A stretch of 64,000 nucleotides of DNA, taken from contig OY253681.1 in NCBI GenBank assembly GCA_958009085.1, positions 558,001-622,000 of the forward strand, in the 5' to 3' direction. Positions 1 to 64,000 of the stretch are shown piece after piece; position 1 is the stretch's first letter; each line of letters opens with the position of its first letter. The notes below the pieces were generated by a model, which saw only the letters and a program-made list of their open reading frames with translations, was not told where the DNA came from and did no database searches. The position numbers and the translations under genes are program-made. Origin of the DNA: Protoeuglena noctilucae (Eukaryota).

Positions 1-374
1 GGCCCGGCGGGCCAGCCCCGGCAGGGAGACGGGAGGCAGACGGCGCGGATGACCAGAACACGCGAAAGGACGCGCTCAGCGGTAAGACTCGAGCGAAGTG
101 GTTTGCGTCGCGTGATTTGATGGGTCAAGTCGTCACCAGAATCTCGAAACGGCGCGTGTGCTGCACAGGGTCGGACGGGGTGGCTGCGCGTCGAATCCCT
201 TCGAGGACACCCGCGATGGACAGACACTCGGGCTCTTTTACGCTCGTGAGCAGCGACGCTGCTGAACTTGCGGCTTGCTATGCCGTCCCACTGGCCGCGA
301 CATGCACAGCACGCGTGGCTAGTGCGCGGGAAACACAGGACATGCCGAGGCACAGACGGGCTAGATACGGTGCG

Positions 375-3300
375 TCATATCCACGGCATCCACCAGATGT
401 ACATGCCCCCCAGGTTGTCCTTGTCGACGGCTTCCTGGATGAGCCGGTGGACGTGCCCCTCCACGGACAGAGACAGGCTGGGTATGGATGCGACTCCAAT
501 GAGCGTGCCGTTGATACGGCCCTGGATCTGCCGCAGCGCATCGAGCGCAGCCGGGTTCTCCCCCTCCGCCGCCCTGCGTGCTGCGTCCTCCTCGGGCCGT
601 GGGGACTTGCTGCTCCTCCAGCTCCAGTCGACGAGCGGGTCGTGGACAAAGCTCTCCGCCACGGACATGACGGTGTCCCGGTTTGCGCGGAGGGCCGCCA
701 GCGTCATCTCGCACACCTTGCGATACGAGCCCTCCACGCCCGTCACCCCCATCGCGTCCACCACGTTCTGGGTCAGCCGGAACGGCACCAGCTCCGGCTT
801 CTCGAGCGTCAGGCCCTGCGGCAGTGGGCGTGTTGCGAGCCTGCTCACGGGCCGCCCGCTGCACACCTCTGCACATCTCCGTGCAGCCACCTGCGGCACG
901 CGTCTCCGGGCACTGTCCCCAGGCTCACCTTGTCGAAGAGACACCCGAAGTCGATCATGACGGCGTCGCCGGAGCTCGCGTCGATGAGGATGTTCTCGCC
1001 GTGGCGGTCCCCCAGTCCCACGACGTGGCCGACCATCGACCACACCGCAGTCGTGCACGTGAAGTTCTTCCGGGCTTGCAGCCACTTGGACGGCTCGAAG
1101 TAGCGGGAAATAAACCACCTGGGTGCAGATGCACAGCGTTCGGTCTCATGAAGAGCCTCGCAAAGCACGGCCGCACCGACGTGCATCTCAGCCACTCACT
1201 TGTGGAGGCGGGGAGGGAACCGGGACAATACCTCGTCCAGAATGTCTGACGACCTTTTCTTCGCTGCAATGCCCTTGTTGTAGATGTCCTGGACCTCCTC
1301 ATTTGTTTTCCTGGAGACGAGGGCAGCACAAGGAACAGCTTGGCGGCCTGCAGCACACATGTCAAGGCACCAGCAGTGCTTGCAGAGTCGGCTTCTCACC
1401 GCCCATCGTACATCCCATCGAGCACGTACACCTCCTGGCAGCAATTGCGGAAGCCGCTCGTCCGCTTCACCCACTCGACCAGCCCCGAGTCCTCGACCAG
1501 CGGCGCCACGTAGTAAGTCCGCATCTTCAGCGAGCGCTGCCTTGCGGCGGGATCTCTGGCAAACACGCGGTTCATGACCGACGCCATCTCCATCATCCTG
1601 TCGCACGGGGACGAGGCAGGAAGGCATATCGCAAGCTGAGAAGGTGTGGGGTTGGAAGAAGAAGAAGGCACGAAGAAGCCAATCATCGCCTCACCGTGTG
1701 TCCTTTCGAAGGTCGTCCTTTGGCTTCGCCAAGAACCAGTATTCCTCCCCGTCCGAGCCTCGCACGCGGATCTTCTTGGGGCGCATGAGCGATGCCAGCA
1801 ACTCAATCGCGTCCTCCACCCCGTGGAAGGACACGCTGACGGGGAAGGCCACGTGCTTGTCGTCCGCGGGAGGAGCGCTGTCGGGCGGGAGGACCAGGTT
1901 CATCGTCTGGCGAATGGGCAGGAGCACGCTGCACGGCAGAGCACGCTCGAACTCGGGGAGGTTGGCTCTGCGGGAAGAGGCGAAGGACTTCTCAGCGCTG
2001 GCGCAATCCAGGGCCACACGAGTTCCAGACGGTTTAGAGCTTACTTGAAGGACAGCGTTTTGACCGTCTTGGGTGCAGGCAGAGTGCAGAGTTGCTGCAG
2101 TCGGCTGTGCAGGACTTCAAACTCCGCGAATATGGACGGGGATGCTTGCCGGCGCTGGTCTGACTTGGCGCTCTGGAGGACCTCCAAGACGCGCTCTTTC
2201 CGCACCTCTGCGTAAAAGGACAAGCTAGGTGTGACGGACCGGCTGTGCCGAGTGTCTTGAAGTCATCGGACCCGCAGGCCATGACAATACGAATGACAAT
2301 GCGACTCACTTGACTGGGAGCGGACGCTGGAGGCTAGCATCCACAGAGCCTGGCCGGGATACTGCCGCGTGGCCCGCACGAGGATGGACTTCGCGACGCC
2401 GTAGATGTCCTGGTGCTGGTGGACGATGCGCGAGACGAGCTGAGGAAGGACGGACAGCCACAGGTACACAGGGACACCCTTCGCGTGTGTGCGGAGGGCC
2501 TTGACGACCTCGGTCACGTCGCTGCGCCGTTGCACCTTGCTGCGTGTCGCAAATGCGCGTGCATCTGCACCAGTAGACGGCTCAGCCTCGGCGGCTTGCG
2601 GGGACCCCGCGAGGAAGAAGACGGTGAGCATGCGTGGCAGTGCCTGGAAAGTAACTTCGGACCCAAACACAACAGCCTGGCAGTAGCTGCTAATGACGGC
2701 AGGCGCGTACTCGGCCCAAGGCCTCTCAAAGTGCACGCTGATCTTGGACTTGGAGCCGAAGCGCAGCCCCGCCTCAGGCACTCCGGCGTTCTGCAGCTGC
2801 CGCTGCCGCGCCCCCTCCATCAGAGCATCGGTGTACTTGGCCAGCTCAAAGTACGGCCGATGCCACGCTGGGCTCGCTTTTTTACTCTCGTCGAACAGGC
2901 CCATCACCTCTTCGTGACCGCCTTGGCCTGTCTCTGCCTTCCAGACGGCGAGATGCAACGCCACCTCGGCGCGCCCTCGCGCGGCTTCCGTGTCCTCTGC
3001 CATCGGTCGGGTGCTCCCCAGGGCATTTCCCGCGCGAATGTCAGCCAGAGCGTGCTCGAGAAGCTTGATAGCCCTGTCTGGGTGATCCCTGGCCCACATG
3101 AGCCTGGCGACTTCGACCACGGCTCCTGGAGCTTCCTCCCGCATGGCCTCCAGCGCGCATATGTCGGCCACCTCCAGATGCCTCGCCTCTCGGCAAGCGC
3201 GAGCCCGCTGCAAGCTGAGCTCGCCGGAGAGCCCGGGCACGCCGAGGAGACGTGCCATCTTTTCTCGAGCCTCGAGCACGGGCTCCTGCGTGGCCAAGGC

Positions 3301-6300
3301 CTGCTCCGTCAAGGCCAGCCGCAGGCCCCAGCGCAAAACGCCTTCAAGCTCCCTGCGCGACGGCTCCCGCCCCGGAACCAAGAACATCACAGCCGCCTCT
3401 TCCAGCTCTTGCAGCACATGGAGCCGCACCAGCAGCGGGTACGCCCGGCTGTACGACTCCATCGTCGCGGCGGATAGCGGCCGCATGACCTCTCTCCGTG
3501 CCGATGCGAGAACATCTGCCAGTCCCTCCGCATCCCCACGCCGTGCGGCAGACAGGATCTCCCCAACCTGTACCTCCCACCCCTCATCTGCACCGAGTCC
3601 AGACGTGCCACCCTTTCCCGCACGACCCGCCCCAGCATCCTCCAGGAACTCGTCAAGGTCGTCCCACTGCGCCATGCGCCATGCTGCAGCTGCTCCCCAG
3701 CTCGCAAGCTCCCTGGCGTTTCCCTGGCCCACCTCCCCGCACGCAGCGAGCCCGTTCACGTCGTGCAGCACTTGCTCCTGCTGCCCCAAGCGCAGCATGC
3801 ACCGCAGTTGGCCCCGCCGCAAGGGCCACATGTCCGCACCGGCCGCCCTCGCCGTGTGAGCCGCCTGACCATACAGCGCCAGGGCACGAGAGAAATGCCC
3901 GGTCTTCTCCGCAAGGAGTATCTGCAGGTCCAGAGACAGCGGGCCGCTCTGCAGCGCCTGCACGCCCGCCAGGCCATCAGGCTCGTCCAACGCAGCGTAC
4001 ACGCGCTGCAAGAAGGCGACATCGCCGGGCTCAAAGGTCGCCTGCACGAGAGCTGCAGGGTTCAGCCCTGTTCCGGCGTTGCCCCTCGTGCCACGCATGT
4101 GCCGCTCCAGGTACAAGAGGGCGCGCTCGTGCGCCCCGCACGCATAGCTTGCCCGAGCTAGGAGGCCCAGGTCCACGGACCTCAGCAAGTTCTCGAGCTC
4201 CTCGGCATCGCCAGGGGACAGGTCACCTGAAGCAGGGAAGGTTAGACTGCTACCGCTCCCTGAACGGCTCGCGCGGCGCTGCTCCAGCTGGCACATGTAC
4301 ACGTAACGCCCTATGGTGTCGAGAAGACCAAAGACGGCTTGCAGCGCCAGCGGGTCTACGGCATCCGGGCCCTGCTGGGCGTGAAGCAGAACAGCAACAA
4401 TCTCCTCGCGAATTCGGTCCGCTGCAGCTGTGCCCTTGGCGCCGCTCGCCACCACCTGGCAAGCCACGTGGTGCAAAGCATAAAGCATGAGCTGGACATC
4501 ATGGTGCAGCAGGCCGCGCAGAGCATCAAATGCGCTCTTCCACGGCCCCGGGTCTACAAAGTCCATGAGCTGGCGAATCCACGCGTGCAGCCAGGCCCGG
4601 AAGCTCAGGGTCGGCGAGAAAAGGACACCCTGATCGCTGGGGCGCGGGGCCTCGCCCCGGAATTTGGACTCTAGAAAGGGTCTGACTACCGGCTGGACGT
4701 CGGCCCGTAGGACATCAAACAGCTGCCTCTCGCCGGGCTCGTACTCGAGCTGCAGCAGGGTCTGCACCGCAAGCATCGCGTTGGACAGTACGGAAAGGCT
4801 GGGTGTGACGCGGAGGAGTCTCACCAAATGTTGTTCTGCCACGTCTTTGGCAAAGAAAAGGGGCCGCGTGTGCAGCACGAGATCTCGTGCCAGGCGAACG
4901 GGCAGGCGTGCGGGGTCGATGGCCCCCAGGACGCCCAGACACTCTGCGCATCGCAGCTGTATGCGTCGACCCATGTCACTGGGACTGTCAGCGCTGGCGC
5001 AAGCCAAGAGCCCCCGAACCAAACGAAAAATGGCTTCCCCAGGGTGCTTACGAGTCGCGCGACTGTTGCCGTCAGGCTTCCCGCCAGGCTGGGAGTCACC
5101 GACCACGAGATCGGTGGCGCTCGGAAGGGCCTCCAGCTGCCTCGCCACGGCAGCGGCAAAGGGCCCGGCGCCCCGCAAGTGGTGCAGCAGCTCACCCAGG
5201 CTCGCCAACCGGACGCTCTCTGCTTCGTGCTCCAGGCCTTCCGAAAGGAGGGCGACCTGCTCCATCGCTGTCAAGTTGCCACGTGCGTGGCTCAGAGTAG
5301 CGTTGACCTCGTCGAGGCCATCGACACTTGTGAGTGGCGGCAAGCGCTGGAGGGCCTCCTGCCCGACAGCAGCCCCATTATCGATGACAAGCCGATGCAT
5401 GACCCGAGCCGCCGCGTCCCGCGACGGTGACGTGTCGTCGAGTAATGGCAAGAGAACGACCACGATGTGGCTCGCCATACGCGCCAGCTCCGCTCGCGCA
5501 TGCGCAGCCAGAGTATCGACCAGCACCGCCCATGCACCAAGAGATGCGCTGCGCACAGCCGCACCCTGCAACGTCAACGCCCGCGTCAGGAGCGCCGAGA
5601 ACTGCGGCGCAACTTCCGTGACTTGGGCGCCGGCAAAGGAGACCAGCATGGCCATGACGCGAACAGCGCGCACGGTGTCTGCCGCCCCTGTGGGAGGGGC
5701 CCCAAGCGGTGCCAGGTTTCGCGGCACTCTCCCATCGCAGTAGTCACTGGCGTAATGCAGCATCTCCATGATGCGAGAGTCCTTCATCAAGAACTTCTGC
5801 GTCGTAGAAGGACACACCGGGAAGCATGAGGATCTGTGGGGGAAGTGCAAGCAGCTGTCTCATGCCTACTGAGGCCCACCTGGATGACGGCCATGTGCCC
5901 CTTCTTTTCGCCTTTCCTCCCCATAAGCTCTTCCTCGAGCATGTGGCAGAGGACGGGGGCCAGCGCTGCCCCGCAATCAGCCACCTCCTGGGCTGGCAGG
6001 GTCAGCTTGTTGGACAAAGCTTGGAAGGCGGGGTTATCAGCCACAAGCCAGAGCACTTCCCAAAAGAGCTTCGTCAGGCCGCCAGAAAGAAGCTCTGCGA
6101 AACGCGCGCGGTCCTCTCCCTCCCCAAGCCCCTCAATAAAGCTCAACGTCTCGCCGAGGCGCTCGGCACCGTCAGAGCGTCCGACCCGCTCGTACACCAG
6201 CCTCCCGATGGCCACGTGCAAGAAGTTCTGCACCAAAACCCACTCCGGATTGCTGCCCTCGTACCGCAGGTGCCACGCGAGGTGACGGAGGCTAGTCCTG

Positions 6301-9300
6301 TCGCCAAGAGCGCACAGCCGGGGCAGGACGACCGGCAGGAGGAAGGCGGCCAGCGCCACTCCGGGGCCAGACGCGATCGCGGCACGACGCCCCTGCCACG
6401 TCTCAACTTGAACTAGCTCTGCCAGCTCGTGGAAAAGAGCTGGACGGCTTTCGAGGTTGCGAGTGATGTACTCGAGGACCCAGGGCTGCCCTCGGAGGTA
6501 AGAGGCGACCGAGTTGCCCTGTGCACGGGCAATGTTGCTCAAAAGCTGGCCAGCAACGGCGCTGACAAGGCCCAGCGCCTCGGCGTCCAGTTGCTCAGGG
6601 TCAAGCGCATCCACCAGCATGACGAGGGCTGTGGCACTGTCCTGGGGCTGCAGATCGGCAGCACTCGACACAAGCGCCGCCAGGGTGCGCAAAGCCCCCA
6701 GATACTCCCGCGGGTTTCCGCTCACCGCACCGACGAGATTTCTCAGGAAAGTGACGGGCTGCATGGCGTCCACTCCAGCAGATTGCGCATCGGGCGGCAG
6801 AAGGGCGGACGCACAGGTCCGTGCGAAGATCATGACGGCAGACTGCACGTGTGCGTGGGTGGAGGTGGCGAGGGCAAGGCAGGCCTGAAGCCTTGGACGC
6901 ATGCCCTTGGCGGCCAGAGCCGCGATGTCTGGCGGGACGAGGAGGGCAGCGGCCAGCAGAGCCGCCTCCTGCACTGCGCCCTGAAGCTGCGAGCAGGCCA
7001 AAGACGCCTCGATGACCGGCCAGACAAGGTGACGCTGGCGGACGGGGCCCCCGGATCGCATCTGAGAGCTCTCGGCTTCTTGGGACTGGAGACGGCGCTC
7101 ATTGCGCTGGAGGAGGCTCTCCACGGCGTCTGCGAACACGTATCCCCACTCGGGGGCCTCCCCCCGTGCGGTGCTGGATCGAAGAAGTCCTGCTATCGTG
7201 CTGACCAGGAAGCGCACGGCGCACACGTGGGTGTGGCCAGCCGACCGCATGAGAGTCTGCGTTTGAAAGCGATTTTTGCCAGTTAGGTCCACTTGGGGGG
7301 GGTGCATTTTTGCCAGAAAAGGGCCCTGACCTCGGGCCTTACCTCGATACCCTGGCAGGTCGCTCTCAGCACTTCTGGCTCCTCGGTGCACGTGAGCTGC
7401 TTCAGAATGCGAGTGAGGCTGGCCTCCGGGTCCACGCGAGAACTCTCGGCGCCCTTGGTGGGCCTCGCTCTGCAGATCACCACACAAATATCCCGGGTTG
7501 GTGCCGCCAGGACTTCCGCCCAGTGAAGCGTCAGGGCAAGCGACGCGCTCTTGCCTGTCCTTCGGGCCTGGTGACGCCGCGTCTTTGTTTGCCAGCCACA
7601 TGGCCTGCGCCAGCCGAACTGCGTCCTCTATGACACGGCATGCGTCGCCGGCAGCGAGACGGTCGCCGTCAGCCATGCGCTCCAGCTCTTGGAATGCCAG
7701 CCCCCCTTCACCGCTCCTCAGGCCCACCACGGCACACAGAATGAAGCTCAAGTGCACGGGATCCAGCGCCTGGTTCGCCTGACCCTCCACCTCATACCGG
7801 GCCACCCGCTCCAGGAGCACACGCACGTCCTCCAGGTCGTCGCCTGCCGCCAGCACCGACAGAGCGTGGAGACACGCGAGCGCCCTCAGACTCGACACGA
7901 AGGGTTTGCTGGCCCGAGCCAATCCCAGCGTGTGTGCCAGCTCCAGCGCCGGGGAGGTGACACTGGCGACCCCTCTCCCGCCCCTTGATGCCAAGACGCA
8001 GCCCAGCATCAGCGCCTCCTCTAACTCTCTCGTGGTCAAAGTAGTCGACTCCCGAAACCTCGATCGCACCATTTCCAGGCGCGCATCCAAATACGCGCCG
8101 TGGGAGGGAAAGGTGCCCCCGGTCTGCGGCTGATCAGGGGAATGCCCTGATGCCGCTCCGGCGTTCGCAACCTCAACGCAACGATGCGCGCGGCGGTGAA
8201 GACACGACGTCGAGCCCCCTCACCTGCCAATCCCTCACGCCTGTGCGCTGGCGTTTGGCTGGTGGGTCATCTGCATCGTGCCCCGCCTCGAGGGTCGAAC
8301 CGCACTCATCGCCGGCAGTCCGCACAAGCAGCTGTGCCGCCCCAGCGTCTGGCAGGAGGTCGACGAGGGCAGGGTACAAAGCCTGGCCCCCTGCTCCCCA
8401 GGCTTCTTGTAGGAGGGCACAGCACAGAGGCTCCAGGCCGGGCAAAAGCACAGGGTTGGCTTGCAGTAGATCCGAGACGGCATATGCCAGTGCATCCAGC
8501 GAGTCTGCGGGTGAGGCAGGCGGTGGGGCCTGCCGCCGCGCCGACTTGGCTGGTCGAGCACTAGTCCAGACACGAGCTGCGAGGCCCCGCGACAAACCTG
8601 GCGAGGGCCGTGCGGAAGATACAATCCCGGCAATGGCACGCGCAGCGTCACGGGGGCAGGCCTCCAGCCCATCCCAGGAGCGCACGCCCTCCGCCAGTGC
8701 GGCAACCACGTCATGGCCAAGGCTCTGCGGAAGAAGCAAGGACAAAAGCTCTGACGCCCGGCACACCTGCGATGTGCTCTGGCACGGAGGAAATGCAGGG
8801 AGTTCGCAGGGCTCACCTCGAGAACCCCCACCCTTGCGACCGCATGCAAGGCGTCCAGCGCTGCCGCTTGGCAGTCCTTGTGGGGCCCGGAGCACCAGCG
8901 CAGCACGCCATGCAGCCGCGGCGAGGCCAGCCTGGCTTCGTTAGGAGGTAGCACCAGCGCAAGGGCGTGGAGGAGCTTGCACACGTTCACGGCAAGGGTC
9001 CTGCAGGCAGATGAGGAAGCCGCTGTTGTGACCCCTAGCAGGGCGGCACCGGGGAACAGGCGCGACCGCTTTTGCGCTTGCACTGCGGTCGCACTTACTT
9101 GGCAGACGCAGGGCTCGTGACGGTGTGAAGGAGGCCGCCCCCTGTCGCCACGGACTCGGCTGTGATGACGGCGTGGAACTCCCCCAGGATCGTCAAGGAC
9201 ATCTCAGCCCCGGGATACTGCGTCAGCAGCTCCTCACACAGCGCGAGATCCTGCGCGGCAAGGTACGCACATACATCCACACCGGCCGGCAGGTGTTGCA

Positions 9301-9982
9301 GCATGCATGCAGCCGCTGGGGGCGCAGCGTCACCTCCAACAGGTTGACGAGGTCGGAGAAGAGCGCAAGCCCCTCGCGGCTCGCGTTCGCCCCCAAGATC
9401 CCGAACAGCAGGAACAGGGCGTTGAGGGTGCTGCCGTGGGCCGGCTGCAGAAGCGGCTCCTTCAGGGTCGGAAGCAGCCTGCAGGTGTGTGGACGGTGGG
9501 GGCTGCCAGGTGCGGGCTCTCCATCGGATCGCGTGCACACTGTCCCGCGTCCCAGTGCATCGCACCTGCTGGCGACCGTCCAGGCCTTGATGCGGTGCTC
9601 CCCGGCAAGCATGGTGGGGAAGCGGCTTAGCGCATGGACGACCAGCTTGACGAGCGATATGACGGACTTGACACGGCCCTGAAGTTTCCGCATGCCATCC
9701 GCGTCAAGAGGGCGGCTCAGCGCCGCTGCGTGGGCGCCGGAGGGGCAGTGACCGGCCGAGGCGCTCGCCTGGCTTACAGATGCCACTGCAGCCGGCCCGC
9801 GACTCGCCTAGAGGCGACATGACGCTGTCCACCAGCTTGACCATCACTTCACGCATTCGGTCGTCGAAGGCCGGCTCGAGGGGTCTCTCTGCCGGGGCAG
9901 CACCAAGCCCCAGCGTGAACTCATGGAGCAGGGCGGCAATCTCCGGGCCCGCGCCGCCCGAGCTTGCTGATGCGCTTGACAT
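375..9982 (-). CDS. ATR: Serine/threonine kinase ATR (PIKK; HEAT/UME, FAT, kinase, FATC), multi-exon
   Basis: Kinase motifs SLMRPKKIRVRGSDG..FLAKPKDDLRKD, VGHVVGLGDRHGENIL, IDFGCLFDK, PELVPFRLTQNVVDAMG; FATC LIQEAVDKDNLGGMYIWWMPWI*; FAT-region CAECLGVLGAIDP, LDEPDG, LPQLVSRIVH. Start MSSASASS at 9982 is inferred. Confidence 0.93.
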
Positions 9983-10419
9983 GAGTTAAACAGCAGCTGT
10001 CAGTGTCATCCCGGGCCCCGGGGCGTCATGTGCGGCGGGTCCGCCCAGCGCAGCCCAGCGCGTCCAACACGAGGGCCGGAAGAACAGATCTGAAAGGATG
10101 TGCAGAAAGATGGTAGCGGCCAGGACTGTGGGGCAATGCGAGTGAGCTCCGTCAACGCGAAACCGGGGCAGACGAACATGCTCCGCTCGGTCCGCCGGAC
10201 TTCCGTGTCGGGCATGGTTACGTCCCGTCGCAGAGTGGGATTGCCATCAGATACCTCGAGGACGTTGGCACTCGGTTTGTTGCCAGGAGCTCTCATCTCA
10301 CGCTTAGCATCGGCGGGGCTGCGAGCCTCGGGACACTCTTGCCTCGTTTCTGAGCTTCGCAGTGCGAGGGACGGCGTGAAAGGTTGGCCAGATTCTTTAA
10401 ACGGCAAGCGTGCGTCTTC

Positions 10420-11735
10420 ATGCTAAGCGCTCCGCTGGTGGCGGGCCGCTGCGGCCACGGGGTGCGGGGCCCCCTCAGCTCTGCACCCTCGTGGGGCCCA
10501 AGACCGGCCGCGAGGCCTATCCACGGCCGCCGAGTTGTGCGGCAGACATCATCTAAGGTCAGCTATCCAACGCGACCGCGTTGGTTCAGACAGGGCCTGC
10601 ATCGAACGCTAGAGCCGGGGTTGCATCACAATCACCCACTCTCATTCTTCGCCTCCCCCGCGCAGGAGAGGGAGTCGTACACGTTCTCGAAGCAGTACAA
10701 CGACGACGTCTACTTTAAGATTCGGGCAGAGGCAGAGGCGCCCTTCAGGTCTTTTCGGCTCGTCATCTTTGGCTTCCTGGCTGCGAGTGCCCTTTCTGCG
10801 ACGCTTTTCGGGTTGCCGAGGGTCGTTGGAACGCTGGCAGGCGCGCCAAATGCCAAGGTGACTGCCGAGCCCGCACCGCTCGCGTACCAACGCGCACACG
10901 AGCAGCCTGACGCTGCCGGCCCTGCCCCCCCAGTCGGCGGCGGAGGTGGGGTTGGACATGGCCATCAACGTGGGGGGATTGGGAATCTGTGGGTACCTGG
11001 CAAAGCGGGAGCTCGACGCGAGGAAGAAGCAGATTGCGAGAATCATGCGCGAGGAGTCCCTGGGGCAGTGCCAGGTGAGCCGAGCTGCAGTGCCGTGTGT
11101 GTGCTACCGAGCGCGTGATCCCCCAGCATGCTCAATCGTTCCTGCTGTCACATTCTCCAGGTCCAGCTCTCGACGGGCAAACTGGTCCGCATGGAGAAGC
11201 TGCGTGGTTTCTCACGGTGCATCATCTTCGCTGGCACGCCCAGCCACGTCACCGCTTGCCTGGCGGCCGCCGAGCCTAACAAGGAACGGCTGCTTGAGCG
11301 CGGGGTGACCCTGGTTCCGCTTCCCCTCTTTGGGGCCGAGGAGGAGGGGGTGCCGCCGGTGCCAGAGGGGGAGGACAAGAGGTGGCGCGTCACACCTGTG
11401 AGGCTTGGGGAGTGGGAGAGCTGGCTTTTGGAGCAGATGCGACTGGCTGGTGAGAGACTGTCCCGTGCCGACCCGTGGGGCCTTCTGGCAGACGCACGGG
11501 AGAAACTTTCCACCACGCCTGGCATCGCCTTACCCTCCCTGCAGGGAAAACGGAGGCGGACGCAGCAGCCAAGGGCCTGTACATCGGTCTCCGCCTCGAC
11601 GGGCGCGTCAGGGCTTCCGGGGTGGGCATGCCGCCATTCGAGCGCTTCAGCCTCGAGCTGGCACCCGTCGGGGGCGCAGGCGCGTGGAGCGGCCTGCTCG
11701 ACGGTTTCGACGGCCGCGTGAGCATGTTTCAATAG
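10420..11735 (+). CDS. LPA1: LOW PSII ACCUMULATION 1-like (DUF3493) thylakoid protein
   Basis: KIRAEAEAPFRSFRLVIFGFLAASA, two hydrophobic segments, IARIMREESLG, and C-terminal GLYIGLRLDGRVRASGVGMPPF; Arg/Ser-rich transit-peptide-like N-terminus. Confidence 0.8.
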
Positions 11736-11810
11736 TCGCTTTACCGTCATGGCAATCGTGAGGGAAAGATGATTGTGCTGAGGAGCGGAAAGGGACAAGA
11801 AAAGTCGCCC

Positions 11811-12255
11811 TCACTCCTCCTCTGCTTTCTTGGCCGGGGGCACCCCGCAAGGGAGCAGCATCTTTTGCATGAGGTTGAACTTGACCCTGCGAGGACGCCA
11901 GGGCGGAAGCAGTTGCACAAAGAGCCCGGCCGGGGTCATCAAGTGCAGTGCAGCGCCTGTGCCTCGCCTCCCAACCGCCTCATTCTCCGCCAGCGCGAAG
12001 TACAAGACCATCCCCGAGTGCCCGATGTAAGACGCGAAGCTGTCGCGGTGCATGTTGACGGCCCACTCACTGCGAAGAGGGGGGGGCGCCCACGAAGAGC
12101 TCGCGCGCTGCGCAGCCCCAGGGACGCACTACGCGCGATCCGTCGCCTCCAAGCACTCACAATTTGGCAATGTCCGGGTGCCCCGTCCCTACGTGCTTCT
12201 GCTGGAGGTGTTCCAGCTGGGCGTAGATGTTGAAGCGGTCCATCTGCGTCGCCAT
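11811..12255 (-). CDS. SF3B5: Splicing factor 3B subunit 5 (SF3b10), 3 exons
   Basis: Spliced MATQMDRFNIYAQLEHLQQKHVGTGHPDIAKF-EWAVNMHRDSFASYIGH...AENEAVGR-VKFNLMQKMLLPCGVPP. Confidence 0.95.
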
Positions 12256-13014
12256 GGCTCTTCCCTAATGAATGACGAACGAGCGACAGCTCCGGCTGCG
12301 AAAAGGGGGGCTGGGACCCCGCGAGCGGCGCCCAATCGCACAGGCGCAGACGCGAATCGCCGCACTGCCTCCGTATCAGCGCGGCTGCGCAACCTCCCCG
12401 ATGTCCGCGCTGACACGCTCTGGGTGGGTGAGATGGTGGCGACTGACCACTCTAATTGCGCCAAGCTCTATAGACCCGGGGAAGTGTAAGAAAGGGCGTT
12501 TACCAGAGAAAGTGTGTCACGCGCATTGCGCGAGGGGGCCGTGCGACGGCGGACGAGCGCCAGTTCGGCGATCAAGTCCTCAGCGTGATCGACGGAACGC
12601 GTCGCGCGACGGCGGACGACGCGGCGGCGCCGAACGGGTCCTGCAGGGCGGCGCGGCGACCGCGCGTGCCGCGGACGGCAGCTTCGAAAGGAGAAAATGC
12701 CAGGGGCGGCGGCCGCGGGACGTCCGCGGCGCGGCAGACGCAGCGCGGAGCTAACTGCAGTGGGCAGGGATCGCGCGCGCTCCGCGGACGACGGCGACGA
12801 CCTTCGTCGCGGCGGTGACGTGTCCGTTATGACGGGGTCGATCGCACCGCGCGTGACGCGAGGGCCCGGACGTCCCGGCGACCGAGTGCCGGGCGCGCGC
12901 GGCGGTGTCGTGCCGCAGCGTTCAACGGGGGCGGTCCCGGCGGCTCCCGGCGCCGTGCGACGCGCGAGCGGCTATGCGTGGGCGGGCCGCGACGAGGACA
13001 TGGTCGGCGGCGCG

Positions 13015-13390
13015 TCACGGCGCCGCGCGGAGCGCGGCCAGCGACGCGTGGGCCGGGCGCATGTGGCGCATCGCGTGGAGGACCTGGACGATCTTGAGGT
13101 CGACCCCGCACGCCCGGAACATTTTCTTGAACTCCTCCCTGCTGTGCCTGACGAAGTGCAGCTGCGCGGCCGACTGGACGCGCGACATGGCCACGTACGC
13201 GTGGCCGCTGGCGAAGCACCCCGCGAGGTCGACGAGGACGTCGGTGGCGTACGTGCTGCCCTGGGCCTTGTGCACCGTCATGGCACCGTGCAGCGTCACG
13301 CAGTGCCTGAATATGAGGTTGGCCGACACAGCCGTGGTCGCCGTCGGGACGACGTGGAAGCCCACCCTCAGAACTTCCCGGTCCCAGCGC
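13015..13390 (-). pseudogene. C-terminal fragment of a PIF1/Helitron-type SF1B helicase, probably a mobile-element relic
   Basis: AMTVHKAQGSTYATDVLVDLAGCFASGHAYVAMSRV matches PIF1 motifs V/VI (AxTIHKSQG..T...G..YVAxSR). It is intronless and no Walker A/B region is visible upstream. Confidence 0.75.
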
Positions 13391-13570
13391 GCCCGTGCAC
13401 GACGAGGGACATTTGAGGAATGTCCCCGCCATTCCGTCGCGCCCCGACCATCTCCAGTGGCACGGCCAGCGCCGCTGAAAAGCCGTCGCACCCAGCTCTC
13501 CCACCGTCCCGAGCCTGGCCGGCCTCCACAGCACGGGCCCGGAGATCGGCCGATGCAAGGAGGACGTCCC

Positions 13571-13744
13571 GACGACCGCGCCGTCAACAGGCTGAAGTAG
13601 ATGGGGTATAACGACGCCGCCCTGGCAACCCAGGCCGAGGTGGACCGCATCTTCGACGACATGACCAATAAGGCCGCCACGCCCCGGAACCTCGATGCCC
13701 TCCTCGTCAACCTCAAGAACTCCTCCGACGCCGACGACGAGTGA
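13571..13744 (+). pseudogene. Short coding-like fragment with in-frame TAG, weakly UBA-like
   Basis: DDRAVNRLK*MGYNDAALATQAEVDRIFDDMTNKAATPRNLDALLVNLKNSSDADDE*; strong GC3 codon bias; TAG at 13598-13600 interrupts a V.RL..MG[FY] pattern. Confidence 0.3.
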
Positions 13745-14128
13745 GAGGCTGTATGCCACAGTCTGCCAACCGCAAGCGCTGCACGCCTGCTGCAAGTCTG
13801 CTGCTAATCTGTCATAGACGCAATTGAACGAGTGATCGCTGACACCCGTCGGAAACCATCCTCAGAGCTTAAGCCGGGGGCCAGGGCCCCCCGGTCCTGA
13901 TCATGAAACACGGCTCCTCAGGCTCTGGCAGGGAAGCCAGCCTGGAAGTTTCACGTACCAGTATAACCAGGTCACCCAGCAAGCGCTTTTTCGGAGTGAC
14001 TTGCTGTAAGACGTTGCCGCCGTGGCGTCCGCTGCGTGTCCCCGGCGCTCCGCTGGCCAGCGTCAGGCACTTTCTGTCTTGCCCCGGCCGGGTGCGACAG
14101 CCTGAAGAGCGAGACAGCCCCAACGCCC

Positions 14129-15884
14129 ATGGAGCAGAATGTTTGGACTACGCAAGTCACGAAAATACAATGTGGACCGCGGAGGACTGCGCTAACGCTA
14201 GGGCTGGCAGTGTGCGCCCTCTGCATGCTCGCAACTGTGGCGACGGCCGCCCGAGGATCCTCGAGCAAGCCCGTGGAGCAGCCTCTCATCGGATGGCAGG
14301 TGAACGCATGTGGCTTTGGCGCCTTGTGCAACAGAGGCTTCAGACGGGCAGGCCTCGAGCCGGACACTTGTCCCATGGACTGCACTCGCATCCCTCTGTC
14401 TCGGGCCCGAAATCAATGTCTGCGCCTGCCATCGACTCGTCTCTGCAGGGCGAGCAGTATCCCAGCGATCACAAGGGCCCGGGGCCGGCAGGGCTGCCAA
14501 GCGACGCGTGGCTCGAAGTCATCAGCTGGGAGCCCCGGATTTTCGTGTATCACAACTTCCTCTCGGAGGAGGAGTGCGACGAATTGGTGGCGAAGGTGCA
14601 TGTGATGGGGTGCGACATCGTGCTGACGCTCACCGGGGCCTGCTCATGTGCACAGCCACCCTCCCGACGTGCTTCCTCGAGCGCAGGCCAAGCCGCGGCT
14701 GGCTCGGTCCGGGGTGGTGGACAATGACAGCGGGGGTTCTAAGATTGACTCGGTGCGGACCTCTAGTGGGATGTTTTTTGCTCGCGGCGAGAACGAGGTG
14801 CTGCAGGCGATCGAGCAGCGCCTCGCGGAGTGGTCGCTCATACCCGTCGAATATGGCGAGGGCATCCAGGTGCAAGCCAGTGTACGATGCGTCCAGCCAC
14901 GTGGCGTTTGTGCAGACGGTGTTCCACGCCTGGGTGGTGCCCTTCGCAGGTCCTCGAGTACGAGATTGGTCAGGAGTACAAACCGCACTTTGACTACTTC
15001 TTCCACAAGGAGGGCTCCGACAACGGTGATCCTCGAATGCGGCGGCGCCCTGCCTTGCCTGGCTGCAGCGCTCCCACGGCACTTCCTCCGCCCTACGCAG
15101 GCGGCAATCGCATGGCTACGGTTCTCATGTATCTGGAGACGCCAGATGAGGGTGGAGAGACGGTTTTTCCCAACGTCCCCTTCAAGGGGCCAGCGGACCC
15201 GACGTGAGCAGCCCAGGAACTGAGGGGCGACGCCGACATGAGGCTTGGAAACGCTCAGCGCAGTGTCGGATCCTTCTCCCCACAGGGTCAGCGAGTGCGC
15301 GAAGGGCAAGGTCGCTGTCAAGGCGCGGAAGCGTGACGCGGTGCTCTTCTTCAGCCTCAAGACCACGGGCGAGCTGGACAACGGCAGCAACCATGGCAGC
15401 TGCCCGGTGTTAAAAGGCACCAAGGTGCGGCAGCCAGCGCTTGGCGCAGAGCCCAGGAACTTAAAACGGGTGCACTTTGCTGCGGCCAGCACGTCCATGC
15501 CATCTCACTCTGCTCTTGCAGTGGGCTGCCACGAAATGGATGCACATTGGGAGGTACGCGGTCGCGGGGGAGAAGCCGGTGCGCTTGGAGGCGGTCAAGT
15601 TCAAGGAGAGCAAGGGGCCCAAGGTCCCGGGGTGCGAAGACCAGCACGACTCGTGCGACGGGTGGGCCGAGGCGGGGGAGTGCGACAAGGTGAGATGGGC
15701 CACAGGGTGGGACGCCGGCAGCTCACACCGGCTCCTTGCCCACGTTCCAATAGCTGCGTCGAACCGCGCGCCCATGCAGAACCCTGCCTACATGGTGGGA
15801 GACGCGAGCCGCCCGGGCGCATGCCTTGTGTCGTGCGGGAGGTGCGACGTTTATCAGGCGGCCAAGTCCAAAGGAACGGCATAG
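14129..15884 (+). CDS. P4H: Prolyl 4-hydroxylase with C-terminal ShKT domain
   Basis: VISWEPRIFVYHNFLSEEEC, VRTSSGMF, GEGIQVLEY..GQEYKPHFDYF, GNRMATVLMYL...EGGETVFP, HGSCPVLKGTKWAATKW; C-terminal CEDQHDSCDGWAEAGEC..NPAYM....CLVSCGRC; N-terminal signal anchor. Confidence 0.95.
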
Positions 15885-15977
15885 GAGAAACACGATAGAT
15901 GTAAACATCGAGATGTTAGACAGCGCGTCGCCGCTAAGCGTTGGGCGCAGCGAGGCCTTGAGGGCATGCGCCACCGC

Positions 15978-18900
15978 TCAGCTTAGGTCGAATCCCGCCC
16001 CACTTCTGATGGCGTAGAGGAGCTTGTCCCGCATGATGGCAGTCGAGGGGTAGGGGGGCAGCTTCAGGAGGTTCATGCACGTGGCCGCCGTCGGGAGGCG
16101 GTGGACGGCGTCGCGGTCGCCCACGTGCCCGGCCATCTGGATGCCCATGCGCGGCTCCAAGTACCCGAATCCCAGCAGCGGCGGGCGGGAGCAGCTGGTG
16201 ACGAACTTGAGCAGCAGGCCCTGCTCGTGGGGCGTGAAGGAGGACAGCGCTTCCCAGAAGTTGTGGATGATGGGGTGGTCGTCCGCGTACCCCGCCCCAT
16301 AGACCACTGCGGCGGGGGAGGCACGGGACATGACTCACTCGCACCGGCCTCGTCTCTGCCCGCCATTTCACGCTCTGTCTCTTCACTCACCGTGCCTGCG
16401 GAGGTCCTCCACGGCCCACCCGCCGTCCGTCTCGACGCCGCTGATGAGCATCTGGATCTCTTGCCCCGCGAACATTGAGATCCACCGCGAGTCGATGACC
16501 TCGAAGAAGCCCCCCAGCAGCGCCTCGCACTCCCTGCGGCACTGCACGTTGAGCTTCCAGTGCGCCATCAGGTGGACGTACCGCACGACGTTGTCGTTCG
16601 TCACGGGCACCTCGCGCCCGTTCGGCACGAGGTCCACGACGCGCTTCTCGCCCTGGGCGTCCACCTCGACGCTGAACGTCAGGCTCAGCTCCTCCACGTC
16701 CCCCGTCAGGCGGTACTCTTGCAGGAAGGCCAGGTTGCGGTGCAGCTCCGGGTCGAGCGACGGGAGGTCCTCCAGGTCGCACACCTCACCCCTGCGGCAA
16801 AGCCCACAAGCCATGCGAGGCGCCAACAGGCACGGGCAAAGCAGCACAAAGGGCCAGCAAGCCGAGCGCAGTCGCGTGGCGGCTGCCCCCGCCCCCGCCC
16901 CTCACCGGAATTTCTTAAGCAGGAACCCGGCTAGCGGCAGCTCCATGAGGATGCCCTCGTACACGGCCTTCCCCAGCATGCGACCGAGGAAGGACAGCAG
17001 CCGGAAGTGGTTCCCCGGCTCCCAGCCGCTCGACCCCGAGAAGGCCGGGTACACGCGGTGGTCGGCGGTGGAGGAGAAGAGGCCCGCGTCCGGCTGCAGC
17101 GCGGCCTTCATGAGGCCTTCCAGGAAGTCCTTGAACAGCCCGCCCCCGTCCACGCCCGCCTCCTCCAGCCCGTGCTGGTCCACAAACATCACGCGGAGCT
17201 GGCGCTTGAGGCCCTCCCCCGAGAGGTTGAGACCCGCGAAAGCATCCGCGATCAGGTGGTCCCGACGCACCCGCACGAACCGCCCGTCGCCCATGGGCCC
17301 CGCCCACCCGCGCCGGTGGCGCTCTCGGTCGTGCCGCACCACCTCGCTGAAGGCCAGCGCGCGCTCCATGAACGCGACCAGGTACGGCGCCACCCTCAGG
17401 AGCTTCCACACCCGGCCGCCCCCCGCGCCATGCCGGGGCACGCCGCGCCCGTCCAGCGCCGAGCCCCCGGCCTCTGCCGACCGCGGCATGCCCGCCCATC
17501 GCCCCTGCTGGACCCCCTCTGCGGCCGCAACCAGGGGCGTCCAAGCCAGCGACGCGTCCCCCGCGAGGCCCTGCCCCGACGGCCCCACCCCCTCGTCGTC
17601 CGAATCGTCGTAGCTGTCGGCGTTGGCGATGGCCACTGCGTCACGCACCAGCGCCTCCCCAGGGATCTGCCCCGTGTGGAACGCCGCCTGGGGCGCGAGC
17701 GGCTCGCGCAGGTGCCGCGAGTAGAGCTGCGCGTACAGCCGGCCGCAGGCGCCCTGCGCAGCCGCCCGGAGGCACTGCGGGGCGCCCTCGACGCCCGTCG
17801 ACGGCGCAGACGGCTCGGACCACAGGAGCCGCGTCAGGGCGTCTCTCAGCATGGGCACCAGCCCCCGCTGCGCCCGGAGCCCCTCCCTGCCCGGCATCTC
17901 CGAGAAGAGGTCGGCGGGGGCCAGGGGCTTGCCACGCACGCGCAGGTCCTGCTCGCTGCACACGATGAGGCCGATGCTGAAGACGTGCGAGAGGAGCGTG
18001 AGCGGGAGCAGGTCCCCGGGGTCGCCCCGCGCACGAGCGAGGGGTTGCGCTGCGGCCTCGTGCCAGGCGGAGGGGTGGCACTGGCAAGGGCGCAGGTAGT
18101 GCCCCCACAGCGCAGGGACAAGGTTGGTAGAGAAGGCCAGCGTGCGGAGCACGTTCCCACGCGCGGGGTCCTGCCGGGCCCATGCGAACAGCAGCGCCTG
18201 CAGGAAGGGGCGGGTAGAGCTTTCACACGATGTTCGCAAGGCAACACATTGATTACCGGCAACACCACACATTCGCCACTCGCCTCACACAAATGCTGCA
18301 CGGCCTGATGGTCGGCACGCGGCAGGTCCGAGCCCTCAGCGGCCAGGTCGGCGCACGTGGCCATCCACCCAGGCCACAGGCAGACCTGGATCAACGGCTT
18401 CAGCAGGCCGGGCTGGTCGAGGTCGGATATGGCGGCCCCCACGGCGCCCCCGTCATCGCCCGGCCCCTTCTGCAAAGCCGCCACCTCCAGCGTCACCAAC
18501 GCATTGCACAGCCTGGCGCCCGCACGGACGGACACGGCGACGAGCTCGCTGTGCGCTGCGCTGTCCTCCGCGAGGTCCATTGACGAGCGCGCCAGGGACC
18601 CCGTGCGCTGCACGACCCGGGCGCGGCGGCTCTGCAGGTCGCGAATAGACTCGGCCAGCCGAGCGTGCACGTGCGGCAAGGCCACGGCCGACAGCGCGAG
18701 CAGGTTGCGCAGCACGACCCGCGGCGTGCCACCATCAGCCCGCAGCGGCGCCGGGGACCCCAGAAGCGCCACCCACAGATCCACCGACGCCTCGGATCTC
18801 AAAGCGGGGCAGACGTCCAGCAGGCGAGGCACGCGCAAGAGGCCCATGAGGGATTCCACGGCGACCCCCCTCTCGGCTGCTGCGGGAGGGAGAACCTTGC

Positions 18901-20019
18901 ATGCCTCGACCAGGCCCGCCACCCACGCCACTGCGAGGCTCTCCAATGCCGTCCCCTGGCGCGCCTCGGCCTGGCTCTTCGCCCCCCCAACGCCATCAAC
19001 ACCCATTGCCAACCTCCGAAGGATGGCGCACAGATAGGCGAGGGCTGGGCGCCTCCGCGAGTCAAAAGGGCCCACCCAACTCTTGCAAGACCACAGCAAG
19101 ACGCTTGGTGCGAACCTGTCGTTCTCTGGTCGCCCAGACGCTCCAGCCACGATGTCCCGCGCGCACGTGACCGCCGCGCTGGCAGCCGCACGCACCTGCG
19201 GCGCGGGTATGGCATCCGTCAGCCGATGCTCGCACGAAAGCCTGCAAATCGCCCAGGCGCATTCAGCCAAGCAGCTCACGTCAGCAGGCGTAGGGACGCC
19301 ATCCACGCACATCCGCACGTCCGCGTGATCCACCGTCGCGTCCTCCGATGCAGAACCAGCGCTGGGTGTTGCCAGTAGGATGGTTGAACATGCATCGAGC
19401 TGTTCTTCGAGAAAAGAGAGCACGACCTTGAGCAACGCCGCTGTGCTCGCCACCTCCACGCCCCGCGCCGAGTACTCCGCCCATCCCTCGCACAATTGGC
19501 CGAGCTTGCGCACACAGTCGGCGTCCTTGGCGTCGAAGAAAAAGCACAGCTCCTTGACGCGTGTCCAAAAGTCCCCGTGCGTTGGCAGTCGCCATCGCAC
19601 CTGCAACTCCCTGCGTGCTCTGCGAGAAGCAGCCGCCGAGGACGGCAGGCGTGAGTCCACAGGCATCACGCGTACCTCGACGCCCATTACAACGATCGGG
19701 CCGGGGCTTGCGCGTCACCTTCGCAGGTCTCGCTGCGCTCGGAGCCAAGCCTGGATCTTCAGCGCGGCGTTTGCTGCGCGGAGGTCGCTCTGGCGCTTGG
19801 CCCGCTCCTGCGCAAATGCGATGCGTTCGTGTCTGCTCACGCCCACGCTGACCGTGGCCGCCTCCATCGGGAAAGCATGCGGAAATCGCGGTTTGCAAAG
19901 CGTCGACCTAATTCCCGATGTACCTGCTTGGCGCGTCGGAGAACATCCTCCCGCGACTCAATGGCACTCGCCCCCTTCAAGTTCACGCGCCTCTCCCTCT
20001 TCAATTGCCCTGAAAACAT
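15978..20019 (-). CDS. UPL6: HECT E3 ubiquitin ligase, UPL6/UBE3C type with N-terminal IQ motif
   Basis: N-terminal MFSGQLKRERRVNLKGAS, IQ-like AALKIQAWLR; HECT EAGVDGGGLFKDFL, FLGRMLGKAVYEGIL, LLKFVTSCSRPPLLGF, RLPTAATCMNLLKLPPY, GAGFDLS*. Confidence 0.92.
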
Positions 20020-20246
20020 TTCACACTCCTTGCGGCTCCAGTGTTGCGACCAAATCAATCATCAAAGCATCAGGTCGCTACCGAGGGCCCCTCAAGTGCG
20101 ATAGCAGGGACGGGGCGCCGTCCAGTGCGTAAGGACGCTTGTTAGGACCGCTACCTGAGTCGCCAGTCAGTCCGTCAGATCCCCGCCGCCAGGGTGAGGA
20201 GAGGGCCGAGCTCCGACGCTCTACCCTGCCTCCAATACCCGCGCCC

Positions 20247-21328
20247 TCAAGACAGCCCCGAGGCTTGCAGCTTGGCAGTCAGGGCAGCGATCTTCGAGTC
20301 CTTGAGGCGGACGAGGGTCTCAAGCTTCGACACCTGCGAGCAGACGTCCTGCAGCTCAGAGGAGACCAGGCGCGAGGAGATGCGCGGAAGACACCGTGGC
20401 GGCAGTGAAAACGCACCTTCGCCTCCAGGATGGCGCACGTCTCACGCAACTCGTCGACCTCGCGTGCGGAGCCACGCCCCACGGCGGCGGTGGTCCCCTG
20501 GCCAGCGTGCACGGACCCTGCCGAGCGAGCACCCCAGTCCCCCTGCGCCGCCGCGCCGTCGCTGGAGTGGGGCGCAGGTGGCACAGCCGAGGTCGGCGTC
20601 TCGCGCCGCGCTCCAGGGCTCGGGCCCACGTCGTTGGGGGTCCCCATGGGCGTGGCCGCCGACGAGTCCGTCTGGTCCAGGCCGGCCTTCGCGGCCTTGC
20701 GCGTCTGCATGCGGGTCGACGGCGACATAGTCGGGGAACTCGTCCCTGTGTCCCTCGACCACGCAACAGGCCCACGTGCCGCGTAGGCTTGCCTTGTACG
20801 TCGCCATCTTGACCTTGATGAGCTTCAGCACGCGCTCCACGGCCCCCTGGGTGCAGTTGGCCACGGACTCCATCTCGTGGCGTGGCAGGGAGAAGCCCAG
20901 GCGTTTGAACACCTTGGTGTTGAGCGTGTTCCAGTTGTACATCTTCTGTTGGACTGCGGGACGGGGTGGGGAACAACACGTCTTCCCACATACCAGGCTG
21001 CGTGGCGGGAACGAGCCAAGAGCAGCCACACGCGCCAGGCCACCAAGAGGCGCACCCGAGTTTGCGGGGGAGTAGTTGTGCAGCTCCACCAGGTTCGGGA
21101 AGTAATGCCGGATGACCTCCGCGCACAGCACGCCGTCGCTGAAGTCCCGTGCAATGTTACGCTGCAGAGCAGGGGACGGTGGGGCCTGAGCTTGCCTGCT
21201 TCTGCCCCACCCACGAACCACGCGCATTCCAGCTCCGCGACGAGGGCCATTCGCACCTTGGGTCTTGACAGAGGAATCTCGTCCACCCACGTGTAGAGCG
21301 CGTGGAGCTCCTCCTCCGCGATGTCCAT
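20247..21328 (-). CDS. SPEF1: Sperm flagellar protein 1 (CH domain + C-terminal coiled coil)
   Basis: LYTWVDEIPLSRPK-RNIARDFSDGVLCAEVIRHYFPNLVELHNYSPANS..KMYNWNTLNTKVFKRLG; C-terminal ELRETCAILEAK-VSKLETLVRLKDSKI. Confidence 0.92.
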
Positions 21329-22265
21329 GATTCCACCGTCCAGCCACTGCGGCAGAGGTATTGGAATGTGGGAATGAGCTCGCACGCGGGCTGGCTCCGA
21401 TCCCAGACCACGCGCAGCATACACGCCCTCGAGGTGACCAGGGAGTGGTCCGCCATGGCGCAGTCGCGAGACCTGGTGGCGCCGGGGCCCTGCGCCTTTG
21501 ATGGCATGCAAAAAGCGCGTAGCCCGCGCAGCGCCGCGGTCCGTCGAGTCCGCCGGCGCCAGCTCACGCGATATACTGAAACACGGGCGAGGTGAGCATG
21601 GACCGGAGCGGGATGAGGCGCGGGATCGCGCAGCAGGGGTTGAAGGACCGGTCGGGCCTCATTCCCCCCCACCCCGCCCCAGTGCAGTCGGCAAGCAGTG
21701 GCGCGGCGCGGGGGGAGTATCTCAAGTTCGATGAGACTTCGGGCTCGCAGAGCCTGATACAGCAAGCCGCGAAAACGCTCCCTCCATGCTGCTCACCACC
21801 GGCGCCGCGCGCACTTCGAGTCCTCCGTGCCTCCGAGCTGCGCTTTACCCACTTATGCTGTCTTTCGTGGTCGAGATTCCCCTCTGCGCCCTCACGCGCC
21901 CGCAGCGACCGCTCACAACGGTGGGCCAAAGCGATGTTCCAGGCCAGCCCCGCGCGATGCGACGATCCCGATTTGAATGTTCTCGCGGGGGCCGTCATCG
22001 GTCACGCCCCAACCGCCACCTGAACGACGTCAGGCGCAAGTGGGACTGACGGGGCATCTGCCGCGCGTGTCGAGACCCCCCCCAGCTCATGGCGACGTCA
22101 CTTCCTCGATATCTTGACGTGGCTTCGGACGACAGCAGTTCCAGCGGCACCCCTGCTCCCACGGCACGCTTGCTGTCGCGCCTTCCCCGCCTTCCTGGCC
22201 CTCATTCACGCCCTAGTCCCCTGCTTTGCCCACTTGCGGTGGGAAGCGCCGCGCGAGCGCGTGGG

Positions 22266-23309
22266 ATGGACCTGGCACATTCAACAGCGGAGGCAGGAGG
22301 CGGGGCCACCCCCGTGGCCTCCGCGAAGGACGTCTTTGGCTTCCAGGCGTCCGAGTTCGTCGCAGACCTCCGACTGGCCGGGTGTGCAGCGCATCCCGGT
22401 CGCCGCGAGCGCGAGCCGGCCACATTTCCGCGCGAGCGGGGGTACGACAATCGATCCTGGCGCTCTCACGCAGGAACGCGTGCCTCGGGGATGCCTACGA
22501 CGCTTTCGAAGCCTCGCTGGAGAAATGGGCAGGGACGCGCGGTACGTGGGGGCATCAGGGTCGCAGGCCTGGGCTCGTTGTGGTTCGTCTGTGAGGGGTG
22601 GCGTATGTGACGGATGGCGTGGCGTTCCCCCATCGCAGGCCACAAGGTTCCGGCCAAGCAAGTCGACGTGCTGTGGAAGGAGGCCCACACCCGCCTGCAG
22701 TACTTCATGGACCGGTTCGAGCTCTTTGCGCTGGGGACCGTCTTCCACGTCCCGGCCCAGTTAGTGGGGAAGCCTCGGTGAGCGGAGCCGCAGCAGTGAT
22801 TGTGGTGCCTCGCATCGTTGCTGTCGTGGGGGGAACCTGGGCGTCTCTCCCTTCGCAGCAGCGACGCGGAGGCATCGGGGCCGGATGAGGTGGCGGAGGA
22901 GGACGTGCAGGCGATGGAGGAGGAGCTGGAGCGAATCCGGTCGGATATTGTGGCCACGAGGGCGGCGGCGCGGCTGCTGAAACACGAGGTGCGTCGCCTG
23001 GAGTGGCTGGGGTGGGCCAGGTCCTGTCCGCCCACATGCCGTCCTTTTCGCTGCGCCCGCTACTGCCCCGGCGACGCGGCCGAGTAGCCGCTACCGCTAT
23101 GGACGCAGGTGGAGGCCTTGGAACGCGAGCTCGAGCTGACGAGGGACGCGCGGCCGTTGGCGGAGCTGGCGGAGCAAGGGGGCCAGGCGGGGGTGGAGGA
23201 GGAGGCCCGGGCGGTGCTGGACTTGGCGCGCCGCCTGGAGCAGCTGCTCACGGTCACGGAGGATCTGAGGGTGAGTGCTGGGCTACATGCAGCGCATTCT
23301 GCCGCGTGA
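22266..23309 (+). CDS. MIS12: Kinetochore protein Mis12-like
   Basis: VFGFQASEFVADL...GDAYDAFEASLEK...RLQYFMDRFELFALGTVFHVP followed by coiled coil (MEEELERIRSDI, EALERELEL). The 3' end is uncertain. Confidence 0.72.
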
Positions 23310-23336
23310 AGCAGGCTAAGAGCTTCTCTGTGTTGC

Positions 23337-23368
23337 TGCTAGGATAGGGGCATGCTAGGATAGGGGCA
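23337..23368. repeat. Perfect 16-nt tandem duplication (TGCTAGGATAGGGGCA x2)
   Basis: Directly visible at 23337-23352 and 23353-23368, at the 3' end of MIS12. Confidence 0.85.
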
Positions 23369-23654
23369 CTGCATGGCACGCCATGCCAATTAGCCTCTCC
23401 TCCCTGTTTCCTTCACAGTCTCAGGGATGGCCACCCACGACCGAGGCCCAGGAGGACGTCGTGGAGGCGGCGCGCCGGCGTGTGCGGCAGGTGGGCCTCC
23501 AGGCAGAGGATGCCTCCAAAGTAGTCGCGAGGAGCCGCCTGCCGCGCTAGCTTGCTCGGTGGCCAAACGACGGCGAGGCTGCCCATCCACTTGGGGGGGA
23601 GGGAGGCCGGCAATCAAAACCCACACATTGAACGACACGCATCCCATCGAAACG

Positions 23655-26600
23655 CTAATTGCCCGCAAGTCTCTTCGCGAAGTTGTCAAGGCTGAATTCG
23701 TCCTTGTACTTGTCGGCGTCCGCTCCCGCGCGCTCCAGCTCCGCCAGCGCCTCGGCCAGCGCGCTCTGCTTGGCCTTGCGCCGCCCCACCGACTCGGGGT
23801 CACTGAGCCCCAGCAGCGCGTCTGGCTCTGTGGGCAAGACAAGTCAAACAGATTCGGCACGCATGCCGCATCGAGGCCAGCAGCATCGCCAGCCCCCGGC
23901 CAACGACCAGCCCGCTGCGCGCCTTGCGCCCCCGACGGTGCGTCTCGCTTCCCATCGCCCTCAAAGAGATTGAGGAGCTGCGAGGTGTCCATGGACGACA
24001 GCGCCATGTTGTCGGCGTTGACGACCGCGTTCGCAACGTCGACCTTGAAGCGCTGTAGGGACATGATCTGCTCCTCCAGCGTCCCTTGGACCTGTGCATG
24101 ACGCATGGCATGCACGTCGCCAGGCACGGCACCGCACAGCAAAGCCTGGCACGGCACGGGCGCGAGCCACATCGCGGCAACTCACCAGGATGCGGTACAC
24201 GTTGACGGTGCGCCGCTGGCCCAAGCGGTGGGCGCGGTCCATGGCCTGCAGGTCCTTCATGGGGTTCCAATCGTGCTCCAGGAACACGACCGTGTCCGCC
24301 GACGTCAGGTTCAGGCCCAGGCCCCCCACGTGCGTCGTCAGGAGCATCTGCGTGGGTGGCAACCCGGGACCTCACAGCCCACACCCCAGTGGGCAGGCCA
24401 GGGCTGTGCCAAGCTCCCACGCACCACTGGCACGCTGGGGTCCTCGTTGAACTCCTTGACGACGCGGAAGCGCTGGGCAGCGTCGACGGAGCCGTCCAGC
24501 CGAACGCTCGGGACGCCCAGGGGCCGCAGCACGTCGGCCTCCACGAGGTCCAGCAGCGCACGGGACTGGGCAAAGACCAGGGCGCGGTGGCCACCCGCCT
24601 CGCTGCCCGCTACGGCCTGCGGGTAGATTTCGTAGAGCAATTTCGGCCCTGCATGTCCACCCAGGGCTGCGGGTCTCGCGGAGGTGCCAGCCATGTCCAA
24701 CGCCCCACCTCCTGCCCCTGCTCCTCCGAGGCCACCCCAATCCCGCAGTCCACCAGCAGCTCCTTGAGCGCCATGAGCTTGGGCGACTGCGCGACGTCGC
24801 GGAGGGCCGCTGCGACGGCCGTGGGGTCGCACGTCCCGAGCGCCTCTCTCGCGGCCTTGGCGTGGCCCGGGTCGGACAGATTGAGCGCGAGACCGGGGTG
24901 GCTGCAAACTTTCCGCATGACCTGGGGCGCAGCACAAGGGAGGGTGAGCTGCTTCACCCGAAATATGCACCGAAGATCACATGCCGCCGACCACCACGGG
25001 GGCCCAGTTATGGCCAGTCGTGGCATGCAGCCGGCGAACGACATTCTTCGGCTCTCACCTGGAGTGCCTGGAACACATGCGTCGTCTCCTTGCCCGATGC
25101 AGCTGAGCTCGACGGCCCCGGCTCCCCCCCTGCACCCCTGTCGCCCTCGTGCGCCCCACCCAGGCCCCTCGCCATGTCAAGCAGAGCCAGCTGCAGGGGC
25201 GTGGGGTCCACGAGGACGTCCTGGATGATCTTGGGAGGCAGGTCCTTGAGCACCTGGTCCTTGGTGCGCCGCAGAATGAACGGCATGACCTGCCTGTGAC
25301 GCAGGAGGGCCACGGGGGGATCACGGATGCGCTCGCATCCTCGCCGCATGAGTGCCTTTCGCCATGCGTTTCTCACTTATGCAGTTTGTCCAGCGCGAGG
25401 AGGCCCTCCTGTGCGTCCTTGACCCCCTTGCCCTGCCGCCGCGTCTCCTTCAGCGCCCTCCCGAACTTGGCGTTGAAGGCGCGCTGGGAGCCCAGGAAGC
25501 CGGGCATGAGGAAGTCGAAGATGCTCCAGAGCTCGAGGACGTCGTTCTGAATGGGGGTCCCCGACTGCAGAAAGGCTTGGACGCATCGAGCGTCAGGTGC
25601 TGCCGGGGGTCGGCAACGCCAGGTCGAGTCCATGCCCGTATGCCCGCACACGCACCAGCACCAGCCTGTGAGCCGCCACTAGGCGTTTGCAAGCCGCAGT
25701 CACGGCGCTCTTCGGGTTGCGGATGGCGTGGCCCTCGTCGAGGACGGCGTAGTCCCAGCTCCTGCTGGTGGCGACGGCCACATCCGCACGCAGGGACTCA
25801 TAGGACGTGACGGCGAGGTTGGGGGCGTTGGGGTTTGCCGAGAAGACCTGCGCAACGAGGATGTCAGTGATGGCGACGGGAGGTGCGGGGGAAGACGGGG
25901 TTAGGGCGCTGACCTTGCTGACCACGCACCTGGGCCCACAGACGCTGCCGTTCCACCCCGCTCCCCTGGATGGCGATGGGTCGGAGCACTCCCCCGGGGA
26001 TCCACCGGGACACCTCGTGAGCCCTGCGTGGCGCGTGAGGTGCAAGCATATGCGTGCCTCCAGCACTGGTCGCTAGTAATAGGCAGCCCTTGGCAAGCCC
26101 TGCCACGCGTGCCTGCGCCCCCAGACCACCTCAAGCCTCACCAGTGACCGACAAGAGTGGCCGGGCAGACGACCAGCGAGGGGAGGGGAGGCGGGGAGGT
26201 CCCGGGGTTGTCGCGCCATGCCTGGGCAGACTCGGCCGCACTGGAAGCCATGATGGCTGCGCTTTGGAGAGTCTTGCCCAGACCTGAGCGAAGGAGAACC
26301 GCAAACCTTCAAAGACCCGCGCAACATCCTCGGGAAAGCACTCCCTCCCTTCCCATGCAGCGAACAATGGCGGCCTCACCCATGTCGTCAGCGAGCACGC
26401 CGTGGAGATGGAAGTGCCGCAAGAAGGCCAGCCAGTTGATGCCATCCTGTTGGTAAGGCCGCAAATCCCCCGCAATCGCGACCGGCAACCTGCAGGACAC
26501 GCCAGCAGGCTGCATCACTCGGTGGCAACCCCCAGCCCTGCCATGCTCCCCTTCCAGCGCGCCCCGCACCGGTTGTCCTGAGCCTTGGAGTTGTCCAGCA

Positions 26601-29600
26601 CCTGCTCGACCAGACGCGACTCCTGGGCCAGTCGCTGCGCCAGGGCGGCGTCCAGGCCCTCGGGCGGGGTAGCGCCCTGGGCCAGCGCCAGCATGGGCAT
26701 GAGGCGGCCGAAGGTGGCGGAGGCGTAGGCGCGCATGTCGGGTTCGGGGTCGGACATGCGCGCGAGGAGGGGGGTGAGTAGCAGGGGGCTGTACGGCACC
26801 AGGTGCTGCGACGAGGCTGCCAGTAACGCGGTCAGACCCACGCCCCCACGGCGCGCGGCGGCGCTCGTCATGTCCGACATGACCGCAGGGATGGCCGCCA
26901 GGAGGTACGGGAGGACTAGGCGCGGGTGGCTGTCCGTGAGGGCCGCCAGGGCAGACGCCGCCGTGTCTCGCACGACCTGCGGCCAGCGTCCATCGACAGG
27001 CCAGGGTGGGTCGCCTGCACATCTGGAGTATCTATGATCGCCGCGCTTCTCCACGCACCTGCATCTCGTGCTTCAGGCACCGCAGGGCCTGGCCAAGCGT
27101 GGGCAGTGACCCCTGGACCAGCGCTGCACTGAGCGCGGCTGCCACGACGCGGAGGAGGTGCAGGGCGTCGAGGAGCGGCTGGACGGGGCCTGCGATGTGG
27201 GCGAACGGGGTAGGAGCGTGGCGGGACCAGCAGGGAGTGTGTGCGTGAGTGGTGTTGCTGCGCTGCTGACCCTCGCACCTGCCAAGAGGTCCTCAGGCGA
27301 CCGGCCTGGCGCAAGAGGACCCGTCAGACGCTCCCAGAGCGGGCTAGCGTGGATCGGCAGCTCGGCACCGAAGCGAGTGCACAGGGCACGCAGGGCCTCC
27401 TGGTCCCCCGACTTGGACCGCCACTGCCCGCCTGTCCCTGCGTCGATGCGACAACACCCTGTCGATGCATGCTGACAGCAATCGCAGCTTCAAATTCCCA
27501 AGTGGAGCTTCTTGCCAGCTCGCGCCCCTCACCTGCCGACGCTTCGCCGTTCGCGTCGCTCCCCTCCACGGCGTCGCCCTCCTGCGTGCCAGCCGGCGCC
27601 CCGGCTCGTGGCGCCTGCGTGGCTGTGCACGCCAGCTCGCAGACGTTGGCGATGATCTTCGCGTTGGGGCTCTTGGGCCGCGTGGAGCACTGGCTGACGA
27701 GCACCGCCAGTGCAAACGCCACATGCAACGCGAGCGTGGGGTCCGGCTCCCGGCGCACGGATGCCATCAGGGGCTGCGGACAGGTGGTGACCAGGTTGCC
27801 ATTCGAGCTTACGTGCTGCACCCCAACGCACAAGCTGGAACAGAGAGATCCACCCTCGCACACAGCCTGCTGACGCAGTACATCTGGTGCCCATGCCCCA
27901 CGCCGCTTCCTCGCCTGGATCAACGCATTGAGCTTCACGGGGAGCTCCCCGGCCACGACTGCTGCCGCTGCCAGCATCCCCGCCGCAGACACCGCCTGTG
28001 ACTCCAGCGCCGCGGCTGCCGTGCGTGCCGTGCCCAGCACCCGGTCCCACACGCGCACCGCCTGGGCCGCGGATGCTGCGCGGTCGCCGCCGGAGCTGGC
28101 CAGCGAGGCCAGGGAGGCGGGCGGCCCCGGCTCCAGGACTCGGAGCGCCAGCCGCGGATCAGGGGCGGCCAAGTCCAGCCCTTCCACCAGCGCCATGGGA
28201 CACCCCAGGGACTGGCACAGCCCGGACAAGGCCTGCATCTCCATCGACAGCACGCGAGTGTGCCCCTGGAGCTCCGGGCACAGCCCCCAAGGCCCAGACA
28301 CAGCGGCGAGGACGGCCGAGTGCATGGCGCCCACCTCCGGGACGTCCGCCAGGGTCCCCGAGGGACGCGAGCGTGCCCAGATCGTCTGCGCAGGCACAAA
28401 CCAGAACAAGCTTTCCATATTTGGTCGAACAACACAGGGAGGGCGCTCGGCGACGCTCCGACCCCTCACCAGCAGCAGGGACGCTGCAATCTTGGGGCTC
28501 CATGCTGCCCCCCTCAGCGCACCCCCCACGGTCGACGCCACCGCTTCCCGCAGAACCCTCTCCTCCCCCGGACAGCCCCCCGCATCCGCCATCGCCACGA
28601 TCGCCTCCGCCACCGCCACCGCCGCCTCCATCGGGGCGCGGGCCCCAGAGCCCACCTCAAAGCCACGCCCGCAGCGCCCCATGCTACCCGAGCAGGCGAG
28701 GAAAGACTCGGCCAGGTCCTGCCCTACCACGGACCCTCGCGGCAGGGACATGAGCCCGAGCCACCGGGGCAAGCGCTTTGCCACGTCCGCGGGCGCCCCC
28801 GCCGTAATGCTGACGGCACCCGCTAGGGCAGGCACTGTGCCTGCCGCAGCACGCACCACCTCCGCCTCTTGCTCCGTCGTCAACACCTGCACAAGTGCCT
28901 GGCCGATGGTACCGAGGACCCCCGGCAGCCACCGCTTCGTGACAGCGCTGCCAGGCGCGACGGGGCGCTCCAGCAGGCCCCTGAGGCACGACAGGGCGGC
29001 CAAGCGGACGGAGACGATGTGATGGAAGCAGAAGGGAAGCGTGCGGGGCAAGAGGGACGCGCGGTCCAGCTCCGGCACGTGGCCGAACGCGTGCATGTCG
29101 CCGAGGGCCATCATGGCGCTGGCTGGGAAGGAGTTGAGCTCGTCCTCTATCGCCAGGGCTCGCTCGAGCTGCGGAGAGAGCGCGGAGGCAAGTGCTCATG
29201 CGGAATGGTGGCGACCCCTTGTGGGTCTGGTCAGCCGTCCAGCAGGCGCTCACCGCTGCCACCACGCGCTTCAGGTATCCCGCGGCCCTCGGCCGGAACA
29301 AAGCTGGCAGGACCGGCTTCAGGCACTGCGCCGCCACCGCCTGACACATGTCCGGGTCCCGCTCCAGCCCTGCAGCCACCGCCCCCAGCACCGCATCTAC
29401 CGCGGATGCCATCCCGTCAGCCGGCGGGCCACCCCCGCCCTGACCCGCGAAGCCCTCTTCTGCCTTCACAGCACCCTGGCCGTCCCCCACCGGCCCGCTT
29501 GCGCCCGTGTCCGCGCTTAGGAGCGCAGCCTGCACGGCTGCTCCCACGTACTTGATCCCCAGCAGGCCCCCGTGCTGCGTCTCCCAGCCCTCGCTGACAC

Positions 29601-31900
29601 GCGCCGCCATCTGCCCCAGCTTGAGCAGCAGCTGCTCCAGCTGATCGCGCTCCAAGGCCCGGGCGACCACCCCCAGGGCCTGGGCTGCCGTCTCGCTCAC
29701 TGGGGCGGTCACCTGCGACGTGGGACCGGACCACAGGGGCTGTCACAGGTCATGGCCATCTCCCAAACCATGCTAATTGGCCAGAGCCAGGCACGGGCAG
29801 CAGCGACAGACGCCACTTGTACATTGCGCCATGCCACGCCCAGGAGCACTCGCCTGGGAGTCCTGGATGTCCGTCAGCCTGTCGATGGCCAGAACCACGC
29901 ACAGCCGCACAACGCAGTTCTCCATCCACACTCGGTGGCGGCGGGCCTCCTCCGCGGCCATGGGGGCGTCGGAACCGTGCGCAAACATCAGCCCCGGCCC
30001 TGCGTGATGGGTAACAAGGGTGCAATCGCATCTAACAGCCCCATCACAGGGCGGCACGTGAATAGAGGTGGTTATATATGCTGATACAACTCACCATCTT
30101 CCTTCTTCACGGCCCTCGCCGCTCTCTTCCCCGCTTCCGCGCCTGCCGGCTGGGCGTCCCATGCATGTCGGCTGGCCCCACACCCCTTGGCGTGCCATGT
30201 GAGGATGTCCCGCAGTGCCGCAGCTGCCCCGTGGCGCACCTCCCAGCACGGATCCAGGAGCGCATGGTGGAGTTCGTTGCACAGCGTCTGGAAAGGCCAT
30301 CGCCCTGCCAGGATGGCCTGGTGCTCCTGCATGCGATGCAAACCAAATGGCATCCAGCAATCACTTAAAGCCCGCTTTACAAATGCAACGGCCTTCTCCC
30401 CATCTCGTCACCTTCGCTGAGTCCACCTCTGCGCCAATATTGCCCCAGATGAAACCGTCGTCTCCAGGCACATCCTTGCCACCATCTGCACCCTTCTTCC
30501 ACTTCCCTGCGCCAAGGACATGCAGATCGAGCTTCGATGGCCGCAGCCCACGACTCCGGAACGCAACGGACGATTGACAGGCGACAACACCGCCGCCACC
30601 CGCCTGCCGTGGCGACCATCGTGCTCGTGGCAGCCCTGCGCTTCAGCCTCGCCCGCTCGCGCGTCGACATCTGCAGGGCTGACTGCGACATAAACACGCA
30701 GGAATGAGCGTTCATCACCGTCTGCTCATCGCCTAGTACCCAGGCCATGACAGATCAGCATCGGGTATGCAGAGCATCATGCCACAGTTGTGCCCCACAC
30801 TGCGCTCGGCATTCCGAGGCCGGAACCCCACCTGCAAGGCGTCCGCAGCCCCGCCCTTCTCCTCCTCCCCGCCCGTGTCTGCCGCCTCGTCCTCCCGCAT
30901 CACGTCCTCCTCCCCCACCCCCACGATGTCTGCAGGCATCGACAAGTGACCATGGCCCCTCGCACTGCACCCCACCTCTACTCCCACCTGATTTAATCCC
31001 CTCTCGCCTTGAATCCCCAGCGTGCTGTCCAGGTCCTCCAAATCCAGCTCTCGCAGCAACCGCCTCCGCAGCTGACGCTTGCGTTCCGCGGGCGGCAGGG
31101 ACCGCAGGGACCGCTCCCAGTCGCTCTGCTGCTTCATAGGACCCTTCACGAGCTCGATGCCGCTCCCGACGACGGCGTCCACGTCAAAGCCCGACAGGGT
31201 CAGCAGCTCCCCATCGTTCGCAGGGTCGGACGGGCTCGGCCCATTCGACTCCGCATCGGGACCGCCCGCGCCACCCACGGAGGGCCAGAGGTCGACCGTG
31301 GGCGGGTGGGGGAAGAAGCGGGCCATGAGGCCCAGGGCATCGGCGGCAGCCATGCGCGTGTCCCAGTCCCGGTGGCACAACAAGGGCGCGATCCTCCACT
31401 GGAAGGACATCAGGTGGTCCGGCGACGAACGGCACAGCTCCGCGAGCTGGCGGCCCGCCTCACGCTTGACATCCGCGGTCGTGCCCTCTGGGGGAAAGCA
31501 GCATCGGCGGTCGGTCAAGGTCGCCACTCCGGGGAGCCCACGCGCTGCGCATGAGGCAGTCCCTACAGTCGCCAGCCACCGTCGGCATGTGAGGAGACTA
31601 CGCATGCATTGGGCGAGTCCCCAGGGCTTCGAAAGACCCCGAGGGAAGGAGCACGATCCAAGGGAAGGGGCGCCTGACTGTTTGCGCGAGTCGTTGCGAG
31701 AGGACAGCAGCTCTTCGCGTTATCAAACACATCACCAATTCGCCACGATGAGCAGGGGATCGAAAAGCCGGCGATGGGCCTCTATAAAGCAGGCCCAAAC
31801 CTACCGCTGCCTCTTGGACGCTAGGCGCTTCGAAGCAGCACGCACCCGTGAGGACGCGCACCAGGCGCTGTACGCGCGTGCCACCCTTAGCTTCAGACAT
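23655..31900 (-). CDS. BTAF1: TBP-associated SNF2 ATPase BTAF1/MOT1, multi-exon
   Basis: N-terminal [44 protein letters not shown]; helicase [103 protein letters not shown]. Confidence 0.95.
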
Positions 31901-32265
31901 TTCGGTGACGCGCGGCAACTACGGTCGTCAGGGCCGGCATGACGTCGGCGTCCCTGCTGGGGATGGCGCTGTGCCCGCGCTCCAGACAGCGACTTGGAGA
32001 CTTGTGCGGATACCTGATGCTTTAGCATTCCCGCTGGCGAGCACAGGGCGTCTGGCAAGGTGTGATGTCGGTGTCTGGCAAGCCGCAGATCCCCGATCCT
32101 CATTCGCCCGCGAAAGCGGTATGCAAACGAGTTCGCGGACATCTGCAACTGTCAGCTGGGAAGGGAAACAAGCTTGGAAACGCATAGATTGCAGTGTGGT
32201 CCACGTCTGGCCCTGCGCGTCTGCGATCTCGACACCGGTCGCTCAGCGGTCTCGTCGTGTGCACG

Positions 32266-34354
32266 ATGGGAAGTCCTGGCGACTTCCCGTTGCGAAGGGC
32301 GCTCGATCATGCCCGCATGGGCTTGGAGGCGTCGGTTGCGAGGGCGGTCGCTGCAGGGCAACGGTGCGTCTCGCCGGCGTGACCGACGTCCGTGCATGCG
32401 CTGCCTCGTTCACGTTCTATATTCCAGGCACTCGATCCTGGTGTGGGCATGCTTAGTGAGGCTCCTACCGGCCCTCGCCAGGGTTGCACGGCGTGCAAGC
32501 AGGTACCACGGCCTTCCTTCGGCGCAGTCTTGCCATGGATGCTTCTCGACGGATCGACGAAGCGTGCTGCAGCTTGTGCGCGGGGCTGGCGAGCGTCGCA
32601 GACGACTTGATGCGCCGACTCCCGCAGCCGCAACGTCTGGGAGCGCTGCCTCATGCACTGGTGAGGGCAGGTCGGCTTGGTCTCCGCCTGGGAAGCAGCT
32701 GACGTGGAAGTTGCGCTCGTAATTGACTGGATGGGTATTGAGCGACGGCCCGACAGGGCCGGCCCAGGTGTCGTTGCTCAGCATCGCCTGTGCCGGCTTC
32801 CCTGCAGCCCTCCCCGGCATCGGTGACGCTGGCCTCCCAGCGACTCAATCCTTGCGTAGGAGACGTCGCTCTCGAGCCCGAATTCATCCGCTCCCGCCTC
32901 CAAGCCATCAGCGTCTTCACGGTCGTGAACGCCGAGTCGGGTGAGCCACGGCTGCGCCTGTGCCACTGGGAGCTGGGAGAGGGGGCCAGGGAAAGACTGA
33001 GGCGAGGGGGGCGCATGAGCGCAGAATTGGTCATCGTATATTCCGCCTTGAGGCACCCACAGAGTTCGTGCTCATCAGCGGCGAGGAGAATGCCAACCAA
33101 GCGGGGCCGCAGCTGGGGCTCTTCTTCTTCAGGCGGGTAGCGTGGCCGCAAGTTGATCCGCGGCTATGCTTGCGACGCATATGAGCTCCGTTACACCTTG
33201 CTGCTGCACTCGTGCCCTCCGCAGGCAGCGGGATGCCGAGTCCCTGGTGGAGTCGATCGCGGAGGCGGCGCCCTCCCTGGCCAAGACGACTCGCATCATC
33301 AAGGTCTCCATGGATCGCGTTTACGATTTCCTGCGATCGCCGGACGCCGCGGCACTCAAGGATGTGGGGTTCCGGCTGGTCCCGGACCTCACAGAGGTGA
33401 TGCGCGCTGGCAACAGATTGCAGAGGCTGCTGGACGAGATGGGGGCGGCTCTGGACTGGGACTGTCGACATGCGGCATGCGCGGAGAGCTTCTCCGTTCC
33501 TGCTAAACATGCAGGTCAGCTGTGCTCTGAGCATGACGGCCGGGCCCAATGCCTCGCCCACGATGTCCTTCCAAGGGGTGCCCCTCTTCCAGGCAGAGGG
33601 CTTGTCCGTCAAACAGGGAGGATCAAAGTACTACCCCTTGTTCCTGTCCAAGGCGAGGAGTTTGGATGACTGTCAGATGGGGTGGCATTCGATGGGCGCT
33701 TGGATTGTCTTTGAGCGAGACCGGCGCGGCGAGCTTCTGTGGACATGCGCTCCTCCGCAGACGGACTTGGATGTGGCGGTGCGGTCGGCGCAGGACACGC
33801 GGCTGCTGGGGCGCATCAAGCAGCAGGAGGAGAGGGTGAAGGACATCCGGTGAGCGGAGGGGGGCCTGGACTTGTGCCACTTTGCGAGTGGGTAGTCCTC
33901 GAGGGTTCCCACGTTCGATATATGACCGTTGTCCTCATGGCCGTCGATTCCAGGGCGGAGATCGACAAGCTCAAGGCGGACCACCGGCGGGCCAAGAACG
34001 AGCGCCAGAAGAACCGTTTCGCGATCAAGCTCGAGAAGGCGGAGCTGAGGTTCAAGAAGGCGGAGAAGCGGCTCAGGGACACGCGGGCGAGGCTGAGCCC
34101 ACCCAAGGCGAGGCAGGACGGGGGGCGGCTCGCATGGCTTCCTGTCCGTGCCATGCAGCTCGGGCCATGCCTGTTGGGGAAGTTATGCACTGCAGGTGGA
34201 AGTGGGGATCCTCGAGGACGTCATCAGCCGCATGGAGCAGGACACCTCGGGGGAGTGGACCGGGGTGATGTTCGTGCCTCCCGGGCAGCTGAGCACGCGG
34301 AGGGACGCCGCAGGGCAGCGGGCCAAGGGGACGACGTTGAAGATTGCCGCATGA
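32266..34354 (+). CDS. TIC22: Tic22-family chloroplast intermembrane-space import chaperone
   Basis: IRSRLQAISVFTVVN..EFVLISG...LGLFFF..DAESL, VSMDRVY, FRLVPD, FQGVPLFQAEGLSV....YYPLFLSK-TDLD, KVEVGILEDVISRME....W..VMFVPPG. Start approximate. Confidence 0.9.
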
Positions 34355-34359
34355 GCTTG

Positions 34360-37197
34360 TCAGCGCCTCGGCCAGAAGGGCACGGCCCGGCTCAGCAACC
34401 GCGGCACCAGCTCGCTCTCCGGGTCTGCCGCGCGGTAGGCTTTGAGCTCTTCGACGCCTCTGCGGGCGCGGTGCGGTGAGGGGACGTGAAGGTTGCGCGT
34501 ACATTGAATGGATGTCGTGTTACCGTGCAGGGCCTGCCACGGGGGCCACTCACGCATAGATCGACTCCTGCACCGCCTGGTACGCTGCGGCACAGCGACT
34601 GGGGTCCCTGGCTGCCCCGAGCGCCAAGGGATCGATGGGGGGGCGGAACGTGAAATACAGGCGCTTGGGGCTGGGCACGGGCACGGGCGTCAGAAGCGGC
34701 GTGCCCCTCAGGCGCGTCAGGGGCGGCACCACCTGCGCACATCCCCCTAAAGGGCTGTTTGCAAGGCGCATGCATCCGTGCGTCCGTGGCGCCATCCCGC
34801 AGCGCCCGCAGCTCACCTCGTCCAGTGACTTGGCGAGGTCCGGGAACAGCCTTTCGTAGACCGACTGCACCAGCGGCCCCGTGAGGGGGTTCTCGAGGAT
34901 CTCTGAGGTGTCCATGCCGAGCTCAAAGGCCTCGTCGCCACCCAGGGCCGCGAAGGGCACGATGACGGCGTTGGTCCGCGCCGCCAGGCGGATTAGCCCG
35001 GGCTGCTCGGACCAGAACAGCCGATACTCCTCCCCCTTCCGCTTGTTCACCTCCCTCGCGCCCCCCGGGAAGAGCAGCACCGCCTCCCGCGCTTTCAGGA
35101 GGCGCGCGAGGTTGGTTGCCGAGGCCGGCACCGCCCCGAACTTTTCAAAGAGCGGCCCGAGAGGACCGAGCCAGTGGCCGGGGTGGGCCACGCTCCGGAG
35201 ATCGGTGCCGCGGCGGTGCATCTCCAAGACGAGCAGCGGTGCGTCATAGAACTGCGGAGGGAAGCAAGAAGGTCTAAGCGACACAATATGTGACCCATCC
35301 ACTCACGCAATAGCTCACTCCTGCCCTCACCCCAAACAGCGTGTGGTTGCCCACGAACAGCACCCCGCGCCCTCCCCCGGGTGCCAGGCGCGGGAGATGC
35401 TCCTCCCCCAGCACCACGGGGTCCGCTGCCAGCCGCAGGGGCCCGAGGATGGACTCCCACTGCGCCCAGTCCGCCTCCGTGGCCCGGGGCACCCCCGTCA
35501 GACCCTCATAGCGCGGCTGGCCTGCACCCGTCTGCCGCACCCGGGACCCTCCTTCTGCCTTGGCACGCGACACCTGCACCTCGTCGCTTGCCACACCACC
35601 TCCCGCCACGGCCCCATTCACACCCCTCTCCACATCTCCCGGGCCAGCTCCCCGATCGACTCCCGCGGATGCCACTGCGGCATCGCCCCGGGCTCGCCTG
35701 CCCGCAGTCCCGGACCCCGTGTGCCAGGCGCCGCGCGTGGCAAGCCCCATCCCGCCCCCCGCCACCGGCGAGCTGGCACGCGTCCCCCGCCCCGTCGTGC
35801 TCGGCGCGGAGACCGAAGTGCTGGCCGCTCGCAGCGCAGGCATTGCCTCTTTTTCTGGGACAAACCTCCATGCGTCTAAAATCGCAGCGAGGTCCACCCC
35901 CCTCTCGAGGAGCGGCGCGTGGGCGGAGTTGGACAAGATGTGCCGCGTGCACTGTGGCATGGCGCGCACCAGCCGGGAGGACTCTGCCAGGGAGGGGAAG
36001 AGGCGGTCGCAGGCCGAGGCCACGATGAGCGTGGGGTGGGCCACGGTCGCAAGCTCAGCATCACTGAGAGCAGGAATGGCGGCGTCGTGAGCACGGCACA
36101 AACAGCTCACACGCGCGCACCTCGGCATGCCATGAGGTGCAGCGGCTGCACCTGACGGTTGCACTTTGCAGGAGGCGCAGTCGCCACGCCGCGGCCCCTG
36201 CCGCCCCGCTCGGCACCGACTGCGCTCCCATCGCCATGGCCACGCGCATGGAGCTCGAGGACGTCCCTGCACCCGCATCCATGCTCATCATCCTCTGCAA
36301 CATGTCCCTTGCGTCATGGTCCACCCTGCTCTGGTCTGCAAAGATGATACGCATGCGTCTCTTGGTCCAGTCATGTCATCCGGGCAGTGCCGTCCAAGCC
36401 TTGGTACGCCGAGGAAGAGCTCACCAACAAGCAATGGCAGAAGAGCTCCCTGCGCTAGGCTGAAGAGCTCATCCGTAAACGCTCCCAGGAGCCCAGTGCC
36501 CGCCACCAGGCTCGGCAGGCCACCCAGCGACTGCCGAAAGCTGGTGGCGGGGTTGACGAGCACGAGGCGGTCGAAGAGGCCCCGGTCGCGCAGGGACACC
36601 TTGAGAGCCAAAACGGCGCCAAAGCTCTCGCCCACGCAGACCACCTCGCTGGGCTGCAGGAGCGCCACCTCCGCGCGCACGAGCTTGGCCGTGCGGTCGA
36701 CCAGCGCATCCCATCCGGACCTGTCGCTAGCTGCGATTCGCAGCGCGCGGACTGCAAAGCCTGCCTCGGCGAGGCGGGCCGCGTGCGCACTGCGGACAGA
36801 GTAGCACAGAGCTGCGCATGAAGCGCACGTCTGCTACATCGGAACGGGCAGCCGCAGCTCACTGTATGATGGCGCACCGGATGGCAAGGCCCGTGCCGTC
36901 CATTCCCGGCAGGAACAGCAGCAGTTTGCTGTGTGGGCCAGAAAACCCGTCCACCGTGACGAGCTCAACCGATCCATGAGCTCGAACTTCGGTCCACATC
37001 TCTTCATCGCGCACTCGGGAGCGTATGGCGGTTTCGACGGTCCCCCTTCGGGGCCGGGTGCGCCTGGGGAGGCCAGCGTTGCATTCCGAGGTCGTTCGGG
37101 GTCGGAAGACACGCTGGAGCTGGGAACCCAGAGGACGCGTTTGAAGGGTGCCGGAAGTAGCCGGAGCAGTTGTCGATGGAAGCGAAGGCTGCCTCAT
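34360..37197 (-). CDS. PES: Phytyl ester synthase / ELT family (alpha/beta-hydrolase + DGAT2-like acyltransferase)
   Basis: LLLFLPGMDGTG, CVGESFGA (GxSxG), LVLVNPATSF, VLFVGNHTLFG, VLLFPGGAREVNKRKGEEYRLFW, IVPFAALGGDE; transit-peptide-like N-terminus. Confidence 0.9.
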
Positions 37198-37460
37198 GGT
37201 GCTGGTGGCCCTCGTGTCCCCCGGCGAACCAGGCGACCTGGCGCGGAATCGCCGTTGCACGGCCTCCAGCCTCAACGCTTGTTCCAACACCGTCGATGTG
37301 TACACGATACGCGTGACAAGTCGACAATGCGCCACCAGCTCCAAAACTGGCAAGATTTTCACCAGAGACAACACCACATCGCTGTGCAAATGGCTTTGCC
37401 TACCATCCACGCATCACTCTTAACGCATCCCATGTCGCGTAGGATGAAGAGGCCGCGAAC

Positions 37461-38906
37461 ATGGGGGACCTGGTGTCCGACGGCAGGGTGCACGTCTGGG
37501 AAGGCGCGCTGGATGGCGAGGCAGCCGTGCTGCTGCGGCGCGAGGCTATAGACATCGCAAAGGTGCGTGAGGGGTGATCTTGGCAAGTATCATCCTACCC
37601 ATCTGTGGCGGCTGCGTTTTAAGCGTGCGATACGGTCGTGGCAATCGCAGTGCCCGAATTTCTGGACCCCCCGGGATGTCCTGGAACGAGCATGTGCCGC
37701 CATGGACGCGGGCGAGGCCCCCGACGCAGCGCTGACCAGTGCAGAGGTGGCGATGGCCCACCTCCTCGCCCTCAAGCGGCCGTTGCTCGAGGGCGTGGCG
37801 TGGAAGGGGGTCGAGTGGTGGGCGCAGGTGTACGAGCCAGGGAAAGGGCTGGCTTTCCATTTTGGCAAGTAGCACGACCATAGCCTGCCTGTGGCTGGCT
37901 GAGGTGCCTTCCTGTGCCCTCGTTTGAGCTGCCCCGCACCGGCCCTACACGCAGACAAGGACGAGCAGGCGCTGGAAGAGAGGGGCGAGATGCGCTTTCC
38001 GCGCTGGTCAAGCGTCCTTTACCTGACGGGCGACCCCACCGACGCGGCGTCGAGCCAGCGCCAGGGGCCCACGACCATCATCGACCAGCGGCTGTGCGAC
38101 GGGGAACCGGAGCCGCTCAATCCGCATGCCTGCGCCCTTGTGTTCCCGAGGCGAGCACCGCGCTAGGCAAGGGTTGGTGCTCGGCAGCCCAGTGGCACTT
38201 TCATCACCAGCGTTGCCGTGCATGGACGCAGTGCGGGACAGTTCTGCGCTTTCGACGGGAGACTGGCACACGGTGTGTTGGACTCGGGAGAGCCTTCTCC
38301 CCGACTGACTCTCCTCGTCAACTGGTGCGCATGGCTCTGCTGTGGAGCGGTTCAAGGCACCCACGATGAATTGATGGCAGATGTCTGCCCGACTTGTACC
38401 CTCTCTGCAGGTGGGAAGAGCAGCCCCGGGGGATCTCTGGGGTCCCAGGGCCGTCCGAGGAGCGAAGTGGGCGGGCAGAAGACTCAGATGACGGCACGTC
38501 GCCTGAGGTTAGCACCTCCTCCCAGGACGAAGGCGGGGAGGAGTCGCAAGGTCGTGAGCGGTACTCGCGGGTGGGCGGGGACGCGAGCGCGGCGTCGAGA
38601 CTGAGCCGAGGGCAGATGCTAGGCCGAGGGGCGTGCAGGAAAGCAGGTCACTGCCACGTGGCCCTCGCCACGGCTTTCGCGCGACTGGGAGACGTCCCAC
38701 CTGAGGCAGCCCTTCCCGTGGGGATGCTAGCCAAGGCCTGCGGGGCCAGACTTGTTGGGGAGAGCGCTGTGAGCGTTCTGACCATCGCCCATCCGGAGTG
38801 TGTGCTCTTCCCTCTCGACTCCGAGCAGGCGGCGGACCATGGGGTGGGTGCCGTTCTCGTCCCCGCTAGCGCTGTCGGATCCTTTTCTGATACCGATTCG
38901 GATTGA
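37461..38906 (+). CDS. Uncharacterised 2OG-Fe(II) oxygenase
   Basis: GVEWWAQ...GLAFHF-DKDE (HxD), SSVLYLT, GPTTIIDQ, FDGRLAHGV (distal His), RLTLLVNWW (Arg). Start approximate. Confidence 0.8.
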
Positions 38907-39353
38907 AAGCCGCGCCGGCTAAAAGAGGCGGACAAAATCGATACACGGGTCACTGGCGCAGGAACCTGCGGCAGTCTTTCCGAGGCAGCAAGCCCCGGGA
39001 CGAGCGCGGCAAACAAGGGGTGGGACATATGCAGTCGCTGTGTGACGGCGCATGCGACAGGGCATTGCGAGTCACTGCAGCGCGCAGGGTTGGGCATGCA
39101 AAAGCAAAATGGCGCGGGGTCACGTGTCGCAACTTTTGCAAGATGGATGTGAACACACTGCGGCTCATCAAGCGAGAACCGCGCCTGCGCCTCCCGTAAC
39201 AAGTGGAGTCGACGACAGCGGTTCCGCGGAGGCGCGGCCCCGGCGGCCATGCGACCGTGGCCGTCACTGCTGACGTCCGCGGGCCACCTGGCCCCCGGCA
39301 GAGGCCTGGGCCCAGCGCCTCCCGCAGGCCGCCGCTCATCTCGGCGTCTTATC

Positions 39354-41461
39354 TCACTTCCTGCGGTGCTTGACGAGCATGGAGCCCAGGACGGCCGAGT
39401 CGAAGGGCGTGCCGAAGCTGGGCCCCGTGATGAAGTCGTCCGTGCCCAGCATGGCCCGCTGGTCCGCCGAGGAGGAGAAGGCGACCGAGGCGACGCCGTA
39501 GTTGCGGATGGTGGTCACCAGGTTGGGGTACTGCTGCGCCAGGGTCGGCTGCACCAGCACCATGTCCACCTTGGGGCCGTTCTGGCGGAAGTAGTCCAGG
39601 CACTGCACGGCCTCCTCGTCGGAGCGGATGATCTCGACCTGGATCTGGCTCCGCAGCTTGTTCAGCTCCTTCACGAAGAAGTTGCCCAGCTCCTCGTCCG
39701 CCGTGGCCACCACCACCAGGGCCGTGGCGGGCAGGTCGCCCATCGGGTTGCCGCGCGCGCTGCCCTTGCCGCGCAGGCTGCCCCGGATTTTGCTCTTCCA
39801 CCCGGCCTCAAGGTTGCCACCCGCGCGGTCGTCCTCGAGCTGCGGGTGCGGGGGCCAGGTGTCGAGGGGTCACGACGCGACACAGGCAGCACATCATGAC
39901 GAAACGAGGCGCCACGCCTGGCAGACCCCATCGCGGCACGCGACCGCCCCCGCCACCGAGCCTGCCGCGAGACTCACGTCGAGGGACGTGCGGGTCTTGA
40001 TGCCCTTGGACTTGAGCTGCCGGGCCAGGCGCTCGATCGACCGCCGGCGCGTGGTCAGGGCACGCGTGGAGTGCGTGACAGCCTCCTTGTCGTTCTCGTC
40101 GGCGAGCACCTGCAGGGCGAGGGAGGGGCGAGGTGAGACGAGGCGGCGCTCGTGACGCCACAGGCGTGGGCCTCGGCGACGCGACGCAGAGACCGCCGGC
40201 CTGGGGGGCACCGCGGCGCCGCCAGTCACCGTGAGCTCCCGCTCCTGGCCCAGGATGACGGTCTTGACGCGCTTGGTGTGGTGGCCGTTCATGACCACGT
40301 GCGTGTGGACCAGGTAGCGCAGGTACCAGGCGAACATGCCCCAGATGTTCTTGGAGATGAAGTCGATGATGGCGTGGGCGATGAGGTCGCCGTAGCGGTC
40401 GAGGTGCCCGAAGCCCGTGGGCCCGAACACGAACATGACGGGGAAGAGGGGCCAGGAGAGGAAGTAGGCCCAGGTGAGGAACTTGACGCCCCTCTGGCAG
40501 ATGCCCTGGGGGACGATGTAGTACGCCTCGATGTAGACCTGGGCGGCGTTGTAGAAGGTGTTGATGCCGAAGAGGGCCCCGACGCAGAAGAAGAAGATCT
40601 TGAGGCCGCCCCGGGAGAAGGCTGCCAGGATGCCAAACATGATGGTGCCCTGGTCGGACGTGAGGAGGACCATGGTGCGCTCGTTATACTCCTCGTTGAG
40701 GCCCGTCACGTTGGACAAGTGGATGAGCAGCACCGGGCACGTCAGCAGCCACTCCGTGTAGCGGAGCAGCACCACCGACTGGCCGTCCGCCACGTAGATC
40801 TTGAAGGGGACCGATTCGGCGAAGAAGACGTCCACGATGTAGTAGATACTCTCGATGAAGGCCACCCACAGCACCTCCCACCCGCAGGTGGCGTAGTAGT
40901 ACTGGGGGCGACGACGGGGCGGGCGTTCCGCGTGCATAGCTGGTCATGGGGGGAGAGGGGGCGTCCGCCGACACGCGTGACAATGCGGGCGGAAGTCAAC
41001 GCTGCCGGGACTCGCCTGGTACGCGAACCAGACGAAGCAGGCGAAGGACGCGATGAAGCAGAACCACGTGAGGACCTTGGCAGCCGTGTGCTCGTTCTCG
41101 GTCCCCGGCTTCATGTAGCTAATCTTGCAAGTGTTCGGCTGGTAATTCTCGACCTCGTAGCCCATCTCCTTGCAAGAGACCGGGCACGTGCAAACCCACT
41201 CGTCCTGCCTCTCGATGGACTTCATGTACTCCTCGTACAGCGTCGCCGAGAGGTTCGCCTGGGACGGAGCAGGCCGCGAAGAGGTCAGGAGCACGGATCA
41301 GGGGGCTAGAGCCAGGCGCGCCCTCGCGGAACCCCGCCACACACCTCAAGATATGCCTGGCCCTCGTCGGTGACGCCGCCAATCGTCTCGCCGAGGGTCG
41401 CCGCGCACAGCACCGCCATGATGGCTGCTAGAAGCAGCACAAACACCCTTCTCCCTCTCAT
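39354..41461 (-). CDS. Channelrhodopsin (signal peptide, 7TM rhodopsin, C-terminal receiver-like domain), 5 exons, 549 aa
   Basis: Exons 41461-41345, 41258-41016, 40901-40230, 40109-39978, 39839-39354 splice in frame. Motifs TCGWE, LRYTEWLLTCPVLLIHLSNVTGL, SDQGTI, YIEAYYIVPQGIC, SWPLFP, retinal Lys in AHAIIDFISKNIWG, and C-terminal GPSFG. Confidence 0.96.
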
Positions 41462-42236
41462 CCTCCCTGCAGACGTTGAGAGGAGCCGGGGGAGCGTTAA
41501 CAGGCTATCACATGCACTCTGCCGCCCCGACTGCGCGTCGACCGCCGAGTCTCCGCGAGCAGTCATCGTCATTCGAAATGAGGCCGCATGTCAAGCGCAG
41601 GAGGCTGCCTCTGCGCTGCGCGAGCAGCCAGAAGTGGGGTCGAGCCGACAGCGCCGCGATCAAGGTCCCGCGGTCCCTCTGCACTCCGATAGCTCACGAC
41701 AAACAGGGCGGCGCAATCGATGCCCGCCCCCGCCGACAAGACGAGCGGCCGGCGCGGGGCGAGTGTGCCCTAGGAGTCAACGGCCGCCCAGGCCTGGAGT
41801 AGCCGCCGTTGCGGTCCCCTTCAGTCACGCTGTGCTCATATTAGCCGTTCGTGGTTCCGAGTGCCGATGCGGACGCCAGCGCGAACGGCAGGGCGTGGAA
41901 TTCGGGCCCCCGATAGCAACTCCGGACCGCGTCCCGAAAAAGGCGAACGGAAGGGTGTGAGAGGTCGCTTAGCATCAATTGGTCCACCTAGAGTCAGAAT
42001 CGGTGCCGCAGAATGTCGCCCGACGCTCACCTGCCTCGATGTCTCGCTCGGCGTCTTCCCCCGAGTCTGCGCGGCGACGAAGCCCCGCCCTTTGCTCCGG
42101 ATGTCGCTTCTCGGTCCCAGCAACTCAGGCACGTCACGGCGGCGCAGGAGCTCAAGGCAGCAACTCTGAACTCAGGCACGCACTTGAAGCTGACGTCGAG
42201 CCGTCAGAACCTACCCCCGACCGGACCTGAGGCGAC

Positions 42237-43890
42237 CTAGCGACTCGGCGCTATAGCTACTGGTTGCGGCGGTCGAGCCGCGGCGACACGCTCAGGCGGC
42301 CACCCGAACACGGACCCGAAGAGGAAGTGCTGCACCACGGGGAGCTTGGCCAACACCTCGGCTTGGTACATCTTCATCATGCCCACGTTGACCTGTGCCG
42401 CAAGCGACGGACTGCAGTGATGTCTCGACACGCAATGCAATTGATTTCACCCCGCCAGACGGTCACCACATGCGCCTTTGACTCGCCTTCGACCATGACA
42501 CCACGCCGGAGATGTCGTTCAGCATCGGGGATGTCTCCGCCAGGGGACCCTTCTTCACGCTCTTGACGAACGCCACGCATCCTGCGCCGGCGACGGAGGT
42601 GGACGATGCAGCACCCAGAGAGAGCTCCATCAGCCCCCATGCAAAGGCAAGTGACGCGCACCGAAGTACAGGTACTCGGAACTGAACTCCTCGAGGTAGC
42701 GCTCGTTGTGGATGGAAGAGGGCTGGAGGAGCGGGTGGTCGACGAGCTGAGCCGCACCCCAGAAGAACGGGAGGAACTGGTAGTCGTCCAGTCCCCACAC
42801 TGCGGGGGTGCAGCCGTTTGCGCGCGTCGCAGCGCCTGTGCCCTCGACTCCTGCCGAGACTATCGCAGCCAGCATGGCCAACTGCCCTGTCGCCGCCCCT
42901 TACGCACCTCCCTGGGACCCCGCAGGCTCCAGCCAGTAGGTCGTCTGGATGCGCCGCACCAGATCCAAGTACCGCTTGAACACGCGCAACACCAGCGCTT
43001 TTCGGTCCGCATCCGTCACCACGCCAAGCTTGGCCAGGCAGAAGAGGAGAGCGGCAAGGTTCGTCTCGTGGCCAGTGCCGTAGTCAATTCGCGTCGCGTT
43101 GCCAAAAGACTCCACCAGGTACGGGGCCAGCTCGACCGCGGCGCCCTTCCATGTCTCGGGAAGCACCTCTTCTGCAGCCGACGTATGCGACAGGGTGCTT
43201 TGCCCGCTGCTTTAGACAGGACCTGCTCGGCCCAGCGAGCGCAAGCCTCGCACCCAACATGGACTCCGCCCTGCTCTCAATAGCAGCGTACAGCTTCCGG
43301 AAAGCCGGGTTGCCGTAGCGCATCGCCTGGGCCGCCGGCGGCACCTCGCTGACCATGGCGTCGATGCGGTCCAGCATGCGAAGGAGGGCCTGCAGGGGTG
43401 GAGCGGCGCTCTCAGCGGACGCACCACCAGGCCTGATGCACCCGCTTGACGGAGTCGAAACCAACCTGGCAGGAGTCGGATACGAATGCTTGAGCGGAGA
43501 GGGTCTGGCCTTTCACAGCCTCGTTCAGGCTCATCAAGAAGGCCACGAACTCTCTCGCGGCGTCCGAACGTAGGAACGCCTCCATGTCTTGCTGCGACGT
43601 GATGTGCCGAGACGCGGGCTGCAGGGGACGGGCGAGGGAGTGCGTAACCGTATCCACCGGCGGGTTCGCCGCCGCGAAGCGCCCGCGCCGGTCCCCAGTC
43701 AGACCTGCCACACTCGACCGTCCACGTGCATCAGGGGGGCTGGCATGGCCGGGTTGGCTTTGATCAGGTACGGCGCGGGGCGCCGGGCCGCGCTCGACGC
43801 GAAGTTGGTGGCCTGATTGGCTGCGCCCGAGTGCCCCACGCCCGTCTGGTCCCCTCTTGCGAGAGCCCAGGGGGCCTTGGTGGGCTCCAT
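42237..43890 (-). CDS. PTPA: PP2A phosphatase activator (PTPA/RRD)
   Basis: [87 protein letters not shown]. Confidence 0.95.
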
Positions 43891-44441
43891 CAGCCGCTCT
43901 GGCTCTTGCTTTGTGCAGGCTATGCAGTGGAAAAAGTTGCTCACCAAAAAAAGGACTGCTACTCGTGGGGGAACCGGGCAGCACGCTATCAGCGAACCTT
44001 GAAGTGGCCCCACAGGCAGCTTGAGTCACCGCGGAAGATGACCTCGCCGGGCCTCGGACGACGTGTGGCGTAAGGACCGTGCGCCAGATCGCCCGTCTGC
44101 CGCGCTCGGCGGGGCCCCCGCGCCTCACCAGCGCAGGCGAAGCAGTTCGTGAGACAGAGTAACAGTTTCAGCAGGGGACTCCTTCCCACATTGTCTGCGT
44201 CTTGTGGAGGCCCCTGCGCTGAGAGAAAGCTGAGAAGATGGCTGCACGAAGCTTCGGCTGTGAAATGAGCTGATACTGGAGTCGTGTCCGCCAAATGGTT
44301 TTCGAGGCGCGCAATGCCCGCGAGAGCCTCGTCATCCATGAGGCACGTGCCGCCAGCCGCGGTGTTTGCATTTGAAATCTCCGGGCCGCCGGGCTTCAGC
44401 AAGCTCGTTGCGCGCTCAAATGCGTGTGCAGGTACACGTCG

Positions 44442-47400
44442 ATGACGGCCTCCCCGCGCTTCCATCCTCTGCAGGAGAGCAAGAGGCTGCTGATGCAGGC
44501 GCACCTACGTTCTGAGAAGCAGGGTCGTCCGGATGAACCGCGGGGTAGCGTCGCGATATCCTCTGCTGAGTTCCAAGGTATGGCTCGCGAGGGCGCGCGC
44601 CTGCACTCGCAGGGGTGTCGATCACGGGGACGCACGGACATTGTCGCCCTTGCACGCAGAGTTCACGCGGGAGGTGGCCGCGCGAATCATCCAGCATCAC
44701 TGGAAACGGTGGAAGGCTTCTGTCAGTTCCTCGTACAGGGCAGGCGAGTCGCGCGGCGTCGCAGGCACGGTACATCCTAGCGGACGGGGCAGGGGTGCAA
44801 GTCATGACGCTGTGTCCCGCCGCGCCTGCAGTGCGTCGAGGTCCCAGCCTGTCCAACAAGGGGCTCGCAGGTCGGAGCGCACCCAGCATGGCCATGAGGC
44901 ACGAGCGTCCCCAGACGCTGAGGGTGGGGGGCGTGAGGGGAGTCACCCCGGCACGCCCGGCAGAGAGCGACGCGTCCGGGATGTCGTCCACCCCATCGAC
45001 GCCCCAACCGCGCCCATCTGCGCCGGCCTCCGCTGTGCCGGGGCCCCACCTGGCAGGGGCCGGCAGGGGCATCTCCCAGGCTGGGGTCACGCACCGGGCA
45101 CGTGATGTCCCAGATGTGCTCGACCTGGACCAGTCAGACACGGACCAGGAGACGTCCTTGAGGGAGATGCGCCGTCAGATGCGGGAGCGCCAGGCTGGCA
45201 CGGGGAGGGCGGAGGCGGGGACGCGTGGGTCCCAGCCTGCGGTAGTGCAAGAGATGTCGGGCCATGAAGGGACTCACCGCGTCAGCCGCGCTCACCCCAC
45301 CTCCCGCGGTGCTATCGAGGCTCCCGAACACCACTCGGAACGACACGTGGCCCGGGAGGCCGTCCCAGCATCCCCGGGCCCCCAGGCGTCAGGCATCAGC
45401 GAGTGGAGCGTGAGCTCTATGAGCTCCTTCTTGGCGCCGGGGAACCTGTCGGCAATTAGCCGAGAAGCATCGTCCTCTGGGCTCGCCTCCGAGGCGGCGG
45501 GCGTCGCGCTGCGTGACGTGGCCAAGACCAGGGGTGGGGCGGCACCTGCAAGGGTGGGCCAGAGGGACGGTAGAGGTGGGTCCGGGGCGCGAGCGCCGCC
45601 GCCAGACAGGGGCGTTGCCTCCCGAAGCCGGTCTCGAGGCAGGGGGGGGATGCCTGCTGCCAGTACCCGTCCCAGCGTGTCCCGCGCTCAAGGGAGTGGC
45701 GCTGGCACGGGCAGGGGCGCCCCAGCTCGGCAACCCGGGGCGGGGGGGAGAGCTCTGCGAGGGGGATGCGATGCATCCACAAGCACAGCTGCAAAGGGTG
45801 AGAGTGAGTGTAGGAGGGGCACACTGCGGCACTGTCAGCAACGCTGATAGTACAGTGACTACAGTGACTTGACCAGACGCGTCTGCTAGCCAGTGCGTCC
45901 CACCCCAGACCCTTACGAGCACCCCGCAGTCACTCTCGCAGGCCGACCGAGGAAGGCGGAAGTTGCCAGGGCACCACAGCCTGCCGCGACTCACAGTCAC
46001 ATCGGCGACCTCGAGGACGATGTGAGCGACGCCGACGACGACCTGCCCCGGGCGCCGGCACCGGCTTCGTCCATAGCCCCCGACCTGGCGCGCCGGGCCC
46101 ATGCGGATGGGTTTCGCGAGTGGGACACCTCCCACGAGTCGGTGGGGGCGCACCAGGCCGCGCGGCTGCGGGGCCGTGACCACGGGGCCAGCGGGGAGTG
46201 GGGAGGGTCGGCCACAACGACCGCGGCGGCGCCGGGCACGCCTCGTGTGGGCGGCATGTCCCGCGCCAGTTACTCGGGGCTGAGCTCCCGCGGGCGCAGC
46301 CGCGACAGCTCCGTGCTGGAGCCTCGCCGGAGAGACGGCAGGGTCGCGGACCACGCCTCGCACGGCGCCCTGGCGGGCGAGGCATCGCAGCTCTCGCAGT
46401 TCACGGTGGTGACGGAGGAGGACCTGTCGTGCAGCAGCGGCGGGGGGGACGCAGCGGGCGCCGATGCCGCGGGCGTCTTGAATGGGCGGGGGGCAAGCGT
46501 AGGGGGAGATGCGGGTGGCAGTCACGCCCGGGCTCGGCAGGCCAGCGCGGGACTGTACGTGTGCGGCACGGACGACGACGACGAGTCGTGCGTGGGACCG
46601 GAGGACGAGACCCCTGACTCGTCCCCCGCCAAGGGCGCGGAGGCCGGGGTGGCGGGCACGGGGGCGAACGACGCGCAGGTGCCGAGCTCCACGGAGACGA
46701 CGGGCGTGGTCGGGGCCCGGGTGTTTGAGGGTGCGGCGCGCGGCCACACCCCCGAGACGCGGCAGCACACGCCGGGGTCCCTGGCCCACTCGGCGGGGCT
46801 AAAGGGGTCGGGATCCGCTGCCGCCACGTCCGCACCGGGGACCGTGTCCACTACGCCACCGTCCATGGCGGTGTCGCGGGTGGCGATGGCTGGCGCAGGG
46901 GCGGGGCCAACACAACAGGGCGGCGTCGTGCCCTCCCGGCGAAGCCGAGAGGCGTCGAGCGCCCGCAAGTCCCTGCAGGGCAGCCTCGATGCGCTGCTTG
47001 GCCCCCAAGGGGCGCAGCTGGCGGGGACATCGGCTGGGGAGGAACCCGGGCGCTGCAGCGCCGAGGGTCGGGTGTCCTCCGGCACGGCAGTTGGGGACCT
47101 CAAGTGCGACGCCGAGCAAGGCGCGCGTGGCAGCCATGTGGCGAGCATCCTGCGCTTCTTGGAGGTACGTGGCGGGACGCGTTTTGATATCTGGGCTCCT
47201 GGAGGGCGTTGAATGCGCTTCGTGCAGGGCATGCCAGCATGCACCTCTTGCATCCCATCTGCGACGGTGCAACTTGAGATGATCCCCATCTGTGCCGTGC
47301 AGGAGTCCGAGAGGGAGACCGCCGAGACGGCTGCACCAACATCCCGAGGCGCACAGGCCCTGCCCCCCTGCGGCCCCGCTCCCCACGCGTCTGCGAATGG

Positions 47401-49867
47401 GGCGCGGGACCTGCCCCAAGGCGGGGTTGCGGCAAGCGGCCACCTCCCGGACACCCGGGACGCGGCGGACGGGGACCGGTCGGCAACGCTGGCCGCCGCC
47501 GTGCTGGGGGGTATCAAGGAGGTGGGTCGGCCTGGCCTAGCTCTCTTGCAGACTTCCCTCCGTCTGTAGCGCCGACTTGATCGCCACCTGTCGCCCCCCT
47601 CCCACGATCTCTGCCCCCGTACCCAGCGCCTGGCCCGCTACGAGGCGGCGTTGGACGAGCGCACACGCCGGGTGGGGGCCCTCGAGGCGCAGCTGGCGGA
47701 GGAACGGGTCACGCACTGCGCGCGGCTCGAGGAGGCGCAGGCGGCTGCGGCACGCGACGCCGACGCACAGCGGCGCGAGGGGGAGGCCGCGCTCCGCCGG
47801 CACCTGGAGTTCATAGACCGCCTGCTGGGAGACAAGGAGGCGCTGGCGGCACGGTGCGAGGAGCTCGCGGGGCAGGCGGAGGCGCAGGGAGCGCGGCACC
47901 AGGCGCAGGTGGCGGCGATGCGGGCCGAGTTTGTCAAGGAGCTCAAGAGGCGAGTGCGGGGGGACGGGGTGGGAGGGCATGACATCGTGAGTGCGTTTGC
48001 TTGAGTGCTATAGAGGATGGCGATGGGTTTGGGTCAGCCTCGCACCGTCTCGACCACGCAGGCACAAGGAGGCGTGGGCTGCGGCGGAGCAGGCCCGGCG
48101 GGATGCGTGGAGCCGGGAGCGGGAGGCGGAGATCAAGGAGGCCACGGTGCGCGGCCTGGAGCCCGAGGTGCAGCGCCTGGTGGCACGCCACCGGGGCGAG
48201 GTGCGGCGGGTGGAGCAGGCCATGCGGGAGGAGCACGAGCGGGAGAGGGAGCGGCTGGCGGAGGAGCACAGGGCCGAGTGCCGGAAGCTGCGGCAGGAGA
48301 CGGCCGAGAGGGTGGAGGAGGCCGTGGAGCGGGAGCGGGAGGCGGGGGCGGAGCGGGCGCGGGTGGCGCGGGAGGCGGCTGAGGCAGCGGCCGCGGCGCA
48401 GCGGACGCGGCTGCTGGGGGAGTGCGACGCACGCGTGGCGGAGGCCGAGGCGGCGCGGCGGGCCGAGAGGGACCGGGCGGCGGCGGAGGTGGAGGCGTGC
48501 CGGGCGGCCGCGGACGAGCGCGTGCGGCAGGTGCGGGATGCTTTGGAGGAGGAGCGACGCGCGGGGGAGGCACGGGTGCGGCGGGCCCTCGAGGTGCAGG
48601 CGCAGGTGAGGGCGGTCGCGGGGTGGCACGGGGCTGGTGGGGTCGCTGCTGAGACCAGCTTTGTCGCCTTGTCAGAGCACAACCTGCCGCTCGGCCAGTC
48701 TGTGTGTGTGTCCATCCCTTGCAATAGCTCATGTCCTCCCGTTTCGCGTCCCCCCAGGAGTGGGAGGTCCAGCAGGAGGCGTGGCGGCAGGCAGTGGCCG
48801 AGCGTGCCAAGCGGGCGCTGGCAGAGAAGGAGGAGGAGCTCCGGGAGCAGCTGGCCCAGCAGCAGCGGCGAGAAATCGACGCCGTGGCGGACCGGTGAGG
48901 GCTCCAGAGGGCCTGCGCCTCCCATGCCATCTTCGCGAGGGTCTCTAATGGCGCGAGCATGGCCCCTCCTGCTCCGAGCTGGGTGCCTTCAAGATCACCT
49001 CTGCTGTGTCGCAGGCTGGAGCGCGAGCACGCGGACCAGATCGAGCAGCTGACGCGGTCCGTTGCGCGGGCGCACCAAAACCGCATCGACGATCTCATGG
49101 GGGAGGTGAGGCGCCAGCCCTGACATCCGCTTCTGGGCCAAGTGCAGGAGGCTCGCGACGTGCCACACCGTGAGCCCCACCGGCGAATCCCCGCCTCCCG
49201 CAGGTGAGCCGCCTCAAGGCTCTGTTGTCCGCCACCACCGCTTCCCAGGAGGAGGCCGAGGGGCGCGCGCGGGGGGCCGACGAGGAGGTCAAGCGGCTGC
49301 GGCGGGCTCTGACGGAGGCATCCCAGCAGTACCTCGACCTGGAGAGGAAGGTGAGGGCGGGTGCAGGGGTGCGTGCGGACGAGAGGCGTGAGGCGTGCGC
49401 CTGTCGTGTCATATATGCGGCTGAAAAGTGCCGTGAGGCGTGGAGTGAGCGCCTGTCGCGTCCCGCACACAGGCGCGGGATGCAGAGCATGACTGGCAAG
49501 ACAGGGCGGAGGCGGTGCGTCGCCTGCACGAGGAGCGGGCGTCCCTGGCCGAGAGAGAGATCGCCGAGGCACGCAAGGAGTGCCAGGAGCTGCGGGCGCG
49601 CCTCGTCGATGCCATGAAGGTGCGGGAGCGCAGGCAGGTGTGCCGTGCAGCTGGGGCGGAGGGTTGGGCGACGTGTGACGCGGCCCTGATGCCGTGCGTC
49701 CGCAGAAGATGGACGACACGAAGCGCTTGCACCAGGAGCAGATGGCGGCGGTGGAGGCGCGGGTGCGGGCGACGGTGGTGGCCAAGGACGAGGCCATCGC
49801 CCGCCTCCGCGCGGAGCTGGGGACGGTCACAGAGCAACTGCGGAAAGCCGAGGACCTCTGCGCCTAG
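44442..49867 (+). CDS. CEP131: Centrosomal protein CEP131 (AZI1)-like: IQ motif, long low-complexity linker, coiled-coil C-terminus
   Basis: IQ-like EVAARIIQHHWKRWK; EAALRRHLEFIDRLLGDKEALAARCEEL; REAEIKEATVRGLEPEVQRLVARH; terminal RVRATVVAKDEAIARLR. Start uncertain and may be around 44314. Confidence 0.8.
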
Positions 49868-49914
49868 GCCGACGACTGGCACTGGATTGATGCATGCTGG
49901 CGCCCTTCAACGCC

Positions 49915-51135
49915 CTACCCTGTCGCAAAGGTATACTCCACCTCCCTGCCGTCGTAGTCCACGGCCTTCCCTGTCCTCTGGACGGACAGGAAAGCCCGCA
50001 GGGCAGCCGTGGCGCGTGGGGGCCACCGACCCCGGACGCGGTCCACGGCAGCCGCCTTGGAGTAAAGGAAGCCTCCCAGCCCATCCTGCGACGGGCCGAC
50101 AGGGCAGGCAGAACGTGACACGAAGCTGGCAGGTGCTTGGCGCTGGCATCTGCCCAACCAAGCCAGGCCTACGCTTACCTGGCTCGACTGTAAGGCACTC
50201 CACTCCCCCTCGGCGCCCGCCTCGTCCCCCAGACCCCACAGGAAGGCAACGAGGGCGCAACGTGCGTCGAGGAAGTCCCCGTCGCGCCGTAGGAGTTGCC
50301 TTGCCACTCTGGGCGAACGAGAGGGTCAGGGGAGGGGATGGTTTGACAGCAGAGAAGCAAGTCCATCCAACTCTCGCCAGGGGCTGTCATCGGCACACCT
50401 GACGGCTTCCTGGTCCCTGCCCTGCTGGAAGCGTGCCAACGACAGGTTGGCCAGCGCGATGGCCTGCAAGCAGCATGGCTGGCCGGTTAGGCACGGTGAA
50501 CTGGGTCGCACCCACGCATCTGAGAGCTGCTCCTTCCGAGGGATGCAAGTGCGCAACGACTTGCCTCCATCTCTGGGTCCTGGGACGCCGCCTTGTAGCT
50601 TGCAGCAGCACCATCCCAGTCACCCAGCGCCCCCTGAGCGTTCCCGAGGTTGTTGAGGACCACAGCATCCGCGCGGCCCTTGGATGCGGTCTCCAGTGCC
50701 GCTGCGTGCTCCAGGTCGGCGGCGGCCCCGCGCCAGTCTCCCCGCTGCAGCCGGCTCGTGCCCCGATTCGACCAGCTGGCGGAGTTGCCGGGGTCCAAGT
50801 CGATGGCTCTGGACCACAGTGACTCGGTGTTCTCCGGCGTCACCATGGCCTGAGGGAACGCAGGGGCTCTGATAACCGCATTATCCGGCCGCGCTCTCAT
50901 TCACAGGCAATTCAAGCGTCGTGTCAGCCACCTGCCGATACAACTCGACGAGCTGCGGATCGATTCGAGCTTCGGCTGGTTGTTCGGGGAGGAGAACGAG
51001 CGTCCCCGTCGTCAAAAGTCCCAAAATGCCTCTCCTGCCGAGTAACGTACATGCACATTTGCAATCGCGGGCGGCCGCCCCTCGAACTCGGCCACATCGG
51101 CCCAGGTTGGTGTGCACGGCATGCATCGCAAGCAT
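49915..51135 (-). CDS. Plastid (probably thylakoid-lumen) TPR protein
   Basis: Twin-Arg + hydrophobic + AxA signal (GRRGILGLLTTGTLVLLPEQPAEA); TPRs WSRAIDLDP..SASWSNRG, VVLNNLGNAQGALGDW; DARCALVAFLW; C-terminal RWPPRATAALRAFL. Confidence 0.8.
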
Positions 51136-51413
51136 AATCCGTCTCAGCGTGCGGGCGGTCGCATTGCTGTTACGGCTCGATTCGGCATCGTTTAGAATAA
51201 GTGCGACTTTACAAACTGGGACTGCGGCACCGCCTTATGAGGCTCCTAGCTCTAGGAGCCAGCCTGAGGCGTCGCCAGTCCTGACACATGGCAATGCCGC
51301 GGGGCGAATGCAACCTCGCGCAGCACCGCGGCGTTGGAGGCGGTCGACAGGGTCACAGGCAGTCACCGGCGCGACCGGCAACTCTCAGTATGCCGCTGCT
51401 CACGTCTGCTCGC

Positions 51414-52551
51414 TCACTGCAGCTCGTTGATGATGATTTCCTTGATCTGGTCAGCCGGCAGCATGCCCTCGGTGCGGAGCGCGGGCTTGGTCTTGTCGGG
51501 GCTAATGAACACGAGCGTTGGGAGGCCCCTGCGAGGAGCGGGCACGACTGCGTCCCGACCCGCAGCGCCGACACGCTCCCACGCTTCCCTATTCGCCCCT
51601 CTAACCCCCAATTCCTCACCTGATCTGCAGCTGCTGTGCCAGGTCCTCCTCCTCGTCGCAGTCCACTTTCAAAATCTTGACAGCGTCACCCATATCGGCG
51701 GCCACCGCCTCCAGCTCCTTGGCCAGCATCAAGCACGGGCCACACCATCTGCGGGCACGCGGCGACCGGTGAAACCTGGTTTGTGGAAGCAACGCAACGG
51801 CCGCAACCAACGCAGAGCGACACAGCTGCTGCAAGGAACCATGGCGCACAGTTGCGCGGCTCACGTCGCATAAAAGTCGATGACGATCGGCCTGTCGCGC
51901 TCGGCGATGGCGATTTCCAGGCCCGACGCGTCCACCTTCTCGACCTGCCCCTGCGAGCGGACAGCAGAGAGGCGTCGGCGTGCCCTCAAGAGCATGGCGC
52001 CTTGCTGCGCCGTCCCACGGCCCCGCCGGTGCCCGAACCACGCCCAGCCTGATTAGCACGCCACCCTCAGCATGAACAGGGCGTGATGCAGGCAAGGAGC
52101 TCAGGAAGTCTGGCGCGTGGGACGGCCCCGGGCCGTAACAACAACAGCGGGCTTCGGCGGTCGTCAGGGAGACGAGCAGCGCACGGCGAGGGCCAGTCAG
52201 GGGGTCACGGCAACATCGACGTAGCATAGCCTCGCATGGGCTGGATAACAGGGCACAAAAAGCTCTACCGTCGGCCGGCGGGGATCTCGGCACGTCACCA
52301 AGAAAGCCGACGCACTGCTCCTCGCCTGTGCGCGTACGAGCTCCCTGCGCGGCACCCGGTCCCTCCTTACAGACAAAACAAGCCCAAGAGGCCGCCGAAC
52401 CGCCCCCTGCGGGCAAGAAAGCGGCCATCGGTCGCCATACGGGCGCGATGACACGAACGCCGCCCTGCCATCCCATGCATGCCCCCACGACCGCCACCTG
52501 AATAGTCGGGGGGGTGGCCCTGGGCAACAGGGCACACCGCAGGCGCTGCAT
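51414..52551 (-). CDS. TRXz: Thioredoxin z (CITRX)
   Basis: [64 protein letters not shown]. Start inferred. Confidence 0.88.
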
Positions 52552-53078
52552 TGGAAGGGACTGTCGCTGGGTTGTGATTTGAAAGCAAACGTGACAGCAA
52601 ACCAACAGTGAAGTGCGATCTCTGTGATCCCTGACTGACCGTCAGCTCCGCGGCCTTCGAGGGATGAACACACGCGCGCGTCAAGCGGGGCATTCCCTGC
52701 GCGGGGGCCTTGCGGCGCTGTCCTGTCGTGCAGAGACGCCGACACGAGCATGTATGTCTTGTCGATGAGCGAGCTACCGCCTAACACACTGGGTGGGATG
52801 GCTGCTGGGGCGGCACCCGCCTGGGGCTCGACACATGCGGGGGCCTGTGGGTTTTGCTGAACCTATGACGCTTCCGCCGCATCCGCATCCCGCGTGGATC
52901 TTTTAGCTACTGTGACGCCAATACCAACTCGCTAGCTGATGGAAAGCTTCGGTGTGCCGCGCACAAGTTGACCTCCCTTTGGGTCGGTTTCGGCGTGGGC
53001 AAGGGGCCGCATCGGCATCCCTGTACGGATAGCGGCACGGTTACCTCCACGGGGTCGCGAAGCTGAGCCTAGTCCGCC

Positions 53079-56000
53079 ATGTCGCTGCTCCAGAACTTGA
53101 CCGTCGAGGACCTCCAGGTGAGCAGCCAGCGCCAGGGTCCTGGGCCCGCTCTTCCGCATCCCGACGCGGAGTTTGATGCGCGTGAACTTGCTCGTGTCCG
53201 ACACGACGGCTCGGTGGCATCGGTGACCTCCGCAGATCATGAAGGCCATGCTGGAGAGCATCCCGGAGGGGCAGAACCCAAATGGCTACTTCACGAAGGA
53301 GCGATTCGCTTCCGTCATGAACGCCACGCTGCCCAGTCTGGGATCCAGGGACGACCGTGCCCAGCTGGAGTCCCTCTTCGATCAGATAGACACAGGCAAG
53401 TTGCCATGCGAGGCGGGGGCACGGGCGGAGCGGCACATGTCAGCATGATGTGCCGCTATTCGCGCATGCTAGCCGCTCCCCTGTTGCTTGTGACTGTCGG
53501 TATCCGTGCACCTAACTCCATGACATTGGAGAGGCCCAGCACCCCCTGCTCGCTGTTGCTTGCAGACGGGGTGGGTTTCGTCACGTGGTCGTCGGTGTGC
53601 AACTTCATCTACTACGTCGAAGAAAATCTCGGAAGCAGCAGCGTCGTGGAGCGGTGGGAGCTCCTGGGGCCCACTCGCATGACCAAGGCCCTGCGGGACA
53701 AGTGGCACCAGCAGCCCGTGGACCGCATCCGGTACTGTGCTGCGCTGGACAAGTACTTCACGGCGGGGAGGCGAGGGGCGGGCGCTGCGACGCATGCGCT
53801 GCCATGTCCTCTGCCGGCGATGCGAGAGCCTGCCGGGGCTACGGCCACGAACGGAAGATGGGGCGTCGCGGCTGCAGGGATAGCACTGTCAAGATCTGGC
53901 AGGGCCGCTCGCTGATCTTCCAAGCATCGCTGGACGTCGGCATCGCCGCCCAAGTGACGGACGCGTGCTTCGTCACTGGGAAGAAGACGCTGGTGAGGCA
54001 GGGTCAGCAACCCACGTCCAGCCGTGCGTGCCAGGGCGTGCTTGGGGACGGCTCTGTTACCGTGGGTGCCACATGCTCTGTGCAGGTCGCTTCTGCCATG
54101 GACGGCAACTTCTACTTTTTTGAGCTCCACCGCGGCAACTTCGAGTATCGGGGCCAGATGACGGGCCACACGAAGGACGTGGGAATCCCCATGTGCCTCG
54201 CATACTTTCACAAAGACCGCACGGGGCAGCACGTGGTCCTCTACGGGTGAGGCAGGGGAATGGGAGGGTGGCCGTGCAGGGTGTCTCAGCCATGGCGCAT
54301 ATGGTAGCTGCCAGTGGCGCGCCACTGGCTTCGCCATTGCAAATCCACTTCAAGGCTGAGCTCATGATTTCGACCTGGTGCGCCGCAGAGACACGCTGGG
54401 GAGGGTGGGCATGTTCCTGGGTCCCTACAAGCGCATGAAGGACCCTCTGGTGGAGGAGTTCAAGGAGATGCAGAAGAAGGACGGCAAGCAGCACCGCAAG
54501 ATGCTGGACAGGGCACCCATGGCCAGGGTCGGGGTGGAGGTGGAAATCATCGATGACGGGCACCGGGACTGGGTCACGCAGATCCACTTCTGCGAGAAGA
54601 GCGAGGTGGGGGCGACGCACACCGATGGCCCGCGTGCCGTCGTTGCAGCGACCTGGAACAGCCGCCCGCCTCGGGCAGCTCAGCGTGCTGTGCCGGGTGC
54701 ACTCACCTCATGCATCGTTCCCTGTGTCCCAGATCCTCATCTCCAGCTCCCGCGACAAGACCCTCCGCGTGGTTAACATGGAGACGCGGCGGCCCATGGC
54801 CGTATGCCGCCTGCACACCCGCGGGGTGGTGGGATTCGACTACTCGTACGAGCTCGGCATCGTGGCCTCTTACGCCAACGAGCGCCAGGTCATCGTCTGG
54901 GTCGTGGACGGCGCCTCCCACCTCATCACGATCAAAGTCCCCACGGTCCTCACCGGGGCAGCCATCATCTCCGCCACCAACCAATTATCCACCCTCCACA
55001 ACGACTACTCGGTTCGACTCTTCGACATCCGCACCGGCGCTCCATTGCAGGTGCCGGGCGCTTAGCGAGCCACGGCAAGGCTGCACACGACCCTGGATGT
55101 GGTGACATGTCAATGCATGGTGCCCGTGGCTTGTTCCCGAGCAGGTCTTTGAGTCGAAGGACATGCCGGGGCTGGTGGACAGCAAGCCCACGAGCATCGT
55201 GTACGACGCATCGCGGCTGCGGCTCATCACGTGCAACACGCGCCCGATGCCCTGGGCCTACCGGTGCGTCGAGACCCTCACCCAGGGCCACAACGGCCCC
55301 GTCCGCACCATCACCTTCTCGCCCTCCTTCAACGCCATCATCACCGGTGAGCGGGGCCCTGAAATGCATGCGGCACTTGCTTTGGACTCCGCCTGCATGA
55401 CGCGACCCTTCCGCACTGCCCACCGCGTGCCACGCAGCGGACGAGAACTCCATGGTGATTTCCTGGGACATCCAAACGGGGAGCGTGCTCGCACGGATCC
55501 CCAACGCGCACGCCCCCGGGAGGGTGACTGCGCTGGCCGTCGACTCGTCCGGCCGCCGCCTCCTCACGGGAGGGTCGGACGGCACCGTGCTGGGCTGGAA
55601 CTTTGTGTCTGGGTTCCAGACGACCAGGTGAGACGGGTCGGGGATGGCTCGCGGCACGTCATTTATGGCTGCGCAGTCCCTCGATCAGTAAGTCTTCCGC
55701 GGTGTCGCTCTCATGGCTTGCCTGGTCCTCGAGTCACCATCTCTTCGTCCGACTCTGCGCCCAGGTACGTCGACGTGAGCGAGGACGAGGTCGCATGCAT
55801 TGAGCACTGCGTGCACCCCCTGCGCGGGTCGGCGTGGGTGGCCGCGGGTGGGTGGCGTGGGCGGCTGACGGTGTGGATGGACGACGTGGCAGCAGACTCG
55901 AACGTGTCCAGCAAGGCCCTGCGGGGACACACGGCGGACGTGGTGACGCTGTCGTACGACCCCGGGACGAATCTGCTCGTGTCAGGCGACGCGTGAGTGC

Positions 56001-58712
56001 AGCGCCGGCGCCCCTCGCTGACGATGCATGCAGCAGTCTTCAAGCAAAGCTTGATTCTCCCACACCGTTAACATCTGCAGTTCCGGCAAGATCCTCCTCT
56101 GGCACCTCACCACGAGCTCCCGCCGGGTGCAGCTCAACCACCAGGACTTCCTGACCCCTTTCTCGGGTCTCCTGTTCGACATCTCGTGCGAGTGTGCCGT
56201 CATGATCCCGGCAGCAAGGTTTGTGGCCGCCGACAACGATACGCAGCACCAGTCTCCTGGCCCCCACCGACAGACAGCCCTTTACAGACTTCACCAGACG
56301 TCATGGCACCGTGCGCAGGTCCTCCGAGCTTGCGCGCACGTTGGACGCCACGGTGCCCATGGCGCGCGGAGTGGAGGGGGAGGACTCAGTCGCCACCGTG
56401 CAGTCGGCACTCGATGTGGGGCGCCCCGACATGCCCATGCTGCTCACGGCCACGGCGGACGGACGGCTGCTGCTGTGGATGTTCGCGCGGACCGTCGGGG
56501 CACGCAGCCTCTTCCTCAGGCGAGGCAGGGGCAGGGTTGGGGCTTCTTTAAGCACCTCAAAGCATGCAAACACTCAGAACTCCCACTTAATCGTCCCCAC
56601 CCCTCTCTGGCCTCAGGTCTCAGCTGAACGTGACGAGCAGCCCCATGCACCAGGTCACGGCCATTGCCCTGGACGCCTCTCGCCGCCGCCTCCTGGCCGT
56701 GGGGGACTCGTCGGGTCTTGTGCTCCTCCTCGACATCTCCTCCCTCAACAACGGCACCGAGGCTGGCACATCGCTCCGGTGCTGCCGCAAAATCGCCCAC
56801 TTCCAGGCGCACCCCAGCGGCAACCCGGTCGCCCTCCTCACGCTCTGCTCCATGCCGGGGAGCGAGGACCCCAGCTTCATCGCCGTGGCATGCCGCTCGC
56901 GAGAGCCCCTCCTCTTCGCCCTGGACGGTCGCCTGGTGAGGGCACGGAAGCCCCAGCTCCACCCTGCTTTCGCCTGGTGTGCGCCTGCCGGCCCTGACAC
57001 CTTGACACCCGCCCCCGCGTCCCCGCAGGTCACGGATATCTCCGACGAGGCGCGCCTGGGCAACCACACCCCGCGCCCCAAGGTCGTCAAGGCCAGCTCG
57101 CAGGCGCGGGCCATGCGGCTCGACTCGGTCGAGGCGACCGGCTCAGGGCTGCACGACGTCTTCTTCCGCATCCACGACGAGAGCACGTGGATGGACCCGG
57201 ACGCCATGCACGTCATCCCGGCCGAGGCCGTGTGGAGCGTGGAGCAGGAGGCGGTGGACGTGGACGGGGACGGGGACGGGGACGACGGGGAGGGCGAGGG
57301 AGAGCCTTTGGATTCCGAAGTGGAGGAGGGGCTGTCTCCGGAGGCGTCGGAGAGAGAGGGGAGCGGGCAGGGGCGGCCGGGGGGTCGAGGGCCGACTGCA
57401 ACGGGGCAGCCGGGCAGCGGGCGGGGGAGCGGGCTGGCGCGGCGGGGCCCTGAGGGCATGTCGATCCAGCGCGCGGTGAGCAACGTGGTGTTGGAGGACA
57501 TCAAGCCCGGCCGGTGGCGCCGGAAGGGCGGGGCGCTGGCGGAGATTGAGGAGGGCGACGAGGGCGGGGAGGGAACCGAGGGCGGGGGCATTGAAGACAG
57601 CGCCTCCTCCACGGCTGTGCTCGAGGACGCGGCGAGCAGGGGGCGGGTGGCGAGCAGGGGCGCGCTGGGTGCGGCGGGGGGGACGTCGTTCTCGGAACGG
57701 TCGCCTCTTGGGAAGGGGCGGGCGGGCCTGGACGCCGCGCTGAAGGTCGGGGAGAGCGGGGCCAAGGTGGGCCGACGGACATCCGAGCGGGACGGCAAGT
57801 GGTCGTCGCCTCCCCGGGTGAGTGACCGCGTGGGTAGGCACGTCGGTGCCCGGAAGCGCACGCAGCGGAGACCCCATGAGGCGCAAGCGCTGCGTCCCCT
57901 TCCCCGGCACCGCAGACGCGCGCGGAGATGATTGCCGAGGCGCGCGCGCGCATCCCCTACAACCCCGAGGTGGAGCGCATGCTGGAGCGCCAGATGCAGG
58001 CGGCGACCGTCAAGGCCGAGCGCAACCTGGCCGAGCGGGAGGCGCGGAACCGGGGGGAAGAGGCGGCGTGGCGGCGCGGGGAGGGCCCGTTGTCGAGCGC
58101 GCAGTCGCGGATGCGAGTGTACGACATCACCGAGGTGCCGGACACGATCGACGGCGTGCTGGCCACCGTGGGCCTGAACTACCTGACGGACCCTGTGCTC
58201 AAGGCCATGATGGTGAAGGACGGGCGCCGCCGGCGGGAGCGGGGCGGAGGGGACGGCGCAGGGGGCGACGGGGGCGGCGAGGAGGGCCGCGAGCGGGGGG
58301 CAGGGTCCGGGACCGACGGGGACCGGCGGGGCAGCGTGCTGGCGGAGCTGGCGGGAGTGCAGGGTGGGCGCACGCGGTCGGTTGAAGTGGCCATGGAGAT
58401 GGACGAGGTGCGGCGCACGGGGCGGACACACACTTTGGCTTGAGGGTCCCTGTACGTCGCGCTCGTCATCACGGTATGTCAACCCTCGACCCTGCGCAGA
58501 TGCTGGAGGCCATGATGAAGAAGAGCCGGGCGGCCAACGTCCCCATGTTCGAGCGGGGGAAGCAGGCCGAGGTCTTCCGGAGGCTAATCATGGCGAATCT
58601 GAAGCCCGAGCATGTCGAGGAGGCGCGCGGAATCGCCGCCGTGCAGCCGCGCAGCCGACGGGTCACCCGGGTCGAGGGAGACAGGGACGGGGCGTCCTCG
58701 GACGACGATTAG
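53079..58712 (+). CDS. EF-hand + WD40-repeat protein (WDR49/WDR64-like, probably ciliary)
   Basis: EF-hand LFDQIDT-DGVGFVTWSSV; WD repeats TAGR-DSTVKIW, HRDWVTQI, SSSRDKTLRV, GHNGPVRTITFS, LTGGSDGTVLGWNF, GHTADVVTLSYD; acidic low-complexity tail. Confidence 0.8.
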
Positions 58713-59014
58713 CAGATGTCAAAACGCTAGATGTCGAAACGTCTGAAAGACTCTGTTGTGGCCTGGCAGGCAAACTGGCTGAGGGTTTAGAATCTCATGA
58801 AGCGTAAAACAGGTTCAGAGCTTGCAAGATGGATACATGATTGACGGGGACAGGGCGAGATTGACATCTCACGGCGAGATCCGTCCAGATTGGCCAGATC
58901 TCGCTCCGTGTTGGCTGCGCCCCGTTCTGGACCGCGGTCTATCATATACGTGTTTGGACATTCTGCTTATAAGACCGCTGCAAGCCTGCCCAGGAGCTGG
59001 CGGCGCTTGCCAAC

Positions 59015-62000
59015 ATGGCAACCGTCTCTCAAGCCGTTTTCCTGGCGGCCAAGGTCGTGCAGCTTACGCGGATGTACCGACAGAACGAAAAGGTGCGCGT
59101 GCATGGGCTGAACCAGTCGGGATCGGCTGGATTGGCGAAGCAAGCGCGGCAGAGGAGAGTCCCGCCTCCGACGCAACCCTCCGGCTGCTCCATTGCAGGT
59201 TTTTCGGGAGCTCCACGACGATGTGGAGAAGTACGGGTTGTATTTAAAGGAGAAATGGGGTCGCGCAGACAGGTGCGTCTTCGTGACATGCGAAAGGTGC
59301 TGCGGCAGAGCACGGTAGCGACTGGTGCGGGCGATCACGAGCTGGACCCTCCTGCAGCGTCGACGAGGACCTGATGGAGCTGTCGGTGGAGGAAGACGTG
59401 GCTCTTGGCGAGCTCGGAGCGGTCCTGGAGCGCGTCATGCGCCGCCTAAAGCTGTTCCACGGACGACCCCGCCCTGTCAAGTTCGCGCTAGCGGCGGCTC
59501 TTCAGCGGGACGTCGAGGATCTCCGCAAGAGCATCGCGCGGGCGTGGGACAACGTGACGCTGGCCTCTCTGCGGAAGGCATAGGTGATGAGCGCTGCGCT
59601 GTGTTGCTGTTCGGCCGCCCATCACAGCCGCATGGCACGAAGCCGACCATCGATGCGCAGGAACTCCACCGGCGGGTGACGCGGCAGGACAAGCGGATCC
59701 AGCGGCTGCTCCAGGGGCACTCGACATGGGCGGCCGACACAGAGGAGCGTGGGATGAACACGATTGTGATGGACCACATTGCCCAGGGTGCCAGCGAGTG
59801 GGACGCCCGCATGGTGCGGTTCGCGACGGACGACTGGGCACGCCCCATCGACCGCGGGGGCCAGGGCGCCGTGTTCGAGGGTCGCGCTGGCAACTACTCA
59901 TTCGCCGTCAAGGTGGACCGGGAGGGCTTGCTTGCCGAGGCGGACGACACCACATCGGACAGCAGCCGGCAGCGACGCACGGGGTCCCAGCCCCGGGGGG
60001 AGCTGTTGCTCTTGCGGGAGGGCCGCATCATCGAGTCTCTGAAGCACCCGTACGTGGTGGAGCTGCTGGGCACGTGCAGCGGTGAGGCGGGGGCCGCCGT
60101 GTTGCTCTCTCGTGCCTATGCTTGGGAGTCACGCTGCTATGCGACGTCTCGAAGGTGCCATGCCATTCTAGGTCTCCCCCGTCACCTGGTCGCAGAGCTT
60201 GGCCTCACCTGCCTGGTCATGAAGTATGCTCGGGGAGGTAAGCGGTTGCGACAACAGCACGAGTCATGGCAAGGCACGGACAGGGCGATACACCAACTGC
60301 TGTATAAACCTGTCTCCAGGCAACCTCATGCGTCGTCTGGGCGTGGCGCACAAGGCCGCGGACCGGGCGGTCGAGACGGGCGAGAAGCACCTGCCCTGGC
60401 TGTCGTGGGAGGCCCGCCTGCGCATCGCCGCCCAGCTGGCATGCGTCATCCGCGACCTCCACGCGCGCGGGGTGCTGCATCACGACCTCAAGCCGGAGAA
60501 CATGCTGCTGGACTCCTGCGGGACGGCCCCCTCCATCCGCCTCACCGACTTTGGTACGTGACACTTGTGCAAGTCAGACACACGTTGGCACGGGATGCAA
60601 GCAGAGAGAAAGCCTGAACCTTGACGAGACCCTGCTCTTTGTCACGCAGGCGTCGCCAAGCGCGCCCCGCGCCCCACCGCCCCCGGCTCGGCCTTCCTCC
60701 AGGCCAACGCGACGACCATGATGGGCGCGGGTACATTCGGGTACAAAGACCCGTCCTACCGACATGAGGCGGGCGTCGCATACGCCCCCCACCACGACAT
60801 CTACAGCACCGGGGCCATTCTCCTGCAGCTCGTCACGGGCCTGGACGTCTTCGAGTCCAAGCGGCTCGTCAGCACCCCAGAGCGCCCCCGCATGCGCAGG
60901 GAGATCCCCGACCCCCGTGCCGCCTGGCCGGACTGGCTCTGGCGACGCATAGTGGCCCTGGCCTGCCGCTGCCTGGTGGAGGTGGACGAGGCGGGCGCCC
61001 CGAAGGAAGCAGGAGTGCCCCGGCGGCCTACCGCGGCGGAGCTGGCGGACGAGCTTGAGCGCCTCGCTGCGATCGCAGAGATCAAGGTGAGAAGACGCGG
61101 AGCGGCGCACTTGCATATGTGGTGCTGCGGCTGGCGGTAACTCTCATGGCGGCAATCGCCGTCGCAGGTGCACCGCCGCGCGCTGGTCACGGACGAGGTG
61201 GAGGACGTGAAGCAGCCCGCGCTGGCCGTGTTCGTGCGCAACCGGATGCTGGGGGCCGCGGCAGTGGCGTGTTTGACTGTGGTCGGCCTGGCTGGCGTGG
61301 CGTGGCTGCTGCGGCACACGGTGGCAGGCCAGCGCGCCCTGGGTGCGGGGCAGTTCGCCATGTCCTACGCATACTCGGCAGGGCTTTCGATGCAGCCGTC
61401 CTGGCGGGCCCCGCGCATCACCCGCCGACAGGTCCTGGCTGCTGTACTGCTGGCTGCTGGAGCGTGGGCCCTGCACTGGGCACTGCAGCCTCCGGTGAGC
61501 GCGGACGCAGCAGGGGCCGCAGCTGGCGATTGATGGCTCTCGACAGAGTCAGAAGCTCTGAGGCTGGCCCGGCCTGCAACGGCATCTTCGGCTCCCCTCA
61601 CGAACCCCTGGTCCGCAGTCTGTCGTGCGTGTGGAGGACGAGGAGGGCCTGCGCAAGGCTTTGAGGACGCCAAGCACGATGGCCGTAGACCTGCACGGGG
61701 CCGAGGTGGTGCTGAAGGAGGTCGTGATCGTGGACCGCAAAATTGCCATTCGGAACGGGACGCTCAAGGCGGCGAGGTCCAAGGTCGGGAACGGCTTCGC
61801 GCTGCGGGTGGTCCAGGGCGGGGACCTTCTTTTGGATCACGTGCAGCTCACGAAGTCCGGCCTGTGGGTGTGGGAGGGCTCGGCGGCGGAGCTGTCGGGC
61901 TGCGTGGTGCAGCGGGCGCCGCACCTCGGCATCTGCACCGTGGGTGCGGGGTCGCGATGCGCGGTGCGTGGCGGTTCGGTCCAGAGTTCCGGGGAGTCGG

Positions 62001-62302
62001 GCGTGGGGGCGGCTCTCGGGGCCCATGTGGAGTTGAGCGCAGTGCAGATCGAGCGGGCGGCCAGCTTCGGAATCGAGTGCTACGATTCCGGCAGCCAGGT
62101 GGCCGTCTCCTTGGGCACCGTGGCCCATGCGGGGGACTCGGGGGTGCACTGCGAGCGGGGCGGGCGCGTCACGCTGTCGGGCACCGTGCTGGCGGACTGC
62201 GCTCGCTGGGGTGTGTACACTGTAGGCAGACAGAGCGTGGTGGTGCAGGACAGCGTGACCTTCGCCCGCTGCGGCAAGGGGGTTACCCGCACAGTTCGCT
62301 GA
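59015..62302 (+). CDS. Multidomain protein: MLKL-like four-helix bundle + Pelle/RLCK-like non-RD kinase + two hydrophobic helices + right-handed beta-helix
   Basis: Exons 59015-59092, 59199-59230, 59358-(59553 or 59577), 59661-60081, 60196-60237, 60320-60553, 60650-61086, 61168-61494, 61619-62302 join in frame. Kinase motifs RGGQGAVF, FAVK, HHDLKPENMLLD, DFG, GTFGYKDPSY; beta-helix repeats such as GVHCERGGRVTLSGTVLADC. Confidence 0.82.
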
Positions 62303-62562
62303 GCTGAGGGGAAGCTGGATTGATTCGGGCCTTCCACGGTCGGGCAATGTCCTGACGTTCTCGAGTTCTGGTGTGCAAGGCTGTCGTCTCCTATTGCAAT
62401 ACCAGGGACGTCATCTGCCTTATACGTCATACTGCTTGAAGAAACGTGATTGGCTCACGTCATGTTGTCTGGCACTGCTCGGTCACAGCAACAGGGGCAT
62501 ATTGAAGACTGGATGCTCTGGTACGCATTTCAACCGGGTGAGAAATAGCTATGACATGCGGA

Positions 62563-63534
62563 TCACTTGACGCCGTCCTCGCCACCCGAGAGGGCGTGAA
62601 TGAGGTGCCGCAGCAGCGTCGTGAGGTGCTTGCGCATGTTGAAGCTCTCCCGGATCAAGAACGCCACGTCCGAGTTGACGACCTTGAGCTCCTGCAGACA
62701 GGGCCGGAGAGGCTATTGACCCATCGACAGCAGGCCTGGGTGCCTGCCCTGCGGCCCTATTCGCTCCTGCCCTCGCCTGGCGGAGGAGCGAGTACCCCGA
62801 AATGAGCACCGGCGCCCCGTTGATGGCCAGGTTGGCCGCAACCAGCGCCGCCAGGGGCACCAGGGTGAGGAACATGCCCCCCAGGCGGCCCATAACCGAG
62901 AGACGGTTGCTCATGAACGTCCGGCCGTGGATGAAGCGGCCGCCTGCGAGCGTGAGCAAGCGCCGACGGTCAGCGAACGCGTTCGGCTAACAATCACCGC
63001 GGGGGAGAGCGCGCGCTGCTCACTGATGAAGACGGCCGATGCCAGGGCGAGGTAGATGGTGCGGACGACCCCCTGGTACTGCGCGAGAGGGCGACGGGCG
63101 GCTCATCAGAGCGGGACTGGCGAGCGAGCGAGTTGAAGAATGACTGCACGAGCGGGGCTTGCCTCGGCGATGAAGAGCGTGAGGAGGAACATGGGTGTGT
63201 ACTCGGCGAAGTTGCCGTGCGCGCGGATGCGGCGCCCCATCAGCTTGTCGCCGCCATCCCTGCGACACGCGCGAGCAAATGTAGGTTGTTGTCGCCGTGC
63301 CGCGGCCAAACAAAGCATCAGCCGCCCTAAGAATCCCTCGCGGCAACGAACTCGCCCGTACGCAATCGCCTTGGCCCTCCGCGTGCGGATCACCACCAGG
63401 GAGAGGATAAGGAACCACACTCCCAGCACAGATGCCGTGAACGAGGTCACGGGGAGCGCATGGAAAGCGCGGAAGTCGACGGCCTGCGCGCAGGACTTTG
63501 TGATGTTGGCCGATGGCTGCAGCCTGGGGCGCAT
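62563..63534 (-). CDS. MAPEG-family membrane protein (YecN-like / microsomal GST-like)
   Basis: LILSLVVIRTRRAKAIAYG-DGGDKLMGRRIRAHGNFAEYTPMFLLTLFIAE..GRFIH..RLGGMFLT. The true start may lie upstream, around 63700. Confidence 0.85.
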
Positions 63535-64000
63535 GCCGTTGGCTTCTTCGGCCACTCTTCGGTCCACCCATCCAGACCGCGCTCAGAGCGATACTTGGCC
63601 GAGTCGGGAGGGCACGAATTACGGCCGGAGAAGGCGCGAGTCGCCCCCCGCACACTGCAAGCCGAGATGACACGCCAACAAGTCGATCGAGGTCGCGCCG
63701 CCTCACCATACCCGACGAGCCAGCAAACACTCGTCCTGCGACAGCAGGGACCCCCTCTTCACCGCCTCAAATGCTGACCACCCCGTGCTTGATCCACTGA
63801 AGGCACAGGCCTCTCTCGCGATCCCCGCTGCAGATCCTGGCGAATGGGCAAGCAAGTGGTGGCGCACGCAAGCTCCAGGACGCTTCCAAAACGCGTGGTC
63901 AGAAAGTGGTGTCGGTGTCATTACACTCGGCGAAGCAGATGTCCAGTTGTCAGCTGCTTGCCCGCCAAATACTCGCTTTGAAGTCGAGACGGCCACAGAC

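What the first reader, a model, noticed from the sequence alone, without database searches (positions are those of the whole stretch)
40280..41095. Channelrhodopsin with an unusual pore and counter-ion residue set
Seen, by manual gap-free alignment to Chlamydomonas ChR2 numbering (reference recalled from memory). Retained: S63, E82, E90, R120, E123, T127, C128, H134, D156, D253, K257, N258, R268. Changed: Q56T, Y70F, E83V, K93Y, E97D, E101A, E235T, V242R, S245D, T246L, T250A, H265W. Established: an aromatic residue at the K93 position occurs in red-shifted ChRs (Chrimson, CaChR1) and alters counter-ion protonation. E83, E101 and V242 positions are among those changed in engineered anion-selective ChRs, while natural anion ChRs usually lack a carboxylate at E123. 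Inference: probably a cation/proton channel with shifted spectrum and altered inner gate, and possibly a new optogenetic tool. Selectivity cannot be settled from sequence.
Basis: partly seen in the sequence, partly recalled or inferred. Interest (0 to 1): 0.75.

Follow-up and report, generated by a model that had tools for sequence, protein, structure and literature searches.

The report
Expressed green-algal channelrhodopsin, uncharacterised marine clade
This is an intact, transcribed gene for a light-gated ion channel (channelrhodopsin) of a marine green alga; it belongs to the well-known ChR1/ChR2 family but sits in a small untested branch whose outer pore is built differently, so it is worth a patch-clamp test but is not a new kind of protein.

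Summary
A five-exon gene on the minus strand (coding 41461..39354, 549 aa) encodes a chlorophyte-type channelrhodopsin. Its TM2-TM7 exon aligns without gaps to C1C2 (E 2.6e-73) and ChR2.

Marine metatranscriptome contigs from two studies match the exons exactly and skip all four introns, including a GC-AG one. The gene is therefore expressed and the model is shown.

The closest relatives are unnamed environmental sequences at 63-65% identity. The closest named one is from Pedinophyceae sp. YPF-701 (55%), and ChR2 is at about 48%. No match was found in the 2021 catalogue of known ChRs.

Several "unusual" residues are lineage-typical: V83 in 38 of 52 relatives, W265 in 31 of 59, and F70 in 13 of 50. 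The real clade signature is Y93, D97, no Glu101, no Glu235, Arg/Lys242, Asp245 and no Glu273.

Both counter-ions, the DC pair, the central gate and a ChR2-like retinal pocket are kept.

Most likely it is a cation/proton channel for photoreception with a remodelled extracellular gate. It is a new member of a known kind, of moderate interest.

The parts
42031..42120 (-). 5' UTR exon (its upstream end is not determined)
   Evidence: RNA contigs of runs X1 and X2 leave the window at 41470, with 25 and 86 further letters. The first 25 letters match the window once, at 42035..42059. The junction is ambiguous by 4 nt.
41467..42030 (-). Intron in the 5' UTR (564 nt, GT..AG if the 4-nt ambiguity is resolved that way)
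   Evidence: and the sequence. The exact boundary is inferred.
41345..41461 (-). Coding exon 1 (39 aa): start codon and a hydrophobic signal-peptide-like leader
   Evidence: Translation, hydropathy segment 1-32, and RNA contigs covering 41344..41470.
41259..41344 (-). Intron 1 (86 nt, GT..AG)
   Evidence: The joint 'skips 86' is seen in X1, X2 and X5 and not in DNA run X8.
41016..41258 (-). Coding exon 2 (81 aa): Cys-rich extracellular N-terminal region and TM1 (T56, S63, F70)
   Evidence: Cysteines lie at model residues 62, 64, 68 and 83.
40902..41015 (-). Intron 2 (114 nt, GC..AG non-canonical donor)
   Evidence: GCGAGTCC...CAG. The joint 'skips 114, ends CT..GC' on the + strand is seen in X1, X2 and X5.
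40230..40901 (-). Coding exon 3 (224 aa = P0001): TM2-TM7. Holds the Schiff-base Lys (codon 40352..40350), Y93 (codon 40844..40842), E123, C128, D156 and D253.
40110..40229 (-). Intron 3 (120 nt, GT..AG)
   Evidence: The joint 'skips 120' is seen in X1, X2 and X5.
39978..40109 (-). Coding exon 4 (44 aa): cytoplasmic linker, conserved with P0003, P0004 and P0026
39840..39977 (-). Intron 4 (138 nt, GT..AG)
   Evidence: The joint 'skips 138' is seen in X1 and X2. No X5 contig bridges it.
39354..39839 (-). Coding exon 5 (161 aa plus stop TGA at 39356..39354). The receiver-like (CheY-fold) domain lies at about 39728..39357. The protein ends directly after it, with no coiled-coil tail.
   Evidence: AlphaFold2 mean pLDDT 84.6. 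The listed Foldseek PDB hits are almost all response-regulator receiver domains. RNA contigs are unspliced across 39200..39839. The end matches P0004.
39200..39353 (-). 3' UTR (runs on below 39200; the contig lengths imply roughly 270 nt more)
   Evidence: X1 and X2 contigs cover down to the edge of the laid stretch. The extension is inferred.

Best explanation
The gene encodes a functional, expressed member of the green-algal (ChR1/ChR2-type) channelrhodopsin family. The source organism is a GC-rich marine green alga whose ChR is closest to those of pedinophytes.

Proposed mechanism, inferred by homology: retinal is bound to the TM7 lysine (K257 in ChR2 numbering). Both counter-ions (E123, D253), R120, the DC pair C128/D156 and the central gate S63-E90-N258 are kept. 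Light-driven isomerisation therefore opens a pore between TM1, 2, 3 and 7 that conducts protons and small cations. The resulting membrane depolarisation serves photoreception or phototaxis.

The extracellular half of the pore differs from CrChR2:
- The CrChR2 extracellular-gate triad Glu101-Gln117-Thr246 is replaced by Ala-Val-Leu.
- Glu235 (Chrimson Glu277, toward which the conserved arginine, ChR2 R120, is oriented) is Thr.
- A new Asp245 sits where Chrimson has Asn287, which hydrogen-bonds that arginine.
- Arg242 is added.
- Lys93 is replaced by Tyr, which may shield the counter-ion complex and raise the pKa of E123.

I expect a cation/proton channel with a ChR2-like retinal pocket, and therefore blue-to-green absorption, possibly shifted somewhat to the red and pH-dependent. 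The C-terminal Asp-less receiver-like domain probably serves targeting or regulation, not phosphorelay.
For: Shown:
- Family membership and a gap-free alignment.
- All core photochemical residues are kept.
- Transcription and exact splicing of four introns in RNA contigs from two marine metatranscriptome studies, with 0 differing letters. X1 and X2 (one study) show all four joints; X5 (the second study) shows three. A DNA run holds the unspliced form.
- The clade signature is shared by P0003, P0004 and P0026 at 63-65% identity: Y93, D97, no Glu235, Lys/Arg242, Asp245, no Glu273. That argues for constraint.
- A quick ML tree puts the protein with P0003/P0004 (SH-aLRT 99), then with the Pedinophyceae sp. 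YPF-701 protein (95), inside a 25-row clade (98) that also holds the ChR2 row (P0036).
- Over 20 pore-lining positions that I chose, the protein has 8 acidic and 3 basic residues against 9 and 3 in ChR2. The pore therefore stays electronegative.
- 22 of 26 retinal-pocket positions equal ChR2. The list of pocket positions is recalled.
- The receiver fold of the C-terminal domain.

From papers (passages read):
- The roles of K93/F135, and that Chrimson F135Y gives a smaller blue shift than F135A or F135K.
- The CrChR2 extracellular gate E101-Q117-T246, and the Chrimson R162-N287-E277 network.
- RR-like domains of green-algal ChRs lack the phospho-acceptor Asp.
Against: - No function was measured.
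- The only tested protein in the wider neighbourhood of the tree, Pedinomonas minor KF992066 (= P0027, 49-51% identical; same 25-row clade, placement unresolved), is listed as tested and not functional in the 2021 catalogue. Members of this neighbourhood may conduct poorly, at least in HEK cells.
- Four carboxylates of ChR2 are lost (E83, E101, E235, E273). Position 242 carries the same Arg that was engineered into the anion channel iC++.
- Selectivity is known to depend on wider context.
- The proposed R120-D245 contact and the effect of Y93 on E123 are inferred from alignment only. No coordinates were examined.
- The tree is the quick search; the careful one did not finish.
Confidence: 0.78

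Rival explanations
1. It is a low-efficiency or essentially non-conducting sensory rhodopsin. It would bind retinal and photocycle, but give only small or intramolecular charge-transfer currents, and signal mainly through its cytoplasmic domain or partners.
For: - The Pedinomonas minor homologue tested by Klapoetke et al. is listed as non-functional.
- Several chlorophyte homologues gave no channel currents or only transfer currents.
- Loss of the helix-2 lysine has been linked to low-efficiency ChRs (recalled: Li et al. 2014, Biophys J; not found in the library).
Against: - All gate and counter-ion residues needed for conduction in ChR2 are present.
- Chrimson also lacks K93 and conducts well.
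- Failure in HEK cells is often an expression or trafficking problem.
Confidence: 0.14
2. It is a natural light-gated anion channel that arose inside the cation-channel family.
For: E83V, E101A, V242R and E273T fall on four of the positions changed in the engineered anion channel iC++. V242R is the identical change (iC++ rows against C1C2 rows).
Against: - E90, E123, N258 and D253 are kept, and the acidic residues D97, E102, D241 and D245 are present. The pore set stays at 8 acidic to 3 basic.
- Prasinophyte ACRs keep only the Glu82 homologue.
- Natural ACRs mostly lack the counter-ion carboxylate.
- Prasinophyte proteins with an ACR-like Glu pattern were still cation selective.
Confidence: 0.06
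3. It is a decaying or unexpressed gene copy, and the unusual residues reflect relaxed constraint.
For: None found.
Against: - The reading frame is open across five exons.
- The spliced mRNA is seen in RNA contigs of two studies.
- The same residue signature occurs in three distinct relatives at 63-65% identity.
Confidence: 0.01

Closest known systems
Chlamydomonas reinhardtii channelrhodopsin-2 and the C1C2 chimera (PDB 6eid, 3ug9)
   Same: - The 7TM fold aligns gap-free from ChR2 residue 45 to 300.
- Kept residues: K257, E123/D253, R120, C128/D156, S63/E90/N258, H134, R268, E82.
- The retinal pocket is nearly identical.
- A Cys-containing extracellular N-terminus is present.
- A cytoplasmic receiver-like (con2) domain is present.
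   Different: - Identity is only 113 of 241 over ChR2 residues 50-290.
- K93Y.
- The extracellular-gate triad E101/Q117/T246 is replaced by A/V/L.
- E235T, V242R, S245D, E273T, E83V, H265W, Y70F.
- There is no C-terminal coiled-coil tail after the receiver-like domain.
Pedinophyte channelrhodopsins: Pedinophyceae sp. YPF-701 CAG9467467.1 (P0034) and Pedinomonas minor KF992066 and 1KP_RRSV_2003374
   Same: - P0034 is the nearest named relative, at 55-56% over TM2-7.
- P0034 is sister to the window's clade in the quick tree.
- The WYLRY-type motif of TM7 (W265) is shared.
- Y93-Y94 is shared with P0034 and with the 1KP sequence.
- The receiver-like domain is shared.
   Different: - The pedinophyte proteins keep Glu97, Glu235 and Ser245, and have no basic residue at 242.
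- P0034 has Ser at E123 and His at R268.
- P0034 and P0005 carry a coiled-coil-like tail that this protein lacks.
- KF992066 has Lys93 and is listed as non-functional.
Unnamed marine relatives P0003, P0004/P0175 (also locus L001) and P0026
   Same: - Same small clade, at 63-65% over TM2-7 and 59.6% over 510 columns for P0004.
- Same signature: V83, Y93, D97, no Glu235, Lys242, Asp245, W265, 'MNGHHTKRV' after TM7.
- Same short C-terminus.
- Similar GC content (65% in L001).
   Different: - Position 101 is His (P0003/P0004) or Ala (P0026).
- Lys and not Arg at 242.
- Asn and not Asp at 241.
- L001 encodes its protein without introns.
- None has a name or any functional data.
Chrimson (CnChR1, PDB 5zih) and CaChR1
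   Same: The helix-2 lysine is replaced by an aromatic residue next to the counter-ion complex.
   Different: - Tyr and not Phe at that position.
- Chrimson also changes H134K, S63A and N258E and about half of the retinal pocket. All of these are ChR2-like here.
- The match to 5zih is weaker (E 1.8e-52).

Membership tests
Green-algal (chlorophyte) cation channelrhodopsins, ChR1/ChR2 type | Microbial-rhodopsin 7TM domain with the retinal Schiff-base lysine in TM7 | tested here: met
   Pfam Bac_rhodopsin E 2.3e-36. K257 is aligned and is invariant in 59 of 59 relatives.
Green-algal (chlorophyte) cation channelrhodopsins, ChR1/ChR2 type | Carboxylate counter-ions at the E123 and D253 positions, plus R120 | tested here: met
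   E123, D253 and R120 are all present.
Green-algal (chlorophyte) cation channelrhodopsins, ChR1/ChR2 type | TM3 'TCP' motif and the DC pair C128/D156 | tested here: met
   T127, C128 and D156 are present, with P129 in 'LLTCPV'.
Green-algal (chlorophyte) cation channelrhodopsins, ChR1/ChR2 type | Five carboxylates in TM2 and the TM2-TM3 loop (E82, E83, E90, E97, E101), as stated for most chlorophyte CCRs | tested here: inconclusive
   Three of five positions carry a carboxylate (E82, E90, D97); V83 and A101 do not. V83 is the majority state among the relatives examined, 38 of 52. The feature describes Chlorophyceae better than it describes the whole family.
Green-algal (chlorophyte) cation channelrhodopsins, ChR1/ChR2 type | Placement inside the green-algal CCR clade in a phylogeny | tested here: met
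   Quick ML tree of 52 rows. The protein lies in a 25-row clade (SH-aLRT 98) that also holds the ChR2 row (P0036), next to the pedinophyte protein P0034 (95). The careful search did not finish.
Green-algal (chlorophyte) cation channelrhodopsins, ChR1/ChR2 type | Cytoplasmic C-terminal extension with a receiver-like (con2) domain that lacks the phospho-acceptor Asp | tested here: met
   The model has pLDDT 84.6 and a beta-alpha pattern. The listed Foldseek hits are almost all receiver domains, best E 3.2e-05. That Gln follows strand 3 where CheY has Asp57 is inferred from strand positions. Pfam itself finds nothing.
Green-algal (chlorophyte) cation channelrhodopsins, ChR1/ChR2 type | Light-gated passive cation conductance | not testable with these tools
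   Needs electrophysiology.
Natural anion channelrhodopsins (cryptophyte or prasinophyte type) | Non-carboxylate residue at the E123 counter-ion position, with most TM2 glutamates absent | tested here: not met
   E123, E82, E90 and D97 are present. The definition comes from passages read.
Chrimson-like red-shifted CCRs | Phe at K93 together with S63A, H134K, N258E and a remodelled retinal pocket | tested here: not met
   Only the aromatic at position 93 (Tyr) is shared. S63, H134, N258, D156, T159 and G163 are as in ChR2.

The most novel reading that the evidence does not exclude
This protein and its three marine relatives may form a distinct functional sub-type of green-algal channelrhodopsin. 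In it the CrChR2 extracellular gate (E101-Q117-T246) and the Glu235 partner of Arg120 have been replaced together. The replacement would be a Tyr93 lid over the counter-ions plus a new Arg/Lys242-Asp245 pair. That could give an outer gate, and hence a selectivity (for example strong proton preference), pH-dependent colour or kinetics, not seen in the ChR2, Chrimson or Tetraselmis types. If so, it would show how nature uses the same V242R change that engineers used to make iC++ without losing the cation-type counter-ion pair.
Probability: 0.25. Interest if true: 0.6.

Novelty: new member of a known kind. Interest (0 to 1): 0.4.

Why it matters
Channelrhodopsins are the main tools of optogenetics, and natural variants have repeatedly given new colours, speeds and selectivities. 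This one comes from a barely sampled marine branch: in 5.8 billion clustered proteins I found only three distinct relatives above 60% identity. It is demonstrably expressed in the sea.

It combines an intact ChR2-like photochemical core with a rebuilt extracellular vestibule. That makes it a natural experiment on what Lys93, the E101-Q117-T246 gate and Glu235 contribute. It also adds a verified gene model, including a GC-AG intron and a 5' UTR intron, for a photoreceptor of a poorly known green alga.

It is not a new class of protein, and its usefulness as a tool is untested.

Tried and rejected
- The window's own genome is not held, so paralogues elsewhere could not be sought. A tblastn of four ChRs against the window found only this gene.
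- Earlier notes of this scan: none for this place, sequence or topic that bears on it.
- Pfam finds no family in exon 2 or in the C-terminal domain, even at E up to 10. The receiver fold came only from structure prediction.
- Rfam finds nothing in the window at gathering scores.
- The first scan of metagenome contigs, with the single protein, found no relative. 26 pattern matches were made and none was confirmed. The second scan, with the clade alignment, found one locus, L001.
- Catalogue check. Exact motifs of this protein and of P0004 were absent from the six supplementary files of Govorunova et al. 2021. Cells there are cut at 400 characters, but the three motifs that lie early in the sequences fall well within that; the two TM7 motifs ('IIDFISKNIWG', 'AIIDMLSKNLWG') lie later and could be cut in long rows. 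The supplements of the 2022 review could not be read. Supplements of the bioRxiv paper of Rozenberg et al. are closed, so its larger catalogue was not checked. The protein could be listed there or in later catalogues.
- Li et al. 2014 on the helix-2 lysine was not in the searchable library. It is cited from recall only.
- A search for papers on pedinophyte channelrhodopsins found only the 2022 review.
- Taxonomic placement through the neighbouring ATR-kinase exon was uninformative. The nearest named proteins are Viridiplantae at 30-33%, and unnamed ones are at 42-47%.
- The careful maximum-likelihood search did not finish in the time allowed, so the quick tree is reported.
- RNA contigs give no expression level, transcript start or strand. 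Bins without cover (the introns) count only where a contig joins across them.
- I did not fold the 7TM domain, because the tools return no coordinates and the fold is not in doubt.
Full report
WHAT IS THERE

The window is GC-rich throughout, at 63-74%, and its genes are split by short introns. On the minus strand between about 42.1 kb and 39.2 kb lies one gene. I modelled it by eye from the sequence and the ORF list and checked it by script.

- The model has five coding exons: 41461..41345, 41258..41016, 40901..40230, 40109..39978 and 39839..39354.
- Together they make 1650 nt, that is 549 codons plus a stop.
- The introns are 86, 114, 120 and 138 nt. Three are GT-AG. Intron 2 is GC-AG.

IS IT REAL AND EXPRESSED

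The model is directly confirmed by RNA. Seven RNA-labelled public runs hold part of the stretch, and six of them hold about half to three quarters of its sampled words. I laid four runs.

- X1 and X2 are marine metatranscriptomes of one study. Single contigs of 2086 and 2172 nt match all five exons with 0 differing letters and skip exactly 138, 120, 114 and 86 nt. The 114-nt skip shows CT..GC ends on the plus strand, which is GC..AG on the gene's strand.
- X5 is a second marine study. It shows three of the four joints, and no contig bridges the fourth.
- X8 is a DNA run and possibly the source of the assembly. One 68.9-kb contig holds the whole stretch with no joints.

The RNA contigs leave the window at 41470 and continue with letters that match 42035..42059. 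A 564-nt intron therefore lies in the 5' UTR, with a boundary ambiguous by 4 nt. The contigs run unspliced through the stop codon at 39354, so the short C-terminus is real. Contigs cannot give expression level or strand.

FAMILY

- The TM2-TM7 exon (P0001, 224 aa) matches Pfam Bac_rhodopsin at 2.3e-36.
- In the PDB it matches C1C2 (3ug9, 2.6e-73), ChR2 (6eid, 1.3e-71), iC++ (4e-72), Chrimson (1.8e-52) and KnChR (7.8e-51). The C1C2, ChR2, iC++ and Chrimson matches span query 3-222 against equally long target ranges, and the three alignments printed (C1C2 and iC++) have no gaps. Kalium, anion and pump rhodopsins are far weaker.
- TM1 aligns to C1C2 with one gap before the helix.
- An exhaustive HMMER pass over 1.84 billion representatives gave 398 hits at E<=0.001 and 39 at E<=1e-30.

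RESIDUE CHECK

P0036 is named 'channel rhodopsin 2 [synthetic construct]' by NCBI nr. Q117V and E273T should be added to the list.

HOW UNUSUAL IS THE SET

I tabulated 59 relatives. These are proteins P0003-P0065 of at least 200 aa. I left out the window's own ORF (P0025) and two near-duplicates (P0175, P0176). They are cluster representatives and not a full catalogue.

Common states, typical of non-chlorophycean chlorophyte ChRs:
- V83 in 38 of 52.
- W265 in 31 of 59.
- F70 in 13 of 50.

Rare states:
- Y93 in 5 of 55 (the three clade members and two pedinophyte-type proteins; Lys in 29).
- D97 in 6 of 56.
- A101 in 2 of 56.
- T56 in 1 of 48.
- V117 in 3 of 57.
- T235 in 1 of 59 (Glu in 54).
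- R242 in 0 of 59 (Lys in 3, all clade members).
- D245 in 3 of 59 (all clade members).
- L246 in 1 of 59.
- T273 in 0 of 57 (Glu in 25).

The distinctive part is therefore the extracellular vestibule plus E273. It is not the inner gate, and it is not the counter-ion pair, which is unchanged. The signature is shared with P0003, P0004 and P0026.

RELATIVES

- The closest proteins are P0026 (65%, a 31-kb Logan contig) and P0003/P0004 (63-64%, JGI), none of them named.
- P0175, a 90%-cluster mate of P0004, is encoded without introns on metagenome locus L001, which has 65% GC.
- Next come P0034 (55%, 'unnamed protein product [Pedinophyceae sp. YPF-701]') and P0005 (54%).
- Tetraselmis-type proteins are near 50% and ChR2 is at 48-49%. 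Over ChR2 residues 50-290 the identity to ChR2 is 113 of 241.
- The full-length model is 59.6% identical to P0004 over 510 columns and 44.4% to P0034 over 513.

I built a quick maximum-likelihood tree of 52 rows. Eight rows with fewer than 215 residues in the region were dropped: P0005, P0026, P0028, P0040, P0045, P0053, P0057 and P0062. P0175 and P0176 were removed as near-duplicates. The tree joins the window's protein with P0003/P0004 (SH-aLRT 99) and then with P0034 (95), inside a 25-row clade (98). That clade also holds P0027 and the Tetraselmis-labelled (P0007, P0008), [Myrmecia] (P0037), Tetrabaena (P0039) and ChR2 (P0036) rows. The careful search did not finish.

In the catalogue of known ChRs in Govorunova et al. 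2021 (Data Set S1), none of four motifs of this protein or two of P0004 occurs. The TM7 motif WYLRY occurs only in two Pedinomonas minor ChRs and two labyrinthulean ACRs. One of the P. minor proteins, KF992066, has the same leading residues as P0027. It is listed as tested and not functional.

The neighbouring ATR-kinase exon has no close named relative. Viridiplantae proteins are at 30-33%. The organism is therefore a poorly sampled green alga. A pedinophyte affinity is only suggested by the ChR tree.

MECHANISM

Kept residues:
- the Schiff-base Lys, both counter-ions and R120;
- the DC pair;
- the central gate S63/E90/N258;
- H134, E82 and R268;
- 22 of 26 retinal-pocket positions. The four differences are C87A, I131L, L182A and F219Y. 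The list of pocket positions is from my recall.

This predicts normal ChR photochemistry with blue-to-green absorption.

From passages I read:
- In C1C2 and ChR2, Lys93 stabilises the ionised Glu123. In Chrimson, Phe135 at that position shields the counter-ion complex and stabilises protonated Glu165. Chrimson F135Y blue-shifts less than F135A or F135K.
- In CrChR2 the extracellular gate is the hydrogen-bonded triad Glu101-Gln117-Thr246. Here all three are replaced, by Ala, Val and Leu.
- In Chrimson, Arg162 (ChR2 R120) is held by Asn287 and faces Glu277. By the constant offset of 42 residues these are ChR2 positions 245 and 235. Here position 245 is Asp and position 235 is Thr.

I infer that Asp245 takes over as partner of Arg120, with Arg242 and Asp241 nearby, and that Tyr93 lies over the counter-ions. 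This is alignment-based inference, and I inspected no coordinates.

SELECTIVITY

Comparing the iC++ and C1C2 rows shows E83N, E90Q, E101S, V117R, E123S, V242R, T246N, N258Q and E273S. The natural protein shares the direction of change at 83, 101, 242 (identical Arg) and 273. It keeps E90, E123 and N258 and adds D241, D245 and E102. Over 20 pore positions of my choosing it has 8 acidic and 3 basic residues, against 9 and 3 in ChR2.

Prasinophyte ChRs with an ACR-like glutamate pattern are still cation selective. I therefore expect a cation/proton channel. I put an anion channel at about 6% and a poorly conducting sensor at about 14%.

C-TERMINUS

Exon 5 gave no Pfam match. With a 14-row alignment, AlphaFold2 gives mean pLDDT 84.6 and an alternating strand-helix pattern. 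Foldseek finds at least 161 PDB matches at E<=0.001, and the listed ones are almost all response-regulator receiver domains. The best is 8phx_D at 3.2e-05, and target TM-scores reach 0.75.

Strand 3 (residues 93-96 of the exon) is followed by Gln where receivers carry the phospho-acceptor Asp. This is inferred from strand positions. It fits the description by Rozenberg et al. of Asp-less receiver-like (con2) domains in green-algal ChRs, possibly a trafficking signal.

Unlike P0034, P0005 and ChR2-type proteins, this protein and P0004 stop right after that domain.

VERDICT

The gene is an expressed, intact member of the green-algal channelrhodopsin family, from a small, functionally untested marine clade with a rebuilt extracellular gate. 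I class it as a new member of a known kind. It is of moderate interest, mainly as a candidate for electrophysiology.

Noticed in passing
window 40902..41015 (minus strand): Intron 2 of the channelrhodopsin gene uses a non-canonical GC donor (GCGAGT...CAG). Its removal is confirmed by RNA contigs of three runs from two studies.
   Followed up: yes
window 41441..41600 and beyond: A separate, lower-depth RNA contig in run X1 (619 nt, depth 8.9) runs unspliced from 41441 into the 5' UTR intron region. It could be an intron-retaining or alternative-start transcript, or antisense RNA. Contigs cannot tell the strand.
   Followed up: no
window 2263..5850 (minus strand): A 1195-codon open exon encodes the UME, M-HEAT, FAT and HEAT parts of an ATR-type checkpoint kinase. 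The nearest named proteins are Viridiplantae at only 30-33% identity, and unnamed environmental ones are at 42-47%. The source alga therefore has no closely related annotated genome in that collection.
   Followed up: partly
window about 42630..43470 (minus strand): The gene directly upstream of the channelrhodopsin encodes a phosphotyrosyl phosphatase activator (PTPA, Pfam E 8.3e-33 for one exon).
   Followed up: no
window 16902..18272 and 27324..29114 (minus strand): Exon-sized ORFs with the start of a HECT ubiquitin-ligase domain (E 2e-06) and a DUF3535 segment (E 6.4e-14). These look like ordinary eukaryotic housekeeping genes.
   Followed up: no
L001 1258..2766: The closest environmental relative (P0175, 60% identical to the full-length model) is encoded on a 6.3-kb contig of the metagenome collection without any intron, although the window's gene has four in its coding region. 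Either that contig derives from RNA or that organism's gene is intronless.
   Followed up: partly
P0034 (Pedinophyceae sp. YPF-701 protein): The nearest named relative has Ser at the Glu123 counter-ion position and His at Arg268 while keeping Tyr93. It would be an interesting comparison partner for the role of Tyr93.
   Followed up: no
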